From: an uncultured archaeon
Lineage (GTDB): Archaea; Asgardarchaeota; Thorarchaeia; Thorarchaeales; Thorarchaeaceae
Assembly (NCBI GenBank): GCA_964473825.1
Contig: CAYYQL010000004.1
Location: 85,127-149,126 of the forward strand
DNA: 64,000 bases
Reading direction: 5' to 3'
This document shows, piece after piece, positions 1 through 64,000 of the stretch. A model generated the notes under the pieces. It did not search any database and had not been told where the DNA came from. It saw only the letters and a list, made by a program, of their open reading frames with translations. How positions within the stretch are numbered: the first letter of the stretch is position 1; each line of letters opens with the position of its first letter. A program made the translations under genes and the position numbers.

Positions 1-47
1 GAAGAGTCTTAAACTGCTTTCCTAAGATTCGGCTCCAGGTAACTGCG

Positions 48-731
48 ATGTTGAAGGGTGCAGTCTTCGATCTTGATGGTACCATTACTGTTCTCGAACT
101 TCCACTAGATGCAATGAGGGAAGATGCTAAGACCTATTTCGTATCACGGGGACTGCCGCCAGGGATTCTGGAACCCGCAGATGGCATCTCCAGTTCTACG
201 CTGAAAGCCAAGAGATACTTCAGAGAACATGGAGCATCTGAAGAAGAGTGGGGAGACATGATGCGTGAACTTGATGACGTCCTAAACCAGCATGAGGGCG
301 ACGCTGCACGTGATGTTCGCGTTATCGAAGGCGCCTTTGATGCGGTCGAGAGGGTGAGATCAATGGGACTGAAGACAGCCATCCTTACAAACAATGGCCG
401 CCATGCAGTTGATATTGTGTTGAAGAACATCCCTCTCAATCATTACTTCGATGTGATTCAGACACGAAATGAGTCCCCCAATCCCAAGCCCTATCCAGAT
501 GGCATACTCTTGGTAATTGAGAGACTTGGGCTGTCTCTTGACGAAGCAATATACATCGGAGATGCAAGGATAGATGGAGCCGCTGCAGAAAAGGCCGGTA
601 TTGAGTTCTGGGGTGTCACCACAGGAGAAACAGACGCAGACGAGCTCTATGCGACTGGAGCCAGTCGAGTGTTTCAATCGTTGAGTGACATTCCCGATGC
701 AATCAAGGAGCGAAACAAACCGCGCCGCTGA
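48..731 (+). CDS. HAD-superfamily hydrolase (phosphoglycolate phosphatase-like)
   Basis: Motif I FDLDGT, motif II LTNN, KPYPD, motif IV YIGDARID. Confidence 0.85.
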   Translation: MLKGAVFDLDGTITVLELPLDAMREDAKTYFVSRGLPPGILEPADGISSSTLKAKRYFREHGASEEEWGDMMRELDDVLNQHEGDAARDVRVIEGAFDAVERVRSMGLKTAILTNNGRHAVDIVLKNIPLNHYFDVIQTRNESPNPKPYPDGILLVIERLGLSLDEAIYIGDARIDGAAAEKAGIEFWGVTTGETDADELYATGASRVFQSLSDIPDAIKERNKPRR

Positions 732-873
732 TGGCCATTTGTTAAGATTCAATACCCCTTAACTGTACAGTTTTTTGGTTATCCGCTGTTTCATATTCTG
801 TTTCCTTTCGAATCTTGATATCTCTCAGTTTTGACGTCAGGTTCTCAGTCAAATCGTCGTCTAGGAGTCGCCT

Positions 874-1407
874 ATGAAGGGGCTTCCTTTCGGTCCTGAT
901 TGCGGTCAGTTATATGCCTTAGATATATCCTATTCAAATATGTCAGGACTTGCTCCCATGTCTAGGACATACTTTGATAGCTCAGAGGAAAATGAAACAA
1001 TGATGATTGATGAAGGCATGTACCTTGTGCTTAGATCTGCTGCGGGGGCCTTTATCTGTCGATCACCACCTCTTCCCAAGTACTGGAATGGTATTGACAG
1101 GCCGCATGTTGCAGTCCTGGTCCCTTCAGATGACCACGTGTTTCGGGTCTATCTCTCTTCTCCCTCTTCCGATATTGAAAGCGATGGCGGCTTTCACATC
1201 TTTGAGCTTGACGCGCTTCCGAACGAATCAATCATTGAGATTCGTCACGATGCTGTTGAGTATAGCTATTATAGGAAAGAGAACGAGGGGGCATGGACCA
1301 AAGTCGCTGAGGCACAGAACCCATTTCTTGTTGAGGTCTTCTCATATGGCCTCAGTCCGATTGTCATGAATATGTCTGAGCAGTTCAGTTTCACCTATTC
1401 GGACTGA
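874..1407 (+). CDS. hypothetical protein (true start possibly near 1000)
   Basis: 177-aa ORF with protein-like composition and no recognised motif; followed by a hairpin. Confidence 0.45.
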   Translation: MKGLPFGPDCGQLYALDISYSNMSGLAPMSRTYFDSSEENETMMIDEGMYLVLRSAAGAFICRSPPLPKYWNGIDRPHVAVLVPSDDHVFRVYLSSPSSDIESDGGFHIFELDALPNESIIEIRHDAVEYSYYRKENEGAWTKVAEAQNPFLVEVFSYGLSPIVMNMSEQFSFTYSD

Positions 1408-1436
1408 GAAATCCTGACTGGCATGTAACTCGCAGT

Positions 1437-1457
1437 GGTTAGGAGGGACCTCTAACC
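1437..1457 (+). terminator. stem-loop after hypothetical gene
   Basis: GGTTAG(G)AGG-GA-CCTCTAACC inverted repeat 30 nt after the stop codon. Confidence 0.3.
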
Positions 1458-2024
1458 GGTGATGCAATAATCAAGTTGAGATGCGATTGAAGGTGCGAGG
1501 AGACCCCGAAAAGCAATGTTTCGCTCGTGGTTCTTTGAGGAGGAGAGGAGATCTGCACCTAACATGCAACCGGGTCTGGGAGCACTCACCAGTCAATCGC
1601 ACGAGTAGTGCTGGGGCCTCCTCAGCACACTTTCAACTGTTTAGATATCCTCGCAAGATAAGATGATTGTGATACTTTCAATATTGTACCACCAGAACCT
1701 TGATGACTGCAGTGCTGAGCCAATAGAGTCTGTCCGAGCTTTAGTTAAAAGAAAAGAATCCCATGCATCTTTGAAGTGTTCGGGGGTTCACATCTCGTAG
1801 CAATCTTCTCTCCTCCTCCTTCCAGCGTTCTTTGAAAGCCCCCGGCCACTCGTCTTTTTCCGTTCTCTTTCAATCCCAAAGCAGCCGTCTAGTGTCATTT
1901 CTATGTCTCTGTAGTATTGAAATCAACGATTCCTGGCTTCTGGTCTTGATTGATCGAGCGGACACGCAGAGGAGCAGAATAGATTAGATACACTTATATT
2001 ATATGATGTACTATTATCTCTTGT

Positions 2025-2118
2025 TGGGGACCTCCCGCAAACAACCGCTATAACTCTCTCTCATCTGACGTCTGCACCCTCCCGGCGACTCATTGTCGGT
2101 CCCCACTCCTCTTTTCTT
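2025..2118 (+). ncRNA. candidate small RNA with terminal stem
   Basis: TATA-like TTATATTA at ~1994-2001; 8-bp terminal stem TGGGGACC(2025-2032)/GGTCCCCA(2098-2105); followed by a pyrimidine/T tract. Confidence 0.3.
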
Positions 2119-2170
2119 GCCGACAAGGTTTATAGGAGTAGGATTGCCGCGTTGAGTTGGAGACAAACGA

Positions 2171-2473
2171 ATGTCGTCGGCGAAGAAGGCTATCGATAGC
2201 ACAGTCAAGAGAATTCTCCTCTATACCGCGGAGATAATAATGTCCGTCATTCTCTTAGTGATAATCTGTCTGCCACTTGCCTTTGTGGTACCAATGTGGA
2301 TTCAACAGATAGCATTGGAAGTTCCAGCCTCGAACCTTGCGGTGAATCCTGTGTCATGGTTTGGAATCACTGGAGCTGTTGTTATCACCTGCTTACTGGC
2401 GATTGCTGGAGCTTTGGTTGCAATCGTATACACACAGCGTTTCCTTGCGTCTGATGCATCTGAAGAAAAATAG
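2171..2473 (+). CDS. small two-TM membrane protein
   Basis: Two long hydrophobic segments; upstream TTTATA box. Confidence 0.65.
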   Translation: MSSAKKAIDSTVKRILLYTAEIIMSVILLVIICLPLAFVVPMWIQQIALEVPASNLAVNPVSWFGITGAVVITCLLAIAGALVAIVYTQRFLASDASEEK

Positions 2474-2564
2474 TTGATTTGCGCGCATTTACTATTAGCT
2501 AGTCAGCCGAGATGGCATATGCTGGATTTCACCACGCAATGTTAAATACTTCTAGTCCTTTGAT

Positions 2565-3434
2565 TTGACGAAGTGGAAGCTCTTGGATATAGCACAGAAA
2601 ACGCGCTACTGGCAGATTGGGAATCTACTCTCACCGCTCTTTCTCGGTGTTCTTGGTGCTTTGTTGAGTATTCCCGCGGGCGACGTCGGAAATGTGTTCT
2701 CCACATCGGATTATCCTAAGTTGCTCTCTCCTGCGCCACTCACTTTTGCCATTTGGGGTCCGATCTTTATCTTCTTGGCCCTGTTCTACTTCTATCAGGC
2801 CAAGGGGGTTGTTTCAGGCGAAACACCAGAGGACGTTGTAAAGGTTGTTCAGAGCGTGGGGCCTTTCTTCATTCTGTCATCTGCGGCGACTACAGCATGG
2901 TATGTGCTTTGGCTGTATCAAATCATCTGGGCATCAGTGGTTTCCATGTTTCTCTATCTGGTCTTCATTCTCGGGGCATACCTGAGTCTTGGTATCAACA
3001 GAAGAGATAGGCCGTTTCGGGAGCACCTCTTCGTCACAGTTGGCTGGAGCATGTACGCAGGATGGGTTACCGTTGCGGCAATAGTAAATGCAACCACTGG
3101 GTTAGTGGCTGCTGGTTTCACAGGACCAGTCATCGGAGAGGTCGGTTGGACGACCTTGGTTCTCCTGATGGCTCTTGGGATCTATCTGCTGGTTCTGTTC
3201 ACGCGGAACGATTTTGTCTATGCAGGGGTGGGGGTCTGGGCCCTTGTCGGTTCTCTGATCACTTGGACAACACCAAGTGCTATTCCAAATGTGACGCTCG
3301 CATCAGTCGCACTTGTGGGAATAGTGGCATTGGTGGTAGCAATGGCGTATCGTTTCTACTCGATGTCAAAGAGCGGCCAACTGAAGATTCTCCAGAAGTT
3401 TGGCCTCCATAGGTCAGAAGAACCCAGAATGTAA
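2565..3434 (+). CDS. polytopic membrane protein, TspO/tryptophan-rich sensory-like
   Basis: About 8 TM segments; PAPLTFAIWGPIF and YAGWVTVA motifs. Confidence 0.65.
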   Translation: MTKWKLLDIAQKTRYWQIGNLLSPLFLGVLGALLSIPAGDVGNVFSTSDYPKLLSPAPLTFAIWGPIFIFLALFYFYQAKGVVSGETPEDVVKVVQSVGPFFILSSAATTAWYVLWLYQIIWASVVSMFLYLVFILGAYLSLGINRRDRPFREHLFVTVGWSMYAGWVTVAAIVNATTGLVAAGFTGPVIGEVGWTTLVLLMALGIYLLVLFTRNDFVYAGVGVWALVGSLITWTTPSAIPNVTLASVALVGIVALVVAMAYRFYSMSKSGQLKILQKFGLHRSEEPRM

Positions 3435-3442
3435 GTCTTGGA

Positions 3443-4252
3443 TCACTTGATGCCGGTCTTCTGGGCTATATTTTCGACCAGCTTCTCGAACTCTTTGGCT
3501 GCCTTTGATTCGGAATCACTTATGACAAAGGGGGTTCCCTCGTCACTAAGCTTGACTATTCGTGGGTCCAGCGGGAGGGTACCGAGTACGTCTACTCCGT
3601 ACTCTTCAGAGGCCTTCTTTGGACCGCCGCTTCCGAAGATATTGTACGATTCACCACAGTTTGGGCATATGAATTCAGACATATTCTCGACAATTCCGAG
3701 TATCGGCACTTCCATCTTGTTCACGAGTCGAATTGCTCGTCGGGCATCGAGAATGGCTACATCTTGAGGCGTACTCACAATGATGACGCCATCGATGTCG
3801 GGAATCGTTTGCAAAATACTGAGTATCTCATCCCCCGTTCCTGGAGGCAGGTCTACCACAAGAACATCAAGCTTGCCCCACTTGACGTTTCCTAGGAATT
3901 GACTTATTGCTTTTGCGACCAAAGGGCCTCTCCAAGCAACTGCATCGTCCGTGTTGCGGAGTAGGAACGCCATGCTCATGACTTTTGTTCCCAGAGGACC
4001 AATGATTGGATTTATCATCTCTCCCTCTGCAGTTGGATGTTGCCCTTCTAGGCCCAGTAGTTTCGGCACATTTGGACCGTAGATGTCTACATCTAAGACA
4101 CCTGCCTTGAGGTCCTGATTGGCGAAGGATATAGCGAGGTTCGTAGCTACTGTTGTCTTACCCACTCCACCTTTTCCTGAGAGTACAACAATCTTATGCT
4201 TGATATCTTTCATTGCCTCGATGACTTCTGGGGGAATCATTGGCTTGGACAC
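3443..4252 (-). CDS. Mrp/NBP35 family Fe-S cluster carrier ATPase
   Basis: SGKGGVGKT, DVDIYGPN, WRGP, DLPPGTGD, ENMS..CPNC. Confidence 0.95.
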   Translation of the reverse strand: MSKPMIPPEVIEAMKDIKHKIVVLSGKGGVGKTTVATNLAISFANQDLKAGVLDVDIYGPNVPKLLGLEGQHPTAEGEMINPIIGPLGTKVMSMAFLLRNTDDAVAWRGPLVAKAISQFLGNVKWGKLDVLVVDLPPGTGDEILSILQTIPDIDGVIIVSTPQDVAILDARRAIRLVNKMEVPILGIVENMSEFICPNCGESYNIFGSGGPKKASEEYGVDVLGTLPLDPRIVKLSDEGTPFVISDSESKAAKEFEKLVENIAQKTGIK

Positions 4253-4287
4253 TGATTATTCCTCGAAGTGAATCGAACGGATTCAGG

Positions 4288-5118
4288 TTATAAATCGTTA
4301 GATGTAGCTAAGTTACGAAATCGCGACAGTATGTCTTCTGCCAGTTTTGCATTGGATGCAGCAACAAAGCTCATTGTTTCTGACATGTCAATTGGGAGGA
4401 CAAGTTTCTGTCCATTCACCCCCATGACATATCCCCCAGCTTCTTCTACTATATGCGTTCCCGAAACATGGACAATAGGCAGGATGCCTCGAAGATCTAT
4501 CATCGCGTCAAGACCTCCGCTTGCCACCCAACACAGGTCCAGTAGATTGCTGGCAGTCCGACGAATGTCATGAACAGCGTGGATTGCTCTCATGGACTTC
4601 TGAAGAAACTCCTGATTCTGCGAATCATTGGTGTCAAAAGAGATGATTGTTTCCCTCATCGGGGCAGGTCTTCTGACTGATACAGAATTTCCGTTGCGTT
4701 TCACACCCATCCCCCTCATGGCAGTGTATGTTTCATCCGTAAATAACGAGATGATAATACTATGTTCTATGTCTTGGGTGGATGGTGTTTCACTATAGGG
4801 CAGAGTTGTTATGCCCACACAGCAGAGGGGTATACCACGTTCAAGGTTCGCTGACCCATCGATTGGGTCAACTATCGCAATGTAATCTGGCCTCTCCGCA
4901 AGGAAGATTTCTCCTTGCTCCTCTGTTAGGACCAAGAACGACTCACCGGAGTCAGCGAGTTTCTCGATAATTGTTTCCTCACACATTTTATCCAGCACTA
5001 GGGTCTTATCACCGAAGGGATTCGTTGTTCCTGTCAGTTCATCTGCTCGGTTGAGATTGCTGAGAACGAGCTCCTTGGCGCTTTCAGCAGCTTTGCTCAA
5101 TATTTTCTCCATGTTCAT
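4288..5118 (-). CDS. inositol monophosphatase / fructose-1,6-bisphosphatase family
   Basis: LTEE, VDPIDGSAN, LDLCWVASG motifs. Confidence 0.9.
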   Translation of the reverse strand: MNMEKILSKAAESAKELVLSNLNRADELTGTTNPFGDKTLVLDKMCEETIIEKLADSGESFLVLTEEQGEIFLAERPDYIAIVDPIDGSANLERGIPLCCVGITTLPYSETPSTQDIEHSIIISLFTDETYTAMRGMGVKRNGNSVSVRRPAPMRETIISFDTNDSQNQEFLQKSMRAIHAVHDIRRTASNLLDLCWVASGGLDAMIDLRGILPIVHVSGTHIVEEAGGYVMGVNGQKLVLPIDMSETMSFVAASNAKLAEDILSRFRNLATSNDL

Positions 5119-5234
5119 TTTGTGGTCTCCTTGTTCGTCAAGAGTATTGCTGCATCAAGTCCTGCAGCATCTTGCAATTGTTTAAATGCTTCAGATACCG
5201 ACATCTCCTTGTAAGGGCTAACCCGGTGGATGAA

Positions 5235-5897
5235 ATGGGCTTTCTGAGCGGCAAGAAAAAGGTTGACACTGAACGTGGGATGTTAGAGATCAAGGGCACT
5301 ATGAATGCCATGACTCTCAGAATCAGGCGCCTTGAAACAAGAATGGCTGAGGAACAGAAGGCTGCCAAGGAGGCTATGGCACGTGGAGAGAGAACTATCG
5401 CTCGTTCTCATCTCAGTATAGTGGTTGACCTCGAAAACAGGAAATCGAGATATCAACAGCAGTATCTTACTCTTGAAACGGCTTTGCTTAACATTGAGGA
5501 GGCAAAAGACCAGGCTGAAGTCCTCAAGGCATTTAGCATCGCCAATGAAGCACTAGCAGACGCGCGAAAGCTATTGAGTCCCACAGAAATCCAGATGCAG
5601 CTTGACAAATTATCGGAGTCTTTTGAACACATCTCCGTCGCCGGTGATCTTCTCTCGGAAGACCTCAGTTCAACTGGCTCTACCATCGAGGATGATGAGA
5701 AGATTGATCGCCAGCTGGATGCTATGGAAGCAGAGATATTGCTGGAGAAGGAGGGTGTCCTACCCCCTCTTGAAATCAAAGATGGCAAGGTGGAAACGGC
5801 TGTCGAGGGAGATCGTGAAGAGAAGCGCATCGATGAGCTTCTTGCCGACCTAGAGCGAGAAGCTAAGGAAGAGCGAGAGAGAGAGGCACAGAGTTAA
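5235..5897 (+). CDS. ESCRT-III Snf7-family protein (Vps20/32/60-like)
   Basis: Start re-assigned to ATG 5235 (MGFLSGKKK); basic helical-hairpin N-half and acidic C-half; AKEAMARGERTIARSHL..K.R pattern; C-terminal MIM-like helix IDELLADLE. Confidence 0.8.
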   Translation: MGFLSGKKKVDTERGMLEIKGTMNAMTLRIRRLETRMAEEQKAAKEAMARGERTIARSHLSIVVDLENRKSRYQQQYLTLETALLNIEEAKDQAEVLKAFSIANEALADARKLLSPTEIQMQLDKLSESFEHISVAGDLLSEDLSSTGSTIEDDEKIDRQLDAMEAEILLEKEGVLPPLEIKDGKVETAVEGDREEKRIDELLADLEREAKEEREREAQS

Positions 5898-5928
5898 CCC
5901 CCGTTTCACATTATATTGTTATCCGAAC

Positions 5929-6582
5929 GTGATATTCATGACTTACGATCTTGTAGTGTTCGATGTAGACGGCACCTTGACAAAACATAACAGCATCTGG
6001 TGGCGGCTGCACGAAGTATTCGAAACCACGGAAGAAGGAAAGGAGTTCTACGATCAGTTCTTCGCAGGGGAGATTAGCTATCAAGAGTGGGCAGATCTAG
6101 ATGCAGGGCTGTGGAGGGGTCGCAGTGTAGAGGAGATAATGGCCATTGTACATACAACTGAACTGGTCCCCGGTGCTGTGGAGACCATCGCCGAGATTCG
6201 TAATCGAGGCTTGGAGGTAGCGATTCTCTCTGGCGGAATCAATTTCCTTGCAGATGATATCGCTCGACGTGTCAACATAAGTTACGTGCTAACAAATGAA
6301 CTGGAGTCCAAAAACGGTATCTTAACGGGCAGAGTCAGAGTACGAGTTGGATGGGGCGAGAAAGTCGAAGAGATCAAGGAGATTCTCGACCACTTTGAAA
6401 CCGGTTTTGAGCGGACCATATTCGTAGGCGACGGGCGCAATGATGTCAGCGTTCTGAAAAAGGTAGGCCTAGCCATCGCTTTCAGGCCGGAGCATCCGGA
6501 GGTAGAACGTTCTGCCGATATTGTTGTCAATGAAGAGGATCTCCGGGCGATATTGCCTCATATACCTCCAAGACCAAACTGA
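5929..6582 (+). CDS. serB: phosphoserine phosphatase-like HAD hydrolase
   Basis: FDVDGTL, ILSGG, EK, VGDGRND. Confidence 0.75.
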   Translation: MIFMTYDLVVFDVDGTLTKHNSIWWRLHEVFETTEEGKEFYDQFFAGEISYQEWADLDAGLWRGRSVEEIMAIVHTTELVPGAVETIAEIRNRGLEVAILSGGINFLADDIARRVNISYVLTNELESKNGILTGRVRVRVGWGEKVEEIKEILDHFETGFERTIFVGDGRNDVSVLKKVGLAIAFRPEHPEVERSADIVVNEEDLRAILPHIPPRPN

Positions 6583-6609
6583 TTTGAGCTCCCCATCTTT
6601 CCATCTAAG

Positions 6610-7755
6610 CTACGTGTACCGGAGATTGGTTCCTGTGTTCAACAGGACTACTTCTTCATCAAAGTCTATGTCGCCAGCCTCCACAAGATTTCGGAGTCCT
6701 GCTAAGCCAACTGCTGCTTCTGGTCCCATCATAATGCCCTCCATTCTTGCGACCATGACCTGAGTCGGTCGAATCTCATTCTCAGCGACAGCGACGGCGG
6801 AACCACCCGATCGCCTTATGGCACTCAGTATCAGTCTTCCGGCAAATGGGTTTGGAACACGAAGACCCAATGCTTCTGTGCGAGGGTTCTTCCAAGGCTC
6901 CAGTGTATCCAATCCCTTTTCGATAGATCGAACTATGGGGGCGCAATTCTCAGTCTGTGCGGCATATAACTTGGGTCGCTCACTCCCAATAGCTCCAATG
7001 CCCTCAAGCTCGTCTAGGGCCTTCCATATTCCTATCAAGGCAGTACCTCCACCAGTTGGACAGATTATTGCATCAGGAACTTCCCAGTTCAACTGCTCAA
7101 TTATCTCAAATCCTATCGTTTTCTTTCCTTCAACCCGATAGGGTTCTTTTGTTGTGGATAGGTCTATCCAGTCTCCCTTTGTCGCTGTCATCCTCATGGC
7201 TGCGTCTGAGATTGTACCTTCGACGCGATGAGTCAACGCTCCGTACATCTCGCAATCCCTGAAGAAGGGCTCCGGCGTGTCATCTGGCATGAATATGGAA
7301 GCCTTTGCCCCCGCTGCAGCACAGTAGGCCGATGTTGATACCGCCGCATTCCCTGCTGAGGGAAGAGCGAAGCTCCTTGCGCCAAGTTCGAGATGCTTCG
7401 ATATCGCGCTACAAAGACCACGGTCCTTGAAGGACCCCGTCGGATTCAGAGTTTCATTCTTGATACGGAGCAATCGAAGCCCAACTCTCTGTCCAAGCCT
7501 TCGAGCAGTCAACATCGGTGTCCAGCCCTCTCCCAGACTCACTACGAATGAGAGTGACTTCACCGGGAGTAATTGAGAATACCGCCACATGCTATTGATA
7601 TCTGTCGGGAATCCTCCACATCTGAAGGCATCACGGACTCCACCAAGATTATAGGTCGCCATTAGAGGCGAACCACAAATGCAGTGGTCCGCAGGTCTAT
7701 CTGCCGAGTACTTCGTTGCGCACTCGGGACATTCGAGATGAGTTATGTTTGACAT
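6610..7755 (-). CDS. thrC: threonine synthase-like PLP enzyme
   Basis: N-terminal CxxC..CxC; SLGEGWTP, NPTGSFKDRG, SAGNA, PTGGG. Confidence 0.85.
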   Translation of the reverse strand: MSNITHLECPECATKYSADRPADHCICGSPLMATYNLGGVRDAFRCGGFPTDINSMWRYSQLLPVKSLSFVVSLGEGWTPMLTARRLGQRVGLRLLRIKNETLNPTGSFKDRGLCSAISKHLELGARSFALPSAGNAAVSTSAYCAAAGAKASIFMPDDTPEPFFRDCEMYGALTHRVEGTISDAAMRMTATKGDWIDLSTTKEPYRVEGKKTIGFEIIEQLNWEVPDAIICPTGGGTALIGIWKALDELEGIGAIGSERPKLYAAQTENCAPIVRSIEKGLDTLEPWKNPRTEALGLRVPNPFAGRLILSAIRRSGGSAVAVAENEIRPTQVMVARMEGIMMGPEAAVGLAGLRNLVEAGDIDFDEEVVLLNTGTNLRYT

Positions 7756-7837
7756 CAAAGAGGGCACTCACATTTTTACATTCAAGCACAGACTTATTTG
7801 TCTATACGATTTCATTTTGAAGATGGAGGACTTTTCC

Positions 7838-9028
7838 TTGAGCGGTCTGGAACAACGTGTAATGCCTTTCACGGCATTTGTTGGTCTTGAGCAGCTCAAG
7901 CTTGCATTGATTCTCAATGGGGTTAATCCTCGTATAGGCGGTGTGCTGGTTTCTGGACCTAAAGGAACTGGCAAGACCACCATCGTCAGGGCTTTCGCAT
8001 CTCTTCTACCGGAGGTTGAGGTTGTGAAGGGTTGCCGATTTGGGTGCAATCCGCACCGCGATGCTGTACTCTGTGCTGAGTGTGAGGCGCGCCTTGAACG
8101 AGGCGAAGATCTTGCGACCGTCGAGCGAAAGATGCGGGTTGTCAACCTGCCATTATCCACAACTGAGGACCGTCTGATCGGTGCTCTTGATATCGAGCAG
8201 GTGTTGCAGGAAGGCATTCAAGCACTAAAGCCCGGGATTCTGGCGGAGGCCAATCAGAATGTTCTGTACGTGGATGAAGTCAATCTCCTTCCTGACCACC
8301 TTGTTGATGATCTACTGGATGCAGCAGCTACCAAGGTGAACGTCATAGAGCGAGAAGGCATTTCTGTCCGTCACGCCTCAGATTTCATTCTTATCGGAAC
8401 GATGAATCCTGAGGAGGGTGAGCTAAGACCTCAGCTTCTCGACCGGTTTCCATTGCATGTGTCCGTTGGAGGTTCGCACACGATTGAAGGCAGGATGGCT
8501 CTTGTCAGAAGGAATCTGGAATTCGAGCGTGATCCGGATGCATTTGCCAAACAATGGCAGGATGAACAAGAATCCCTGCGAGAGAGGATAATGACGGCAA
8601 GAAGGATCCTTTCTGATGTTCAACTCCCCGAGAGCAACCTAAGAGCAATTGCCATGGCATGTGACGCATTGGAGGTTGACGGTGTTCGTCCAGATATCAT
8701 CATCAGCAAAGCCGCCATCACTAATGCGGCGTTTGAGGGCCGTATAGAAGTAAATGTGCATGATATGCAGCTTGCTGCACAGCTAGCACTGAGTCATAGA
8801 ACTCGGCGTGGAGGTCTTCTAGAGCCTTCTTCACCTGATGATATCGATCTTGCCATAACGAAGGCGGCCAAAGTGGCAGAAGCGAGTGATAACCGAAAGT
8901 CACCTACGGAGGTTCCGGCATCCGGGGAGGAAACTGAACGTAGAATGAGTGGCGGCAAGTTTGGTCGGGGTTCGAGGTATGCCGAGAGCGGTTTATCAGA
9001 TGGCAAAAAAAAACTCCGAAGAAAGTGA
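7838..9028 (+). CDS. chlI: ChlI/BchI-type chelatase AAA+ ATPase
   Basis: GPKGTGKT, LYVDEVNLL, GTMNPEEGELRPQLLDRF; TTG start 7 nt after GGAGGA. Confidence 0.9.
   Translation: MSGLEQRVMPFTAFVGLEQLKLALILNGVNPRIGGVLVSGPKGTGKTTIVRAFASLLPEVEVVKGCRFGCNPHRDAVLCAECEARLERGEDLATVERKMRVVNLPLSTTEDRLIGALDIEQVLQEGIQALKPGILAEANQNVLYVDEVNLLPDHLVDDLLDAAATKVNVIEREGISVRHASDFILIGTMNPEEGELRPQLLDRFPLHVSVGGSHTIEGRMALVRRNLEFERDPDAFAKQWQDEQESLRERIMTARRILSDVQLPESNLRAIAMACDALEVDGVRPDIIISKAAITNAAFEGRIEVNVHDMQLAAQLALSHRTRRGGLLEPSSPDDIDLAITKAAKVAEASDNRKSPTEVPASGEETERRMSGGKFGRGSRYAESGLSDGKKKLRRK
9005..9013 (+). promoter_or_regulatory. candidate -1 frameshift/slippage site (A9)
   Basis: GGC AAA AAA AAA CTC; the -1 frame is open from 8944 straight into the VWA ORF. 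Confidence 0.65.
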
Positions 9029-10503
9029 GAAACCCGCGCGGTGACCCAATCAAAGGCACAATCTGCGCAATTATGGGCTTCATCGGGCTAGTATACGGTG
9101 TGTGGATGCTTCTCAGCCCACTGAATTTGCTCTTTGTTTCATATTTGGGAGTGTTTCCGGGTTTGACCGGTTTCTTGCTAAACACTATCCTATTCATTCC
9201 TTTCGGATATCTCTTGGTTCGAAAATGGCTCCAGACAATGCAGAAGAGAACGAGCGGTCCCGCCGCTGGAATTGACGTCCTTGAGCCCGTTGGTGGAGTG
9301 CCCGAGAGCGGCGACGAATGGGGCCGGGCAACCAGACCATACACCAAGAAGGCTGCTCCTCAGATTCTTGGCTCCAAGTCCGAGATACGCGAAGCCCCGC
9401 TAGGCATTGATGATGGCTTCTTTGTGAAGATGCCTGATCTTGATACCGGCGAGGCACTCTTTGACGCTGATGAACTCAGGTCAAGGGCTATGACTCGCTC
9501 AAAGGTGTCCTCAGGCGGCTGGATACGGAAGCGAGCGAGTTCCCGAGGGTCGGGAAGCCTGAAGTCTTCTGAGACTGAGAAGCATGGACGGCCACGACGC
9601 TCAAAGACTCCTAGGGGAGAGGTTGGCAGTATTGATATTCCCGCAACGGTTGTAGCCGCAGTTTCCCGTATGGGCAAGAAGAAAGGTGCTCCTCTGGAGA
9701 TTAAAGCAGAAGACATTCGGGAGAAGTCCTTCACGGGCAGGATACCTCTCACTGTGATCTTGGTCATTGACGTCAGCATGTCGATGAAAGGCAGTATGAT
9801 TCAAGTGCGTAGACTCGTGGAACGAATGGAACGAGAGATTCGGGGTTCTCGTGATCGAGTAGGCATCATAGCCTTCAAGGATAGTGGTGCAGTTGAGGTT
9901 CAAGCACCCACGACAAATTGGAACAAGGTGTACGGAGCTCTCTCAAGACTGAGAATATCTGGTCTGACCCCCTTGGCAGAAGGCCTGATGAGAGCCATGG
10001 AGACAATCAAACGGGAACGGATGCGGAACCCTGACATAGAGCCTCTTGTAGTAATCATATCTGATTTTTCTCCCAATATCCCTCTTGCTCAGTCAGTTGG
10101 TCCCGGTCATGCGCGGTACACACCTGTTCGCGATTTGGTGAAGGCAGCTCGCCTTGCTCGGAAAGAGAATATTCGGTTGGCTGCTGTCAATGCTGATGTG
10201 AATCAGAAGAACTGGGTCAAGTTCTTGAAGCGCCGCTATCATGATGCCCTCGAACTGGCTACATTGCTGCGGATGAGAAAGGAGGGATACAAGGATCCAG
10301 TTGCAACTATTCTTGCAGTTCCCGAGTTCAGGAAGACCTTTGGGGCCTATCTCATTGCACGGATCGCAGGTGGGCGCTGCTATCTTTCGCAAGAGGTGTT
10401 GGCGATGGATTCAGTCATTGGTGAGTTTCTAGAGGGGAGCACCCGGAGGACCCGAATCAGCGAACAGGATTTGAAACAGGTTGATGCCTACCTCCCGGAG
10501 TAA
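9025..10503 (+). CDS. ChlD C-terminal-like VWA protein with N-terminal TM hairpin (probably the C-terminal half of a frameshifted fusion)
   Basis: IDIPATV, IREK..T, MIDAS DVSMSM...GLTPL...ISD; two hydrophobic segments near the N-terminus. Confidence 0.85.
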   Translation: MRNPRGDPIKGTICAIMGFIGLVYGVWMLLSPLNLLFVSYLGVFPGLTGFLLNTILFIPFGYLLVRKWLQTMQKRTSGPAAGIDVLEPVGGVPESGDEWGRATRPYTKKAAPQILGSKSEIREAPLGIDDGFFVKMPDLDTGEALFDADELRSRAMTRSKVSSGGWIRKRASSRGSGSLKSSETEKHGRPRRSKTPRGEVGSIDIPATVVAAVSRMGKKKGAPLEIKAEDIREKSFTGRIPLTVILVIDVSMSMKGSMIQVRRLVERMEREIRGSRDRVGIIAFKDSGAVEVQAPTTNWNKVYGALSRLRISGLTPLAEGLMRAMETIKRERMRNPDIEPLVVIISDFSPNIPLAQSVGPGHARYTPVRDLVKAARLARKENIRLAAVNADVNQKNWVKFLKRRYHDALELATLLRMRKEGYKDPVATILAVPEFRKTFGAYLIARIAGGRCYLSQEVLAMDSVIGEFLEGSTRRTRISEQDLKQVDAYLPE

Positions 10504-10555
10504 ATCTTCTGTTCCTTTCTCGATTACATTATTAACGAGAAAGTCAAGGGTTGGA

Positions 10556-10664
10556 GTGCGCACAGGGCCTGTATTGCTCTGATGGCATAGTGAGCATGGA
10601 GTGCCCCGCTGGGGTTCAATGAAATCGCTTTTCATACATCATGACACAAGGTCTGTGCGCACCA
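10556..10664. ncRNA. candidate structured RNA (closing stem plus multi-way junction)
   Basis: GTGCGCACAG/CTGTGCGCAC 10-bp stem enclosing TGTA/TACA, TGCTC/GAGCA, GCCCC/GGGGT and TGAAA/TTTCA helices. Confidence 0.5.
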
Positions 10665-10682
10665 TCTCTGGAGTGAACAGTC

Positions 10683-11693
10683 ATGAAACCCGGAAAGATA
10701 CCACCGGAAATCCTGGAGAAACTCGTCTTCACCCATCTTGGACGAACTGATCCTGACCTGCTTCTCGGTCCAGGAATAGGACAGGATGCCTCAGTTATCA
10801 GGATTGGCGAATCGATCATCATTGTATCAACGGATCCGATCACCGGTTCTGTTGAGGATATTGGCTGGCTGGCGGTGCACATCAACGCCAATGACATTGC
10901 TACTTTCGGAGTCAAGCCGCGTTGGTTCTTGAATTCGATAATGCTCCCAGTCGGGTGTGGCTCTGAAGAAGTCGGACGCATCATGGAACAGATTGATCAG
11001 GCAGCAAGAGACCTTGAGATATCTGTTGCCGGGGGCCATACCGAAGTAACTGAAGGAATAGATCGGCCAATCATTGCAGGTTTCATGATTGGCATTGCGA
11101 ACAGTGGAAACTACGTTACGTCGGCTGGGGCAAGACCAGGAGATGTGATTCTGATGACAAAGATGGTTGCTATCGAGGGCACCGCAATCATCTGTACTGA
11201 GGGCGAACGATACCTGAAGGAGCATTTGGGTGTCGATTTGGTGAACGAAGGGAAGGAGTTGAGGGCCCATCTCAGCGTGGTGAAAGATGGTCTTGTCGCA
11301 TTCTCCAGTGGCCATCTAACTGCAATGCATGATCCCACAGAGGGCGGACTGGCAGGAGGAATCCATGAGATCTGCGATGCCAGTGGAGTTGGTTTCGAAA
11401 TCATTGAGGGGAATTTGACCGTTCATAGGTCCACATTGGCTGTATGTGATTTACTTGAAATCGACCCGCTGCAACTCATCAGTAGCGGATGCATGGTTAT
11501 GACCTGTCCTTCAGATCATGCCCAAGAGGTCCTTGATGCCCTCAGTGCTTCAGGAATCAAGTCTACTATGATCGGGCGGATTCTGTCTGACGCGTCACAA
11601 CGGAATATTACGAGGTCCGATCAAACCCGGGAACTCCCTCGACCGGAGTCGGATGCTCTCTGGGAAGCCCTTCAGATGGTCAAGTCCGCATGA
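10683..11693 (+). CDS. AIR synthase-related protein (PurM/HypE/ThiL fold)
   Basis: GPGIGQDA, STDPITG, NANDIA, GGHTE, MHDPTEGGL. Confidence 0.9.
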   Translation: MKPGKIPPEILEKLVFTHLGRTDPDLLLGPGIGQDASVIRIGESIIIVSTDPITGSVEDIGWLAVHINANDIATFGVKPRWFLNSIMLPVGCGSEEVGRIMEQIDQAARDLEISVAGGHTEVTEGIDRPIIAGFMIGIANSGNYVTSAGARPGDVILMTKMVAIEGTAIICTEGERYLKEHLGVDLVNEGKELRAHLSVVKDGLVAFSSGHLTAMHDPTEGGLAGGIHEICDASGVGFEIIEGNLTVHRSTLAVCDLLEIDPLQLISSGCMVMTCPSDHAQEVLDALSASGIKSTMIGRILSDASQRNITRSDQTRELPRPESDALWEALQMVKSA

Positions 11694-12465
11694 AGTCGCG
11701 AATCCTCTCTACCATCTCTTCGTCCGTTCCGTCTATTGTTATCGGTGACAGTGAAACATTGAAGTTCTTCAGGATAGCGTGAACGTCAGTTCCCTCGGGT
11801 GCATCAACTTCTATTCCCTTGAGCCAGTAGTAGGTTCTACCATGCGGGTCTTGGCGTTCTACCACTTCGTTTGCTAATCTGACTCGAGTTGGTTTCGTTA
11901 CCTCTATCTCGATATTCTCTCTGAGTTTACAAGGGAAGTTCAGGTTAAGGATGTCAACGTCGGATGGCAGTCCTCTCTCCAGGATCCGCTCTATAATGTC
12001 AAGCGATATCTCGCACACTCTGTCGTAGTCGCGACTGCTTCCTGAATTATTGAACCACTCATCTGGTCGAGCCTCGATAGAGATTGCCAATGCGGGGAAT
12101 CCTTTCAGAGCTGCCTCAAAAGCTGCTCCAACGGTTCCACTTGTTAGCATACTCTGATATCCTACGTTAGCTCCCGCATTTATTCCGGAAACAAACAAGT
12201 CGATATCGTCGACAAAACGCGAAGCGATTACTACTGAATCTGCTGGTGTGCCATCATGAGTGACTCTTCTATAACCACCTGCAGAACCATGATCATTCAC
12301 ACGCAGAGGCCTGTTCAAGGTCAGTGCCTTTCCTGTTGCACTTCTCTGACCATCTGGGACAACCACAGTAAGGTTGTAAGACTTGCTGATAGATTGTGCA
12401 AGCTTCATGAGCCCCTCGCTGTGCGGTCCATCATCGTTGGTCAGACATATGTGATACACGTTCAT
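11680..12465 (-). CDS. surE: 5'/3'-nucleotidase SurE
   Basis: LTNDDG, GTPADS, SGINAGAN, SGTVGAAFEA. Confidence 0.95.
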   Translation of the reverse strand: MNVYHICLTNDDGPHSEGLMKLAQSISKSYNLTVVVPDGQRSATGKALTLNRPLRVNDHGSAGGYRRVTHDGTPADSVVIASRFVDDIDLFVSGINAGANVGYQSMLTSGTVGAAFEAALKGFPALAISIEARPDEWFNNSGSSRDYDRVCEISLDIIERILERGLPSDVDILNLNFPCKLRENIEIEVTKPTRVRLANEVVERQDPHGRTYYWLKGIEVDAPEGTDVHAILKNFNVSLSPITIDGTDEEMVERIRDFMRT

Positions 12466-12527
12466 TGAACCTCGTTCTTGTAATACTCTGGTGCATCATC
12501 GGTTTCCTGATAAGAATGACGATGCGG

Positions 12528-12577
12528 AAAAAAATGAAGGGTTGGAAGCGTGTCGCTCCCAGTCCCGCAGGCGAGAC
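12528..12577 (-). terminator. tandem hairpins plus U7 tract after histone-fold gene
   Basis: Minus strand: GUCUCG/CGGGAC and UGGGAGCG/CGCUUCCA stems, then a T7 tract. Confidence 0.55.
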
Positions 12578-12582
12578 CGCCA

Positions 12583-12753
12583 CTACAAGTCGTAGGGTTT
12601 CAAGGTCTTTCGCTTGTTTGCAGTTGTTCTCTTGGCCGCTGCCCTGATGAGATTCTGTACTTCCTTATCAAGGGCATCGTAGAAGTCAGAAGCGACCATA
12701 AGGCCGTGTTTCTTAGCGAATTCTTGTACTTTACTCTTTACTATGAGACTCAT
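12583..12753 (-). CDS. short histone-fold protein (truncated-alpha3, face-to-face/bacterial type), missed by the ORF track
   Basis: My translation: MSLIVKSKVQEFAKKHGLMVASDFYDALDKEVQNLIRAAAKRTTANKRKTLKPYDL; RKT....D clamp; GAGGT SD upstream. Confidence 0.9.
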   Translation of the reverse strand: MSLIVKSKVQEFAKKHGLMVASDFYDALDKEVQNLIRAAAKRTTANKRKTLKPYDL

Positions 12754-12888
12754 CTCATTACCTCACTCCAAATTAATGGCAAACTACTGTTTCTAGTTGG
12801 TCGCTTATAAGGGTTGTCAGAAAACGGGCCTGAAACCGCCATTTTAGCCAACAATTCGGGGATTTTTGCCTAAAAGGGATGCATATTT

Positions 12889-13980
12889 TCAGGAAATCTC
12901 AGTGATAAGCGCCTCGACGATTCTCTCTGAGGCATCACCTGATCCATACGGGCACTCCCGCTGCCCCTCAATCCCACCCTTCAACTCATGACGAATGGCA
13001 TCTGGAAACTCGTTCGCGTCGGTGCCAACCACAGTTGAATGTCCTGATTCCACAGCCTCGGGGCGTTCAGTCGAATTTCTAAGGACAAACACCTTCTTGT
13101 TCAGTGAAGGCGCAGTAACCTCCTCTTGAATCCCTCCCGAATCTGTGATCACGAATCTGCAGGCATCGAGCAGTGTCAAGAACTCCAGATAACCTACTGG
13201 TTGGATGACTTTGATTGAGGAGTCCAAAATTGCATCCATCAAGTTGAATTCTTTCAGACGAGAAACCGTGCGAGGGTGTGCTGGAAATAGGATATTCCAG
13301 TCCAATTCCCGCAGTCCATCTACAAGGCCCTTGAGGGTCATCTTGTGGTCTACATTCTCAGCTCGGTGGAGAGTCAGCAGGACAAAGTCATCCAGTCGCA
13401 TATCGTCTATGATGGTCGACTTTGTGCGAGCTATCGGCAACCGCTGTTCTAGTGCATCAATGACCGTATTGCCCGTTACCAATATCTTCCCCCAGACATT
13501 CTCTTCTTGGAGTGTTCTTGCAGCATTCTTAGTGGGGGCAAAAAGATAGTCCGAGGCATGGTCAGTAAGCCGTCGGTTATATTCCTCGGGCATACGTCTG
13601 TCGTAGCTTCTGAGACCTGCCTCCACATGACCAACAGGTACTCCAACTTTCACGGCCGCCAGAGTAGCGCTCAATACCGCGTTTGTATCTCCTTGAACCA
13701 GTACAACGTCGGGGCCCTCCTTGAGGATTGCTTCTTCAATTCCAACAAGGGCCTTTGCTGTTTGTTGTGAATGAGTACCTGAGCCGATCTGTAGATTGAG
13801 ATCGGGTTCCCTGAGGCCCATATCTTCGAAGAATGATTGGCTCATGAACTCCGAATAGTGCTGACCTGTGTGAAGCAAGTAGTAGTCAATGCCCCGTCTT
13901 TCAAGCTCTCTTGCGATGGGAGCCATCTTCACTATCTCCGGACGTGTGCCTATTACGACGAGGGGCTGCAATGGAAACAC
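12889..13980 (-). CDS. wecB: UDP-N-acetylglucosamine 2-epimerase (non-hydrolysing)
   Basis: GTRPE, HTGQH, VQGDT, HVEAGLRS, PEEYNR, TDSGGIQEE, TERPE. Confidence 0.95.
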   Translation of the reverse strand: MFPLQPLVVIGTRPEIVKMAPIARELERRGIDYYLLHTGQHYSEFMSQSFFEDMGLREPDLNLQIGSGTHSQQTAKALVGIEEAILKEGPDVVLVQGDTNAVLSATLAAVKVGVPVGHVEAGLRSYDRRMPEEYNRRLTDHASDYLFAPTKNAARTLQEENVWGKILVTGNTVIDALEQRLPIARTKSTIIDDMRLDDFVLLTLHRAENVDHKMTLKGLVDGLRELDWNILFPAHPRTVSRLKEFNLMDAILDSSIKVIQPVGYLEFLTLLDACRFVITDSGGIQEEVTAPSLNKKVFVLRNSTERPEAVESGHSTVVGTDANEFPDAIRHELKGGIEGQRECPYGSGDASERIVEALITEIS

Positions 13981-14091
13981 TGAGAGAGTTGTTTTACACC
14001 CTTCTCTTAAAGGTGTCTAGGCAGGAACAAGACCTTTAAGACTGTGGATGGACTCTAACAGGGCCAATAGACCTTGAGGTGAGGACGCGAA

Positions 14092-14871
14092 TTGAGATAC
14101 GCTCGTGGGATATTCATCGGATCTCTGTTACCTGGGATTATCTTGGCCGGAGCTACGTTCATCAAACTGGCCGGGTATGGAGTGACCAATCAAGTGGCAC
14201 TGGAAACACTGTGGAGTATCTTTCAAGTATGGATTGTTATTTCCATTGCTGTGCTTGTTATTCCTCTTGCCGTGGCCTATGCCAAGTATCGAGAGATGTT
14301 TCGGGAGCTACTGCTCTTCGAAATTGGGGGTCTAGCCTTTTTTGCGCCGCTATGGTTTGCGCTTTTTACTGACCTTTCAGGTGACTCTTGGGTCACAGTC
14401 CTTCGTAATGGAATTGATGATGGTCTTGTATTTCTTGCTAGTGATGGTTCTCTGATTGGTGTTGACATTGGTCCTGTAATTCTGATTCCCTCCCTTGTCG
14501 TGTCAATGGTTGTCGGTGCCATACTATTTCGTCCCTCATTCATCGAACAAAACTCAGGTTCTACAGGCTCAGCAAGAACTCCGAAGGAACCCGCCAAACC
14601 GGTATCAGCGGCATCTCCAGCAACCGAGATGCCTGAAGTCGGGCGACCTGTGCCTGATGAGAACACCATAGCTGAGCTAAGAAATCTTCTGCAGACTCTA
14701 TCGGTGGCCCCTACAGCTATCGAGGCGATTATCGACTCGGATATAAAGACCGTCACCGATTTGGTCGCAACTAGTGCGAAACAAATCGCGGACATCACCG
14801 GGATGAATATTCAAGTCGCTCGTGACTTACAAGTCGCGATTCAGAAATATGTGTGGTACGGAGGAATCTAA
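14092..14871 (+). CDS. four-TM membrane protein with C-terminal HhH-like domain
   Basis: 4 hydrophobic segments, Pro-rich linker, IKTVTDLVATSAKQIADITGM tail. Confidence 0.65.
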   Translation: MRYARGIFIGSLLPGIILAGATFIKLAGYGVTNQVALETLWSIFQVWIVISIAVLVIPLAVAYAKYREMFRELLLFEIGGLAFFAPLWFALFTDLSGDSWVTVLRNGIDDGLVFLASDGSLIGVDIGPVILIPSLVVSMVVGAILFRPSFIEQNSGSTGSARTPKEPAKPVSAASPATEMPEVGRPVPDENTIAELRNLLQTLSVAPTAIEAIIDSDIKTVTDLVATSAKQIADITGMNIQVARDLQVAIQKYVWYGGI

Positions 14872-14881
14872 TACTCTCTCA

Positions 14882-15622
14882 CTATTCGAGAGAGACTAGG
14901 GCATCAAGAGCTATCTGGGTCATCTGATCTACCGGCGGCTTTCCTGAGATTGCAGCCTCCTCTCCGACAGGTTCTCCAATTATGATGCATATGGTTCCCA
15001 CTCTCACACCCCGAAGGTGACCAATGACGAAGAGCGTTGCCGCCTCCATCTCTGTTGCTAGAACATTGGCTCTTCTGAGGGCATCCCATCTGGTTTTCGT
15101 TTCTTCAGGATGCACAACATGATCAGGATACTCACTATAGAACGCATCCTTACTATGACCGATGCCTACTCGATAATCTGCTCCTCTGGATTCTGCTGCG
15201 TCAATGAGCGCACGAACCACTTCAAAATCTGCCAGAGCCGGAAACTCGATTGGCACGTACTGCTTGGATGTACCATCGTCTCTCACGGAGCCACTGAAGA
15301 CCACTAAGTCACCTGCACGCAAAGAGGAGTCAAGAGCTCCTGAGGTTCCCACGCGAATGAATGTGTCGCAGCCAACCTTGACGAGCTCCTCAATCGCGAT
15401 TGCCGCTGAAGGACACCCGATTCCTGTGGAGCACACTGCCACTTGGTGTCCTTCGTAATCTCCTTTGAAACTCCAGTATTCTCTGTTTCTCGCGATTTCA
15501 GATGGATTCTGAAAGAAGTTCTTAGCTATCCATTCAGCTCTCCCGGGATCTCCAGGCAATAGTACCTTCGTAGGTATCTCTCCCGGTGCAATTCCTATGT
15601 GATATTGCTTCTGGTTTCTCAT
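14882..15622 (-). CDS. udp: uridine/nucleoside phosphorylase (PNP/UDP family)
   Basis: QYHI, LLPGDPGRA, STGIGCPSAAIAIEEL, IRVGT, EMEAA; start moved to 15622. Confidence 0.85.
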   Translation of the reverse strand: MRNQKQYHIGIAPGEIPTKVLLPGDPGRAEWIAKNFFQNPSEIARNREYWSFKGDYEGHQVAVCSTGIGCPSAAIAIEELVKVGCDTFIRVGTSGALDSSLRAGDLVVFSGSVRDDGTSKQYVPIEFPALADFEVVRALIDAAESRGADYRVGIGHSKDAFYSEYPDHVVHPEETKTRWDALRRANVLATEMEAATLFVIGHLRGVRVGTICIIIGEPVGEEAAISGKPPVDQMTQIALDALVSLE

Positions 15623-15733
15623 ATGCTCGGTTCCCTGACGAGCCCTTCTCTCAAAGGATATAAAGAGTTCTTCAGCGTGCCACTTCTCCTTCAGAGATAG
15701 CCTTAAAACGGTCTTCAGAAGCTCGACCATCGG

Positions 15734-15967
15734 TTGTCAAAGATGAGTGACGAAATCACAGAGATTGACCGGGTCATACTAGAGGTAGTTATCCACGACA
15801 GTCATAGGCCCTCCGCGATTACCCGCATTGTCCAGAAACGCGGCATTGATTGTACACAGAACCAGGTGGTCCAGTCATTGAACAGTCTTGAAGAGAGAGG
15901 TCTCGTGGAGAGATATACCTCCAAGGCATGGGTGGGCACTTCTAACGCCGAGGCTTACGTCAAATAG
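15734..15967 (+). CDS. small winged-helix protein
   Basis: QVVQSLNSLEERGLVER wHTH pattern. Confidence 0.6.
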   Translation: MSKMSDEITEIDRVILEVVIHDSHRPSAITRIVQKRGIDCTQNQVVQSLNSLEERGLVERYTSKAWVGTSNAEAYVK

Positions 15968-16011
15968 GTTTCTCTGAGCAGATGGAATGGAACGCACAGG
16001 TTGGCTTCTTC

Positions 16012-17028
16012 TCAGGCGAATCTTGTAGCAAATGTGTCAACAATGCTATAGGTTAGGTCTGGATTGTCTTCGCAGAATATTTTAGTTCTGATGGTATTAG
16101 AAGTCACTATCCGTCCTTTGCTTTCATCGAATAGGTTCCTAAGAAGCTCCTCCTCTTGGGTCATGAGAGGCAGAACATGCACAACGGCCATTCCGACATC
16201 ATGGGCTCCCTGTTTGTAGAGGCGTTTAGCTGTCTTCAGCAGTGTGCTCCCACTCTTCGTCAGATCGTCAAGCACTATGACATTCTTACCTTCGACCGCC
16301 AGTTCCCCCCGCAGTTCGATCGTATATGAGTCCTCCCTGCTCTTTCCATATCCATTTACATCGAATCGCTCCTGCCCTCCCTCGTCAGGCGTCACGACTT
16401 TGAATTCGTCAAATCCGAATCTCTTGGCTCCAAACTGTATTAGGTCTTCAGTGATGTCGATTTCTTCGTAGAGATCTCGCTGCTCCAAATCCCTCACCCA
16501 TTTCAGGCTCTCTGTCACATGAGGATTGACTGCCCATACTTTGTTACAGGACCTGGCAATCTGGTCAAGGGCCCATCGAGCAGATGCCGCTTCGCCCGTT
16601 TCAAAGGCCTTGTCTTGGAGAGCAAAGGGCTGAAAAGTGAGCAAGACCTCGACTTTCGCCGGTGGTGCAACAGGAGTTTCCTTGTATTCCTTGTGTCCCA
16701 GCTTCTCGACTTCGACCGGTTTCTTCAGAATGTCTAAGAGAAGAAGAAGCTCAACAACACGGTCTGATGTGGTGAAGTATTCAGGTTCAGCCGGTCCTGA
16801 CCCAGTACAAGACTGAACAACCAAGACTCTTCTATCTGAGAGTTCTCGCACTTCTGCCAATCTTGTGTATATGTCGGCATTTGGGAAGAATCTCTTGTCA
16901 TCATAGTTCAGGTCTGAGGTAAAGACCCTATAGCCATGATGCTCGAATCTTGCCTTCAGATGCTCCGCACCGCTTGCAAGCACAATGTCGTACTTTTTCA
17001 TCTTAGGCAGCCGGGTCTTGCCGACCAT
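16012..17028 (-). CDS. divergent ribose-phosphate pyrophosphokinase / PRTase-fold protein
   Basis: FPNADIY, VVQSC, FALQDK, VTPDEGG, VLDDLTKSGSTL. Confidence 0.7.
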   Translation of the reverse strand: MVGKTRLPKMKKYDIVLASGAEHLKARFEHHGYRVFTSDLNYDDKRFFPNADIYTRLAEVRELSDRRVLVVQSCTGSGPAEPEYFTTSDRVVELLLLLDILKKPVEVEKLGHKEYKETPVAPPAKVEVLLTFQPFALQDKAFETGEAASARWALDQIARSCNKVWAVNPHVTESLKWVRDLEQRDLYEEIDITEDLIQFGAKRFGFDEFKVVTPDEGGQERFDVNGYGKSREDSYTIELRGELAVEGKNVIVLDDLTKSGSTLLKTAKRLYKQGAHDVGMAVVHVLPLMTQEEELLRNLFDESKGRIVTSNTIRTKIFCEDNPDLTYSIVDTFATRFA

Positions 17029-17053
17029 TTCCCCTTTATGAGACTTGTCGTTT

Positions 17054-17599
17054 TCACTTTATTTTTGGCTCACCTTGCCCAACATAGCGGCTTCCCTCTC
17101 GACTGTCATACTGAACAGACGCCTCGCTGGACAATCGGACGAACATCAGCTGCACAATTCTTTCTCCGGGATATAGAAACACAGGGCTCAGATTCTCACA
17201 AAAGATCTCAAGGGTCAGCCTACCTGGTTGTTCAACTCCCGTACCAGGGTTAACAAGCCCCGCAGCATGTACGATGATGCCAAGACGGGCGATGCTAGAT
17301 CTTCCCTCAAGAAGACCTGCATACTTGGTAGACACCGATATCACCTCTCTTGTCTGTCCTAGGATGAACTGCCCGGGAAGTATCATGAAAGGTTCGTTTC
17401 CTGTATTGACTATCTTCGTATCTCGCCCAAGACTGCTAGCATCTCGGATATCTACCGCACCTCCCGGTCCGTAAACCCGGAACACCGAATCCAGGGTCAA
17501 ATCGACACTACATGGTCCAACGTTTTCTTTTGTGAATGGGTCAATACTGATTTCGTTCTGTTCAAGCGCACGGAAGATGTCGCGGTCTGAGAGCATCAT
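17054..17599 (-). CDS. dcd: dCTP deaminase
   Basis: LSDRDI, PCSVDLTL, GRSSIARLG, LTLE, YPGERIVQ. Confidence 0.9.
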   Translation of the reverse strand: MMLSDRDIFRALEQNEISIDPFTKENVGPCSVDLTLDSVFRVYGPGGAVDIRDASSLGRDTKIVNTGNEPFMILPGQFILGQTREVISVSTKYAGLLEGRSSIARLGIIVHAAGLVNPGTGVEQPGRLTLEIFCENLSPVFLYPGERIVQLMFVRLSSEASVQYDSREGSRYVGQGEPKIK

Positions 17600-17688
17600 G
17601 ATTATGTACCTTCTTTCAGGAACTACATATACGTAATGCAACAATCTAAAATGAGTCTAGCGCATACTAACCTTGCCACCGCAGGTAC

Positions 17689-18414
17689 GTGGGTCTGTTG
17701 AGTCTAACCGCGAGAGACCTCCTTCACAGGATTGCAGAAGACATTGGCCTCTCATTTAGAGAACTCGCCGGATTAGTGAACGATGAGATGGCATCGGGAC
17801 GGGGGATAATGGATGCTGTTCAGAAGATACTTGTTGAGAACGAGCTTGACCCGAATGACTATAGACTCGACCCATCCAAAATAGCCAATCGAATTCTGCA
17901 CTTGCTAAGAGAGGACTATTCGCAGACACTTATGATATCTGCGGTCTTGGCCCAGCTGGTCGAGTCTCGCGATGAAGACCGTTTTCCTCCTCCGGCCTTC
18001 TTCGTTTTCCTCGAATTATTAAATTCAATTCCAGAAGCAAATCGCACCGGTAACGTGTTTTTGTCCAATGCAATCGATGAGAGGACTACTGAGATAATCG
18101 AACTTACTACTACCCTCGTGTCTATAATATGCAGCTGGTCTAAGCAGGGAATAACCGGAGTCGCTCGTGAGTGCCCAGAAGAACTCCGCAATCTTGCGAG
18201 AGTCTGTTCTCGGAAGACTCGGCTATATCAGGCCGGCCTGTGGACCTGTTTATCCTGTGGCAAGGTAGTTGATCTCAAAGAAACACGTGCATTGTTGTGT
18301 TCTGAATGTGATGCGAACATGTACGATTACTCGGAAGATGAACAGTTCCGCACATACCATGAACGAGAACGGACCGGATATGGCAAGACGAAGAAGGGAA
18401 CAGAACTGGATTGA
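17689..18414 (+). CDS. hypothetical protein with C-terminal Zn ribbon
   Basis: CLSC...CSEC. Confidence 0.65.
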   Translation: MGLLSLTARDLLHRIAEDIGLSFRELAGLVNDEMASGRGIMDAVQKILVENELDPNDYRLDPSKIANRILHLLREDYSQTLMISAVLAQLVESRDEDRFPPPAFFVFLELLNSIPEANRTGNVFLSNAIDERTTEIIELTTTLVSIICSWSKQGITGVARECPEELRNLARVCSRKTRLYQAGLWTCLSCGKVVDLKETRALLCSECDANMYDYSEDEQFRTYHERERTGYGKTKKGTELD

Positions 18415-18421
18415 CAACAAA

Positions 18422-19060
18422 TCAACCGAGTCTGATGTCTAGTCCCTTCTCAAGAAGCGCGATTGCTAGAACAACATCTTCCTCTGTGACGGTCTTGTCA
18501 TCTATCTGGAGAACGATGTCACTAGAGGGATGACCCTCAAGAAACAGTATGACGGGGTCAAGAGATGTAGGCGCAGCCAGACTAAGCAAGGGTCCAGTTA
18601 CCCCGTCGTAGTAGTCACCATATCCCAGAGGAATGTCCATTCTCTCTAATAGACGTCCTCCCTTCTTCGAGAGTACTTGCCCACACGACGCAGCATCATG
18701 GTTCATCAGTCCAAAGACAAAACGACTAGGAACGTTCCCTCTCAGGTAGAACACCAAATCTGGTATCCATTCGTGATTCCGCACGAAGACATCTCCGAAG
18801 ATTAGCATCAAATCACCTGCGGCAAGAGCATGGACAGGTACAACAGGCGGCTTCATATCTGAGGGATATCTATTCCACATTGAGAACGATGATGAATTGA
18901 AGACAAGCAGGGTTTCAAAGGAGTTGTCCTGGTAGATTCTCCGACAGACAGCCTGACCCAGAGGGTTCAGACCGAGAATTACAGAGTACTGCTCTTCGAT
19001 GTCGCCTTTCTTGTAGACCTCAAGAATGGGGCTAATCCATTCCTGTTCGTATTCTGACAT
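18422..19060 (-). CDS. hypothetical protein, possibly degenerate PAC2 (proteasome assembly chaperone) fold
   Basis: ILGLNPLGQAVCRRI...DLMLIFGD...DGVTGPLL loosely resemble PAC2 motifs. Confidence 0.45.
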   Translation of the reverse strand: MSEYEQEWISPILEVYKKGDIEEQYSVILGLNPLGQAVCRRIYQDNSFETLLVFNSSSFSMWNRYPSDMKPPVVPVHALAAGDLMLIFGDVFVRNHEWIPDLVFYLRGNVPSRFVFGLMNHDAASCGQVLSKKGGRLLERMDIPLGYGDYYDGVTGPLLSLAAPTSLDPVILFLEGHPSSDIVLQIDDKTVTEEDVVLAIALLEKGLDIRLG

Positions 19061-19234
19061 GAACTGGATCCCTGACCTATCAGCACGCCAGCTCCTAATG
19101 ACCCTTCGTATTCCGTGGATCCTTCGGAAGTTACTCACGGGCCGAATAGAGTCAGGATTGGGACGTTTCCGATTAATTTATGTGTCAGCTCGAAGCGCTC
19201 GAAGATGCCTAACACCAGATGGTGAGTGTGGTCC

Positions 19235-20581
19235 ATGGACAAATATATTGAAAGTGTAATAGAAGCAGTCAAGGTGAAAGACCCCGAGCAGAAAGTCTTT
19301 CATCAGGCTGTAACGGAAGTTTTGGAAACCTTGGAACCCGCCATCAAGAAGTTCCCCAAGTATAAGGAGAACGCTATTCTTGAACGAATCGTCGAGCCAG
19401 AACGTGTCATTCTCTTTCGCGTTCCATGGGTAGACGACGAGGGCGAGGTCCACGTTAATAGAGGTTACAGAGTTCAGTTCAATTCGGCAATCGGCCCTTA
19501 CAAGGGTGGACTTCGTTTCCATCCAACTGTAAACCTGGGAGTTCTTAAGTTCCTCGGCTTTGAGCAGATATTCAAGAATAGCTTGACGGGATTACCGATG
19601 GGTGGTGGCAAAGGCGGTTCTGACTTCGATCCAAAGGGCAAGTCCGACTCAGAAGTAAGAATCTTCTGTCATAGTCTCATGCTTGAATTGAACAAGCATA
19701 TCGGCCAATTCACAGATGTTCCTGCGGGCGATATCGGCGTTGGTGCGCGTGAGATCGGATACCTTTACGGCATGTACAGAAAGGTAACGAACAAGCACGG
19801 GACTTGCGTTCTAACCGGTAAGGGTCGAAACTATGGAGGGTCTCTAATCAGACCTGAAGCGACAGGTTACGGAACTGTGTACTTCGTTAACGAGATGCTC
19901 ATGACGAAGGGCGATGACCTCAATGGCAAAGTCGTCACAATATCTGGTGCGGGCAATGTTGCACAGTACGCAGCAGAGAAGTGCATCCATCTTGGCGCAA
20001 AGGTCATCACGATGAGTGACTCTGATGGCAACATCTATGATCCCGATGGTATTGACCGGGAGAAACTGGACTGGATTATGGAGCTCAAGAATGTTCGTAG
20101 GGGGCGTATAAAGGAGTATGCCGAGGAGTTCGATGTTGAGTTCAACCCTCAGAGCAGCCCCTGGGGCCGCAAATGTGACATCGCCTTGCCTTGTGCTACC
20201 CAGAACGAAGTAGACAAAGATGAGGCCATGGCCTTGGTTGATAATGGCGCCATCGCAATTGGTGAGGGAGCAAACATGCCGCTGACACCTGCAGCCATTG
20301 AGATTGTGCAGGAAGCGGATGTACTGTATGCACCTGGCAAGGCTGCCAATGCTGGCGGCGTGTCAGTATCAGGGCTCGAGATGGCTCAGAACAGTATGCG
20401 CTACTTCTGGTCTCGTGAGGAGGTCGATCAGAAATTGCATCAGATCATGGTGAATATCCACCAGACCGCCTACGATACTGCAAAGATGTTTGGCCAACCA
20501 GGTAATTATATGCTCGGCGCAAACATAGCTGGTTTCCTGAAGGTTGCTGATGCTATGATTGCCCAGAGCTATCTGATGTGA
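19235..20581 (+). CDS. gdhA: NADP-specific glutamate dehydrogenase
   Basis: GPYKGGLRFHP, GGGKGGSDFDPK, DVPAGDIGVG, RPEATGYG, GKAANAGGV. Confidence 0.97.
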   Translation: MDKYIESVIEAVKVKDPEQKVFHQAVTEVLETLEPAIKKFPKYKENAILERIVEPERVILFRVPWVDDEGEVHVNRGYRVQFNSAIGPYKGGLRFHPTVNLGVLKFLGFEQIFKNSLTGLPMGGGKGGSDFDPKGKSDSEVRIFCHSLMLELNKHIGQFTDVPAGDIGVGAREIGYLYGMYRKVTNKHGTCVLTGKGRNYGGSLIRPEATGYGTVYFVNEMLMTKGDDLNGKVVTISGAGNVAQYAAEKCIHLGAKVITMSDSDGNIYDPDGIDREKLDWIMELKNVRRGRIKEYAEEFDVEFNPQSSPWGRKCDIALPCATQNEVDKDEAMALVDNGAIAIGEGANMPLTPAAIEIVQEADVLYAPGKAANAGGVSVSGLEMAQNSMRYFWSREEVDQKLHQIMVNIHQTAYDTAKMFGQPGNYMLGANIAGFLKVADAMIAQSYLM

Positions 20582-20593
20582 GAAAACAGGACT

Positions 20594-20611
20594 GAGACCC
20601 ATTGGGGTCTC
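20594..20611. terminator. hairpin between convergent genes
   Basis: GAGACCC-ATTG-GGGTCTC followed by a pyrimidine tract. Confidence 0.55.
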
Positions 20612-20648
20612 TTCCTCCTGCTTTGTTTCCGCTCTCGGAAACCCGCTT

Positions 20649-21251
20649 CTATTTCTTTATGATGTCAAGAAGTTCTCCAAGCCTACCCTTGACATCGGTT
20701 TCCAGTGTCCTGAGCTCTGCAAGCCGGCGAATCTGGTCAACTCGTGCCTTTCTGTAATCTACATCAGAAACCTTTCCGTTTCTTCGCCTAATCTCCAGTT
20801 CATCCATCTCTGATGTGATCTCTCTCCGCTTGTCCATGATAAGATCGAAACCTTGTTTCAGTGACATCCATTCAATCATCGCATGGGCCTTTTCTTGCTC
20901 GATTCTTTCTCTTCGTCTTCTCTCGTTCTCTTGTTCCTTGAGCCGCTTGTTGGCGTTTCTAATCTCGCGTTGTATATTATAGAGCCGCGCCTCAACCTCT
21001 CGCTTGACTTGGACCATCTGGGTGGACTGTAACCATTTCTCGCGGTACTTCTCGTTGTGCTCTTTATCGGATATCTTCTTCTTCTCAAGCTGGCTATCCA
21101 GCTCATTGAGCTCGTCTTGGACAGCAGACAGATTCTCTTGGATCTCCTTGTAGGACCTTCTCAGGGCTACCCATTCAACAGAGTACTGTGAAAGCACTTC
21201 TTTCGGATCAAGGTAGAGGTAGTCATCGGGAACATCTTGACCATGACTCAT
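20649..21251 (-). CDS. CdvA-like coiled-coil protein
   Basis: Two repeats, LDSQLEKKKISDKEH and LEIRRRNGKVSDVDY, separated by coiled coil. Confidence 0.6.
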   Translation of the reverse strand: MSHGQDVPDDYLYLDPKEVLSQYSVEWVALRRSYKEIQENLSAVQDELNELDSQLEKKKISDKEHNEKYREKWLQSTQMVQVKREVEARLYNIQREIRNANKRLKEQENERRRRERIEQEKAHAMIEWMSLKQGFDLIMDKRREITSEMDELEIRRRNGKVSDVDYRKARVDQIRRLAELRTLETDVKGRLGELLDIIKK

Positions 21252-21404
21252 TGTCGCTGTTCTCCAGTCATTTCAACAAGTCCTTTCTGTTGGTATTAAG
21301 GTATTCTCATCCGGACATGGAACTGAATCTCGGTGTTTCAACAGCGACGTTCCGTGTCGCAAGACCTAAGAATCCGTTTGTTGGTGAAAGTCAAGTGAAA
21401 GGCA

Positions 21405-22472
21405 ATGCACTTGAAGATAGAGCGCGCATCAGATGATGAACTCAAGGAGAAGCCACCAGATCCAATGAACCTGCCTTTTGGGTCTGTCTTCACTGACCAT
21501 CTGCTTATCATGGAATATTCTGACGGGAAGTGGCACCAGCTCAGAATTGAACCTTATCACTCGCTACAACTTGACCCTGCAGCCATGGTTCTACACTATG
21601 GCCAAGGAATCTTTGAGGGAATGAAGGCATATCGAAGGGATAATGAGATCTACCTCTTCCGTCCAGAAATGAACTTGAAGCGTCTCAATTCATCTGCTGA
21701 GAGAATGGTCATTCCGCCCGTCGACACAGAAAGAGTGCTTGAAGCAATGAGGGAGCTGCTCCGCGTTGAGCGGGAATGGATTCCAGAAGAGAAGGGAACC
21801 TCCCTCTACATGAGGCCGACAATAATAGCAAGCGAGCCTAAGTTAGGGGTTCGTCCGTCTCATGAGTACTTCTTCTACGTCATCCTGAGTCCTGCTGGAC
21901 CCTATTTCAGAGAGGGGTTCAATCCGATAAGCGTGATGGTTTCACAGGAATATGTACGGGCAGTACGAGGCGGAGTTGGACATGCCAAGACAATGGGCAA
22001 CTACGCGGCAAGCCTTTTTGCAAACATGAAATCCACCAAGGCCGGCTTCTCGCAGACTCTCTATCTCGACGCCATCGAACGGAAGTACATCGAGGAATGT
22101 GGAACGATGAATGTGTTTGTGCGATTTGAGGACGAACTTGCAACCCCCCCTCTAAATGACACAATCCTTCCAGGAATTACACGGGACTCGGTAATCCAGC
22201 TTGGAGAAGAATGGGGATACAAAGTGAGTGAAAGAAGAATATCAATTCATGAAATCATCGATGGGATCAAGACAGGAAGAGTGCTTGAAGTTTTTGGCAC
22301 AGGGACTGCTGCCATAATCGCTCCAATCGGAGTCATCGGTTACAATGGAGAGAAGTATCAAGTGGGAAAGGGAGATGTTGGAAACCTTTCTCGACGCCTT
22401 TTCGATGAGATCACGGGACTGCAAAGAGGGCTGGTGGAGGATAGGCATGGCTGGGTGGAGAACTTCACCTAG
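21405..22472 (+). CDS. ilvE: branched-chain amino acid aminotransferase
   Basis: LHYGQGIFEGMKAY, LFRP, AKTMGNY, IEECGTMN, ILPGITRDS, GTAA. Confidence 0.95.
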   Translation: MHLKIERASDDELKEKPPDPMNLPFGSVFTDHLLIMEYSDGKWHQLRIEPYHSLQLDPAAMVLHYGQGIFEGMKAYRRDNEIYLFRPEMNLKRLNSSAERMVIPPVDTERVLEAMRELLRVEREWIPEEKGTSLYMRPTIIASEPKLGVRPSHEYFFYVILSPAGPYFREGFNPISVMVSQEYVRAVRGGVGHAKTMGNYAASLFANMKSTKAGFSQTLYLDAIERKYIEECGTMNVFVRFEDELATPPLNDTILPGITRDSVIQLGEEWGYKVSERRISIHEIIDGIKTGRVLEVFGTGTAAIIAPIGVIGYNGEKYQVGKGDVGNLSRRLFDEITGLQRGLVEDRHGWVENFT

Positions 22473-22543
22473 ATGAGCGGCCTCTCAATGACCTCTTTAG
22501 TAACCTTTTTTGCGTGTAAGTAAGATGACAGCAGGTCTGCGAG

Positions 22544-23041
22544 GTGCCATATTTGGCAAAACAACTCATAGTTGATTATACAAAATGCACAGGCTGTCGC
22601 ATCTGCGAGCTTGCATGCTCTGCAAAGCAAGAAGGTGTTTTCCAGCCGAGCTTGGCCCGACTGAAGATTGTGAAATATGATGACTTAGGCATTGATGTGC
22701 CCAATGTCTGCGGGCCCTGTGAGGCGGCACCGTGTGTAGATGTCTGTCCTGTCTACGCGATGCGACGTGATCCAATCACAAAGATGGTCTACCTCGATGA
22801 AGACAAATGCATCTTGTGCAAGTCGTGTGTTGGTGTGTGTGTGAATGGCGTGATACGATTGGACACCGGGTCTATGAGGATTATCAAGTGCAATCATTGT
22901 GACGGTGATCCTGAGTGTGTCAAGATGTGCCCCACGCACGCGATTACCTATGGAACACCTTCCCAGTCTGCAGTTGCAGACCGTCATGAGAAGATGGCAA
23001 AATACCTGAACGAGGTCAGAAGAACTGCTGAGGCGCAGTAA
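22544..23041 (+). CDS. 4x[4Fe-4S] ferredoxin-like subunit
   Basis: CTGCRICELAC, CGPCEAAPCVDVCP, CILCKSCVGVC, KCNHC..PECVKMCP. Confidence 0.92.
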   Translation: MPYLAKQLIVDYTKCTGCRICELACSAKQEGVFQPSLARLKIVKYDDLGIDVPNVCGPCEAAPCVDVCPVYAMRRDPITKMVYLDEDKCILCKSCVGVCVNGVIRLDTGSMRIIKCNHCDGDPECVKMCPTHAITYGTPSQSAVADRHEKMAKYLNEVRRTAEAQ

Positions 23042-23056
23042 TGCTGGAGGCTTTGA

Positions 23057-24949
23057 ATGCAACTAGGTGGATATCAGGGCCGAATCCTTCGCGTGAATCT
23101 GAGTGAAGAGAGAGTCTGGGTAGAGAACCTGCCTAAAGACTGGATTGAAGACTATATCGGTGGTGATGGCTTCGCAGCTCGTCTGCTCTACGAAGAAGTT
23201 CCGGGCAGAACGGACCCCCTCTCTCCCGATAACAAGCTGATAATCGCAACGGGCCCGATAACTGGAACGCTATGGCCCATGAGTGGGCGGACAGTGTTCG
23301 TGTCAAAGGCTGCACAGACTGGCATTTGGGGTGAGAGTCATGTTGGCGGTTTCCTGGGTCCAGAGCTGAAATACGCAGGTTATGACTTGCTTGTTGTAGA
23401 AGGTGCCGCCGAGAAGCCTGTCTATATCACAGTTGAGGACTCCTTGACTGAGATAAGAAGCGCGGACGAGTTCTGGGGGATGAAGACTGATGAAGCAACA
23501 GAGGCCATCAAGAAACACCACAGGGACTCGGACATGCAGGTCGCGGCCATCGGCCCTGCGGGAGAGAAGCAGGTCAGGTTCTCCTCAATCATTGTGAATC
23601 ATGCAAGGGCCGCCGGTCGAAGCGGGATGGGTGCTGTACTTGGTTCGAAGAATGTGAAGGCTATCGGAATCCGCGGTCATGGCAGGGTGAGTGTTGCCCA
23701 TCATGATGAATTCGTGGAGCTGGCCAAGAAGGCTCACAACCGAGTGAGAACGAACCCTCAGGCTCAGGAGATGCATCGGTGGGGGACCTGGATTCTTACG
23801 GCGGTCAAGCAAGAAATAGGCGAGCTGCCCACCTTCAATCATAGGACTGGGGTCTTTGAGGGATGGGAAAGTCTTAGTGGGGACCACATTCGCCCTCGGT
23901 ATACGGTTTCGGACCGGGCCTGTTTCGGTTGCAGTCTGGGATGCAAGAAGGTGAACTATGTTCGGTCTGGTCGTTATGCCGGCACACTGGAAGAGGGTCC
24001 AGAATATGAGGGACTGATGGCATCTGGAAGTCTTCTGGGTATCTCGGATTATCCCACAACTCTGAAGGCTAATGAGATATGTAACCAGTATGGGATGGAT
24101 ATAATCTCCGCAGGGGCGACTATTGCATTTGCAATAGAGGCCTTTGAAGAAGGACTCATTGATGTCAATACCACAGGAGGGCTTGAGCTGAGATGGGGGG
24201 ATTCGGAAACGGTCATCAGACTTCTAGAGATGATAGGACGAAGGGAGGGATTCGGGAAGACGCTCTCCCTTGGTTCGAAACGTGCAGCCGAAGAGATTGG
24301 TGGTGGAACCGAACGTTATGCGATGCATGTCAAGGGTCTTGAGATATCTGGCCAAGATGGCCGTACGCATAGAAGCATAGGTCTAGCTCATGCTACAGGT
24401 GCTAGAGGTGCAGATCACCTGAGAAGTCTTGTCACAGTAGATCAACTTGGATATGAGGACGTTGCCGCCGAGCGGTGGGGCGCCGACAAGCTGCCAGAGA
24501 TCATCAATCCTTACACTGAGAAGTACAAGGCTGCAGCTGTTGTTGAGACCGAAAACGCGTACTGCTTGCGCGACACACTCATCGTTTGCTGGTATTCGGT
24601 ATCTTGGCCGCCTATCTTCTGGGTAGAGGATTTTGCTGAGGTGCTACCTCTCGCCACAGGAATCGAGTCTCTGGGAGATATTGGTCATCTGACAGAGATT
24701 GCTGAACGCCAAGTCACACTCAAGAGGCTCTTCAATGCCAGAGAGGGAATAACACGGGAGGATGATGCCTTACCGGACCGGTTCACAAAGACACCAATGC
24801 CCGAGGGGCCAGGAAAGGGAGAGATGGTAAATCTTGACCCTATGTTAGATGATTACTATAGGCTGAGAGGCTGGGACCGTGAAACGGGTCTTCCAACTGA
24901 TGAGACCATCGACCGACTAGGTCTATCATGGACCAGAGAGTATCGATAG
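23057..24949 (+). CDS. aor: aldehyde:ferredoxin oxidoreductase (W/Mo, AOR family)
   Basis: IGPAGE, AGRSGMGAVLGSKN, CFGCSLGC, EGPEYE, KGLE, RGADH. Confidence 0.92.
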   Translation: MQLGGYQGRILRVNLSEERVWVENLPKDWIEDYIGGDGFAARLLYEEVPGRTDPLSPDNKLIIATGPITGTLWPMSGRTVFVSKAAQTGIWGESHVGGFLGPELKYAGYDLLVVEGAAEKPVYITVEDSLTEIRSADEFWGMKTDEATEAIKKHHRDSDMQVAAIGPAGEKQVRFSSIIVNHARAAGRSGMGAVLGSKNVKAIGIRGHGRVSVAHHDEFVELAKKAHNRVRTNPQAQEMHRWGTWILTAVKQEIGELPTFNHRTGVFEGWESLSGDHIRPRYTVSDRACFGCSLGCKKVNYVRSGRYAGTLEEGPEYEGLMASGSLLGISDYPTTLKANEICNQYGMDIISAGATIAFAIEAFEEGLIDVNTTGGLELRWGDSETVIRLLEMIGRREGFGKTLSLGSKRAAEEIGGGTERYAMHVKGLEISGQDGRTHRSIGLAHATGARGADHLRSLVTVDQLGYEDVAAERWGADKLPEIINPYTEKYKAAAVVETENAYCLRDTLIVCWYSVSWPPIFWVEDFAEVLPLATGIESLGDIGHLTEIAERQVTLKRLFNAREGITREDDALPDRFTKTPMPEGPGKGEMVNLDPMLDDYYRLRGWDRETGLPTDETIDRLGLSWTREYR

Positions 24950-24958
24950 GGCCGCCCC

Positions 24959-25915
24959 TCAGAATCTTTCGTACTCAACACGGTGGGTCGATCCGCACGA
25001 TGGACAGGCATATTGATCAGGCCCAGTCCAGTCTATAGATTCCCAAGACATTGGTGCATTGCAGTTTGTACACCTATCTCTTATCACTGGTTTTACGTAA
25101 ACGGTCGTTCCAGGGCTAGAAGATGCTGCTGCCTGGAAGTCTTGGTGACTCTCTTTTGCAACCTGCGATGGGCCCTCCGCCATGTCGCTATAGGTATACT
25201 GCGATAAGGGATGGCGTGGCTGAATATAGCTGAACGGTCTGATTAGCCAGTCCAGATGTTCCTTTGGGACATTGTTCCACAAACGTTGCTGCCACAATTT
25301 CAGAAGATGATCCTGCCTCGGAACCTTTCCTCGGATATCAAATTTACCACTGGTCGCTTGGATTTTGAGTCGATCTCTCTTCGCTTCGAAAGTCTCCACC
25401 ATGTGCAATGGAAACATATACAGTTTCTTACGCTTGGAGTCATACTGGTAGAGTCGGTAGTTGGTTAGAATGAAACTGTCTGGCCAATAGGTGAAAACTT
25501 CCTCTCCCTTCAGCCAAGCGAACTCTTTGTAGAAGTGCTTTGAGAATGGACGGTGGTAGCCAACTGTTATCCAACGATTATAGGGGTGGTCGGGGTGGAC
25601 GAAAGGCACGCCGCATACTTCGCACAGCTTCCTCTGGTCGCCCATCCTAAGCTTATCGAACTCCCTGAGCCCGAGAGCTCCTCTGATTTCATCGCTCCGG
25701 GGCATGGCCCCTATCACATTCACAATCCCATTGATGACTTTGAACATGGCTGACTTCGGCGTCAACTTGTACTCTGTAATCATATGTAGAGGTATACTCG
25801 TGCTGGTTCCCGAACCTCTATCATTCTGGATGTATCTGAAGTTGCTGATGATGTATTCACTGCTCTCAGCGATAATACGCTCGCCTTCTATGGGTATGTA
25901 GACTAGATTTGGCAA
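24959..25915 (-). CDS. protein with two PH/GRAM-like repeats and C-terminal Zn ribbon
   Basis: Internal repeat GE..(I)ISNFR..PLHM..G.PR.D; CTNC...CPSC. Confidence 0.6.
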   Translation of the reverse strand: MPNLVYIPIEGERIIAESSEYIISNFRYIQNDRGSGTSTSIPLHMITEYKLTPKSAMFKVINGIVNVIGAMPRSDEIRGALGLREFDKLRMGDQRKLCEVCGVPFVHPDHPYNRWITVGYHRPFSKHFYKEFAWLKGEEVFTYWPDSFILTNYRLYQYDSKRKKLYMFPLHMVETFEAKRDRLKIQATSGKFDIRGKVPRQDHLLKLWQQRLWNNVPKEHLDWLIRPFSYIQPRHPLSQYTYSDMAEGPSQVAKESHQDFQAAASSSPGTTVYVKPVIRDRCTNCNAPMSWESIDWTGPDQYACPSCGSTHRVEYERF

Positions 25916-25991
25916 CTTGGGATGCTCCAGACTTCTTTATTCAATCATGTTCTAGCTGTAGGAGAGGCCTATAAAGATTCATGGTGAGTCT

Positions 25992-26207
25992 TCACTGTTG
26001 TCTTGGAATCGATATGTATAGAATGTCCTCATAGGCAAGAATACCGTATCCTGATGGATTCTCTAGCTTGACATAGTCCTCATCGATTTCACTGACTCGT
26101 ACATTGGGTATCTTGGCGAGTGTATCCTTTTGCATATACTTGAGATAGATTGTGAAAGTCTGTCCCTTGCTCTTCAGATCTTGAAATATAGACATCCAGT
26201 TAGGCAT
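25992..26207 (-). CDS. small protein, possible Sm-like fold
   Basis: Helix followed by beta strands (VSEIDEDYVKLE...ILAYEDILYISI). Confidence 0.5.
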   Translation of the reverse strand: MPNWMSIFQDLKSKGQTFTIYLKYMQKDTLAKIPNVRVSEIDEDYVKLENPSGYGILAYEDILYISIPRQQ

Positions 26208-26250
26208 TCGTGTGGTCCTCCAGTTTTGTCTAATGCGTGAGTTTTTCCAT

Positions 26251-26724
26251 TTAACACTTGCCTAAGATGGCGTCGGCGTGACTGACAACAACGCCTGTGA
26301 TTCCCAGACCCTCCAGGATAAGTAGCAGCTCCTTCTGAACGTCGCCTCCATCCAAGTATCTGAAGAGGTGTGTAGCACATCCTGTTCGACAGTCCGATGA
26401 TCCGAACCCAACTGGTCCCTTTTCGAATTGAGATTGTTGTCCGATTGCTTGAGCAAGAACACACTCGGTTTTCTCTTCAGTCTCTGAATAGATCGCGAAG
26501 CTTGGCAGCAATCCACCGTCGAGGAGGTAATCGATATGCCAATGCGTCTTCTTGTTCCTGGAGAAATGGCGTGCTATTCTTTTTTCGATACTTGTGGAAC
26601 CTGCGCCCATTGCCGACCCGACGTAGACCCAAAATCCTTCCTGGAATTCATGAGGGCCAAGTGCCCCAACATCTCTGAGCGTGGTTTCTTTGATGTGCAT
26701 TACTAAGAGATAGACGCCCCTCAT
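26251..26724 (-). CDS. GIY-YIG nuclease family (DUF123/Uri)
   Basis: RGVYLL...YVGSA...RH...HWHIDYLL...EC...GFGSSDC..C.THL. Confidence 0.9.
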   Translation of the reverse strand: MRGVYLLVMHIKETTLRDVGALGPHEFQEGFWVYVGSAMGAGSTSIEKRIARHFSRNKKTHWHIDYLLDGGLLPSFAIYSETEEKTECVLAQAIGQQSQFEKGPVGFGSSDCRTGCATHLFRYLDGGDVQKELLLILEGLGITGVVVSHADAILGKC

Positions 26725-27764
26725 ACACGATACTCTCCTTTGTCATTGTGGTTGTGCAATATCGGTTTCAAGATGGATTTGACGTACTGAATTGATTGCC
26801 CTGGCGTAAGCACGTTTGCTTGAGTTTCTCTAAGGACGCGGTAGATTGACGGTCGTATTCCCTTCCAACCCTTTTCGTGAATGCATCGAACAAGCGAGCA
26901 GCCGAATCGTATCGGTTCTGCTTTGAAACCCTTCTTCTTGCATAGCAATCGTGTGTTGTACTTTGTCAGAGCAAGTGCTGCAGGAAGATGAACCAACAAC
27001 ATCCCATCTCTCCAAACAAGCGACTGCCGTCCGGTCGGTAAGAGCTCTCCAGTCACCAATGTATCAAGACCATGAATCTTCGCTGCCTCTAGGGCTTCGC
27101 TGATAATCAGGCCATGGCAATCCCCACAAGGATGGATTCTGCCCTCCAGTGTCCGTTCGATTACCTCTCGAAACTCCGAGGAGCCCTTGACCACTACTTG
27201 CCTGCAGTCAAGCCCTCTGCAAATATCTGATGCGCGGCGTTGGGAAAGGTCGTTCTCATGCTCTTCTAACAGCTCAACAGTGACTCCTACTGGTCTAAGC
27301 CCCATCTCTTTAAGCAGAATCATGGTTGCACAGCTGTCCACTCCACCCGAGAGAGCAACGGCGGGTGTTGATCCTTTAAGCGTGGGAAAACCGTAAACCT
27401 GCTCCCTCTCCAGGCGTTTCTCAATCGCTTCTTTGAGGCGGTGCAGAAAGGCCTTGTGATTCGCGCTCAAGTCTTTCCAGATTTCCTCAATTCTCACCAT
27501 GGTTGTGTGCAATCTGTGTCTATGGATAATTTCATCCTCTATTGCCACAACAGTGATATGTTTCTGCAACTCCTGAGCAAGCCGAGCGACGATACTGCCG
27601 CCTGGTCCCAGGCACATGCTTTTCTCTGCCCTATCGGGTACAACTATCTCGATGGCATCAGATTCTCGAGTTCTGATGGCTGAGATTCTTGGTTGGACTC
27701 CTCTATCTAGATCCTGCTCTTCTCGTATCCTTACAAGCGATTCTTCTATTGACTCGACATCCAT
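26721..27764 (-). CDS. KH-like + PP-loop ATPase (putative RNA-modifying enzyme)
   Basis: PDRAEKS..LGPGG, VALSGGVDS, HPCGDCH, GC. Confidence 0.8.
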   Translation of the reverse strand: MDVESIEESLVRIREEQDLDRGVQPRISAIRTRESDAIEIVVPDRAEKSMCLGPGGSIVARLAQELQKHITVVAIEDEIIHRHRLHTTMVRIEEIWKDLSANHKAFLHRLKEAIEKRLEREQVYGFPTLKGSTPAVALSGGVDSCATMILLKEMGLRPVGVTVELLEEHENDLSQRRASDICRGLDCRQVVVKGSSEFREVIERTLEGRIHPCGDCHGLIISEALEAAKIHGLDTLVTGELLPTGRQSLVWRDGMLLVHLPAALALTKYNTRLLCKKKGFKAEPIRFGCSLVRCIHEKGWKGIRPSIYRVLRETQANVLTPGQSIQYVKSILKPILHNHNDKGEYRV

Positions 27765-27846
27765 GGTCTAATCTAGGATTTCTCTTTCATAAGGCTCACT
27801 GATTGCCGATATCATCATAAGCATTGGCTAATATCTATCGATAGCG

Positions 27847-28794
27847 ATGCATCTGAAGGAGATTATTCCCGGGTTCTATGAGGTTCCAGGTGCCTTTGTA
27901 GATGATTTTGGCTACATCAAGAGCCATCTGGTTGTAGACTCTGACGAAGTTCTTGTGATTGACCCGGGAACTGCTGGAGACCCTGGTGACAAGATTGTCC
28001 AGAGCATCGAGTATCTTGGTCTAAAACCTAAGAAGAACGTCGTAGGGATACTCTGTACTCATGCGCATCCTGACCATGTGGGGGGTGCTTGGCGTCTTAA
28101 ACGAAAGATTGACGCTCCCCTGATGCTGCATAGTGGCGATGTGGACCTTCTCGGCGACGCGAGTCTGTTCGTGAATGAACGATTGCTGCTTGGTCTACCC
28201 GGTCGGTTGGCGATGAAGCTCGAACGCGGGCCTTTGAAGGTCAACTATAGGGGGCTTGAGGCCGACCGAGTGTTGAGGACTGGTGATCACGTTCCGGTTG
28301 GGAACCTGAATCTGCGTGTTATCCACACGGGGGGCCATTGTGCAGGACACTGTGTCTTTTTCGAGAGAACGAACAGGGTTCTGTTCTCTGGAGATGAGGT
28401 GAACAATTATGCGAATGATCCTCGGAAGTTCTACGTAGACCTCACTGGCAGTTTCACAGCAAAGACAAAGGCTCTGGAGACTCTATCAAAAATTGGTGTG
28501 GAGCACCTCCTTTCGTCTCACGATATACCTCACATACTGGGTGATGTTGGGCTTCAATTTCAAGAGGCCTTAGATAGCGTTCGTCATTTTCAGGATAGTA
28601 TCCTATCGCAAATCCGTGCAAGAGAGGACGCAGATATTGACCAGCTTGCTTACGATATGATTCAGAGTCGAGGTGTTCCTATCCCGGACACCTTGGACGC
28701 CCTTCTTCCAACAACCATCAGAGTGGGGCTACGTAGTCTTGAACAGGCGGGGCTGGTTCTTCACACAGAAGAGAATGTCTGGAAACTTGCGTGA
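27847..28794 (+). CDS. metallo-beta-lactamase fold hydrolase
   Basis: THAHPDHVG, TGGHCAGH, FSGD, SH. Confidence 0.9.
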   Translation: MHLKEIIPGFYEVPGAFVDDFGYIKSHLVVDSDEVLVIDPGTAGDPGDKIVQSIEYLGLKPKKNVVGILCTHAHPDHVGGAWRLKRKIDAPLMLHSGDVDLLGDASLFVNERLLLGLPGRLAMKLERGPLKVNYRGLEADRVLRTGDHVPVGNLNLRVIHTGGHCAGHCVFFERTNRVLFSGDEVNNYANDPRKFYVDLTGSFTAKTKALETLSKIGVEHLLSSHDIPHILGDVGLQFQEALDSVRHFQDSILSQIRAREDADIDQLAYDMIQSRGVPIPDTLDALLPTTIRVGLRSLEQAGLVLHTEENVWKLA

Positions 28795-28900
28795 ATACAG
28801 TTACAACCGAACTAGATTCAAAAGGCAGCTTGCCAACTCATGATTCTGACCCCAGTAGCAAGCGATGCCGCTTGCAAAGGGTAGAGTTGGAGGTATCTGA

Positions 28901-31495
28901 TTGGAAGACACGCATGATATAGATCTCTCAACCCCGAGCACAGCTGAGGCGATAAGTCTCGCATCAGCATCTGTTTTGGGTTCAACCACCCGACGCGGTC
29001 ACCCAATAGGGACGGCAATCGGCTCAGGGTCGATGATGGAGTCAAACTCTGAAGAGGTGGCTCTCAATGTCATGCCTGTTGTGTTTTCAGCAAGGGATAG
29101 TCTGTTACATGCTGAGCATCTTGAGCTGCTTGCTGCTGAGTGGTATCTGGAGGGATCTGCTGGTTCGGAATTGCTTCCTGAAGAACTGGTTATCGCCGGT
29201 AGCAGTTTCGGCGGCATTAATACTCATGTATGTGTCCTGTCTTGGGAGAAGGGAGTTGTTGACCCCTTCAAGATCGACTCGCATATCACGAATCTCTCGA
29301 AGAAAATCGGAGATATTGAACAGGCAATCGAAGCCAATGAACTTGACTATGAGAGGGACGGTCTTCTGGTGCTTAGGAGATTCTCTGATCGATTCAACAG
29401 AGTCCTCTTCGTGGACATGATGGACCGGAGGTTCAAGGGCTCGTGGGATTCGGTTCAGATCAAGCACGAAGGGTCCGAAGCATATCTTCGTGTTCGTTCT
29501 GGATTCTCTGAGGACTTCACTTCGATGCCTCCGAGTATACGGGTACTGGAACGCCAAGACATCGAATTCTTGGCGTCTGGCATTCCTTGGAACCGGGACG
29601 CCGGTTCTCTCTCTCGTATGATATCGACTCCTCTGGGTATTGACACGGTTACAAGGCGCTTACCTGAACTAGGTCGTTCCATTCTGCGAGAGATGAACGC
29701 GTATGCTTACAGTGCAGAGGAACTGGATATCGCTCGCTCTCTGGTAGAGTCGCTCATCGTCCGAGTCGGTAAGGAGAGAGTCATGTACTCTGACTTTGAA
29801 AATGTCTTGGAAGTTGCTAGGCAGATGATAGAAGATTCAAGTGTCATCCTGTCTTTAGTCACGAAGTCTCTCGAAGAACACATCCAGTCTGGCAAGGTAT
29901 TGACAGTTCCTCAACACATTGACTCAGTAGGAGAGGCTCTAGATGAGTTGGCAGAGGGTGCTGGAGATGGCGAAGTGATCAAGAGCTTGCTTGAGCAGCT
30001 TGAAAAATCACTACTCAGAACTTTCCCCAAAGAGAACGAAGTGAGAGCTTGGCAGATGCGAAGCTCCATTAGGTATTTCCTTACCTATTATCGGAGAGTT
30101 AACAGCTATTTCATTAGGGATCTGAAACGATACCTGGTTATCGGTGCGGTGACAGAGGCCTTCATGTTGGCTCTTGAGGGATTTAGGGATGACCTGGGGG
30201 TCCAGGATTATGACAACGTAGACTCCCTGCTATTTACAAAGTTCTTTGTCGAACTAGTTTCCCAGCTTCGGGCAGTATTTGATAGAGAGGCATTCGAGTC
30301 GGGCAAGACGAGTGGATATTCGGAACTCGCAGAGTCTCTCGGGCACAGACTCATGGATGCATTCGAGCAGATTGAAATCTGGAGTCTCGTGTCCTTTGGC
30401 GACTTGGCTGAGATTGTACGGACGCAGATTGTTTCTGAGTACTCAGACTCGGGTTCAGAAGACACACTTGACGAGGAGGGGAAACGACTGATTCAACGTT
30501 TGAACGCCCTCGAACTTGTTATCTCTGAAACACTACCAGATTTTGTTGATCATGTTTCGTCAGCTCCATTCATGTCTGAGTTCTTGATGAGAGGTCTGAA
30601 GAGCGATAGACCTGGCAAGGATAGGTTGATAGAGATTCTTAGAGGCGCAAAGAGCAAACCTGATGAATGGATCCAAGAAGCTGCAGGATGGGTAGATGCG
30701 TTTGCCCCAGACACTCCATATAACTCCGACACCGAGCTACTCGCAGACTTCCTGACCTTCGTGCATAAGAGGTATGGAGCTGGCATCTCTGCTGCATCCA
30801 TGGTGGAAAGAGTTGCTGGTGAGGAGAAAACGCTCGAAGAGGACTTCCAACAACAGCTGCAGTCGTGGCAAGATGAATGCGAAAGGATCGAAGCTGAGAA
30901 TGCTCCCGTTATCGCGAGGAACAAGAAGAGGCTGGAACTGATTGCTCAAGCGCGTTCCAACTTTGAAAATGAACAGGCCGAGTATGAGGAGGCGCTTGAG
31001 GAGTATGAACAGCACAAAAGGATGGATTACGATGGGGTGTCTGATAGTCCAAAACACCCGGTTACTCCCGAACCTCTGGATCTCCGAATAGCTAGAATAG
31101 AGCGGGAGTACCCAGAAGGAATTCCCAAACCAATTCCAGAGAAGCCTCTCCCTTCTGAGGCTCTGATTGACTGCAGGCGGCTTCGAGCGCTGCTCAGTGA
31201 TAGACTGGAGCGGATGGACGAACGACTTCATGCAATGAGTACCATCTTCTCGAAGCGGCTAGAGCAGTTGAAATCCGAAGGAACTCGTCGAGTAGAAAAT
31301 ATCAAACTGAGCATCTCTGATGGATTTCTAGACCATCTATTGGATTCGATGATTCGTTCCTTGGGAAAACTCATGCCTCGTATTCAGCGAGTCCTGCTTC
31401 GTGATCTCGATGATTCTTCGCGGATACATGTGGTCTCATACGACTACGTGGAAGATGAGTTCATTGTGACTATTGGATACAAGGAGGTCGCTTGA
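28901..31495 (+). CDS. large hypothetical helical/coiled-coil protein
   Basis: 864-aa ORF, coiled coil and Pro-rich segment near the C-terminus. Confidence 0.75.
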   Translation: MEDTHDIDLSTPSTAEAISLASASVLGSTTRRGHPIGTAIGSGSMMESNSEEVALNVMPVVFSARDSLLHAEHLELLAAEWYLEGSAGSELLPEELVIAGSSFGGINTHVCVLSWEKGVVDPFKIDSHITNLSKKIGDIEQAIEANELDYERDGLLVLRRFSDRFNRVLFVDMMDRRFKGSWDSVQIKHEGSEAYLRVRSGFSEDFTSMPPSIRVLERQDIEFLASGIPWNRDAGSLSRMISTPLGIDTVTRRLPELGRSILREMNAYAYSAEELDIARSLVESLIVRVGKERVMYSDFENVLEVARQMIEDSSVILSLVTKSLEEHIQSGKVLTVPQHIDSVGEALDELAEGAGDGEVIKSLLEQLEKSLLRTFPKENEVRAWQMRSSIRYFLTYYRRVNSYFIRDLKRYLVIGAVTEAFMLALEGFRDDLGVQDYDNVDSLLFTKFFVELVSQLRAVFDREAFESGKTSGYSELAESLGHRLMDAFEQIEIWSLVSFGDLAEIVRTQIVSEYSDSGSEDTLDEEGKRLIQRLNALELVISETLPDFVDHVSSAPFMSEFLMRGLKSDRPGKDRLIEILRGAKSKPDEWIQEAAGWVDAFAPDTPYNSDTELLADFLTFVHKRYGAGISAASMVERVAGEEKTLEEDFQQQLQSWQDECERIEAENAPVIARNKKRLELIAQARSNFENEQAEYEEALEEYEQHKRMDYDGVSDSPKHPVTPEPLDLRIARIEREYPEGIPKPIPEKPLPSEALIDCRRLRALLSDRLERMDERLHAMSTIFSKRLEQLKSEGTRRVENIKLSISDGFLDHLLDSMIRSLGKLMPRIQRVLLRDLDDSSRIHVVSYDYVEDEFIVTIGYKEVA

Positions 31496-31498
31496 TAG

Positions 31499-33940
31499 AT
31501 GTCTAGCACTTGGATACTGAAAACCAAGCAAATGAGCGAGGCAGGTAAGGAGATTATTCTCACAGAGGCGCTAGCGACTCACATGCGTAGTAACAGGGAC
31601 CGAGAGCTTCTGTCCAGCATACTCAAGGAGAATAGGCCCCTAGAAGACATAATGTCATTTTTCGCAGCCTTCTATCTCTACAACTATCAGGGCCTTCGAC
31701 TGCTCAGCATGAGTGATGACGAACAACTGACTATTGAGAAGAAGAAAGAGCTCTCGCATGATGAGCGTCGCTATCTTGAGATGGAGATTCGTGAGATACT
31801 GGAGAATAGGCTGAGAGAAGAGATTGACATCGAGCGACTGATTTCGGAGTTTGTGTTGGAGCTCGTTGATATACCGGGTGTGCAGGCACGAGAAGATGAA
31901 GCAGCTTCTAAGGTGGTCAGTCTTGTTGAGGGCTATCTTGAGAAGATTCCACACGACTATTCTCCTAACAGTGCCCTTGATTTCATTCTTGGCATCACAG
32001 GTTGGCGAAAGCGTTGGCTGGATGAGCTTTATGCGAAGGCCTCGGGACTGAAGGAATCCTCACTATCTCTCAGGGATGAATTACTAAGAGAACATGAGGC
32101 TGAAGTCGTAGAGACCTCGGTTGTTAGGAGGCTGCTATCATTCATTGCTGGAGGAGAATCCTATTTGAGCGGCCCTCTGACTGGGGCTGATATTCCTCAT
32201 GAAATCCTTGTCGAGATTACTCAGGCGTCAATTGACTTTCTGTTTCCTCGGTCCGGTTCTCTGGATCCTATCCGCTTGGCTCATGGCTCACGGATAGAGA
32301 TACTTGACTGGCTTGTTGAGGAAGTCGATTCTCTCACTAACCTCAGTGACCTTGAAAAGCGATTGGCTGACAGAATAACGGAAGAGATCACCACCAGCAT
32401 TCCAGATAATCCCCAGTATGCCTTTCCCTTTATCAGTCACCTCGTGTCTGTAGAAGAAGAGATAGTTAGAAGTGGACTGGCCGCTAAGCGTCTGGTGGAT
32501 CCGGAAACCCTGCTTGAGGGCCTCAGTTCATTTTCAAGTGACTCTGCTGTAGAAGAAACACCAAGTCAATACAGCCCGAAGGAGCTCGAGGACATAGAGC
32601 GTTCGCTACGAACTCTGGAGAAGCTCGAAGACACACTGGAAAAACCTGTTAAAGGAATGCTTAGAGCACGAGGTCTTAGAGCTGAAGAGCTTGACAAAGT
32701 TGGTATTAACATCTTGGCGAAGAATCCATCCGAACTCATCGCCATCGAATCACAAGTATTGGATGAACTAAGAAAGAAGATGAGGGTGCCCTCTCATGAA
32801 GAATTCCTCGAGATGCTGAAGGCCCGAGAACTCGTTGAGCACGGTGGCCTAGGAGAGATGGGCATCTCTTCTTCCTCCGACATGACGATACAGAGACAAC
32901 ATGAGGAAGCGGTAGCATCTCTAAGAATGGACCTAGTTTGGCATTTCATGATAGGCACTCTGAAGAACCTCGCAAGGGTCGTCGAGACCTATCTGAGGTC
33001 GAAGCAGGATCTATTACGGAGCAAGGCGCTGCTCTTGAGCATTTATCAAGATGCCGCCACAGAACTTCAATTCTTGCGAGAGGAGATTCTGATTGACTTA
33101 CTATCGGAACGTATTCTCGAAATGAAGCAGGTTCATCCACATCTTGATGGGATGATGATACGCTCTTGGATGCATGCCCGGCTGTCAAATCAGCACATGT
33201 CCGCTGCGAGGGAGGAGCTTGAGAAAACACCGAGCCCGGTCTTTGAGGGAGTGACTGACGAACCCCTGCAGGCCAGTACATTATCATTCGATAACTATGC
33301 CATATCCTTTGACCTGATGCAACGATTCCTAAGACGAGAGCGCAGGGAGAAACTCGCCAAGGAACAGCTTGCACTTGAAGCAGAACGAGAGGAGAAGCGA
33401 CTTCTTGAGAAGAAGAAGAGAGAGATTGATGTACTCTCATTCATCTATACGAAAGCCCATACAGTATTCAAAGCAACTGGCAGGGTTGGCACCGCAGGTC
33501 TGGAGTGGGATGAGAATGATTCGGCAAAATGCTCGAACATGCTTTCTTTCTTCGTGCAGACAAAAAGAGGTCGTCCAATCTGCCAAGTCTGTGGAAGTAC
33601 CCCAAAGGATGGGAAGTGTGAAACGCACGGCAAAGGACAGATGAAGACCAGCGATGACATCGATAATCTATCCGTCTTTGTGATGAGATCTCTCTCAGAT
33701 ATCAAGTCTGGGCTCATCGGGCCTACCGCTGAACCAGTATCATGGAGCGAGGCAAGGTCAATCGTTCAGAGAGAGATAAGCCGTCTGAAGCGGAAGGGGA
33801 AGATCACCTCAAAGATGGATCTCAAACAGCTTATGCTTGGAGAGATAAACCACATCATTGGTCCTGCGATAACCAGCGTCATAGCAGATTACTTCAATGA
33901 CTCATTGGGGTATGCTGCCCGAAGCGCCGGCATAGCTTGA
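31499..33940 (+). CDS. large hypothetical helical protein with Zn finger
   Basis: 813-aa ORF 3 nt downstream of the previous gene; CQVC......C..H. Confidence 0.8.
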   Translation: MSSTWILKTKQMSEAGKEIILTEALATHMRSNRDRELLSSILKENRPLEDIMSFFAAFYLYNYQGLRLLSMSDDEQLTIEKKKELSHDERRYLEMEIREILENRLREEIDIERLISEFVLELVDIPGVQAREDEAASKVVSLVEGYLEKIPHDYSPNSALDFILGITGWRKRWLDELYAKASGLKESSLSLRDELLREHEAEVVETSVVRRLLSFIAGGESYLSGPLTGADIPHEILVEITQASIDFLFPRSGSLDPIRLAHGSRIEILDWLVEEVDSLTNLSDLEKRLADRITEEITTSIPDNPQYAFPFISHLVSVEEEIVRSGLAAKRLVDPETLLEGLSSFSSDSAVEETPSQYSPKELEDIERSLRTLEKLEDTLEKPVKGMLRARGLRAEELDKVGINILAKNPSELIAIESQVLDELRKKMRVPSHEEFLEMLKARELVEHGGLGEMGISSSSDMTIQRQHEEAVASLRMDLVWHFMIGTLKNLARVVETYLRSKQDLLRSKALLLSIYQDAATELQFLREEILIDLLSERILEMKQVHPHLDGMMIRSWMHARLSNQHMSAAREELEKTPSPVFEGVTDEPLQASTLSFDNYAISFDLMQRFLRRERREKLAKEQLALEAEREEKRLLEKKKREIDVLSFIYTKAHTVFKATGRVGTAGLEWDENDSAKCSNMLSFFVQTKRGRPICQVCGSTPKDGKCETHGKGQMKTSDDIDNLSVFVMRSLSDIKSGLIGPTAEPVSWSEARSIVQREISRLKRKGKITSKMDLKQLMLGEINHIIGPAITSVIADYFNDSLGYAARSAGIA

Positions 33941-34273
33941 TCACTTCTCGGAAGACTCGGAATTCACACTTTGTGTTATCCAGTCCAGATAGGTATCATT
34001 TCCTTCAATAATCGGTAGGACAATGAATTCTGGCACTTCGTAGGGATGAGAGGCCAAGAGCGCTTGCTCTAGAGATGCAATTTTCACCGCCGTGGTCTTG
34101 ATGATTAGAAGGTCTTCTGGTTCCTTCTCGATTTCACCTTTCCATCGGTAGACGCTTGATAGACCTCTGACTATGCTCACACATGCACAGAGCCGCTTCT
34201 CAACGAACTCTTCCGCGATGCGATCCGAAGAATCGCGTTGGCAAGTGGTTAATGCAATACGGAATTCAGTCAT
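33941..34273 (-). CDS. cutA: divalent-cation tolerance protein CutA
   Basis: LCACV, SVYRWKG, E.LLIIKT, HPYEVPE. Confidence 0.95.
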   Translation of the reverse strand: MTEFRIALTTCQRDSSDRIAEEFVEKRLCACVSIVRGLSSVYRWKGEIEKEPEDLLIIKTTAVKIASLEQALLASHPYEVPEFIVLPIIEGNDTYLDWITQSVNSESSEK

Positions 34274-34342
34274 GACATCACATTGCGAGTGGAAACTTAT
34301 ATACGCCCTCTATCTCCGGAGTGAGTGTTGAGGGAACTCTGA

Positions 34343-35743
34343 ATGGTTTCAAAGTTCAAGCCCAAAGGGGTCATGCCTGCGCTGATTACACCCTTCACAA
34401 GAGATGGAGACATCATGGAAGATGGGTTCAGAGAGGTAATCGACTACACAATTGAGAAAGGTGCCACCGGGGTTGTCCCGGCTGGAACCACCGGTGAGTT
34501 CATCTACATGCGGACCGAGGAGCGTAAGAAGCTCCTCAAGCTCGCTGTAGAGTATGTGGATGGTCGAGTTCCAGTCATTGCTGGGACTGGGCAGAATAGC
34601 ACAAGGGCAACAATAGCGCTCACTCAATATGCCGCCGATATTGGTTGTGATGCTGCCCTTGTTGTTTCTCCGTTCTATCTCAGGCCTTCTGACAAGGGCT
34701 ACTATGAACACTACTCCAACCTTGCACGGCAAGGGAATCTGCCCCTGATTCTCTACAATATTCCTCAATGTACTCTGGGGGAACTCGGCTCAGATCTGGT
34801 CTACGATCTGGCTGCCCTAGATAACATTGCGGGGATCAAAGATAGCAGCGGCAATATCGGGAAGACGGTCGAACTCATCCAGAAGCTCGAAGGAAAGATT
34901 CCCGTACTGATTGGCCATGATGAATGCTTTCTGTCTGCAGTGGCTGCAGGTGCCAGCGCGGCAATACTGGCATCAGCCAATGTTATCCCTCACATCTGGT
35001 TGGATATCATGAAGAAGGTCAATGAAGGTAAGATGCTAGAGGCAATGAGACTTCAACACTCTGTTCAGACCTTTGCTCGACTTGTCACCAGAAACGGCGG
35101 TGCCCCTCCAGCAAAGGCCGCTCTGAAGATGATGGGAATAAACGCCGGGAAATCGAGACTGCCTCTTAATACCGGCGGGACGCTGACAGTCGAATTAAAG
35201 GACGAGATTCGCATGGAGCTTGAGAAACTGGGACTCATCGCCTCACAGGAGCAACAACCCCTGATTGATAATCTAGATATGGTTTCGCTCTTCAATGAGT
35301 TCAACATCTCTCCTGACCTTCTCGACGGTGCAAGATTCGGACAGGCCTCGAATGAACAGGTCAGTGTATCTATCGCTGCGGGGCCAAAGCAAGGTGATTT
35401 GGGTCGCGTGTTTGTGAAGCTGCTTACTCAGGCAAAGATTGGACATGAAGCGCTCTCGGTCATTCTTGAGCCAAACCTCTTTGTCAAGCCGAGTAGCATC
35501 ATGGTTCCGGCCCGGACCATAAGGTCGATGCGCCAGGCTTCTCTTTTCTACGGCCCTGTTCAGTCTGGTGCAGCCAAAGCAGTATCGGCATACCTCGATG
35601 CGGCGAAGATACCAGCTGAAGCATTGAACAGCAGTGTGATGATAATGGCAATGGATGTTGACTTGAACAGCAGAGATCGAAGAGCTGTGACAGATGCTGC
35701 AGAGAATGCGGTTGGAAGAGCATTGGCTGAGGTGTGGAGGTGA
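34343..35743 (+). CDS. DapA/NAL-family aldolase fused to degenerate Fae domain (copy 1)
   Basis: GTTGEF, LYNIP, GIKDSSG; C-domain from ~35330 with ILEPNL.VKP and Q...YGPVQSGAAKAV. Confidence 0.85.
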   Translation: MVSKFKPKGVMPALITPFTRDGDIMEDGFREVIDYTIEKGATGVVPAGTTGEFIYMRTEERKKLLKLAVEYVDGRVPVIAGTGQNSTRATIALTQYAADIGCDAALVVSPFYLRPSDKGYYEHYSNLARQGNLPLILYNIPQCTLGELGSDLVYDLAALDNIAGIKDSSGNIGKTVELIQKLEGKIPVLIGHDECFLSAVAAGASAAILASANVIPHIWLDIMKKVNEGKMLEAMRLQHSVQTFARLVTRNGGAPPAKAALKMMGINAGKSRLPLNTGGTLTVELKDEIRMELEKLGLIASQEQQPLIDNLDMVSLFNEFNISPDLLDGARFGQASNEQVSVSIAAGPKQGDLGRVFVKLLTQAKIGHEALSVILEPNLFVKPSSIMVPARTIRSMRQASLFYGPVQSGAAKAVSAYLDAAKIPAEALNSSVMIMAMDVDLNSRDRRAVTDAAENAVGRALAEVWR

Positions 35744-35748
35744 CCAAG

Positions 35749-37224
35749 GTGAGTGACGATTTCCATTTCAAGGGCGCTTATCCTGCACTGGTCACACCTT
35801 TCGATGAGGACGGGGTCAATGAAGAGCAGTATCGAGGTCTCATTGACTATGTCATAAGAGCCGGTGCAACGGGAATTGTCCCCTGCGGTACCACTGGAGA
35901 GTTCACCAGCATGCGCTTCGAGGAGAAGATGGAGGCCATCCGCATAGCATGTGATGCAGCGAAGGGCCGTGTTCCTGTACTTGCCGGAACAGGTGCTGCC
36001 TACACAAATGATGCCATCAAGCTCACTCGTCGTGCTGCGGAATTTGGTGCCGATGCAGCTCTGGTTGTTTCCCCATATTTCCTGAGGCCGTCTAATCGTG
36101 AGATATACGAGCACTTTGAGAAGATTGCCAACAACAGTGACATCCCTCTGTTTCTATACAATATTCCTCAAGTAACGGGAGTTCCCCTTCACTGGACCCT
36201 TGTCGACGGGCTTCGCGAGATCGATGGGGTAGTCGGAATGAAGGACTCTAGCGGAGATCTGGTGAATCTCACAACCATCCTCGTCAGAAGACCTGAGGAC
36301 TTTCAGGTTGTTATTGGTCATGATGAGGTTGCTTTGCCTGCATTAGCTGCAGGATGTGATGGTGCAATCCTGGCAAGTGCTAACGTGTTCCCCGATAGGT
36401 ACATCAAGATGCAGGCTGCACTTGCGGAGGGCGACCTCAAAGGTGCCATGATTATCCAACGGAGCATACAGAAGACCGTGCGGGTGTTTGTGAACAAGGG
36501 CGGGGGTCTTGCGGTGAAAGCAGCTCTCAATATGATGGGCGTTCCGGTCGGCAAAGCTCGGCTTCCCCTTATGGAAGGCGACTCTCTCTCTTACGAGGAC
36601 ATAGATGAGATTCGTACATGTCTTGAAGATATGCAGCTCATCCAGCGCGGACCGGTACGATTCGTCATGGGTGAGCGTAGTCTTGTCGCGGAGTCCTATC
36701 CAAAAGCAGTGGGGCTAGTGCAGGATGAGGTATCTGATCTGACACTGCTACATGGTGAGGCCTTGGCTGGCAGTGGTCTGGAGGTCGCTCATGTGGACTT
36801 GGTCATGGGAATGAAGAACGGGCCCCTCGAAGTGGCAATTGACAACGCAGGTACTACTGTGGAGGGTTTCCATCCATCGAATATAATCAAAGGTCTTGAA
36901 CCCACAACCATTTTCGCTCCGACAGTGACCATCACCAACGAGCGACATAGGAATCTTGTGTACGAGAGTGCCCAGAAAGGTGTTGCTGATGCCGTCACAA
37001 GAACAATCACCGACTGTATCATTCCTGAAGAGCTGGTGCAGGATATTGCAGTTGCTGTGAATGTCTTTGTTCATACGAAGGCCATCAATCCGCGACGTGT
37101 GCATATCAACAATTTCCGTGCAGTCAGGTTCGCATTACGCAGAGCCATTGAGGGGAGGCAGAGTGTTGAGGAGATCGCTGCAAGGCGTGATTCGGCCCGC
37201 CATCCGTTTGCCTATAACCCCTAA
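35749..37224 (+). CDS. DapA/NAL-family aldolase fused to Fae domain (copy 2)
   Basis: GTTGEF, LYNIP, GMKDSSG; C-domain from ~36745 GEALAGSGLEVAHVDL...VFVH...RHPF; GTG start after GGAGGTGA. Confidence 0.9.
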   Translation: MSDDFHFKGAYPALVTPFDEDGVNEEQYRGLIDYVIRAGATGIVPCGTTGEFTSMRFEEKMEAIRIACDAAKGRVPVLAGTGAAYTNDAIKLTRRAAEFGADAALVVSPYFLRPSNREIYEHFEKIANNSDIPLFLYNIPQVTGVPLHWTLVDGLREIDGVVGMKDSSGDLVNLTTILVRRPEDFQVVIGHDEVALPALAAGCDGAILASANVFPDRYIKMQAALAEGDLKGAMIIQRSIQKTVRVFVNKGGGLAVKAALNMMGVPVGKARLPLMEGDSLSYEDIDEIRTCLEDMQLIQRGPVRFVMGERSLVAESYPKAVGLVQDEVSDLTLLHGEALAGSGLEVAHVDLVMGMKNGPLEVAIDNAGTTVEGFHPSNIIKGLEPTTIFAPTVTITNERHRNLVYESAQKGVADAVTRTITDCIIPEELVQDIAVAVNVFVHTKAINPRRVHINNFRAVRFALRRAIEGRQSVEEIAARRDSARHPFAYNP

Positions 37225-37332
37225 TCATCAAGAAAGATAGCTCATTGGATGAACGGAAAGAGTCATTAGTTGAGTGCGCTGGCTCCGTGCAAGAACGACC
37301 TTGAAGGCTGATATGAAACTCTCAGACTGAAC

Positions 37333-37551
37333 ATGAGGCTTCACATCATGACTGCTTCGTACACTGATTGGCTGAAAAAAATGCTGGATGAGATCATCTC
37401 CACTGGGGCCGACCGCTTTCTCGAAGAGGGCGAAGAGATGAAACTTGACCTTGGGAGTGAGACTGTGACTCTGTCGAAGAAGAGTGGTCACATCTTGGTG
37501 CGTTCCGAGAACGATGCTCTGGATGAGTTTGTCTACATCCCTCGAGAATGA
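37333..37551 (+). CDS. small hypothetical protein
   Basis: 72-aa acidic ORF. Confidence 0.5.
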   Translation: MRLHIMTASYTDWLKKMLDEIISTGADRFLEEGEEMKLDLGSETVTLSKKSGHILVRSENDALDEFVYIPRE

Positions 37552-37715
37552 TCCTCATTTGTGTCAACTAGGTGGGTCGTGTTTTCAACTCGTTCCAAGA
37601 TGCCTGTGCTCTGCTTTCTGACAAATCCCTACTTCATTGCCTTTGGCCTCATAGAGGCCATCCTTTTAGCTCAAAGAGATTATATGCATTTATACGAATA
37701 GTAACACGATGGCCA

Positions 37716-37988
37716 ATGTTCGAAATCATCACCTTTGTGGTAGCGTTTGTAACCTTGCTGTTCCTAGCAGGGAAGTGCTACGGCCGGGGCCCCTCCTCCG
37801 GGGAGGTAAGAATAACGAGGCCTGACCCGAAGAGAGTTGATGGGTTTGGTGGAGTAAGAGGTTATGATTACTCGTATTCTGGATTCTCGGGCAGAGGATA
37901 CAGCAGACCTTTTCCAGTTGGTCTTAGGACTGAGCGAGAGCGAACCGACACCCACAAGAACTCCAAGGGCAGGAACTCCCGCCGCTAA
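37716..37988 (+). CDS. small single-TM protein (paralog 1)
   Basis: MFEIITFVVAFVTLLFLAGKCYG...; homologous to the copy at 38263. Confidence 0.7.
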   Translation: MFEIITFVVAFVTLLFLAGKCYGRGPSSGEVRITRPDPKRVDGFGGVRGYDYSYSGFSGRGYSRPFPVGLRTERERTDTHKNSKGRNSRR

Positions 37989-38262
37989 TCTGAATCCGTC
38001 ACTGTGGTTCTAAGAACCGATTAGGAGACAGGATTGTGGATGAGATGGCTTTGTCTATACCTAGAGGGGACGAGCCTCTGCTATCAAAGATTGTTCAACT
38101 TGCAATGAACGGACTATGATCCAGATGTGGACCCCATCGAGATTCCATGACGCCCGTGTCCACGTATGAATCCCCTCTCTTGTCGTCATTCTCTCGCAAA
38201 ATCCTCCAGCTGGGGTATGAACACTCGTAGGACTAAATACGAATAGTGTATCAGAGAGAAAG

Positions 38263-38539
38263 ATGTTCGAGATGATTGGGTTCGGAATCGTCGTCGTCAT
38301 GCTCCTCTTCCTTAGCAGGGAAGTGCTACGGTTGGGGTCGCTCCTCCGGCGAGGTAAGAATAACGAGGCCTAACCCGAAGAAAGTTGATGGATTCGGCTG
38401 GACACGAGCTTGTGGTTTCTCCTACGTTGGGGCCAATCCCGATGGCTATCCCAAGCCACTCCCTGTTGGCCTTCGGGGAGAGCAAGAAAAGACAGATACC
38501 TGGAAGGCCTCTGAGCGCAACGATTCGGACCGCCAATGA
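38263..38539 (+). pseudogene. paralog 2 of the small TM protein, frameshifted by an extra T at ~38312
   Basis: TTCCTTAGCAGGG vs TTCCTAGCAGGG in paralog 1; early TAA at 38371; homology continues in the shifted frame to 38539. Confidence 0.7.
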
Positions 38540-38878
38540 ACAGCAGTCGCTGAAGATTTGTGGGGGAATCTGAACAGAATTTCAAATTACCTGGCCAGAT
38601 GTATCCCTTCATCCCTTGCTTTTGTTCTTTTGATTACCCTGTCCGTTTGTTAAGTCACCGTCTGCATCATTGTCCGCAATTCAGACAAGAATCTGATTGA
38701 ACCTCTCCTTCTGGGCAAGTAGGCCGAATATGGCTTCTAGAGGGCCTCTGGCTGTTATCTGTGGCACCCACTTCTGTTGATGTATTATATATACCATGGT
38801 GGCAGTAGTATTCTCTGTCTAGCATTCCTCAATCTGAATGCTACCAATGCATCCGTCGAAAGAAGAAGGCTCTACAAA

Positions 38879-39061
38879 ATGGCTGAGACCCACACACTGC
38901 ACCTCCGTGAGATACCCTCTCGCACACTCAGAAAGAAGGTCCGCGTCTTTCTTCATGGGGGAGATGTTAGTGTGGAGGTAGAGTCCGGAAGCAGATACGA
39001 AGTAGAGCTGCAATCGTCAACCAAAATCGTTCTGCGACCATTGGACGCCTGCGCGCTCTGA
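38879..39061 (+). CDS. small hypothetical protein
   Basis: 60 aa after a TATA-like box (~38784) and an 8-bp leader hairpin TAGCATTC/GAATGCTA. Confidence 0.4.
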   Translation: MAETHTLHLREIPSRTLRKKVRVFLHGGDVSVEVESGSRYEVELQSSTKIVLRPLDACAL

Positions 39062-39326
39062 ATTCTAGGGGCGAAGGGGATAGAGCGCACGTCCGGACTC
39101 TGCCTGACTGCCTGTGTGGTTGTTTCAGCCTTACCTTCTGTTTTTAGTTCTCTTGAGAAGAGAAAAATCGGTCTCAGCTTGCTCTTGGATCTTCATCGCA
39201 GTTGTGCTCCGCCAGGGGTTATGTCGTCCTCGACCGATGCAGAAACAATCGCAGCTCTACTGAAAAAGATGTGGTTCCAAGAGCGAAGAGATAGGTTCAT
39301 AGCAGAGTGTCCGTGGTTGAGGTCTG

Positions 39327-40466
39327 ATGGAGATGCTCAAGGAATCACGGATCATTTCGCTTGCCCAGTCCCTGATTGCGACCAATTCGGAGAGTCCGCC
39401 CGGGAGAGAGGCTGAAGTTGCAGCAGTGTTGAGAGAGCACATGGAGTCGCACGGAATTGGATGCAGGTCCGTTGGCGAAGCAGAACGTCCAAATCTTATC
39501 TTCTACTCCCACGACTATGAGATAGGCGATCTCGTCATTCATGGCCATATGGACACAGTTCCGGTTGGGTCTATCGAGTCCTGGAAGCACGACCCGTTTG
39601 GTGGAGAGATTGTCAACGGTCGGCTCTATGGACGTGGCTCCTGTGATATGAAGGGGCCAGTGGCAGCACTAGCCGAGTCGATCATACTCTATTCAGAAGA
39701 AAGACATGAACGTCCTCTTGTCATGCTTGCTACATCGGATGAGGAGAGCGGCTGTTCAGGAGCCGAGGCTGTTGCAGCGAGTGGTATCTTGAAGGGCATA
39801 AGGTACGGAGTATGTGCGGAACCCACCAGTCTGGATGTGCTGGTAGGTGAAAAGGGGATGCTCTGGACAAAACTCATCGCTCATGGAAAGTCAGCGCACG
39901 GGTCTAGACCTGAAGAGGGAGTAAACGCCATCGACCTCTGCATCAAGTCGCTCCAGCTGGTCAAAGAAACAGAGTTTCCCTACGAACAGACTGAACTCAT
40001 GGGCCCGCCCACTCTAAACCTAGGTCTCATCGAGGGTGGTATCAAGATCAATGTTGTCCCTGATAGATGTGAGGCATCACTTGACATGAGGCTTGTCAAG
40101 GGCCAGTCTATAGATACCGTTCTTGAGAATATGCGACTGGTCCTAGATGAGTCGCAATTCGATGGGCGAGTTGAGCTGGAATACGTGCATGGGAAGGACG
40201 CAGTTCTGACACCTTTGGATGCAGAGATTGTCGCTGTCACACTGGATGCTGTTGAAGCAAATACGGGTCACAGACCTACTCCCACATCTGCGACCTATGG
40301 TACCGACTGCTCGGTGTTGCAGCCCAAGATCGGGATTCTCAATGTCATATGTGGTCCGGGCTCAATTGAGCAGGCTCACCAGCCGAATGAATACATCCAG
40401 ATCGAAGAGATGGTTAACTCGGTCAACATATACTTGGAGATTGCACGCCACTTCGCTTCCAGTTGA
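39327..40466 (+). CDS. M20 family metallo-amidohydrolase (ArgE/DapE-like)
   Basis: HGHMDTVP, GRGSCDMKG, DEE, AEPT, GPG..QAHQPNE. Confidence 0.92.
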   Translation: MEMLKESRIISLAQSLIATNSESPPGREAEVAAVLREHMESHGIGCRSVGEAERPNLIFYSHDYEIGDLVIHGHMDTVPVGSIESWKHDPFGGEIVNGRLYGRGSCDMKGPVAALAESIILYSEERHERPLVMLATSDEESGCSGAEAVAASGILKGIRYGVCAEPTSLDVLVGEKGMLWTKLIAHGKSAHGSRPEEGVNAIDLCIKSLQLVKETEFPYEQTELMGPPTLNLGLIEGGIKINVVPDRCEASLDMRLVKGQSIDTVLENMRLVLDESQFDGRVELEYVHGKDAVLTPLDAEIVAVTLDAVEANTGHRPTPTSATYGTDCSVLQPKIGILNVICGPGSIEQAHQPNEYIQIEEMVNSVNIYLEIARHFASS

Positions 40467-40491
40467 AGATTTCAATGGATGCCTGAGCGAG

Positions 40492-41277
40492 TCACTGCAG
40501 TCCATTTCTACAGCGTCTGGCAATCAGTGCGGCCATGGCGCCAGCTCCAACTCCATTGCCAATGTTCACTACTGCCAAGCCCGGGGCACAGGACTGGAGC
40601 ATTGCAGCTAGGGCCGTTTCCCCTGCCCCACCGTGACCGTAGCCTGTGGGGATTGGGACTCCAATGACGGGCGCATCGACAAGGGAGGCTATCACTGTTG
40701 GCAGTGCTCCTTCCATTCCAGCCATGACCACGATGGCAGACACACGCTTCTCTACCAGCTTGCGAAGGGGCTCAACCAGCCTGTGGATCCCTGCTATACC
40801 CACATCATAGAATGAAATGGGTTCTACGCCCATTGTTCGGATAACCATCTCGGCCTCTTTTGCATAGGGGATATCTGAAGTACCTGCTGTGAGAACTCCC
40901 ACTTCTCCATTCCCGTCCGGAAGCTTCCAGTCCACAGTGTGTACTAGTGCAGTTAGGTGGTCCCCTGCTCCTTCAATATGGACTTGGAGATCTGTGAGAT
41001 TACTCTTCAGAATATCAGTCTCTGACGTTGCCAACCGTGTGACTATCGCGTAACCTTTTCTCTCAACCATACGTCGAACAATCTTGATTATGTCTTCAAC
41101 ATCCTTTGATTCGCCGAGGACTACTTCTGGAACGCCACTTCTCTCATCTCGATTCATATCCAGCGCTGCAATCTCATCGAGATCCGATATGGATGCCGCT
41201 TTTAGTGCATCTTGTGCTTCCTCTATACTCAGCTCCCCTGAAACCAATCTCTCTAGAATCTTTCTTGTTGAAGGCAT
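40492..41277 (-). CDS. larB: nickel-pincer cofactor biosynthesis protein LarB
   Basis: R.GVPEV, AGTSD, DVGIAGIHRL, AGMEGAL, VVNIGNG. Confidence 0.9.
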   Translation of the reverse strand: MPSTRKILERLVSGELSIEEAQDALKAASISDLDEIAALDMNRDERSGVPEVVLGESKDVEDIIKIVRRMVERKGYAIVTRLATSETDILKSNLTDLQVHIEGAGDHLTALVHTVDWKLPDGNGEVGVLTAGTSDIPYAKEAEMVIRTMGVEPISFYDVGIAGIHRLVEPLRKLVEKRVSAIVVMAGMEGALPTVIASLVDAPVIGVPIPTGYGHGGAGETALAAMLQSCAPGLAVVNIGNGVGAGAMAALIARRCRNGLQ

Positions 41278-41429
41278 GAGATGATATCTCCCGTTTCTGT
41301 TTCCTTCTCGCCATAAGAAACCTTAAAGTTGATGTTGTCACCCTTTGAATTGTTTGCCTCCTTTCCCTTGAACCTCCGAGTTGGTTTCACAGATTGCGGG
41401 GCATCCTACATAGGGACAAGGTGTTACAG

Positions 41430-41873
41430 GTGAGTGGCTTCTTCAGTAGAATATTCGGCGGTGACAAGGGCAAGGGCCCCGTCATGAAGCAGATAAAGAA
41501 GATGATTTCCGCTATCGAGAAGGACAAGGACTTCGATGAGGTCAATGTGAAGACAAGACAGGAGATTCTTACTGAGGTATTCGTGGAGAAGCTTCAGAAA
41601 CTCGACTTGACACTTTCGGATGCATCTGGATACGTTCCTGCTTCATATGTGCCCATCGCAATCTTCCTTAGGAAGCTGAGTGTCCCAGAGCAAATAACGG
41701 ATGCGCTGCTTCAAGGGATCGAAGAGGCCGAAAGCGAAGAGTCGGTTCGCGAGATGATTGATGCTGCAGTTGAGGCAGCCGAAATAGAACTTGGTCAAGA
41801 CGAGCTTCTTGAGGCTCAAGACCTCGGCCTAGAGGAATGGAGGAAGGTTCAGGGCCGAGAAGAAAAAGTCTGA
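41430..41873 (+). CDS. hypothetical acidic helical protein with N-terminal amphipathic helix
   Basis: GTG start gives MSGFFSRIFGG. Confidence 0.65.
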   Translation: MSGFFSRIFGGDKGKGPVMKQIKKMISAIEKDKDFDEVNVKTRQEILTEVFVEKLQKLDLTLSDASGYVPASYVPIAIFLRKLSVPEQITDALLQGIEEAESEESVREMIDAAVEAAEIELGQDELLEAQDLGLEEWRKVQGREEKV

Positions 41874-41909
41874 GGACGGATTAAGAGAAGAGTCACAGGA
41901 GCATGACGT

Positions 41910-42653
41910 ATGACTGAAATGTTACACATGAAAGACAACTACATTCGGGAGTTTGATGCAATCGTTTCTGAGGTTGGTGAGAACTATGTTGTGCTTGACC
42001 GGACTGCCTTCTATCCTGAAGGGGGCGGTCAGAGCGGTGACCGAGGTATTTTGAAATCGGGCGCAAGGGCCGCTGTAGTAACCAACACGAAGAAGAGAGA
42101 TCAAGTCCGCCATTTTCTTTCAGGTCCTCCTCCTTTTGAAAGTGGAATGAAGGTACACGGCGAAGTGGATTGGACATTTCGTCATGAATGCATGCGTTAT
42201 CATACCGCCCAACATATTCTATCACGCTATTTGCAGTTGAATCGGGGACTAGAAACCAGAGGGAATATGGTGAAACCGGGTGGAAGTCGTGCTGACTACC
42301 ATCCGATTGATGACTTCTCGGAAGAGATGGTTTCCGAAACGGAGAAGGGAGTAAATGAGATACTGACGAATAATCTTGATGTTTCGATCGAGTTCATGCC
42401 AAGAGATGAGGCTATTGAGTTTCTCAAGAAACGTGGATATCAGACCAGATATCTGGACATGGTGCCCGAATCCGTCAAAGAATTCAGAGTAGTTCTGATT
42501 GGAGACTATGACGCCTCTGCTTGTGCTGGTACACATGTTGCCAACACAGGAGAGATTGGGTTGCTCAAGATAAACAAGACGAAGAATGTTGGTGCAGAGA
42601 AGCAGAGATTGTACTTCTCTCTCGTCCCTCCCGACGACTTGCCCCTCAGCTAA
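41910..42653 (+). CDS. alaX: alanyl-tRNA editing protein AlaX(-M)
   Basis: FYPEGGGQ..D, MRYHTAQH, CAGTHV. Confidence 0.92.
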   Translation: MTEMLHMKDNYIREFDAIVSEVGENYVVLDRTAFYPEGGGQSGDRGILKSGARAAVVTNTKKRDQVRHFLSGPPPFESGMKVHGEVDWTFRHECMRYHTAQHILSRYLQLNRGLETRGNMVKPGGSRADYHPIDDFSEEMVSETEKGVNEILTNNLDVSIEFMPRDEAIEFLKKRGYQTRYLDMVPESVKEFRVVLIGDYDASACAGTHVANTGEIGLLKINKTKNVGAEKQRLYFSLVPPDDLPLS

Positions 42654-42699
42654 AGGTTTTATTGCTCCCCTCACTAATCTGCCATAGTGTGAACCCAAA

Positions 42700-43977
42700 A
42701 TGAAAGCACTCGTCCTTACCGCCGGTAGAGGAAACCGTCTTCGCCCCCTGACATCTCACCGTTCCAAAGCCATGCTCAAGATTGCCGGCAAGCCGGTAAT
42801 GCAATACATCCTCGAGAGCCTCAGAGAGAATGATATCAATGATCTTGTCGTGGTGGTGGGACATGGCCGAGAAGAAATCATTGACTACTTCGGGCAGGGT
42901 TCAGACTTTGATGTAAGAATACGCTATGTTGTGCAACATGAACAGAAAGGTGTCGAAGATGCCATCCTTGTTGCAAGAGACGAGTTAGAAGATGAAAAAG
43001 AGTTTCTGTTGCTGAACGGCGATGTTCTGGTTGATGAAGACATGGTTCAGAGGACACTCTACAATCATGGCGTCATGGATGCAGATGCCACAATGCTTGT
43101 CACGCTTGTTTCGAATCCTGAACAGTTCGGGACCGTTAGAATTGGCCGAAACGGAGTCGTTGAGAGGTTGGTGGAGAAGGGTGGCCCGGACCGATATGTG
43201 AGTAACTACGCGGTCGCAGGAGTAACGGCTTTCAGTCGAGAAATATTTCCAATGCTTGAGGCTCACGGTACGATGGAGAAGGCAGTCGAGGAGATGATTG
43301 CTTCTGACAAGAAGATTGTCGCAACAGTCTGGGAGAAGGAATGGGCAGAATTCACGTGGCCGTGGGACATATTGAAAGCAAACAGGATTGTCATGGATCG
43401 CATGCTTCGCGGGAAAGGCAGTTTCATAGCCGAGTCCGCCGAGCTTCATAAGAACGTGGTTCTGGAGGGTCCCGTGTTCATAGATGAGGGAAGCGTGGTA
43501 CGACCTGGAACCACAGTCCGTGGCCCTGTTTACATTGGGAAGCAAGTGTACATTGGCAACAATTCTCTCGTCAGAGACTATTCGAGCCTATGCGAGGGCG
43601 TTCATATCGGGTATGCAGTTGAAGTCCGAAACAGCATGGTCTTTGATAGAGTGAACGTGGGCCGGATGACCTACTTGGCAGATTCCATTGTCGGTGCTGA
43701 TACGTGTATCGAGGCCGGAGCACAGATGTGGAATTGGCGTCCTGGCAATAAGCCTCTCTACCTTAAAGTTGACGATTCAGAAGTAGAGGTCCCAATCAGC
43801 AAGCTGGGTGCAATCATCGGTGACCATGTAGTGATAGGTGTAAACACATCCATCTATCCTGCAACAAAGATTGGTGAGTACTCCTTCTTGACACCTGGTT
43901 GTGTCGTAGATCAAGATATTCCACCAAACAGTGAGGTTTCAGTTCAGCAGAAACTCAACATTCGACCCATCAAGTAG
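42700..43977 (+). CDS. bifunctional sugar-1-phosphate nucleotidyltransferase/acetyltransferase (archaeal GlmU-like)
   Basis: LTAGRGNRLRPLT..K, NGD, VEK, hexapeptide beta-helix. Confidence 0.88.
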   Translation: MKALVLTAGRGNRLRPLTSHRSKAMLKIAGKPVMQYILESLRENDINDLVVVVGHGREEIIDYFGQGSDFDVRIRYVVQHEQKGVEDAILVARDELEDEKEFLLLNGDVLVDEDMVQRTLYNHGVMDADATMLVTLVSNPEQFGTVRIGRNGVVERLVEKGGPDRYVSNYAVAGVTAFSREIFPMLEAHGTMEKAVEEMIASDKKIVATVWEKEWAEFTWPWDILKANRIVMDRMLRGKGSFIAESAELHKNVVLEGPVFIDEGSVVRPGTTVRGPVYIGKQVYIGNNSLVRDYSSLCEGVHIGYAVEVRNSMVFDRVNVGRMTYLADSIVGADTCIEAGAQMWNWRPGNKPLYLKVDDSEVEVPISKLGAIIGDHVVIGVNTSIYPATKIGEYSFLTPGCVVDQDIPPNSEVSVQQKLNIRPIK

Positions 43978-44112
43978 GTGGAACTTGTATACCGAATGCC
44001 CCATACAGGCCAGTTCTTGGCGTAATACAAGAGAGCAATGAGCAGCTTTAAAAGTACACCTCAGGTTTTTGGCGCTGACCCCAGCACAACAATCTAGGAG
44101 AGTCGCTTCCAA

Positions 44113-45114
44113 ATGAGCAAGAAGAAGTGGGGAAAATCAACAGCAAAGACTGACCGAATAATTCGTGATGCAGTGCCGAAGAAAGAAACACTTGAAGAGA
44201 TAGATGGTTTTCTGTCTAATGCCACCTCGGTCACGGCCTTTGACCTCGCAAGGCGTTTCAATATCCGAATGAGTATTGCCAAGGATATTCTGAGCAAGAA
44301 ACAAGAGAACGGCGAACTGGTACCCTATTTGCGCGAGAGTGGCTTTGCTGTCTATACACGGCCTGCAGAGCTCGAGAAGAGAGAAACAGAACGCCCTATC
44401 ATGATTTCTGAGGTTCTTGAGGAAGTCGCCTCTTCTGTCCCTGAGCAACCTGTGATTGATGACGAGATGGATCTTGCTCTTGCTGCAGCAGGGGGCGATG
44501 TGAAACCCTCCAAGATTGCTCGTAAGCGACGAGAAGCTGGCAAGAAGAAAGAGCGTGAGCGAGACCGCAGACCTGAAGTTGTTGTTGAGCCCCTAGAGGA
44601 AGAACCCGAAGTCGCTCCAGCTGAGGAGCCGAAGAAGGAGCCAAAGAAGGAGCCTAAGAAGGAGCCGAAGAAGGAACCAAAGAAGGAGCCAAAGAAGGAG
44701 CCTAAGAAGGTTGAACCTGCAAAACCTGCTAAAGCCCCTGCAGCGGACATCCCCTTGGAAGAACTACCAGGAGTTGGAGGTAAGACGCGAGAGGGCCTAG
44801 TCAAGGCAGGCTACAAATCTGTGAGTGCTGTAGCCGATGCAGAGCCGTCAAAGATTGCAGACGACGTGGATGGGGTGGGTGAAGCCACCGCTAAGAAGAT
44901 GATTGGTGCAGCCAAGGATATCATGAGGGACTATGATCTTGAAGAGCTCCCCGGTGTTGGTGAGAAGACCCGTAAGAGCTTTCGTGATGCCGGTTACAAT
45001 TCAATAAGCAAGATTGCTGATGCGGACGCCGCTGACCTAGCCACCACAGTTGATGGTGTTGGCGAGGCGACTGCAAAGAAGATTATCTCTGCCGCGAAGA
45101 AGATGTCTAGATAA
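44113..45114 (+). CDS. rps25e: ribosomal protein eS25 fused to two HhH-type domains
   Basis: KKKWGK...VTAFDLARRFNIRMSIAK..L...G.L......VYTR eS25 pattern; 2x LEELPGVG..T...AGY...VDGVGEATAKK. Confidence 0.8.
   Translation: MSKKKWGKSTAKTDRIIRDAVPKKETLEEIDGFLSNATSVTAFDLARRFNIRMSIAKDILSKKQENGELVPYLRESGFAVYTRPAELEKRETERPIMISEVLEEVASSVPEQPVIDDEMDLALAAAGGDVKPSKIARKRREAGKKKERERDRRPEVVVEPLEEEPEVAPAEEPKKEPKKEPKKEPKKEPKKEPKKEPKKVEPAKPAKAPAADIPLEELPGVGGKTREGLVKAGYKSVSAVADAEPSKIADDVDGVGEATAKKMIGAAKDIMRDYDLEELPGVGEKTRKSFRDAGYNSISKIADADAADLATTVDGVGEATAKKIISAAKKMSR
44626..44709 (+). repeat. 7 x 12-bp coding tandem repeat (EPKK)
   Basis: GARCCNAAGAAG x7, varying only at synonymous sites. Confidence 0.95.
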
Positions 45115-45261
45115 CTACCGAATGTATGCGGTTCTGATGACTTAGAGGATTGTGGTCCAGTCTGCTGGCACCTTGGGTTCATAAAGATAACACAGTGAGC
45201 ATAGCATCCTAGAGCAGAGCAATCTACTAGAAACTACTATGCCACTGCAACGCATTCTATT

Positions 45262-45894
45262 CTATGCAATCTCTGCCAGCTGTTTGTCGATATTTTCGAG
45301 CTTGCTATCCAGCTCTGCTTCCTTTGATTTGTACTCATCCTCAGGTATGTACCCTCTCATGTAGTCAAAGCGAAGGTCTGTGAGTTCTGCCTTGAGCCTG
45401 TCCTTCTTCTGTAGAAGGACTTCTCTCTCGTCACTGACCTCTTCTGTAACAGCTTCTGTCTGGGCAACTACTGCTTCCTCAGTGGATTCCACTTCTGCTG
45501 GCTGCTCTGTTTTGGTCGGCGGTGATTCGATGGTTGCAGGTTCGGGGGCCTGAGTTACCGGCGCTGGTTGTTCTACCTTCGGCTCCTCTACTGCTTCCGG
45601 TTTCGGTTCAGGCTTAGCCGGTTCTGGTTCGGCTGGAGGCTTCTCGAGCGGCTCCGTTTCAGCAGTCTTGCTCTCGGGCTTCACGCTGGCCATCGCCTCC
45701 ATATTCTTGCGGAGCATCTCGATCTGGTCCGCAATCTGATTCATTGAGTCATTAATCGTCCTATTCAGCTGTTCTTTCATTTTGGCAAAATTCATGGCCA
45801 AGTCATCAGCTAGTTTCTTTGTTTCGTCAACCTTACTGGCAAAGCCTTCGATTTCTTTGAGCTTTTCAAGCATAGAACTTATGTCGAGATCCAT
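45262..45894 (-). CDS. coiled-coil protein with Pro/Glu linker and CdvA/SHOCT-like C-terminus
   Basis: LRFDYMRGYIPEDEY motif; EPAKPEPKPE linker. Confidence 0.65.
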   Translation of the reverse strand: MDLDISSMLEKLKEIEGFASKVDETKKLADDLAMNFAKMKEQLNRTINDSMNQIADQIEMLRKNMEAMASVKPESKTAETEPLEKPPAEPEPAKPEPKPEAVEEPKVEQPAPVTQAPEPATIESPPTKTEQPAEVESTEEAVVAQTEAVTEEVSDEREVLLQKKDRLKAELTDLRFDYMRGYIPEDEYKSKEAELDSKLENIDKQLAEIA

Positions 45895-46003
45895 TTATTG
45901 TCACCTAGAGTGTTGGCTCTATCGTTACCCAAACGTTAACCTTGTTCTCTTTAAACTTCTTCTCTGCTGTACTATGGCATCTCAACGCGTTTGTCATAAC
46001 TCG

Positions 46004-46855
46004 CTAGGATGCCTTCGATTCGTCTTTTCCTTCGAGGATGGCCTTCCGGATGATCTGAATGAGTCTATCGCGGTATGAGATATCGATGGCGACCAACTCG
46101 AAAGTTGTGACTCCGAGTATCTGTCCTACTCTTTCAGGGGTTAGGGCGGTGGGAAGGTCCTGCTTGTTTGCGATACCTATGACTTTGGCATTGGGCACCT
46201 CTTCCTTAACTAGCGAAACAAGCTTTTTGCTTCTCAGGACGTTCTCCAGAGTACTGTCAGTCACAATGATAACAACCTGGGCATTGGCAATCATCTTAGC
46301 CCACAAAATGCTGAATCTGGACTGTCCTGCCAGATCCCACAGTACAATGTTGGCATTCTGTACTTCTTCGGGGAGTTTCTTGATGCTGACACCTATGGTT
46401 GGATCGTGAATCAGGGGCAGTGTTTCACCACGGAGTAAATGCAGAGTAGTCGTCTTCCCCACTCCTGCATATCCTAGTATTGCCACCTTTACCATTGTGA
46501 CCGCAATCTCGTCCACCTTGGCTTCGAAGCCATCAAGTGGTTGGTTCGCCTCGGCCAGTCTGGCGAAATCTTTCACGAAGATGTCAACAACCTGACCCAT
46601 CCGTTCTTCGATCTGGGCAGGATCGTCCGCTTTGTCTGCGATGAATACAAAGGTGAAGGGGTCGTGTACTGTGTAGAATATTCTGGCCAATGCCAGACCC
46701 ATGGACTCCGTCTTCTGTTCTAGGTTGACTGAAGAGAGAAACTCGGCAAGACTGACGACAAATTCTATGAGCGCTGATTTTGAATCAGTAGTGGCATACT
46801 CTTTGGAGTAGACCATGTTGCTCTCCTGACCAAGTATGTAAATGCCCCTAATCAT
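46004..46855 (-). CDS. longin domain fused to Arf-like small GTPase
   Basis: N-terminal IRGIYIL...FVFIAD longin; GYAGVGKT, PTIG, WDLAGQ, ANKQDLP; start 46855 overlaps the upstream stop. Confidence 0.9.
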   Translation of the reverse strand: MIRGIYILGQESNMVYSKEYATTDSKSALIEFVVSLAEFLSSVNLEQKTESMGLALARIFYTVHDPFTFVFIADKADDPAQIEERMGQVVDIFVKDFARLAEANQPLDGFEAKVDEIAVTMVKVAILGYAGVGKTTTLHLLRGETLPLIHDPTIGVSIKKLPEEVQNANIVLWDLAGQSRFSILWAKMIANAQVVIIVTDSTLENVLRSKKLVSLVKEEVPNAKVIGIANKQDLPTALTPERVGQILGVTTFELVAIDISYRDRLIQIIRKAILEGKDESKAS

Positions 46856-47960
46856 CCTGTTCGCTCCATGTATCCGTGAGAAGCTGCAAGTATCTCTTTG
46901 CAGCATATCTGTCTAATTTCTTTTCGGAAACCCGTCTTGCAATGGTTGAGAGTACATACTCCGGCATAAATGTCTTCATTGTCGGGTTTGTAACTAATGC
47001 CCACATCTTTTCATCCTCAAAGTGAACGGAAATCCTTTGTGACTCAAGAGTTCCCAGTACATCTCTCACGATGCTTTTAGGCAGAGCCGTTTCTTCCGAA
47101 ATCATATCAACGTTCTTAGGTCTATCTCTGAGGGACTGTAGCACTATATAGTTAAAACTGTCATATATCACTTCGAAGACGCGTTCCCGATCTTCCATCA
47201 GTGGCGAGTCTGGCTGATCTATGGGTATGGTGGGATTATATCCCTTGGCAGGGGGCTTCGGAGAGAAGAACTCCTTTACATATTCCTCATATCTCTTGGC
47301 AATGTGTGGCATGTAGGCCTTCGCATTCAGAAGCGATTCTACAGGGGGCGCCCGATATCCAAAGACATCTCTAACCAGGAAGACCATCTCCGCCTTTGTT
47401 TCGATGATTTCAACGTGGGCGACACCCGAGTCTAGTAGAGGTTTGGCCACTCCTTTGATGTTGATATTCTCTGTCTGGACCTGGTTAGAAAGCCACAGGT
47501 TCAAAGCTCTTGCAGAGTCGACACCCTGTTCCTGCAGTCTTTCCAGTAGGAGAGCTGAGGAAGGCGTGAAGTATATCTTGGCCAGTAGCTGCTCCTGTGT
47601 CCGTTCGGGCAGGGTTCTCTCATGCCTGATGATTTCCATCAGGTCAACCTCATCAGGAGATACTTGCATGAGCGCCAGCATGAGTCTGCTCATCCCCTCG
47701 AATAGCTCTTGATTTGGGCCAAAGTCTGTCTGCTCGCGTAGGACATAGCCTACCAGCCATCCCGGATAGTCGCTGCTCTTGAATGACACGTATCTTCTGT
47801 CATCGAGGTTGTGGAACTTGATCTCCTCATTGTCCTCTTCGTGAGCCACATCGAGGAGATTCAGGGTTTCTTCATTGATGCGAAAGGCAGACGGTTGACT
47901 CTTCCTCACCAAAAACCCCTGATAATCGTCGTACTGGACTATGAAGACCGCTTCCGGCAT
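46848..47960 (-). CDS. uDENN/NPRL2-like longin protein with winged-helix C-terminal region
   Basis: AVFIVQYDDYQGFLV...P beta-hairpin start; ISEETALPKSIVRDVLGTLE HTH. Confidence 0.6.
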   Translation of the reverse strand: MPEAVFIVQYDDYQGFLVRKSQPSAFRINEETLNLLDVAHEEDNEEIKFHNLDDRRYVSFKSSDYPGWLVGYVLREQTDFGPNQELFEGMSRLMLALMQVSPDEVDLMEIIRHERTLPERTQEQLLAKIYFTPSSALLLERLQEQGVDSARALNLWLSNQVQTENINIKGVAKPLLDSGVAHVEIIETKAEMVFLVRDVFGYRAPPVESLLNAKAYMPHIAKRYEEYVKEFFSPKPPAKGYNPTIPIDQPDSPLMEDRERVFEVIYDSFNYIVLQSLRDRPKNVDMISEETALPKSIVRDVLGTLESQRISVHFEDEKMWALVTNPTMKTFMPEYVLSTIARRVSEKKLDRYAAKRYLQLLTDTWSEQDD

Positions 47961-48335
47961 TGTTTGCCCCGAAATGAGAGATGTAGGCATGGCATAAATG
48001 TTTGACTCTAATGAATAGTGATGGCCTTCGTGGTGGTGAACACTATGCATGTGGAGTGGATCATGGATTGTAACATCTCAAACACCAGAGTGTCTTCGGC
48101 CCATGGAACGGTAATGGAGCATCTCTCTGAGGGTTCCATTGTGTCAGGCTGCTGTCATTCTCGGTTGATTGTGCCAAGCTATACACTGTTCTATCAGTTG
48201 TTACAAGCTGCCTTTCCGGTCGATTTCGAGACCTCTTCAGGAGCCGCAAAGTTGCCCGTAATCCGCAGTTTCGGTGAGGGCTTGAGAATGATGCCCTCCT
48301 AGAAAGTATGAAAAGGCAATCTCTTTAGACTAGTC

Positions 48336-50648
48336 TTGAGGGGCAAAATGGAACCGCCAAACAACGAAATCATTGTGCCAGCATCGGTGACCCATCCGAT
48401 ACTCTTGGATGTTGGGCCTGCCATGTTACAGTCAGTTCCAGAGGATTACGCACTGGCTAGCCTCTTGCTTCGCACTCTCCAAGCTCGTGATGCCAACGAG
48501 TTTGAGTTTCTCATGAAAGCGTATCTGCCCATATCCATAGAGCCCGGCGGGTTCGATCAGCTAGCTCTTGTTGAACGAATTGGTCTCTCTGCCGTTTCAT
48601 TTGCACCTGTTTCGAGATTCCCCCTGAAAGACACTGATGTGTCTAAGGTGACGAGTCCTGACGGCCTGCTCACAATTCTGAATGAGATAGCTGAGGACCT
48701 GTCCCAAGTAGAACAGAAAGAAGCAGTCGCCGTATTAGGTCTGCTTCATGGTAGAATGGCCCAAGGTGCAGTGGCAACTCTCAATCTACCAACGATCGAG
48801 TCGATTGAACCCTACGCGTTTGAACTTCCGGAGGTGTTGGAGAGTGGGAAGAATGATCCCCTCTCGCAACTACTGGCCACAGCCTATGACCTGAATCGTT
48901 CACGTGAACTGATTGAGTTGGTGAGTCGTTTAGAATCCAAAGTCCAATCTGTTCTTGGAGGACGGAACGAGGGACAGGTTGCCAAGATTCAGAGATTGAC
49001 GACCAGAATAGAGCATCTGAGCAGAGAGGTATCCGCCGTTGAGTCCCGCATTCAGGCAATTGGTGACGATGTGGGACCCCGGCAAAAAGAGCTTGGAGAA
49101 GTTCTGAAGATAAGACGGCAGGCACTGGAACGCGATCAGAGGCGTCGAACCGAGCTGACTGAAGGCAACAAGGATGCCACCAAGGCCCTGAACCAAGCTT
49201 TTGGGAGGCTCATGAAGTCGGTTGATAGGGTTATGGGAATCTATCGAGATATTGAGGAACAACTTGATGAGATACTGGTAGATTCAGATGATATTCCGAC
49301 AGTTGAGGGTCCTCTATCCCTACTTATTCCGTTTTACCTATTCGGTTTTTCAAAGAAGGGTGTCCTGCAAGTTAGTGTCATACCTCCGCTCCATCATCAG
49401 GAGACTGGTCAGAAGGTTGGTCTGATGCGTGACTTTGTTGACACGTTGAAACCGATGAACGATGGTCTGGTTGAGATTGCCTCTCGCCTTGAGAACGCGA
49501 TAGATAGCAATCCCTCCTTGATGCAGCAGATCAGGGTCCTATCGCGCACGAATAACCTACTTGCACTGGAAAGCACACGCGAGCTGATTCGTGAAGGTGG
49601 GTCATTGCTTGTTGCCGAAGCTGTGGCTAGAGATTCCGCGATACAGAGGCTTGATGAACTGCTCCGGGGGATACCGTCGAAGAAGATGGAGCTCAGGGAA
49701 CAGGACTCCCTGATTCTAACGGATGATGGCACAGGCACCAAGATCACATTTCACGTAACTGATCAAACAGGTACGCCTGTTGAGCGTGCTCAGTTGCATA
49801 TGGCAGGCATGAACATCGCTTCTGACAGTATGGGACGAGCAGTCGTTCGTCTGCCGCAAAACGCTTACAGAGTTCAAGTCGCTGCTCGTGGTTTCAAGAC
49901 AAAGATTCTTGATTTCTCGATTCACGGAGAAGGATCACTCTCGATACCAGTCAGACTTACAGCCATGACGCGGGAGGAACGATTGCACGAAGCACTGGGA
50001 GACTTGGAGGCACGAGCGGATGAGATTGAAAATATCCGAAGACGGCTCCGAGACGTCTTTGACAGACAGGGCGAGACTATCCTGAGTATTCCCACTCACC
50101 GGGACGCGTTGGCAGATCTTCTGACTGACCTTGGCTACAATCCTGAGGTGTGGATTGCAGAGGCCAGGAAACGGAAAGGAATGGTGAAGCGTCTTCTCGA
50201 ACGGGATGACCGACGTGATGCGCTGAGGAGAGACATTCTCAGAATGGCCGAGCAATCTGAGGATGTGGGTGGCATGATGCTCCTCTCCCATGTGATGGTG
50301 AGAATGGATGATTTGGGATGGGATGCTAATGCCGAAGAGATTGAAGACGTCATCAAGGAGCTCGCCGATGACGGGCTGATAGAGGGTATCTCTCTGCTGA
50401 AGACTGGTGCCAAGATTGTGAACTTCGTTCCTGTCGAACTGACAGATGACCCTCAAGCTGTGATCAGTCTTGCATCGAAGCGCGCCGGAATGCTCACGAT
50501 AGAAGACATCGTGGTGACTCTTGGTTGGACAGAAGGGAGAGTGATGAATGCTCTTGACCTACTCGTTCAGAATGGCGTTACGAAGCGGCAGAAGAGCTTC
50601 TCCAAGAGCACAAAGTACTGGTTCCCGGGTTTCAGGGAGAAGAGATAA
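48336..50648 (+). CDS. multidomain protein: coiled coil + beta-sandwich + C-terminal EAP30/Vps22-36 (ESCRT-II) domain
   Basis: GGMMLL...VPVELTDD...LGWTEGRVMNALDLLVQNG...YWFPG; FHVTDQTGTPV...GF sandwich. Confidence 0.8.
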   Translation: MRGKMEPPNNEIIVPASVTHPILLDVGPAMLQSVPEDYALASLLLRTLQARDANEFEFLMKAYLPISIEPGGFDQLALVERIGLSAVSFAPVSRFPLKDTDVSKVTSPDGLLTILNEIAEDLSQVEQKEAVAVLGLLHGRMAQGAVATLNLPTIESIEPYAFELPEVLESGKNDPLSQLLATAYDLNRSRELIELVSRLESKVQSVLGGRNEGQVAKIQRLTTRIEHLSREVSAVESRIQAIGDDVGPRQKELGEVLKIRRQALERDQRRRTELTEGNKDATKALNQAFGRLMKSVDRVMGIYRDIEEQLDEILVDSDDIPTVEGPLSLLIPFYLFGFSKKGVLQVSVIPPLHHQETGQKVGLMRDFVDTLKPMNDGLVEIASRLENAIDSNPSLMQQIRVLSRTNNLLALESTRELIREGGSLLVAEAVARDSAIQRLDELLRGIPSKKMELREQDSLILTDDGTGTKITFHVTDQTGTPVERAQLHMAGMNIASDSMGRAVVRLPQNAYRVQVAARGFKTKILDFSIHGEGSLSIPVRLTAMTREERLHEALGDLEARADEIENIRRRLRDVFDRQGETILSIPTHRDALADLLTDLGYNPEVWIAEARKRKGMVKRLLERDDRRDALRRDILRMAEQSEDVGGMMLLSHVMVRMDDLGWDANAEEIEDVIKELADDGLIEGISLLKTGAKIVNFVPVELTDDPQAVISLASKRAGMLTIEDIVVTLGWTEGRVMNALDLLVQNGVTKRQKSFSKSTKYWFPGFREKR

Positions 50649-50710
50649 GAAATATATCTATCTGCGGGTAACCCCTCCCTGCCGCTATGCACGCGTGAAG
50701 AGGTTGCATC

Positions 50711-51496
50711 ATGAACAGGCTCTCTCATCTCTTATTCGCCTTCTCAATGTTTGTTGGGTTGTATTCACTGCTTTTTGGTTTCAGCGTATGGCAGTCGGAC
50801 TTGGGTCAGTTGATGGATATGTTGCCATACTACCTGCTGGGTGGATTCATACTGACTATGGTTGCAGTTCCGATTCTCTATTGGAAGGCGCCTCATAAGG
50901 GCACAACACGAACCACGAGCAACAGAAGCACGGTGGGGGCCATGGCATTTGTGACATTCTCTGTGGGTTCCCTGGTGGGTTCTGTTATCTATCAATGGAT
51001 CTCAGGAATAGCCATCGTCGGCAACATCTCCATCTTCATAGGAGCGCTGATTACCATAGCGGGTGCGCTGATGCCGGACTGGGATATACCGCTCCTCGGA
51101 ATATCTCGCCATCGGAATGTCGTCTTTCATTCTGCCATCTTGCCTATTTTGATTACATTGGGAACTCTGTTGAATGTCGCTTACAACGTCCTCTTGGTTT
51201 CTTCGCTGAGCGTGGGGGCTCACGTTGAGTACTACATCACTGCCCTCTTTCTGCTGGGATACGCTAGTCATCTCTATCTCGATATATTCCCGAGCGACGC
51301 AAGCCCCCTTGAGGTGTTCTGGCGTGCCACTGATCCGTATAGTAAGGCGCCAACAGGATTGAAAAAGCTCGGACCAATCAACATCTCCCGAAAGAACGCT
51401 CGAAACTGGTTAGTTGGAAACGCGACTCTACTCGTGATGATTGCTATTGGACTATTCTCCATCTATTTCTACAATCTGTCTATTCTCGTGCCCTGA
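50711..51496 (+). CDS. membrane-bound metal-dependent hydrolase (YdjM/DUF2227-like)
   Basis: PDWD, HRNVVFHS, GYASHLYLD; multiple TM segments. Confidence 0.75.
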   Translation: MNRLSHLLFAFSMFVGLYSLLFGFSVWQSDLGQLMDMLPYYLLGGFILTMVAVPILYWKAPHKGTTRTTSNRSTVGAMAFVTFSVGSLVGSVIYQWISGIAIVGNISIFIGALITIAGALMPDWDIPLLGISRHRNVVFHSAILPILITLGTLLNVAYNVLLVSSLSVGAHVEYYITALFLLGYASHLYLDIFPSDASPLEVFWRATDPYSKAPTGLKKLGPINISRKNARNWLVGNATLLVMIAIGLFSIYFYNLSILVP

Positions 51497-51507
51497 TTTG
51501 AACGAGC

Positions 51508-51819
51508 CTAGTCCCACTCATCATCGAAATCCTCATACTCGTCCTCATCGTCATAGAAATCGGCTTCTTCGAGCTCTTCTTCATCATCATCTTCGAAAAG
51601 GTCGTCGTCGTCTTCAAAAAGAAAGGTCTGTGGGTCAATCACGTCACTGTTGAATGTATCTTCGTCTTTCTCTCCCTCTTCTGCCTGCTTCTTCTTTTTC
51701 AAGGGAGCAAGACACATCATGTCTACTGGGTCAAAATACCTACACTCTATGCAGCATTCACCTTTGTGATTGCATGTCTTGAACGCGCCACAAAGCTTAC
51801 AGCATTTCAGTTCTGACAA
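51508..51819 (-). CDS. small Cys-rich protein with highly acidic tail
   Basis: 8 Cys in the N-terminal half; D/E-rich tail; TTG start after AGGTGG (GTG 51828 is an alternative). Confidence 0.7.
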   Translation of the reverse strand: MSELKCCKLCGAFKTCNHKGECCIECRYFDPVDMMCLAPLKKKKQAEEGEKDEDTFNSDVIDPQTFLFEDDDDLFEDDDEEELEEADFYDDEDEYEDFDDEWD

Positions 51820-51967
51820 GATATCCACCTGAACCTCTTGAGGCACTCGTCTGGTTCCATAGTTGTGCCAAATAAGCGTCTCCAAATGATACCTATGTAT
51901 TGTGGCGAAGTGGTGACGGTCACAGTTAAATTTGCACTGTATATCCTGAAGTCTTGGAGCTAGTACC

Positions 51968-53707
51968 GTGAGCAACCTTGAGTACGAGATAAGAATAGTC
52001 GTGCTTGACAACGCTGTAAAATACGAAGGAGAGCCGACTGTCAAGTCAGTCATGAGTGCACTTCTGGGCACAAGAGCGGATTTGAGGCCACGGGCTGCGG
52101 AGGTTAAGCAGATTGTTTCCCACCTCGTGGCTGAGATATCTGACATGACATTGGAGCAGCAGATAGCAGAACTGAGGGAGATGGCTCCAGAGATCCTGGA
52201 GAAGCCTGAAGAAGAGCACGAGCCCAAGGAGATGCCCGAGCTACCTAACTTGGACAAATGGGACAAGGTAGTCATGCGGATGGCTCCGTTTCCGTCAGGA
52301 CCATTGCATGTTGGCAATGCAAGAATGGTGGTCCTTAATGACTACTATGTCAAACGGTACAATGGAGAGCTGATTCTTGTATTCGATGACACAATCGGTT
52401 CTGCTGAGAAACAGGTGGAACCTGAGGCATTTGACCTGATCAGGGAAGGATTAGACTATCTGGGGGTCGATGTGCATCGTACTGTTTTCAAGTCAGATCG
52501 TCTTGAGCTTTTCTACAGGTACGCAGTTGACTTAATCAAGCGAGGGCAAGCATATGTATGCGATTGCGACCCGGCCGTCTGGAGGAACGAGCACAAAGTG
52601 ACCGGGAAAGCGTGCCCCTGTCGACGTCTGGATGTGGAGGAGAATCTTGTGCGCTGGGAAATGATGCTTGACGGTACTTATCCTGAAAAAGGGGCGGCAG
52701 TCCGACTTAAGACTGGAATGGATGATCCTGACCCCGCGATGCGTGACCATGTCATCCTGCGCATTTCCGAGACCGACCATCCCCGTGTCGGTTCAAAGTA
52801 TCGTGTCTGGCCTCTACTCGAGTACTCCTGGGGAATCGACGACCACGAGCTTGGAGTGACACATATCATTCGGGGAAAGGACCTTGTGAAGGAGGGAAAG
52901 ATTGAGCAACATATCTGGGATATCTACGGCTGGAAACACCCTGAACTCCTCTATCACGGACGATTGAAATTCCAGGATGCCACGCTTAGCAAGAGCAAGT
53001 CTCGTCAAGAGGTATTGAGTGGTCAATACAGCGGATGGGATGATCCGCGAACCTGGAGTTTGCAAAGCCTAGAACGCCGAGGAATACATCCAGATGCTCT
53101 CAGGAAAGCAATGCTTGACCTTGGGCTGAGCGTTGTTGACATCTCGATCTCTATGAAGCCTGTCTACTCAGAGAACAGAAGTCTCAGGGATGAAGATGCA
53201 CCTCGATTTTTCTATGTCGAAGAGCCTGTCTGGGCGCGTCTCCTTGACCTGCCCGCAGAGCTTGATTCTGCACATCCGCCTGTTCATCCAGACTTTCCTG
53301 ACAGAGGCGTTCGGAACATCCCACTCTATCCGAAGCCGTTGAACCCTGAAGCTCCCGTAACGGTCGGTCTTCCCGAGCGGGACTACGAGCAATTCGAGAG
53401 TGGGGATCTCATTCGGCTGAAGGACCTCGCAAATTTCGTTATTGAGAAGGGAAGTCCGCCGATGCTTCGATATCACAGCAAGCATGTAGATAAAGTACGT
53501 GAAGTCGATGGCCCAATCATCCACTGGATTCCTGAGAACGGCGTACCTGTAGAGATTGTACTCATTGACGGGACTGTAGCAAGCGGTTTGGGAGAACCCG
53601 GTCTAAGGTCGGTTGAAGTAGGTACATTCCTTCAGTTCGAACGATTTGGATTTGGAAGGGTATATGGCAAGGACGAGGTCATACGAGTCGCCTTTGCACA
53701 CAAATGA
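51968..53707 (+). CDS. gltX: glutamate--tRNA ligase (archaeal type)
   Basis: RMAPFPSGPLHVGN, FDDT, THIIRGKD, LSKS, GWDDPR, QFERFGF. Confidence 0.95.
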   Translation: MSNLEYEIRIVVLDNAVKYEGEPTVKSVMSALLGTRADLRPRAAEVKQIVSHLVAEISDMTLEQQIAELREMAPEILEKPEEEHEPKEMPELPNLDKWDKVVMRMAPFPSGPLHVGNARMVVLNDYYVKRYNGELILVFDDTIGSAEKQVEPEAFDLIREGLDYLGVDVHRTVFKSDRLELFYRYAVDLIKRGQAYVCDCDPAVWRNEHKVTGKACPCRRLDVEENLVRWEMMLDGTYPEKGAAVRLKTGMDDPDPAMRDHVILRISETDHPRVGSKYRVWPLLEYSWGIDDHELGVTHIIRGKDLVKEGKIEQHIWDIYGWKHPELLYHGRLKFQDATLSKSKSRQEVLSGQYSGWDDPRTWSLQSLERRGIHPDALRKAMLDLGLSVVDISISMKPVYSENRSLRDEDAPRFFYVEEPVWARLLDLPAELDSAHPPVHPDFPDRGVRNIPLYPKPLNPEAPVTVGLPERDYEQFESGDLIRLKDLANFVIEKGSPPMLRYHSKHVDKVREVDGPIIHWIPENGVPVEIVLIDGTVASGLGEPGLRSVEVGTFLQFERFGFGRVYGKDEVIRVAFAHK

Positions 53708-53774
53708 CGGGTCTAAAAAGCGGCAGAATCTGGCCGCCAAAGAGAACATATAGTCCGGAGCTGACAGTTTTCGA

Positions 53775-54536
53775 GTGGTTACAGTGGCTCGAAAACGTTC
53801 TCGGAAGAAGTCGGCAATCAGTCCTTCGAAATTCAAGACGACTGGAAAAGATGCTCGGATGAAGGTTGATGACAAGAAGGCGAAGACCTACTACTTCAAC
53901 ACCAAAGTGAACTCTGATGAGGCTGCGGCTCTTGCTTCGCGGGATGCCTCCGAGATATTCGGTGTTTCTTCCGATTCATTGAAGGTGAGCAAGCCTCGTT
54001 TGACCTATGACTTCTACTGCATCTATGAGGCTGAGATGGAGATGGCATTCCTTCGACTGAGAAAGCAGGAAATCGGTGTTAATGACGAAGTGAATGCTGT
54101 CTTGGTTGGAAAGGAGGTCCTGAAGCCAAAGAAGGGAAAAGAAATTCCGGGGAAGGCTATACAGCTTGAGCTCGTCGAGATGTTCGAGATAAAGCGCAGC
54201 GACTCTTTGATTTTAGATGGTTCAACAGGCGCACCAGCAAGGTCTCTTGAGCCGCTTCTGACTGGCCCTGGAAAGAAGAGCGCCTCATCGAATTGGATTT
54301 CCAAGGCTAAGGTTTCTTCGGGCAAGTTCAACTCCATCCAGAAGGTCGTGAGACAAGTAGCAAAGGCTGCAGCCAAGGCTCCGAAAGATGCAAAGAAGGT
54401 CACGAACCATTCTCTCAGTTTCAAGAAGCTTCTGGGTCTCTATGTTCCCACCTACTATGTTCGTATCAAACATGGCAATGATTCAAAGACGATGCGTGTG
54501 AATGCGGTGGATGGAAGCGTATCCCTCAAAGTGTAA
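53775..54536 (+). CDS. lysine-rich hypothetical protein
   Basis: 253-aa basic ORF; LYVPTY...VNAVDG C-terminus. Confidence 0.65.
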   Translation: MVTVARKRSRKKSAISPSKFKTTGKDARMKVDDKKAKTYYFNTKVNSDEAAALASRDASEIFGVSSDSLKVSKPRLTYDFYCIYEAEMEMAFLRLRKQEIGVNDEVNAVLVGKEVLKPKKGKEIPGKAIQLELVEMFEIKRSDSLILDGSTGAPARSLEPLLTGPGKKSASSNWISKAKVSSGKFNSIQKVVRQVAKAAAKAPKDAKKVTNHSLSFKKLLGLYVPTYYVRIKHGNDSKTMRVNAVDGSVSLKV

Positions 54537-54571
54537 GCTCAACTGGTGACAGATGAGAGTAACTCTCCGGA

Positions 54572-56143
54572 TTAGTGCTCTCCCCATCCTCCTCCTCCAG
54601 GAGTTTCGATTCGGACAATTGTGCCCAGCGGCGCTATGACGGTTGATTTTGATTCTATAGTATGTTCTTGCTCGTCATAGATGATTGAATTCTTGCCTGT
54701 CTTGGCAGACTCACCCCCCTTGAGACCCCACGGTCGTCTCATTCTTCTCTCCGACTGAATCGATATCGTACATCCATCGGCAAGTAGTTCTATCTCTCTG
54801 ATTGTGCCATTTCCGCCGTTCCACTTCCCTCTACCTCCACTACCTCTTCGTACTGCATACGTCAATACCCGTAGCGGATACGACATCTCAAGGGATTCGA
54901 TGGGGGTGTTGAGGGTGTTGGTCATATGTGAGTGTATTGCACTCGTTCCATGATTTCCTCTCGAGGCTCCCACACCACCCCCGATAGTTTCGTAGAAGGA
55001 AAAACGGGCCCGTGTTCTGTGATCGGTTCCGCCTATCGAAAGATTGTTCATAGTGCCTTGACTTGCTGCGGGGATGATATCGGAACGGACGCTTCCTAAT
55101 GCTCCAAGTATGACATCGACGATTCGCTGGGTGGTCTCAACATTGCCTGCTGAAACAGCCGCTGGATAGATGGGACTTAGAAGCGAGCCCTTCGGCACTT
55201 GAACATCCAGAACACTCCAGCATCCCTCATTCGTTGGAATATCTCTTCCAAACAGAGCTATGAAGACATAGTAGACTGCTGATAGAGTGGACGCTAGCGG
55301 ACAGTTGATGTTTCCATCAACCTGCTTGGATGTTTGAGAGAAGTCTACCATGCCTTTTCCATCCTTGATTGATACTGTGGCTGATATAGGAACATCCCAG
55401 TTGCCTGCTCCATCACTCTCCATGTAGTCAGTGAAAGAGGACTCCAAGTTTCCTAGTCTTGAGAGAGTGGTCTTCATCCTCTCCCTAGAGTAGTATCTCA
55501 GTTCGTCAAAGGTCTGAAGAAGCGTTCTCCACCCATGGGTAGCTGCAACCTCGCGCAGTCTCTTGATGCCAACAATATTGGCAGCCATCTGGGCGGACAG
55601 GTCACCAAGCCGCTCTTTTGGCGTTCGGGTCTCAGAGAGCAAGTCATCAACCGAATCTCTTCTAAGGTGGGATTCTTCGACCACGACTCTTGGAGAGATC
55701 AAGACTCCCTCCTCATGGATGCTGACTGACAGGCCAGGCATAGACCCAGGGCTACTCCCACCAACATCTGCATGATGAGCTCTGTTCGCCGCGAATGCTA
55801 CCTGTTCTCCATCATGGAACACCGGAGCCACGAGCGTGATGTCTGGCAAGTGCGATCCTCCCCGGTAAGGATCATTTGCCAGAGCCATGCTCCCCTCGGT
55901 CAATGCCTCTCCTAACTCCTCAAAGCATGCTCTCACAGACATCGGCATTGCTCCCAGATGAACCGGTATGTCTTTTGATTGAGCAACAAGGTTACCTGTC
56001 TTATCGAAGATTGCACAACTGCAGTCTCTTCGTTCCTTGATATTGGGACTGAATGCGGCTCTGCGAAGTGAGATTGTCATCTCACGGGCACAGGATATGA
56101 GAGAGCCACTGATCACTTCGAAGAGGACCGGGTCTTCAATCAA
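54572..56143 (-). CDS. hyuB: hydantoinase B / 5-oxoprolinase subunit
   Basis: FSPNIKERRDCS, PVHLG, DPYRGGSHLPD, HHADVGG, TPGGGGWG. Confidence 0.93.
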   Translation of the reverse strand: MIEDPVLFEVISGSLISCAREMTISLRRAAFSPNIKERRDCSCAIFDKTGNLVAQSKDIPVHLGAMPMSVRACFEELGEALTEGSMALANDPYRGGSHLPDITLVAPVFHDGEQVAFAANRAHHADVGGSSPGSMPGLSVSIHEEGVLISPRVVVEESHLRRDSVDDLLSETRTPKERLGDLSAQMAANIVGIKRLREVAATHGWRTLLQTFDELRYYSRERMKTTLSRLGNLESSFTDYMESDGAGNWDVPISATVSIKDGKGMVDFSQTSKQVDGNINCPLASTLSAVYYVFIALFGRDIPTNEGCWSVLDVQVPKGSLLSPIYPAAVSAGNVETTQRIVDVILGALGSVRSDIIPAASQGTMNNLSIGGTDHRTRARFSFYETIGGGVGASRGNHGTSAIHSHMTNTLNTPIESLEMSYPLRVLTYAVRRGSGGRGKWNGGNGTIREIELLADGCTISIQSERRMRRPWGLKGGESAKTGKNSIIYDEQEHTIESKSTVIAPLGTIVRIETPGGGGWGEH

Positions 56144-58170
56144 TGCATTTCTCTCCTCAATGTCATGTTACCGTTCTTCCTCTGCACGCCGTTCCAATGG
56201 GGTCCTACGTAGATGGTCGTGTCTATCTGTTCAATTACTGATGGTCCTCTGATCACCTGATTCGAGGAGAGCTCCTCCCGCCTTAAGACCTCCACACTCA
56301 CTCTCTCTCCGTCGTCGAGTATCACTTCTCTTTTCCTTGTTGGAATGCCTGTGGACTGCTGCTCATGTCTGTGTACGACTGATTCCATACTCGGCACCCT
56401 CCCTACCACCCTAGTCGTTGCCCACTCAATAGGGGTGTCTGGAAGGATATACCCAAAGGCATCATGGTGTCGATTACGAAAAATGCGGGCCGAATCCCGA
56501 AGGATTTCTTCGGTGCCGTACGGAATCTGTATCTTCAGTTCGTGGCTTTGCCCCTGATAGCGCATATCCAGCTCCCACTCGTAATGTATATCGTCGGGCT
56601 CTGCACCCTGCTCTACGAGTTGCAGTTTGGCATCGTCCGTCAGCCCCTGCAGTGTCCGTGGAACAAGGTCAAGATCTCCTCCCTCTTCGGACACGAGTAC
56701 ACTTCTCATGACATCCACCCTCAGGTCTGCACAGATGAGACCATATGCCGAGGTGATGCCCGGATTTGGGGGAATGAGTATGCTGTCAATTCCTATGCTC
56801 TCGGCAATATCTACAGCCTGAGTGGGCGCCGCCCCGCCGAATGGGACCAAGATAAACCGCCTAGGGTCATGGCCTCTCTCCACCGTTACCTCTCGAATTG
56901 CCTGCACCATATTGGCTGTAGAGACCTGAATGATGCCTCGGGATACACTCTCAACAGACATTTCAAGACGCTTGGCCAGCCGTGAAACAGCGGCTTCAGC
57001 CAGGTCATAATCCAGAGATAGGCTGCCCCCAAGGAAGTAGTAGGGGTTGAGACGACCAAGAATGAGATTAGCATCTGTCACCGTCGCGTCGACCCCTCCA
57101 TTGCCGTAGGAAGCAGGACCTGGGTGGGCCCCGGCACTCTGGGGACCAACATGGAGTATTCCCACATCGTCAACCCATGCTATGCTCCCGCCACCAGCTC
57201 CGATGGTCTTGACATCTACTGAGGGTGTCCTCAGGGGTAGACCTGCCACTTCATTGTCTGCCTTGACCGCTATTCCACCATCGACGGCACTGATATCGCA
57301 GCTGGTTCCTCCCATATCCAGTGTCAAGACTCTGTCCAGTGATGCGGACTTTGCGATATCCCATCCGCCAATCACACCGCCGGCTAGACCTGATATCGCC
57401 AGTCCTACCGCTCTCCCCGTGGCCTGAGATGAGAGCAGTGTTCCTCCATTCGACTGCATGACTGTGAAACGTGCCCCGGGACAGATCTTGCTGATCGCAT
57501 CCCCGAGCCTGTTCAGATACCCTAGTACGAGGGGCCCAAGATACGCCTCCAAGACAGTGGTGGATGTTCTCTCAAACTCCCTGAATTCCGGCAATACCTG
57601 ACAGGAAGCGACTGTGTATGCCTCGTATTTCGCTCGGAGAGTGTTCAAGATTCTGATTTCATGCTCAGGACACTTGAAGGAGTAGAGTAGGCTGATCGCT
57701 ATGGCCTGTGGATGCTTGCTCTCGAGGGAGCTGACAAACGTCTCAATCTCCCCGTCATCAACCGGGGTGACTATCTCACCTTCAGAGCTTATACGTTCGC
57801 GGACGCCTATCCGCCTGTCTCTGGGTACAAGAGGCTTGGTCCTCTGAGCTCTCATGTCATAGATGTTCTGACGGTTTTGGCGACCGATCTCGATAACATC
57901 TTCAAGACCACGAGTGGTGATGAGCCAGACTTCTGCGCCTTTCCGCTCCAGCATGGCATTCGTGGCCACTGTAGTTCCATGCACGACCAGACCGATATCT
58001 TGCCCCTCTAGGTTACCCTTTTCAAGAACCTCCCTTATGCCCTTGATCACACCCTTCTCTTGTGCCTCGGGTGTGGAGGGAACTTTGTGCACTTGAGTCT
58101 CATGAGTTTCGGTAAGATATAGAATCACATCTGTGAAAGTGCCGCCCACATCGACCCCAATGACGTTCAT
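56140..58170 (-). CDS. hyuA: hydantoinase A / 5-oxoprolinase subunit
   Basis: DVGGTFTD, HGTTVATN, DMGGTS, GAGGGS, GPQSAGA.PGP. Confidence 0.93.
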   Translation of the reverse strand: MNVIGVDVGGTFTDVILYLTETHETQVHKVPSTPEAQEKGVIKGIREVLEKGNLEGQDIGLVVHGTTVATNAMLERKGAEVWLITTRGLEDVIEIGRQNRQNIYDMRAQRTKPLVPRDRRIGVRERISSEGEIVTPVDDGEIETFVSSLESKHPQAIAISLLYSFKCPEHEIRILNTLRAKYEAYTVASCQVLPEFREFERTSTTVLEAYLGPLVLGYLNRLGDAISKICPGARFTVMQSNGGTLLSSQATGRAVGLAISGLAGGVIGGWDIAKSASLDRVLTLDMGGTSCDISAVDGGIAVKADNEVAGLPLRTPSVDVKTIGAGGGSIAWVDDVGILHVGPQSAGAHPGPASYGNGGVDATVTDANLILGRLNPYYFLGGSLSLDYDLAEAAVSRLAKRLEMSVESVSRGIIQVSTANMVQAIREVTVERGHDPRRFILVPFGGAAPTQAVDIAESIGIDSILIPPNPGITSAYGLICADLRVDVMRSVLVSEEGGDLDLVPRTLQGLTDDAKLQLVEQGAEPDDIHYEWELDMRYQGQSHELKIQIPYGTEEILRDSARIFRNRHHDAFGYILPDTPIEWATTRVVGRVPSMESVVHRHEQQSTGIPTRKREVILDDGERVSVEVLRREELSSNQVIRGPSVIEQIDTTIYVGPHWNGVQRKNGNMTLRREMH

Positions 58171-58341
58171 ATCTGTGCTCAGGCAGTCCTAAACCATGAT
58201 ATGAAGGCTTGGTATCATCGAGGAGCGATTCAGCAGGATATTTGCCCTCTGGTTATGAAGAGAACCACGTCTACCCCGTTCAGGTCATTTGGAGCTTCTT
58301 TTATTGGTTCGTTGCTCTCTGTCGAGATGTGAGGTCGAAGG

Positions 58342-59529
58342 ATGAGTCCTCAATATTCTACCGTGATTGTACGTTTTGGAGAGATAGGCATCAAGTCTCA
58401 TCAGACAAGGAAGAGGATGGTGGGTCTCCTCATGAGACACATTCGAGCTTCGCTCAATGAGCATGAGGTGCCATTCGCTGATGTGCGTCGGGAGTTTGGA
58501 AGAGTGTTCGTGGAGACCTCTCATGCTGATGAGGCAGCTGCCGTTGTTTCTCAGTTGTTTGGCGTTGTTTCCACCTCCCCCGCTGTCCAAGTAGCTTCTT
58601 CGCTGAGCGAAATACTTGCTGCAGGAGTTGAGATGGCCCGCAAGCGTTTCAGACCGAAGCAGACTTTCGCGATACGCGCCAGACGATTTGGTGAACACAG
58701 TTACTCAAGCCAAGACATCAAAGAACAGCTTGGCTCCGATGTGATATCATCTCTACCGGATTTCGAACTGACTGTTGATCTTGATGCACCAGAACAGATT
58801 CTGTCGGTTGAGGTGCGCAAAGAAGACGCCTACCTATTCGTCGACACAGTGGATGGAGTGGGAGGAATGCCGACGGGCTCTCAGGGAAAAGTTGTCTGCA
58901 CCATCTCAAGTGGTCTTGACTCACCTGTCGCTGCGTACAAGGTCATGAAACGAGGCTGTATTCCTGTCTTCGTCAACTTCGACAACTCACCACACATGGA
59001 GGGTGAATGTAACGATATTGCCGTCAGGCAGGCCGAGGTTCTCGCACAGTATATCTACAACTATGAGGTGAAGATGTATGTTATCCCTCACGGGCGTGAT
59101 TTGACTGATATCATTGAGAACACTCCTGACAAGATGACATGCCTGTTCTGTAAACGGAATATGCTCCGTCTCGCACGAGAGATTGCTATAGCTGAAGACG
59201 CTGATGCCATCGTGACCGGAGAGATCATCGGAGAGCAAGCATCTCAGACAAGCCGCAATCTAAGAGTGATCTCCGATGCTGTCTGTGATTATCCCATTCT
59301 GCGCCCACTTGTCGGTGATGACAAAGTGGACGTGGAGCACCTTGCAAGGAAGATTGACACCTACCGTTTTGCCAGAGAGGCTACTTCCTGCTGTAGTCTT
59401 CCCCCTCGCTATCCCTCTGTCGAGGCAGACCCCGGTCGGGTGAAAAAGGCAGAGGAGAGCCTCGACTTGTCCCTGCTTGAAGACGAAGTAACACAGGCAC
59501 GCATCATCATCCTGCGAGAGAGCATCTAG
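58342..59529 (+). CDS. thiI: tRNA 4-thiouridine synthase ThiI/TtuI (no rhodanese domain)
   Basis: RFGEIGIKS, THUMP domain, SSGLDSPVA, CLFCKR, TGE..G..ASQT. Confidence 0.92.
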   Translation: MSPQYSTVIVRFGEIGIKSHQTRKRMVGLLMRHIRASLNEHEVPFADVRREFGRVFVETSHADEAAAVVSQLFGVVSTSPAVQVASSLSEILAAGVEMARKRFRPKQTFAIRARRFGEHSYSSQDIKEQLGSDVISSLPDFELTVDLDAPEQILSVEVRKEDAYLFVDTVDGVGGMPTGSQGKVVCTISSGLDSPVAAYKVMKRGCIPVFVNFDNSPHMEGECNDIAVRQAEVLAQYIYNYEVKMYVIPHGRDLTDIIENTPDKMTCLFCKRNMLRLAREIAIAEDADAIVTGEIIGEQASQTSRNLRVISDAVCDYPILRPLVGDDKVDVEHLARKIDTYRFAREATSCCSLPPRYPSVEADPGRVKKAEESLDLSLLEDEVTQARIIILRESI

Positions 59530-59700
59530 CACCTACCGTATCGTCAATTGGCGCGTTCTGGTCATGTCAGTTCTGAGCGATATATGTGCTCTAATCGACC
59601 TCTAGTGACAGTACTAAGCGTTTAAATACCATAGAGAGCCTATCAAGACTGTTTATAGCCCGTTACGGCTATTATATTTTAATAAGGAGTCTGAGAATAG

Positions 59701-59946
59701 TTGCCAAGATCACGAAAAGACCGAATCCTTCCTGTTGCCCCCGTTGACAGGTTAATTCGAAAGGCTGGCGGGGAACGAGTGAGTGACAAGGGTGCTGAAC
59801 AACTCGCACAGATTTTAGAAGAGATAGGAGAGCTTCTTGCGAAGAGCGCCACCGAACTGACTGAGAATGCAGGCAGAAAGACAATCACAGACAGAGATAT
59901 CGAACTAGCCTACAAGCAGTGGAAGCGAGCTATGTATAGTTCATAG
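59701..59946 (+). CDS. archaeal (HMf-type) histone
   Basis: LPVAPVDRLIRKAG.ERVS...AGRKTI..RDIELA; TTG start after AGGAG. Confidence 0.93.
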   Translation: MPRSRKDRILPVAPVDRLIRKAGGERVSDKGAEQLAQILEEIGELLAKSATELTENAGRKTITDRDIELAYKQWKRAMYSS

Positions 59947-60008
59947 GCAACAGATAATACTGATATGTCGCTCTCATCGGTGCTGACACCTCCCTAGAGG
60001 GCACAGAT

Positions 60009-60701
60009 ATGAGTAAGACCATTCGCCCAGTTGATGATGGAATTGCACTACTCTCTTTACATGATGTCTGTTTGACCTATGAGGACGACTTCATAGCCCT
60101 CTACGACCAGGTTCGAGAACTCGGGATTGACAGCTTTTCGCTCCTTGTAACCCCCTTCCATGGGATGAAGCTTGCAAAGCGGATTGACAGAGGGAAGATA
60201 TTCGTTGAGTTCTTGAAGTCCTTGAACTTGGAGGTGTCCCTTCATGGATACTATCATCAGTCCAAGTCAGGAGATGGAGATGAGTTCCGGGGTCTCGCAA
60301 CTGAAAGGGTTCGATCTCGAATCCTCTCTGGGGTCTCACTCTTGCAGCGTACGTTCGGTAAGAAACCCGTTGGCTTCATTCCGCCGTCATGGTCTGGCCC
60401 CAAGAAGATTGCGGTTATCTGCTCTGAACTGGGGCTGAGATACTGCGTGCTCGATGACCATATCTACGACCTGAAGACCTCTGCGGTCCTTGGTCCAACG
60501 ACATCACTCATCAGTGAAGGCCAGGGCGATCTCCAAGTCTCCGATGCAATGATTGAGATGGAGATAAGCGGCCCTCTTCAAGTTGCGCTTCATCCGCGAG
60601 ACTCGCGTCGCAGACAGCCCCTTGAAACTCTTGCAGACCTGAAGGATCGCCTCGGATATCGATTTATGAGCTACGGGGACTTCATCAGGTCAAAGGTGTA
60701 A
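60009..60701 (+). CDS. polysaccharide deacetylase-like protein (DUF2334)
   Basis: SLHDV, LHGYYH, EF, GFIPPSW, ALHP. Confidence 0.8.
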   Translation: MSKTIRPVDDGIALLSLHDVCLTYEDDFIALYDQVRELGIDSFSLLVTPFHGMKLAKRIDRGKIFVEFLKSLNLEVSLHGYYHQSKSGDGDEFRGLATERVRSRILSGVSLLQRTFGKKPVGFIPPSWSGPKKIAVICSELGLRYCVLDDHIYDLKTSAVLGPTTSLISEGQGDLQVSDAMIEMEISGPLQVALHPRDSRRRQPLETLADLKDRLGYRFMSYGDFIRSKV

Positions 60702-61063
60702 GATTGCAGGGAGCAATACACATCACAGTCTCTAGGCCTGCGTTTCATACCCATTTGCACAGATTAGTTATATGAGCAAATGCTGTAATGACTCCTTGGT
60801 TCGCTTAAGGTGAGAAACGAGTCGTACGTGGAGCTCTTCCGATTCTCAAATCGGTTCGCAGCACCATCTGATACAGGTGCAGCAAGCACTATAAGTCGAA
60901 AAATCGAAGCAAATCTACATATATCGAATGGGGTTCAATCGAATCATATTCTTATGTGTGCGACAGGCAAGTCGGACTCTGACCATAGACCTGAGTCTAT
61001 TCGGGGAAATGGTCCGCAATATTCACGCGTTAATGGTTGCGACGTCACATGGAGGTCAAAAGA

Positions 61064-64000
61064 GTGAGGCGTTCACTGCTAGCAGTTACTATAGTCATCA
61101 TGATATTTGTTATACCCGCGCTGAATACAGGACAACTAAGTCCCGGTGCTTTCCGTTCCCCAAACAACAACGGTAAAGATGGAAAGAACAACGGTCTCTT
61201 CACTGCGGATGATTCCAGCTCTGGGACCGGCTCTGCACTTCCTGTGAACATGATTGGCACTGCGACAAACAAGTATGATAACACCATGCAAATCGATTCC
61301 ACGACCTCTGGTGACACAAGCATCCAGCTATCTGATGGATGGACTGGCTCCGACCTCCAGGCCAGTGTTGACACCATGACAGTGACCATGAATGACCTCG
61401 TCAGAAACGGAAATCTCGACGATTACCACATCGAGAAGTTTCTAACTGGGACTTCAGCAGCTAGTCAAGATGTAGCTGTGCCGGATCATTGGCAGCTTAC
61501 CAAGGTGGGTGACTCAGTATCCACTCACCCTAACAGTGGTATCTTCCAGTTCCATGATGTATCTGGGGCGGGAAGCTCTGGGACAATGGGGTGGCGCTTT
61601 GAGGCCTCATGGTCTCCTGGAGCAACTCTCTCAAGTACCGATGAGATCTTCTTCAGCCAGCTACTTCATGCTCCGTATCGGGAACTTCTTTCGATTGATA
61701 TAATGTTTCGTTATTACGTGAGCTTTTCATCTGATATGAACAATCAAGTATTTCTCTTTGTCAGGTTTGCTGACTACCAAGAGGATTTCCAGGTCTTCGA
61801 GGGCGAAGATACAACGGATACTTGGCTTGAAGCCTCGATGAGTGTCCCATCTGGCACGATAGATGCGATAACGCTTCCCGACTCTCTGCTTGTTGAGATT
61901 GGACTAGCATCGAATCGGGATGGTCAGCAAGGCGTTGGTAGGTCTGCCTATGTCTATGTTGATGACATATCGGTTGCAGCCGATGTGCGACCTTTCCCTG
62001 AGCAGATAGGTCTGAAGGCAAACGGAACTCAGGTGATAGGGTGGACCCCGGGTTCGGTCTATCCCTACGAACCAGATGCGGACGACCGTGACTGCTGGAG
62101 TTCATCTTCGGGTCTGGACTTGAGTGGCAATCCTTACGTTTCTGGAGAAGCCGATCCCACTGTAGGGGTGTACGGTGGTGCATGGGGCACTGCCTCATCA
62201 TCACAGACGGGAATCCAATTCTTGCTAGACATTCCCCAGGGGGCGGTCATCACCCACGCATATCTCGAAGTTGAACCGCTGTCAGGGGCTACAAATGCTG
62301 ATGTTGACATGCGGGTCTATTTGTCAGGATTTGATAGTGGAGGGGATGCTGTATCTGCCTTCACTTCAGGTGGCAATCCTCTTCAAGATCGGTATGAGTG
62401 GATTGACACGAGCATCGACTGGGATATTGGAGCTGGCTGGTTATCTCCCGTCAGGATTCGACATAGATCGCCTGACATGGCTCCTTTGCTGCAAGGAATC
62501 ATCTCCGATTCCAATTGGGTTGCTAAGAACCACATCGTCTTGATGCTCGACTACATGTATTCATCTCATTATCAAAACTGGATAGGAATAAAGGGAGCAT
62601 ACGGTACGAGATTTGGTGTCGATGAATTCCCGCGTCTGTTTGTTGAGTACAAAATTCCATTAGCAGAAGACACTGTCTATCTGTTCTCTAATGAGAAGTA
62701 TATCACTGTGGACCACACGCTTGTTGCGGACGACCTCACCGACTTCCCTGTATTGATTGACCTGTATGATACGGACATGCGGACAGACGTTCAAGCCGAC
62801 GGTGATGACATTGCTTTCAAGATAGGCGATACTGGTGTGGACTTCGAGGTTGAGCTCTTCGATCAGACCTACAACTCCACCCATGCACACCTTGTAGCGT
62901 GGGTCAAGGTGCCATTTCTGTCCAGCACGACCGACACGACAATTACGATGATGTACGGGAATCCTGATGCGCCGTCAACTAGTTCCAGTCGTGTATGGGA
63001 CTCGTACGCAGCAACTCAGCACATGAACGAAGATCCCACAGGCATACTTTATGATAGCACCTCTAACAATCACCATGGAACTTCGTATGGCTCTATGACA
63101 TCAGGCGATTTGGTAAGTGGTCAGGTTGATGGAGCCATTGAGTTTGATGGAACGGACGATGTCATCAGCGTGGGCCAGATATACACTGATGATTGGGAGG
63201 GCTTTACCATGAGTGCTTGGGTACGACAGGACGAGAGCAAGGACTGTCGGATTTTCTCAAAGTCAAGTACTACAACACCTGCTGAGCATATCATGACAAT
63301 GAGAATCAGCGGCACGACTCCCACATTTAGAATCAAAACAGATGGTGCAAGTGGTTCCGGTGCCGATTATCCCTCCAATGGTAGCCTGACGCTCGGTCAG
63401 TGGCACCATATCATCTGGAGTTGGAGTGCTGCGGATGGTAGGATGGTGGCATACCTGGATGGTAGTCCAATCCTGGACGAGAGTCACGGAGGAGATACAA
63501 TATATGACTCGGTTGAGGTATTCACAATTGGGAACAACAATCTCGAAAATTCCAGATACTTCAATGGGACGATAGATGAAATACGACTCACAACCTCCTT
63601 GCGGTCAGAGAGTTGGATTCTTACCGAGTACAACAATCAGCTGGAGCCATCAAGCTTCTATAGCGTGGGGACAGAGGAAGTGCAGAGCGACACCTACTCA
63701 GAGGAAACTTCCCCCTCGCTCATCTTCACGACAACTTCGGACGAGCCTGTTGACATGCTCGTTGGAATGGACATGCAAATTGAAGGGAGTGGTCAGACCC
63801 TTGATGAGAACTTCGACGAGGGCACAAGCTACTTTGTAGCCAACGGCAGCGAGTTTGTCAATTGGACGGCAAAAGTTCTGGTATCGCCTCCGAACACGAC
63901 TGCCGAGATCAACGTCTATGTAGATTATCCCATGACAGAATGGAAACCAACTAAGATTCTTGACCCGTTAGATCAGCCGAAGACCTATGGGACAGACTGG
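61064..64000 (+). CDS. large secreted/S-layer-type protein with DUF2341 and LamG domains (runs off the window; missed by the ORF track)
   Basis: GTG 61064 after GGAGG; signal peptide MRRSLLAVTIVIMIFVIP; DLTDFPVLI..DGDDIAF..WVKVP..MYGNP; LamG WHHI..YLDG..FNGTIDEIR; same frame at both ends. Confidence 0.85.
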   Translation, partial: MRRSLLAVTIVIMIFVIPALNTGQLSPGAFRSPNNNGKDGKNNGLFTADDSSSGTGSALPVNMIGTATNKYDNTMQIDSTTSGDTSIQLSDGWTGSDLQASVDTMTVTMNDLVRNGNLDDYHIEKFLTGTSAASQDVAVPDHWQLTKVGDSVSTHPNSGIFQFHDVSGAGSSGTMGWRFEASWSPGATLSSTDEIFFSQLLHAPYRELLSIDIMFRYYVSFSSDMNNQVFLFVRFADYQEDFQVFEGEDTTDTWLEASMSVPSGTIDAITLPDSLLVEIGLASNRDGQQGVGRSAYVYVDDISVAADVRPFPEQIGLKANGTQVIGWTPGSVYPYEPDADDRDCWSSSSGLDLSGNPYVSGEADPTVGVYGGAWGTASSSQTGIQFLLDIPQGAVITHAYLEVEPLSGATNADVDMRVYLSGFDSGGDAVSAFTSGGNPLQDRYEWIDTSIDWDIGAGWLSPVRIRHRSPDMAPLLQGIISDSNWVAKNHIVLMLDYMYSSHYQNWIGIKGAYGTRFGVDEFPRLFVEYKIPLAEDTVYLFSNEKYITVDHTLVADDLTDFPVLIDLYDTDMRTDVQADGDDIAFKIGDTGVDFEVELFDQTYNSTHAHLVAWVKVPFLSSTTDTTITMMYGNPDAPSTSSSRVWDSYAATQHMNEDPTGILYDSTSNNHHGTSYGSMTSGDLVSGQVDGAIEFDGTDDVISVGQIYTDDWEGFTMSAWVRQDESKDCRIFSKSSTTTPAEHIMTMRISGTTPTFRIKTDGASGSGADYPSNGSLTLGQWHHIIWSWSAADGRMVAYLDGSPILDESHGGDTIYDSVEVFTIGNNNLENSRYFNGTIDEIRLTTSLRSESWILTEYNNQLEPSSFYSVGTEEVQSDTYSEETSPSLIFTTTSDEPVDMLVGMDMQIEGSGQTLDENFDEGTSYFVANGSEFVNWTAKVLVSPPNTTAEINVYVDYPMTEWKPTKILDPLDQPKTYGTDW

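Follow-up and report, generated by a model that had tools for sequence, protein, structure and literature searches.

A thorarchaeotal pair of DapA-family aldolase-Fae fusion genes with complementary partial Fae domains and a probable role in one-carbon transfer between a keto acid and H4MPT

Closest described systems and the gene pair

The formaldehyde-activating enzyme (Fae) is a stand-alone homopentamer that binds H4MPT between adjacent subunits, with its sites lying between identical subunits; His22 is its catalytic residue. Capture of formaldehyde by H4MPT is strongly exergonic, at about -35 kJ/mol. In H4MPT-using archaea, Fae also occurs in the Fae-Hps protein (NF009833), where an N-terminal Fae is fused to a C-terminal Hps, which forms or cleaves a C-C bond involving formaldehyde. 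A net hydroxymethyl transfer between a methylene-pterin and C3 of a 2-oxo acid is performed by PanB (ketopantoate hydroxymethyltransferase), a class II metal enzyme that has a single site and uses folate. The reaction of pyruvate and formaldehyde to 4-hydroxy-2-oxobutanoate (HOB) and back was reported as a side activity for both a class I aldolase and the class II enzyme RhmA (PMC7918591, PMC8879981), the former being 4-hydroxy-2-oxoglutarate aldolase (EC 4.1.3.16), which condenses the two compounds as a side reaction (PMC7918591). The description of the engineered homoserine cycle calls HOB non-native (PMC8879981). For Asgard archaea, a previous study mentions only Fae-Hps (PMC11291895), and our literature searches, whose coverage of subscription journals was small, found no paper on a DapA-Fae fusion.

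The window analyzed here is a 64,000-nt stretch of a contig from an uncultured member of the Thorarchaeaceae. It carries two co-directional genes on the + strand, gene A (34343..35743, 466 aa) and gene B (35749..37224, 491 aa), which encode a DapA-family barrel followed by half-Fae domains that are complementary in the two proteins. The listed reading frame of B starts at 35734 (496 aa); the GTG codon at 35749 is the likelier start. A Shine-Dalgarno-like element, GGAGGTGA (35736..35743, + strand), is located 5 nt upstream of this GTG and includes the stop codon of A, an overlap that suggests coupled translation of the two genes. About 40 nt upstream of A, between A and the divergent cutA, there is a BRE/TATA-like element, GAAAC-TTATATA (34292..34303, + strand), recognized by consensus match only. 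A promoter and terminator scan of the locus, run with bacterial models on this archaeal host, revealed nothing above chance. The immediate neighbors of the pair (cutA, two large genes of no known function and an M20 peptidase) are uninformative as a clue to its function. We considered whether the M20 peptidase gene downstream belongs to the pathway and rejected this idea: the peptidases neighboring the pair in Thorarchaeota and in another family (f12) are only 28-30% identical and therefore probably not orthologues.

Both domains of the two proteins were recognized by Pfam profiles. The DHDPS profile matched residues 7-277 of A (249 bits) and 12-284 of B (248 bits), and Fae (PF08714, cut-off 27) matched residues 336-462 of A (85.4 bits) and 341-492 of B (106.8 bits), in agreement with a preliminary description of the locus. 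The class I (Schiff-base) aldolase barrels are encoded at 34361..35173 (A) and 35767..36585 (B), both on the + strand, and the GTTGE, YNIP and KDSSG motifs named in that description were found in both proteins. The Fae domain of A (35348..35728, + strand) contains GHEAL, LEPNL (35465) and YGPVQ (35549), while that of B (36754..37209, + strand) contains AHVD, with the His22 equivalent at 36790-36792, and RHPF (37198). Both also matched the solved Fae of Methylorubrum extorquens (1y5y), with E values of 3.4e-9 (A) and 1.9e-23 (B). A and B share 39% sequence identity, their nearest relatives are Candidatus Thorarchaeota proteins annotated as DapA, and they are the sole DHDPS-family and the sole Fae genes detected in the genome, which is 95.7% complete.

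Alignment to E. coli DapA showed that Thr44/Thr45, Tyr133, Lys161 and Asp188 are retained in both barrels (Thr49/Thr50, Tyr138 and Lys166 in the numbering of A), and Schiff-base chemistry on pyruvate is therefore expected. The columns of Arg138, Asp187 and Asn248 hold Cys, His and Gly in A and Val, His and Gly in B; the substrate-binding Arg is thus missing from both, as had been noticed before. All three residues are also replaced in single fusions, and Arg138 is listed for none of the fusion classes. The column of Tyr107, which belongs to the inter-subunit triad, holds Tyr in A and in 92% of its class, whereas Phe occupies it in B and in 99% of the B class, so the two barrel sites may be unequal.

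The database label DapA is explained by the TIGR00674 model, whose cut-off (206.15) is passed by both A (223.2 bits) and B (238.9 bits), and the top PDB matches of both are DHDPS. Nevertheless, it is very improbable that the pair is a true DHDPS for lysine synthesis, as this label implies. The aspartate semialdehyde-binding residues are replaced in all fusion classes, and searches of the genome detected no DapB, Asd, aspartokinase or homoserine dehydrogenase (Hom), nor was DapB detected in any of 48 other Thorarchaeota genomes. In addition, all five Lokiarchaeia genomes with DapB that were tested bear, besides the fusion, a separate DapA of about 290 aa adjoining dapB, a canonical, Arg138-bearing protein with Arg, GDD and NP motifs. 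We consider it well supported that A and B are not lysine enzymes, which upholds the earlier view. Against the curated models for NanA, archaeal KDG aldolase, KdgD and HpaI, both proteins scored far below the cut-offs. A GxDE motif in the barrels resembles that of NanA, YagE and YjhH, enzymes for longer sugar acids.

Fae residues in A and B and the modeled interface

To describe the Fae domains, we aligned 120 A and 109 B sequences, 11 members of non-thorarchaeotal pairs, 32 single fusions and 30 Fae-Hps proteins, numbering residues as in M. extorquens Fae. As reference we used the 46 positions that are each at least 90% invariant in intact Fae (the single fusions and Fae-Hps). A alone retains seven of these (Gly35, Leu52, Pro58, Asn59, Ala80, Gly85, Pro86), B alone retains 19, including Gly10, Glu11, His22, Asp24, His121, Asn134, His164 and Pro165, and both retain eight. 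The Fae of A is devoid of the His22 strand residues, His121 and the C-terminal arm, and keeps the EPN loop and the Gly85-Pro86 face. In B, the loop 58-61 is deleted and Gly85-Pro86 is missing, while GEAL, His22, His121 and the C-terminal HPF arm are kept. His22 together with the C-terminal arm is present in 99% of B and 0% of A sequences, and the full set is found only in A and B combined; Gln88 occurs in A and in most thorarchaeotal B sequences. The same reciprocal division was seen in five pairs from outside Thorarchaeota. Both domains fall below the cut-off (118.05) of the Fae equivalog model TIGR03126, with 75.8 bits for A and 117.8 bits for B. As each chain keeps one Fae face only, closure of a ring should be prevented. 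The preliminary description had presented the two genes as aldolase-Fae fusions; both domains are indeed there, yet each Fae is incomplete, and since A and B appear to share a single Fae site between them, neither gene alone is the full aldolase-Fae module.

A model of the complex between the A and B Fae domains obtained a score of 0.88, the best control reaching 0.01; the mark applied is reached by 58 of 80 solved complexes and by 2 of 110 mismatched pairs. The runs had no less than 87% of their contacts in common, and the partner pLDDT was 82 or higher. The modeled unit is an A-B domain pair, and its pass may only mirror likeness to the solved Fae pentamer. More telling, in our opinion, are the orientation of the modeled interface and the conservation of the faces that form it. 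The interface comprises residues 349-386 of A and the GEAL strand and its neighbors of B. On these modeled faces, conservation was about twice as high on the own face as on the other one, with 0.58 vs. 0.26 (the face of B) for A and 0.68 vs. 0.31 (the face of A) for B. We infer that A and B would form an obligate heteromer with one composite Fae site per pair. As to whether the A/B split had a single origin, one clade of all B barrels was not rejected (p-AU 0.35); the Korarchaeota-labeled pair nonetheless groups together.

Distribution and gene context

When scored by its barrel at E<=1e-60, the fusion was present in 100 of 201 sampled Asgard genomes, across ten families, though these and the following counts of fusion genomes are only descriptive since kin genomes are not independent. 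By this criterion it is near-universal in Thorarchaeota (46 of the 48 other genomes), which carry it as the tandem pair, and sampled genomes of this group yielded no full-scoring Fae. In most fusion-bearing lineages there is a single intact fusion, about 495 aa long, and a separate Fae-Hps. Single fusions also occur in Bathyarchaeia, and tandem pairs were detected in two other Asgard families and in records labeled Anaerolineae and Korarchaeota/Thermoproteota. Mch accompanies the fusion in 95 of the 100 Asgard genomes; the genome studied here contains Mch and Mtd, as well as SHMT, and gave no match to Hps. This co-occurrence with Mch and Mtd supports a link of the fusion to the H4MPT C1 pool, which the preliminary description had anticipated.

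In other lineages, the fusion adjoins one of two genes, c1 (428 aa) or c4 (315 aa, with U32-like features). Among the 100 fusion genomes, c1 was found in 77, c4 in 18, both in none and neither in five. In Thorarchaeota c1 is not adjacent to the pair, and in the present genome it lies apart, on contig C45. Both products were modeled as TIM barrels, with weak homology between them (hhalign probability 10%, E 0.003). Fold searches gave tied, unspecific TIM-barrel matches (best VIA Z 11.9 for c1 and 15.0 for c4), Foldseek returned no match for c1 at E<=0.001, and since these fold matches are tied and unspecific, we inferred no function for either from them. The c1 family has no Pfam match, is highly conserved and has at least 8000 matches.

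Families without the fusion offer a clue to the metabolite involved. In two of them (f5 and f21), in which no Mch, Fae or fusion was found, c1 heads an operon of aminotransferase, Hom and AOR; an Asd-family domain was present in just 1 of 36. The Hom of this operon scores 424 bits with NF004912 (cut-off 373), and Hom was present in 30 of 40 genomes having c1 or c4 without the fusion. A survey of 99 c1 loci showed the fusion only in 30, the full three-gene module in 13, parts of it in eight (many on short contigs), a PanB-family gene in four (a fifth was added by inspection), the fusion together with Hom in one and none of these in 43. At one locus with Bathyarchaeia-like synteny (L163), Hom and AOR occupy the slot of the fusion. 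The five loci in which a PanB-family gene precedes c1 are bacterial; two of them face FolD and Fhs, and one adjoins Wood-Ljungdahl genes. All five PanB proteins pass the TIGR00222 cut-off, and the loci may represent one lineage with an ordinary pantothenate PanB. No aminotransferase was found near the fusion (0/40 loci), though one is present in the Hom operon; because it accompanies Hom and no fusion locus, c1 probably acts on a keto acid and not on homoserine. A role of c1 as a substitute for ThrB was also considered and is not supported: few genomes of any group have ThrB, and four f21 genomes have it together with c1. Most simply, the metabolite common to the aldolase-Fae, PanB-type and transaminase-Hom-AOR modules is HOB. 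HOB had been put forward as an example substrate from the domains; the gene context provides independent support for this deduction and for the reaction HOB + H4MPT ⇌ pyruvate + methylene-H4MPT.

Proposed reaction, alternatives and known systems

The domains, residue pattern, distribution and gene contexts are direct observations and the A-B interface is a model; the substrate, the direction, channeling and the role of c1 are deductions. The pair probably transfers one carbon between a C4 keto acid and H4MPT. Our preferred reading, to which we give about an even chance, is that A and B form a subfunctionalized aldolase-Fae heteromer with a composite site that likely converts HOB and H4MPT to pyruvate and methylene-H4MPT, in the direction of cleavage. 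The two genes would have been derived as subfunctionalized copies of a fusion that other Asgard archaea and Bathyarchaeia carry as one intact gene, and the Fae faces of A and B would unite into one composite H4MPT/formaldehyde site. The barrels would act as pyruvate Schiff-base aldolases, most likely on HOB, which is the keto acid corresponding to homoserine, and formaldehyde would be a transient intermediate passed from barrel to Fae site. HOB would be made by c1 and disposed of by the pair into pyruvate and the H4MPT methyl branch; its source, e.g., removal of the 4-substituent from the keto acid of methionine, is a matter of speculation. Several observations sit uneasily with this reading, among them the separation of c1 from the pair in Thorarchaeota, the weak homology between c1 and c4, the dead barrels of a distant pair (L095) and the sugar-acid-like GxDE motif.

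Oxidation of the aldehyde is the easy direction for AOR. With regard to direction, we lean modestly towards cleavage over synthesis, because ThrB was found in none of the 100 fusion genomes, an AOR without Asd suits aspartate semialdehyde oxidation, and H4MPT captures formaldehyde so favorably. The same chemistry run forwards, with methylene-H4MPT (which could come from SHMT and Mtd) and pyruvate giving HOB, to be consumed by c1 or turned by an unlinked transaminase into homoserine (for Thr/Met), would amount to the engineered homoserine cycle occurring in nature. Fusion genomes have Hom less often (15/100 vs. 65/101 in the others; 8/31 vs. 11/14 in the Loki family f9), a ThrC-family gene lies near the thorarchaeotal c1, and PanB operates in the synthetic direction on folate. 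We nonetheless regard synthesis as unlikely, its probability being part of that of the shared chemistry and not additional to it, as the fusion loci have no aminotransferase nearby and the alternative operon has AOR and no Asd, in addition to the absence of ThrB and the energetics of capture. A comparably low likelihood is assigned to cleavage of another 4-hydroxy-2-oxo acid (ketopantoate, a branched hydroxymethyl sugar acid or a 2-keto-3-deoxy sugar acid), with Fae capturing formaldehyde or a related small aldehyde. It would fit the GxDE motif, the bacterial c4 homologues located with genes for a sugar-acid dehydratase, a lactonase-like protein and a sugar ABC transporter, and the usual product of PanB, which is ketopantoate; however, it leaves the Hom-aminotransferase-AOR operon of c1 unexplained, the NanA, KDG aldolase, KdgD and HpaI models scored far too low, and a canonical PanB already exists in the genome, which likewise disfavors ketopantoate synthesis by the pair in place of PanB.

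Less probable again is that the two activities are uncoupled, with the Fae halves scavenging formaldehyde for the cell in general, or forming a pterin-binding module for regulation or assembly, and with unrelated barrel chemistry. It is true that A and B hold the only Fae domains of their genome, that the L095 pair retains its Fae halves although the Schiff-base Lys is lost from both barrels, and that this Lys is absent in 4% of thorarchaeotal B sequences. On the other hand, since most single-fusion lineages also have Fae-Hps, the single fusion is not needed merely for scavenging; the genome shows no Hps as a source of formaldehyde, and the fusion has been kept across Asgard archaea, Bathyarchaeia and the Korarchaeota- and Anaerolineae-labeled records.

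The pair is a real, conserved enzyme system for which we found no description; its structural twist is clear, and the substrate proposed is specific, although deduced. Somewhat more tentatively than the reaction itself, the fusion may serve as the H4MPT branch of a widespread anaerobic pathway around HOB that has yet to be described. A c1-type TIM barrel would there link HOB to three interchangeable modules, namely an H4MPT-dependent aldolase-Fae, a folate-dependent PanB-like enzyme and transaminase-Hom-AOR leading to aspartate, with the thorarchaeotal Fae ring as a two-gene composite site. If run forwards, this pathway would provide in nature a route from C1 to homoserine that is so far known only from engineering. 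An aldolase dedicated to pyruvate and formaldehyde, with formaldehyde capture built in, would be the step that synthetic methylotrophy borrows from promiscuous enzymes. As the genes are labeled DapA, reconstructed metabolisms of Asgard archaea and Bathyarchaeia may assign them to lysine synthesis and overlook a connection from a C4 keto acid to the H4MPT C1 pool. The pair is also a clear-cut and testable instance of duplicates sharing out the active site of a homo-oligomer, and its context gives the first substrate hypothesis for the large, highly conserved c1 family.

In comparison with known systems, A and B resemble Fae-Hps, which often occurs in the same genomes as the fusion, in joining Fae to an enzyme of formaldehyde C-C chemistry. 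They differ from it in having a DapA-family class I barrel and a C-terminal Fae, the site of which is divided over two genes, and they score 68 and 93 bits against the Fae-Hps cut-off of 274. They match M. extorquens Fae (PDB 1y5y/1y60) over the domain, with His22 and the HPF arm in B, yet each chain keeps one face, unlike the subunits of that stand-alone homopentamer. With DHDPS they share the fold family and the residues of Schiff-base chemistry, but not Arg138, Asp187 or Asn248, nor, in B, Tyr107; no DAP pathway was found in their genome, and they carry an extra Fae domain. The EC 4.1.3.16 aldolase and the HOB aldolase step of the engineered cycle involve the same pyruvate + formaldehyde ⇌ HOB reaction, either as a side reaction or as an engineered step using free formaldehyde, whereas A and B would be dedicated to it and tied to H4MPT. 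PanB likewise brings about net hydroxymethyl transfer, but is an unrelated enzyme, and the genome's own PanB gene lies elsewhere. The A/B system thus works like Fae-Hps or PanB and is a member of neither, nor of DHDPS.

The c1 barrel and its operons

Among the TIM barrels that accompany the aldolase-Fae fusion, c1 (about 428 aa) was located in the source genome on contig C45 at 6503-7780 (L083:6497-7822, - strand) and also at L044:3737-5023. The family is strongly conserved, with EHH and KHEG motifs and at least 8000 homologues, and searches with Pfam and NCBIfam profiles gave no match. In Thorarchaeota, c1 is neighboured by an ECF S-component gene and a ThrC-PadR fusion gene.

At loci L106-L115, L170 and L197 the gene order is c1, class I aminotransferase, homoserine dehydrogenase and aldehyde:ferredoxin oxidoreductase (AOR), the hosts being Asgard families that have neither H4MPT nor aspartate semialdehyde dehydrogenase (Asd). 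It is possible that this operon encodes a ferredoxin-linked homoserine/aspartate route. Immediately 5′ of c1 at other loci (L176:5124-5984, L188:5103-5957, as well as L190, L193 and L199) lies a PanB-family gene with unusual WLTxYD and HGQLL motifs; FolD/Fhs or acs genes adjoin the two, and the PanB-family product is possibly a pyruvate hydroxymethyltransferase. In one Asgard genus, the gene immediately upstream of c1 encodes a divergent 348-aa DHDPS-family protein lacking the Fae domain (L116:4978-6024; L117:4985-6031).

Genes surrounding the tandem pair

Two large proteins of 864 and 813 aa are encoded in the same direction (window 28901-31495 and 31499-33940). They gave no match in a Pfam search and are also kept upstream of the pair in other Thorarchaeota loci, with 30-35% and 48-58% identity, respectively. 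The CutA1 gene (window 33941-34273) is divergent from gene A. Downstream of the pair, an M20 (ArgE/DapE-like) deacylase (window 39327-40466) is kept in Thorarchaeota at 60-66% identity. Two similar short ORFs of 138 and 87 aa (window 37572-38539) share an EVRITRP motif and a membrane-anchor-like start, and look like the product of a local duplication. The AOR gene at window 23057-24949 belongs to a set of about nine AOR-like genes in the source genome.

Decayed pair, c4 and CitG

The tandem pair at L095:8544-11449 is decayed: the Schiff-base Lys is gone from both barrels, while complementary Fae halves are retained. The U32-like barrel c4 (315 aa; L070:5870-6817, L086:8998-9933, also L087) adjoins the fusion in five Asgard families; in bacteria, homologues of c4 belong to sugar-acid operons that also encode a dehydratase of the enolase family. 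A CitG-family gene (L071:6690-7673; family f12) is convergent with a single fusion; H4MPT biosynthesis clusters include a CitG-like gene.

Follow-up and report, generated by a model that had tools for sequence, protein, structure and literature searches.

The window analysed here is a 64,000-nucleotide stretch of the genome of an uncultured archaeon of the Thorarchaeota. It contains two co-directional open reading frames in tandem, designated gene A and gene B with A lying first, and the features of the locus are as follows.

34297..34303, + strand: TTATATA, a TATA-box-like sequence picked out by eye about 40 nt before gene A begins
34343..35743, + strand: gene A, an open reading frame of 466 aa with domain matches to a DHDPS-like aldolase and an A-type Fae-like domain (the 'loop-face' subunit)
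34361..35173, + strand: DHDPS domain of gene A, residues 7-277, from the profile match
35348..35728, + strand: Fae-like domain of gene A, residues 336-462, from the profile match; the His motif is gone and there is no C-terminal arm
35447..35491, + strand: kept EALSVILEPNLFVKP segment of gene A, residues 369-383, part of the modelled interface
35552..35563, + strand: kept GPVQ of gene A, residues 404-407, its Gln being the Gln88 equivalent
35734..37224, + strand: gene B, an open reading frame with domain matches to a DHDPS-like aldolase and a B-type Fae-like domain (the 'His-face' subunit)
35736..35751, + strand: A-B junction, read from the sequence as GGAGGTGA, five bases and the GTG at which the 491-aa form of B starts
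35767..36585, + strand: DHDPS domain of gene B, residues 12-284, from the profile match
36751..36801, + strand: HGEALAGSGLEVAHVDL of gene B, residues 340-356, with H353 as the His22 equivalent, from the alignment
37063..37074, + strand: VFVH of gene B, residues 444-447, from the alignment
37201..37209, + strand: HPF of the C-terminal arm of gene B, residues 490-492, from the alignment

Gene B encodes 496 aa when read from 35734 or 491 aa when read from the GTG at 35749, and its database homologs are 491-492 aa long. At the junction, GGAGGTGA is Shine-Dalgarno-like and has the TGA stop codon of gene A inside it, a layout of ribosome-binding sequence, stop and start that would allow translational coupling of the two genes. 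Both proteins yielded a Pfam DHDPS match (E about 1e-74) followed by a Pfam Fae match, the latter of 85.4 bits over profile positions 9-135 only in A and 106.8 bits over positions 2-158 in B, each above the cut-off of 27 bits. The TIGR03126 equivalog cut-off of 118.05 was reached by neither A (75.8) nor B (117.8). Thirty orthologs of gene A were available at 60-95% identity.

Public records name both genes DapA (4-hydroxy-tetrahydrodipicolinate synthase), which would make them ordinary enzymes of lysine biosynthesis with an accessory domain, and the TIGR00674 (DapA) scores of 223 and 239 bits do exceed the 206-bit equivalog cut-off. The residues of the aldolase site argue otherwise. The equivalents of Lys161, Tyr133, Thr44 and Tyr107 are kept in A, and those of Lys161, Tyr133 and Thr44 in B, where Tyr107 is replaced by Phe; Arg138, which in DapA binds the carboxylate of aspartate semialdehyde, is Cys in A and Val in B. 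This position was Cys or Val in 67 of 67 aligned sequences (Cys in 30 of 30 A, Val in 28 of 29 B, and one or the other in a single-copy form of the fusion). The 95.7%-complete genome to which the window belongs gave no hit for DapB, DapF or Asd in searches that were positive in 9-14 of 14 control genomes, and in a phylogenetic tree the fusion family forms a clade apart from stand-alone DapA. With another residue in the place of Arg138 and none of these three enzymes found in the genome, neither A nor B is, on sequence grounds, DapA and the lysine-pathway label is wrong; the database reading therefore has very little left to recommend it. This label is a source of error when the lysine metabolism of Asgard archaea and Chloroflexota is reconstructed. 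A and B have different loops around position 138-145. The exchange of Tyr107 for Phe in B was considered as a second case of trans-complementation, in the aldolase domain, and rejected as not general, since the A-like proteins of Chloroflexota carry Phe at this position.

The Fae domains were aligned to the solved Fae of M. extorquens (1Y5Y), to which homology was evident for both B (E 2e-23) and A (E 3e-9). In that enzyme the ligand cleft is reportedly formed between neighbouring subunits, with His22 as acid catalyst and Gln88 at the pterin; the roles of His22, Gln88 and the C-terminal arm, as mapped here onto A and B, are presumably those described for it. The original prediction held that the two domains have degenerated in complementary ways, and every motif on which it relied was reproduced. 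The Fae domain of B has HGEALAGSGLEVAHVDL, with the catalytic His, as well as VFVH and the C-terminal ARHPF; where canonical Fae has APNLPCKPNTLMF and FGPAQ, B has IKGLEPTTIF and YESAQ, so that part of the PNL..KP loop is deleted and GP is absent. The Fae domain of A keeps the loop as ILEPNLFVKP and, within QASLFYGPVQ, the FYGPVQ motif; QVSVSIA replaces EVAHIDL, with the loss of the catalytic His, MDVD replaces VFIH, and the domain stops about 26 residues early, without the C-terminal arm and its HPF. Consensus sequences of 30 orthologs of A and 29 of B show this split, which is thus not peculiar to one genome. The commonest residue at the His22 position of A is Ser (73% of 30 orthologs), and the Gln88 equivalent is still present in B of Thorarchaeota.

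The extent of the division was counted over 40 columns that are invariant in canonical Asgard Fae and in intact single-copy fusions alike. B keeps 26 of these and A keeps 12: 22 are held by B only, 8 by A only, 4 by both and 6 by neither, such that 34 of 40 survive in at least one paralog. The division of Fae residues between B and A is by this count lopsided. Retention in A and in B was negatively associated (Fisher p = 0.011), a value that overstates independence as the columns are clustered. No single chain of the pair holds His22 together with the complete set of invariant residues. The invariant columns within the EALSVILEPNLFVKP segment of A are E369, L371, L375, E376, P377, N378, V381 and P383. 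The kept segments of A are its most conserved, at 0.75 and 0.85 identity among orthologs, the GPVQ segment being the best conserved of its Fae domain (0.85). The lost His face of A is variable (0.35 identity) and evidently under relaxed selection. The His motif, helix and arm of B show 0.75-0.85 identity among orthologs.

It had been predicted that orthologs would always occur in pairs with the same split, and this was borne out: the tandem A-then-B pair was found in 16 of 16 genera of the Thorarchaeota family to which the window belongs, and pairs with the same split and gene order recurred in Chloroflexota, Korarchaeota and a fourth lineage. In about 37 of 43 Chloroflexota-type loci an A-like gene lay next to a B-like gene, with motifs and order unchanged, and with the partner located elsewhere in the genome in the three exceptions tested. 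In a Korarchaeota MAG the two genes have consecutive accessions. In the fourth lineage they are adjacent and keep the Fae split, and both aldolase lysines are lost; as both are gone in this lineage, not every pair depends on aldolase chemistry. One 93%-complete genome of the window's family has neither gene, and seeming singletons were either truncated at contig ends or had their partner elsewhere in the genome. A and B thus co-occur strictly across lineages, whether as linked pairs, unlinked partners or joint absences. All B-like lineages that were examined retain the His22 and Asp equivalents, and almost all A-like ones have GPxQ, with GVIQ in P0253.

Other Asgard families possess one intact DHDPS-Fae fusion (loci L036-L043), with Fae scores of 195-205 bits, a TIGR03126 score of 209.6 and 40-45% identity to A and to B alike. 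Occurrence of either protein singly had been named as grounds for refuting the prediction, and the single proteins encountered are this different, intact form. In the trees the fusion family was monophyletic against DapA, with A and B together at 88; a branch separated the A-like from the B-like proteins (support 98 and 99), and both have long stem branches. As read from these sequences, the A/B split is an old duplication shared across several phyla and not recent decay. A duplication specific to the Thorarchaeota family was at first compatible with the data and was superseded by the trees of the wider sample. A conserved hypothetical protein of 426 aa adjoins the single-copy fusions; it had no Pfam or NCBIfam match, no PDB profile hit and nothing above 0.9 in the Atlas, and its predicted model (pLDDT 50.6) was too poor for a structure search.

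A hetero-dimer model of the two Fae domains scored 0.85 against 0.00 for the best control, a mark attained by 58 of 80 complexes of solved structure and by 2 of 110 mismatched pairs; the pass may be attributable to likeness to, or memory of, the solved Fae pentamer. Model runs shared at least 89% of contacts, with a partner pLDDT of at least 78. The modelled interface comprises residues 340-344, 355-357 and 441/443 of B and residues 349-351, 369-372, 374, 377-378, 380, 384 and 386 of A, and it sets the His face of B against the kept loop face of A. The expectation that the kept residues would map to opposite faces of an interface is in agreement with this model. That His22 and the loop with Gln88 would lie on different chains rests on the model together with the published description of Fae.

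From the sequences and the model, A and B probably form, as its two subunits, an old and conserved hetero-oligomeric enzyme with complementary Fae halves, descended from a single aldolase-Fae fusion. The ancestor would have been a fusion of the kind still intact in other Asgard archaea, and after its duplication the Fae domains would have lost complementary parts. The face retained in B would carry VFVH, the HPF arm at the C-terminus and the catalytic His (H353) with its neighbouring Asp; A would have kept the opposite face, to which K349, the EALSVILEPNLFVKP loop and GPVQ, including the Gln88 equivalent, belong. As the kept face of one chain complements that of the other, a full Fae-type cleft would be restored at the B-to-A interface only, so that each A:B pair would have one live site. 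The composite site and obligate hetero-oligomer of the original prediction thus find support in silico from the pairing, the residue mapping and the A:B model. Both DHDPS-like domains keep the Schiff-base lysine, and the pair is probably held together through the DHDPS tight-dimer interface. The aldolase may make or use a small aldehyde without charge, in the simplest case formaldehyde (with pyruvate), which the Fae-type site would exchange with a pterin C1 carrier (H4MPT here), by analogy with Fae-Hps.

Another explanation is that the Fae-like domains are non-catalytic and serve as an assembly or ligand-sensing module of a hetero-oligomeric aldolase, their residues being kept for packing. The loss of 28 of 40 invariant columns in A, TIGR03126 scores below the cut-off for both proteins, the failure to detect Mch in 4 of 5 Chloroflexota hosts and the position of several kept residues within the modelled protein-protein interface are all in keeping with such a role. 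However, the residues that persist across lineages, the His22 and Asp equivalents in the B-like lineages examined and GPxQ in nearly all A-like ones, are tied to catalysis or pterin binding and not to packing, and the Fae split is maintained where the aldolase lysines are dead, which argues that the Fae part has a function of its own. We regard a non-catalytic role of the Fae-like domains as unlikely.

Less credible still is independent neo-functionalisation, whereby A and B would each assemble into a homo-oligomer of its own, with ligands or reactions that differ, and would merely be co-regulated in an operon. The presence of Lys161, Tyr133 and Thr44 in both DHDPS domains and the differing loops around 138-145 would suit two independent enzymes, and the long stem branches on both copies suggest a change of function. 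Against this, neither Fae domain alone has the full set of site residues, the His face of A is under relaxed selection, the genes strictly co-occur and were lost jointly from one genome, and the same complementary pattern recurs across phyla.

A hetero-oligomer with divided Fae halves may be compared with several known systems. The Fae of M. extorquens (PDB 1Y5Y/1Y60) is homologous to the Fae parts of A and B; canonical Fae, however, is a homopentamer of complete subunits, whereas in A and B the residue set is split and the chains are fused to aldolases. Strict alternation of A and B around a ring is incompatible with five-fold symmetry and hence with a closed pentamer; the assembly must therefore have a quaternary structure unlike that of canonical Fae. 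Fae-Hps of methanogens and other archaea likewise joins Fae to an aldehyde-releasing carbon-carbon lyase, with the logic that formaldehyde is captured at source; its partner is hexulose-6-phosphate synthase rather than a class I aldolase of the DHDPS family, and in A and B, unlike Fae-Hps, the Fae domain is C-terminal and divided between two paralogs. DapA shares with A and B the fold, Schiff-base Lys161, Tyr133, Thr44 and an HMM score above the equivalog cut-off, and differs in Arg138, in the DAP pathway not found in this genome and in its separate clade. The intact single-copy Asgard fusion has the same architecture and likewise Cys or Val for Arg138, but is one gene with a complete Fae domain and is presumably a homo-oligomer.

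The trypanosomatid deoxyhypusine synthase DHSc/DHSp and AdoMetDC/prozyme are heteromers of enzyme and pseudoenzyme paralogs with shared interface sites. They resemble A and B in the duplication of an oligomeric enzyme with an interface site and in complementary loss, so that a complete site exists only in the heteromer; one duplication, complementary loss of site residues and strict co-occurrence were all found for A and B. The trypanosomatid enzymes have other folds and chemistry, whereas the A/B pair derives from a two-domain fusion and occurs in phyla of both archaea and bacteria. Literature searches found no paper on a DHDPS-Fae fusion and none linking CitG to methanopterin. What is new here is an A/B split that is old and shared by Asgard archaea, Korarchaeota and Chloroflexota, most likely representing an old two-subunit enzyme. 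If so, it would be the first heteromer, as far as found, in the Fae and in the DHDPS family alike, and an unusually clean natural example of an interface active site divided between paralogs, long held and across domains of life. Ready-made controls for laboratory study exist in the dead-lysine lineage and in the intact single-copy relatives.

The window's genome encodes the H4MPT enzymes Mch and Ftr, and its only Fae domains are those of A and B; an Asgard Fae-Hps query matched nothing but these domains. No Hps-linked Fae was seen in the window's family, and Fae-Hps is present in other Asgard families. Mch occurs in 1 of 5 Chloroflexota hosts, hence the link to H4MPT is not universal. Through its substrate, the aldolase may point to a connection, so far undescribed, between C1 carriers and the central metabolism of the archaea most closely related to eukaryotes. 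One speculative and rather improbable proposal is that the pair and its single-copy relative are pterin-dependent hydroxymethyl transferases, passing the C1 unit of methylene-H4MPT (methylene-THF in bacteria) to pyruvate to give 4-hydroxy-2-oxobutanoate. This, if true, would give organisms that lack aspartate-semialdehyde and homoserine dehydrogenases a way from the Wood-Ljungdahl C1 pool to compounds of the homoserine family. The window's genome is without Hom and Asd and has ThrC-like genes. The homoserine route is weighed down by the lack of any ThrB above cut-off in this genome and by the co-occurrence of Hom with the single-copy fusion in family f9. A role in ketopantoate formation was also considered and was dropped, as PanB is present.

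The two tandem genes, A and B, and a possible upstream element are laid out in the window as follows.

34343-35743, gene A, 466 aa, same direction as B
35734-37224, gene B, 496 aa, or 491 aa from the GTG at 35749, where database homologs begin
about 40 nt upstream of A, TTATATA element, read by eye

The TGA stop of A falls within GGAGGTGA, a Shine-Dalgarno-like sequence five bases ahead of the GTG of B, an arrangement under which translation of the two genes could be coupled. In both products a class I aldolase domain of the DHDPS family (Pfam E ~1e-74) is followed, after a linker of approximately 50 residues, by a Fae domain. Close homologs bear names that assign the organism to Thorarchaeota, an Asgard lineage. 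Upstream of A, the block at 31499-34273 encodes an 813-aa protein and then CutA1 (minus strand); synteny of the two is kept in 29 and 24 of 30 family loci, respectively. Two small ORFs lie just downstream of B on the plus strand (37572-37988, 138 aa, and 38276-38539, 87 aa) and have in common a motif of ~60 residues, AGKCYG.G.SSGEVRITRP.PK.VDGFG ... P.PVGLR.E.E.TDT.

The original prediction held that the two Fae domains had degenerated in complementary ways. Alignment to the solved Methylobacterium extorquens Fae, together with consensus sequences built from 30 orthologs of A and 29 of B, confirmed every motif it had named. B retains HGEaLaGeglEVAHVDL, in which H353 is the equivalent of His22, together with NvFVHp and the ARHPF C-terminal arm; its LEPNL.VKP loop has undergone a four-residue deletion and the GP of FGPAQ is replaced by 'ev'. 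A retains GhEALtvILEPNL.VrP and FYGPVQSGAAkA, having lost the His motif and the final ~26 residues, with alDvD where VFVH stood. The loss was indeed complementary over the 40 columns invariant both in canonical Asgard Fae and in intact single-copy fusions (the undivided aldolase-Fae genes of other Asgard families), with 22 retained by B only against 8 by A only, 4 by both and 6 by neither (Fisher p = 0.011, a generous value since the columns are clustered). Conservation among orthologs agrees with this: the retained segments of A are its best conserved (pairwise identity 0.75 and 0.85), the His face that it has lost is relaxed (0.35), and B reaches 0.75-0.85 in the His motif, the VFVH region, the next helix and the arm.

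The chief new result is that the A/B split is old and widespread. Of the 76 genomes sampled from the window's family, most have just two Fae matches, both of them weak, and lack a canonical Fae. The expectation that orthologs always occur in pairs with the same split was borne out, tandem pairs in the order A then B being found in all 16 genera of the family. Where a genome seems to have one copy, a contig end cuts the locus, and both genes are absent from one 93%-complete genome. Other Asgard families encode Fae-Hps, a known fusion with hexulose-6-phosphate synthase, and often a single gene of ~500 aa with the same architecture and an intact Fae domain (195-205 bits).

Full-length fusions among 1.84 billion representative proteins formed approximately 12 clusters at 50% identity, with intact, A-like and B-like motif classes. 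Same-split pairing extends beyond the window's family to Korarchaeota, Chloroflexota-type MAGs and a fourth lineage. A-like and B-like proteins with consecutive accession numbers were seen twice in a Korarchaeota MAG. In the Chloroflexota-type MAGs, A-like lies directly upstream of B-like in ~37 of 43 loci with the motif pattern unchanged, and for the three loci tested that lack an adjoining partner an A-like gene is present elsewhere in the genome. The fourth lineage has an adjacent pair despite replacement of both aldolase lysines. In this pair (P0249/P0410 and P0250, locus L111:162-2788) the Schiff-base lysine has become Ala and Leu with the Fae split kept, and Tyr133 of the B-like protein is also replaced, by His; MtnA-like, class II aldolase and agmatinase-like genes were read by eye downstream (L113). 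A B-like protein from Chloroflexia (L083:5998-7539) carries an insertion of ~22 residues exactly at the PNL..KP deletion of its relatives.

A tree of the whole proteins places the A-like sequences together on one side of a branch, and likewise the B-like sequences (support 98 and 99). An aldolase-domain tree, rooted on stand-alone DapA and built without the columns that define the trait, recovered the fusion family as monophyletic (100), A and B together (88) and A and B clades at 94 and 91. The sole exception is the Korarchaeota B-like domain, which lies beside its A-like neighbour (P0248 and P0246/P0405): the aldolase domain joins that of this neighbour (support 94) and the whole protein joins the B-like sequences, which suggests either gene conversion between tandem paralogs or convergence.

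Both aldolase domains exceed the DapA equivalog cut-off and keep the equivalents of Lys161, Tyr133 and Thr44. In DapA, Arg138 binds the substrate carboxylate; its equivalent is Cys or Val in all aligned A, B and single-copy sequences. Since, in addition, no DapB, DapF, Asd or homoserine dehydrogenase was found in the 95.7%-complete genome of the window, the public name of A and B, DapA, is wrong. Searches of this genome likewise yielded neither an Asd/ArgC C-terminal domain nor a homoserine kinase scoring above cut-off, yet two or three of its genes resemble threonine synthase (contig C45:8550-10058, contig C6:31674-32669 and window 6622-7590, minus strand). Judged by sequence, the aldolase domains are not degenerate, 70 of the 112 columns invariant in the single-copy form being kept in both A and B. 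Tyr107 acts across the tight dimer of E. coli DapA; this position is Phe in B and Tyr in A. As a second complementation it was given little weight, as a Chloroflexota A-like protein has Phe there.

That each paralog supplies one face of a composite site agrees with a complex model of one hetero pair, computed from the Fae domains of A and B only, each with its alignment. The model scored 0.85 against 0.00 for the best control; among 80 solved complexes 58 attained that mark, as did 2 among 110 mismatched pairs. Contacts agreed by at least 89% between runs and partner pLDDT was at least 78. The predicted interface comprises residues 340-344 (HGEAL), 355-357 (directly past H353), 393-399 and 441/443 (directly before VFVH) of B, and 349-351, 354-366, 369-372, 374, 377-378 (the loop PN), 380, 384 and 386 of A. 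The model thereby places the His face of B opposite the loop face of A, the 'live' orientation and not the reverse, with matching helices side by side and level, as expected of ring neighbours. Since the structure of a Fae pentamer has been solved, this high score may reflect likeness instead of binding. As the unused face of A is relaxed and armless and that of B carries a deletion, we infer an open A:B pair or an even-numbered assembly of the Fae domains, not a five-fold ring.

The domain architecture, the complementary pattern of retention, the long inheritance as a pair and the interface model stand as results; A and B probably form a heteromer, and we hold any specific chemistry with much less confidence. 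Each A:B pair would form one Fae-type cleft, to which B would contribute the acid catalyst and A the loop and Gln, and dimerisation of the aldolase domains would bring the two halves together. More tentatively, the aldolase substrate might be a small carboxylate-free aldehyde, formaldehyde being the simplest by analogy with Fae-Hps, in which an aldehyde-handling enzyme is joined to a Fae site, and the Fae-type site might exchange the aldehyde with the pterin C1 carrier H4MPT. The window's genome encodes the H4MPT enzymes Mch and Ftr. A universal H4MPT link is weakened by the presence of Mch in just one of five Chloroflexota hosts examined and by the loss of both aldolase lysines in one lineage. 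The gene neighbourhoods offer no more than isolated clues, namely AdoHcy hydrolase, TrmO-like and PLP enzymes in Chloroflexota and the MtnA-like and class II aldolase genes beside the pair that has lost its lysines. Heteromers of paralogs that share out an interface site between them are known, trypanosomatid deoxyhypusine synthase for example, and the A/B pair resembles such systems; a literature search found nothing on a DHDPS-Fae fusion or a heteromeric Fae.

A hypothetical Asgard protein of ~426 aa (L038:4754-6034, minus strand; L041:1252-2559 and L112:2849-3523, plus strand) adjoins the intact single-copy fusion in two distant lineages. It is very highly conserved, had no match in Pfam or NCBIfam and gave a poor structure model (pLDDT 50.6); the best 120 matches, named Lokiarchaeota and other Asgard, show 81-91% identity, and a Thorarchaeota homolog lies in the window's genome (contig C45:6497-7822, minus strand; 66% identity). 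An M20 deacylase of the ArgE/DapE family lies at 39327-40466, ~2 kb downstream of B, and in another Asgard family such a gene lies within ~1 kb of the single-copy fusion with one CitG-like gene between (L040:862-2277, minus strand; L042:4859-6202, plus strand), a recurrence that is possibly meaningful.

Follow-up and report, generated by a model that had tools for sequence, protein, structure and literature searches.

In this study we describe a gene of an Asgard archaeon that very likely encodes the ribosomal protein eS25 extended by a conserved middle module, a disordered spacer and two C-terminal HhH domains. We propose, with a probability of about 0.5 for the explanation as a whole, that this extension may tether nucleic acids flexibly to the 30S head, irrespective of their sequence, with DNA as the likeliest ligand. 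Asgard archaea are the closest archaeal relatives of eukaryotes, and eS25 lies on the upper side of the 30S head, close to the E site. To our knowledge, folded domains are rarely gained by ribosomal proteins. In our search of the literature, neither HhH nor the middle module turned up on eS25, and among solved structures none was found with HhH on this protein. In this sense, HhH on eS25 and the orphan module are new, whereas a tethered HhH on a ribosomal protein is already known from eL32. The sole eS25 of this Asgard lineage carries a private module together with HhH domains of the type found on DNA enzymes, and the large subunit and RNA polymerase share HhH.

Identity and architecture of the extended eS25

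Coordinates are given as positions in the window, that is, the whole 64,000-nt stretch of contig CAYYQL010000004.1 that was analysed (85,127 to 149,126, forward strand). The host genome has 3.27 Mb and is 95.7% complete, and the closest public homologues of the protein are labelled Candidatus Thorarchaeota. The gene is one intact ORF with an ATG at 44113, a stop at 45112-45114 and 0 internal stops, and Pfam models match both its ribosomal and its HhH part, as expected from the original prediction of an eS25 joined through a linker to two HhH domains (Table 1). The Shine-Dalgarno-like sequence listed there recurs, as AGGAG(A/T)GT, at an equal upstream distance in 30 orthologues.

Table 1. Features of the extended eS25 gene and its upstream region (positions in the window)
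Feature	Position	Strand	Basis or remark
TTTAAAA, possible archaeal TATA box, ~59 nt 5' of start codon	44048..44054	+	read from sequence
AGGAGAG, Shine-Dalgarno-like	44096..44102	+	10 nt 5' of ATG (12 nt from AGGAG core)
Extended eS25 gene, complete	44113..45114	+	single ORF, 333 aa plus stop
eS25 core, aa 1-85, winged helix	44113..44367	+	PF03297, AF2, Foldseek
Middle module, aa 86-165, family-specific	44368..44607	+	orthologue conservation, AF2, profile searches
Pro/Lys/Glu linker, aa 166-211, disordered	44608..44745	+	pLDDT below 50
12-nt tandem repeat, 7.2 copies, encodes (EPKK)7	44624..44710	+	Tandem Repeats Finder
HhH domain a, aa 212-271, HHH_5, two GVG hairpins	44746..44925	+	profile match, pLDDT 87-95
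HhH domain b, aa 273-333, HHH_5, two GVG hairpins	44929..45111	+	profile match, pLDDT 89-96

The ribosomal identity of the N-terminal ~85 aa is supported by both profile and fold. The Ribosomal_S25 model (PF03297) matches aa 3-83 with 35.8 bits in a Pfam search of the protein (cut-off 28.8), the match starting at model position 21, and the gene reaches 40.7 bits in a whole-genome scan with the same model. In an AlphaFold2 (AF2) model built on 22 orthologues, the winged helix (aa 21-90) has a pLDDT of 83-92. Foldseek aligned about 64 residues of the core with eS25 chains of solved ribosomes, among them those of yeast, human and Pyrobaculum calidifontis (9e71_BW), with a target TM of 0.53-0.82 (most 0.64-0.82) and an rmsd of about 2.6 A. 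The E-values for these chains (5e-3 to 4e-2) were obtained with the whole multidomain model as query; because the model is multidomain, no whole-model match appeared at E<=1e-3 and the matches are read per domain only. On these grounds we hold the identity as eS25 and the domain architecture to be very likely. The KKKW start had been called eukaryote-like, but it is not specifically so, as other Asgard eS25 begin MSKKKWTKE or carry KKKRWGK.

We found that this 333-aa gene is the sole eS25 above cut-off in the whole-genome scan, and there is one eS25 gene per genome across 60 relatives. The gene is the organism's eS25 orthologue and not an extra paralogue. Two candidates for a second copy were discarded: the runner-up on C33 (16.9 bits) is a 103-aa MarR-like winged-helix ORF, and the match on C17 is a GTPase. 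Compared with canonical eS25 (Saccharolobus solfataricus, Pyrobaculum calidifontis, eukaryotic RPS25), the winged-helix core is alike by HMM and fold, and so are the KKKW motif before the core and the single-copy state of the gene. The Thorarchaeota protein differs in being about three times as long, because an 80-aa middle module, a spacer and two HhH domains have been added, and in having almost no N-terminal tail, since it begins MSKKKW. In S. solfataricus an N-terminal Gly-Gly peptide of eS25 touches uS13 near the P site, and the two N-terminal glycines have been reported as conserved in archaeal eS25 (PMC11698992); the protein described here lacks them.

Between the core and the HhH domains, the original prediction placed a charged linker with seven EPKK repeats. 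The repeats were recovered, the seven units being visible in the translation and encoded by a 12-nt repeat (90% matches, score 139; Tandem Repeats Finder), but the region is not a plain linker, as an 80-aa conserved module lies within it. The true linker is a Pro-rich EPKK polyampholyte with a net charge of +6 and a pLDDT below 50 (disordered, aa 157-206 in the AF2 model), and in close relatives the eS25 lengths of 333, 343, 348 and 409 aa go together with differing linker repeats. The module itself comprises a pair of short acidic helices, then a basic helix (VKPSK-ARKRRE...), and closes with the conserved, invariant-rich stretch RPEVVVEPLE, with a net charge of -10 in the acidic half and +9 in the basic helix; AF2 predicts three helices at aa 98-150 (pLDDT 62-78). 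Mean column identity across 23 orthologues is 61%, which indicates that the module is under strong constraint.

The module was present in 31 of 32 genomes of the family and in none of 118 other Asgard genomes. Its profile, run against 1.84 billion representative proteins, gave 18 matches at E<=1e-10, all eS25-type; in the full-length matches the module starts at about residue 86-111, much as in the protein described here, and the remaining matches resemble fragments. A feature search of the ESM Atlas with the module returned no usable match. Its occurrence elsewhere as a separate gene or domain can be set aside, given the count of 0/118 in non-family Asgard genomes and protein-database matches that are eS25-type only. 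Judged by these comparisons, aa 86-165 are an orphan conserved extension of eS25 confined to one Thorarchaeota family. We also considered whether the module co-evolves with a family-wide 16S expansion segment, which was not supported: no insertion of at least 4 nt was found that both occurs in all six 16S genes taken from the family and is missing from the four outgroups.

The two HhH domains are well defined. HHH_5 (PF14520) matches two stretches with 89.1 bits in total (cut-off 27), in line with the two domains read earlier from the translation. The GVG hairpins lie at aa 219-221, 254-256, 280-282 and 315-317, with the motif intact in 4/4, and AF2 folds aa 212-333 into two compact five-helix HhH domains with a pLDDT of 87-96. 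In isolation the domains carry a slight negative charge (net -3 and -1, pI about 5), and by this composition domains a and b are unlike a classical DNA clamp. Foldseek with the HhH part retrieved NusA (8y5l, the best match), the RadA/Rad51 NTD, Hjm and Topo V. The best sequence matches to the HhH units are the RadA/Rad51 N-terminal (HhH)2 and the (HhH)2 arrays of topoisomerase V (TIGR02236; PDB 1pzn, 1t4g, 8df7); the RadA model TIGR02236 hits two stretches of the HhH part with 75.6 bits, far under its cut-off of 361 and over model positions 1-56 only. The tandem arrangement also resembles that of topoisomerase V. Unlike RadA and Topo V, the eS25 protein has neither a recombinase nor a topoisomerase core, and the array hangs on a ribosomal protein.

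Distribution across the family and tail types

In the GTDB family, eS25 frames are long in every one of the 16 genera (212-414 aa where complete; 60 genomes), and eS25 frames in 24 other Asgard families measure 85-157 aa. In the sister family, represented by a single genome, eS25 has 182 aa and a Lys-rich tail, without the middle module. Same-genus assemblies display an identical architecture: G006 (86% identity over aa 1-333), G022, P0002 (93%) and P0003 (92%). These assemblies are independent, so that the conservation of the fusion in the lineage, on which the original prediction depended, is borne out.

The tail that follows the module varies between genera. It ends in two HhH domains in genera g1 and g12 and in one HhH domain in g2, g7, g8, g9, g15 and g16, so that 8 genera in all have HhH on eS25, always in frame at the C-terminus. 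No HhH is present in g4, g5, g6 and g11, where the tail has 37-49% lysine in KKxxPKK-type H1-like repeats, nor in g10, where it is Lys/Pro/Ala-rich with about 22% Lys. Overall, the tail is basic or HhH in 16/16 genera. Since several genera have no HhH on eS25, the family's ribosome can do without it. On the eS25 tree, computed from the first 168 residues, the HhH state has changed at least four times, and the deepest branches include HhH-bearing genera, the tree being rooted at its midpoint only. This pattern suggests that HhH may be ancestral on eS25 with later losses, rather than captured repeatedly from eL32.

HhH domains on eL32 and other proteins

In the same genome, the N-terminus of eL32 (P0028, C3:128305-129270) holds two HhH domains, joined to the core by a Lys/Pro linker. 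Across the family, 11 genera have 1-4 HhH units on eL32, and in g5, g10, g13 and g14 its extension is Lys-rich and lacks HhH; in the 9 eS25-HhH genomes examined, eL32-HhH was always present (9/9). Within this genome the eS25 and eL32 cassettes share 63-66% protein identity and are collinear and gap-free over 368 nt, with 69% identity and no exact match beyond 14 nt. Genus g1 contributes six eS25 and four eL32 units to a tree of 42 HhH units, in which all the g1 units fall in one clade (98% SH-aLRT); unit 2 of eS25 groups with unit 2 of eL32 (96% SH-aLRT), and unit 1 of eS25 has unit 1 of eL32 as its nearest neighbour. The clade, the unit pairing and the collinear cassettes at 69% identity therefore indicate that a two-unit cassette was copied between eS25 and eL32 long ago. 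Recent gene conversion is rejected by the same nucleotide identity and short exact match, and by this measure the two cassettes are not being homogenised now.

The alignment of P0028 with the haloarchaeal eL32 of solved 50S/70S particles begins at the second HhH unit of P0028, spans the linker and extends into the eL32 core (Haloarcula marismortui L32e 1jj2_X and 1s72_Y; 9l94_Q, 234 aa). With HhH-bearing eL32 already in solved ribosomes, HhH-appended ribosomal proteins are thus a known, little-discussed kind. Haloarchaeal eL32 (PRK12766) and P0028 share with eS25-HhH a ribosomal core, a flexible Lys/Pro-rich linker and one or more HHH_5 domains; they differ in the ribosomal protein, in the subunit and in the terminus that bears the cassette, which is the opposite one. 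The NCBIfam model PRK12766 touches the HhH part of eS25 only, with 46.7 bits against a cut-off of 239. By analogy, eS25-HhH would resemble the PRK12766 class in its working, but it is not a member, its core being eS25 and not eL32.

HHH_5 has 28 matches in this genome, and its carriers include Top6A (four units), Rpo6, RadA, PolX, a HEAT-repeat protein, an LRR protein and a membrane protein. For Rpo6 of Thorarchaeota, an HhH-like N-terminus was noted in a 2026 paper (PMC13257274). We found Rpo6-HhH family-wide and without co-variation with eS25-HhH, and therefore the phyletic pattern lends an RNA-polymerase partner no specific support. When the eS25 HhH pair was modelled in a complex with the HhH of Rpo6, the outcome (score 0.07, mark 0.32) spoke neither for nor against binding.

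A putative nucleic-acid tether and competing explanations

In the proposed mechanism, the eS25 core would be the anchor on the 30S head, the position it has in S. solfataricus and eukaryotes, and the basic helix of the middle module would probably add contacts there with rRNA or protein. The Pro-rich spacer would form an extended, length-variable arm, giving the HhH domains a reach of roughly 10-15 nm from the ribosome, and the tandem domains would hold duplex nucleic acid by its phosphate backbone, whatever the sequence, chromosomal DNA being the most likely ligand. With a hook on each subunit, through eS25 and eL32, ribosomes would be kept near the nucleoid and the transcribing RNA polymerase with its Rpo6-HhH. 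In sister genera, a histone-H1-like Lys-rich tail would do the same job electrostatically.

Since the organism's only eS25 has a flexible tail ending in HhH domains shared with eL32, its ribosomes probably carry movable hooks for DNA or RNA. That such a tether links the ribosome to DNA, mRNA or RNA polymerase, as first suggested from the translation, is plausible. The interchange of HhH with polycationic tails suggests that a polyanion is a likelier ligand than a specific protein, and we consider that the tail probably is a nucleic-acid tether. DNA is favoured as the ligand because the same HhH occurs on DNA enzymes and the sequence is RadA-NTD-like; this assignment is tentative and its chances are somewhat short of even.

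HhH folds are also able to bind RNA or proteins, and both possibilities deserve consideration. If the HhH domains and the Lys-rich tails of relatives bound RNA and not DNA, they might target structured mRNA leaders close to the E site and the exit side, the ribosome's own rRNA, or the rRNA of a neighbouring ribosome, with a role in polysome packing or hibernation. No polyanion is nearer to a ribosome-bound tether, or more abundant, than RNA, and Lys-rich tails bind any polyanion; eukaryotic eS25, for its part, recruits structured RNAs (IRESs). We nevertheless regard an RNA ligand as rather unlikely, as the closest relatives of the domains, the RadA/Rad51 NTD and the Topo V repeats, come from DNA enzymes, the same module sits on DNA enzymes of this very genome, and the comparison of family and outgroup 16S genes revealed no family-wide expansion that could be a target in cis. 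A protein ligand is suggested by another resemblance. NusA AR1/AR2 and the RNA polymerase alpha-CTD are protein-binding HhH domains in bacterial transcription-translation coupling; they also stand on a flexible linker, and their tandem (HhH)2 lies likewise at the C-terminus. The eS25 HhH pair might similarly be an adaptor between proteins, with RNA polymerase (via the Rpo6 HhH), a helicase or a chaperone as partner. Its best Foldseek match, 8y5l, is indeed NusA in the E. coli transcription-translation coupling complex, and Rpo6 carries HhH throughout the family. However, the NusA C-terminal repeat model (TIGR01954) matches weakly, at 37.2 bits and so below its cut-off of 48.15, which sets the pair apart from NusA; the Rpo6 and eS25 HhH domains do not co-vary; and the low-complexity Lys-rich tails of sister genera are hard to square with a specific protein interface. 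Altogether, an adaptor role seems distinctly improbable.

The extension could also have accumulated in a nearly neutral way, without a specific ligand and with effects, at most, on solubility, charge balance or condensates; Thorarchaeota ribosomal proteins would then be generally prone to gathering low-complexity tails and promiscuous domains. The wide variation of tail length and composition between genera, and even within a genus, would fit such a history, as would the genera that lack HhH on eS25 and the promiscuity of HHH_5, whose 28 matches in the genome include LRR, HEAT-repeat and membrane proteins. Against this, conservation of the HhH domains is good, the hairpins being intact and the pLDDT above 90, every one of the 16 genera retains a basic or HhH tail, the middle module is strongly constrained (61% column identity), and the cassette has persisted since an old duplication (69% nt identity), so that we hold accretion to be quite unlikely. 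Finally, the junction falls within a 12-nt tandem repeat, a kind of sequence that is easily mis-assembled, and the congener G022 has Ns in the linker; separate eS25 and HhH genes might then have been joined wrongly through a collapsed repeat. This is hardly credible, given that the frame is continuous in independent assemblies of at least 8 genera with different linkers, that the HhH part has no start codon or SD of its own preceding it, and that one- and two-HhH forms are always found in frame at the C-terminus.

If the putative tethers bind DNA, these archaea would keep ribosomes on the nucleoid, which would bear on the coupling, and the later uncoupling, of transcription and translation on the way toward eukaryotes. 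In a further step, the tethered HhH domains of eS25, eL32 and Rpo6 together might anchor translation to the chromosome beside transcription. Such DNA-scaffolded coupling, which we judge unlikely from the present comparisons, would differ in mechanism from the NusG/NusA bridges of bacteria. Should the tethers bind RNA instead, they would provide an archaeal counterpart to the recruitment of structured mRNA by eukaryotic eS25.

In either case, the family offers a natural series (two HhH domains, one HhH domain, H1-like tail) of potential ribosome-attached nucleic-acid binders. Histone-H1-like extensions occur on Drosophila RpL22 and RpL23a (PMC3074143), and the Lys-rich tails of sister genera on eS25 and eL32 are of the same kind. 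Unlike the H1-like polycation of Drosophila, the eS25 described here has a balanced EPKK polyampholyte as linker and a tail that ends in folded HhH domains.

HhH domains on other proteins of the genome

Judged from its sequence matches, HHH_5 (the Pfam HhH domain) is unusually promiscuous in the genome that contains the window, where we found 28 matches. Several of the proteins fused to it are listed in the table below, and its position varies among them, being N-terminal on the HEAT-repeat protein and C-terminal on the polytopic membrane protein. The RNA polymerase subunit Rpo6/RpoK is also among these proteins. Long Rpo6 proteins with HhH occur in those of the Thorarchaeaceae genera (g1-g16) that have a scanned Rpo6 ORF, namely g1, g2, g4, g5, g7, g8, g9 and g11, and Rpo6 frames measure 218-251 aa in 15 of the 16 genera of the family. 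The distribution of HhH on Rpo6 differs from that on the ribosomal proteins: g4 and g11 have it on Rpo6, yet their eS25 is devoid of it, and in g5 it is present on Rpo6, yet on neither eS25 nor eL32.

Features of the window and its genome (G000; L numbers are retrieved loci)
Feature	Location	Strand	Description
Top6A/Spo11 homologue	L006:952-3192 (G000 C38)		747-aa frame; four tandem HhH domains ahead, Lys-rich linkers
HEAT-repeat, polytopic membrane and leucine-rich-repeat proteins	L009, L011, L023 (G000 C20, C25, C10)		HHH_5 fusions
Rpo6/RpoK	L149:1066-1731 = G000 C1:281507-282172		222 aa; N-terminal HHH_5 and basic linker
Weak HHH_5 match	window 14710-14847	+	22 bits, under cut-off; within 262-aa frame
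Arf-family small GTPase gene	window 46004-46906	-	adjoins the 210-aa-protein gene
210-aa-protein gene	window 45262-45894	-	adjoins the Arf-family gene

Start codon and neighbours of eS25

The start position of eS25 lies 9-12 nt 3' of a conserved AGGAG(A/T)GTAAT motif and immediately 5' of a conserved SRKKW. This position is occupied by ATC or ATT in about 20 of 30 orthologues of the family (L027-L053; window 44096-44115), and by ATG, TTG or GTG in the window gene and a few others. The presence of ATC or ATT at a conserved start position suggests that eS25 may be translated from non-canonical AUC/AUU initiation codons in most of the family. Near eS25, the Arf-family small GTPase has an N-terminal extension of about 135 aa with no Pfam match, and the 210-aa protein beside it is Pro/Glu-rich and coiled-coil-like, with a sub-threshold GvpG match.

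eL32 tails and 16S rRNA genes in other Asgard genomes

Most other Asgard eL32 proteins have long acidic C-terminal tails. In the eL32 of G122, a genome from a different Asgard family (L104), a C-terminal acidic linker is followed by a degenerate HhH-like segment; HhH therefore appears to have been joined to different ends of eL32 in different lineages. Regarding the rRNA, 16S genes spanning 2278 nt (L182, G022), 2411 nt (L179, G009) and 2426 nt (L177, G071), compared with a 1478-position model, indicate that some Asgard SSU genes contain large insertions, which may be introns. In G001, G002, G003 and G017, the head (3' major) domain of the 16S rRNA also has sporadic insertions of 18-30 nt (in alignment columns).
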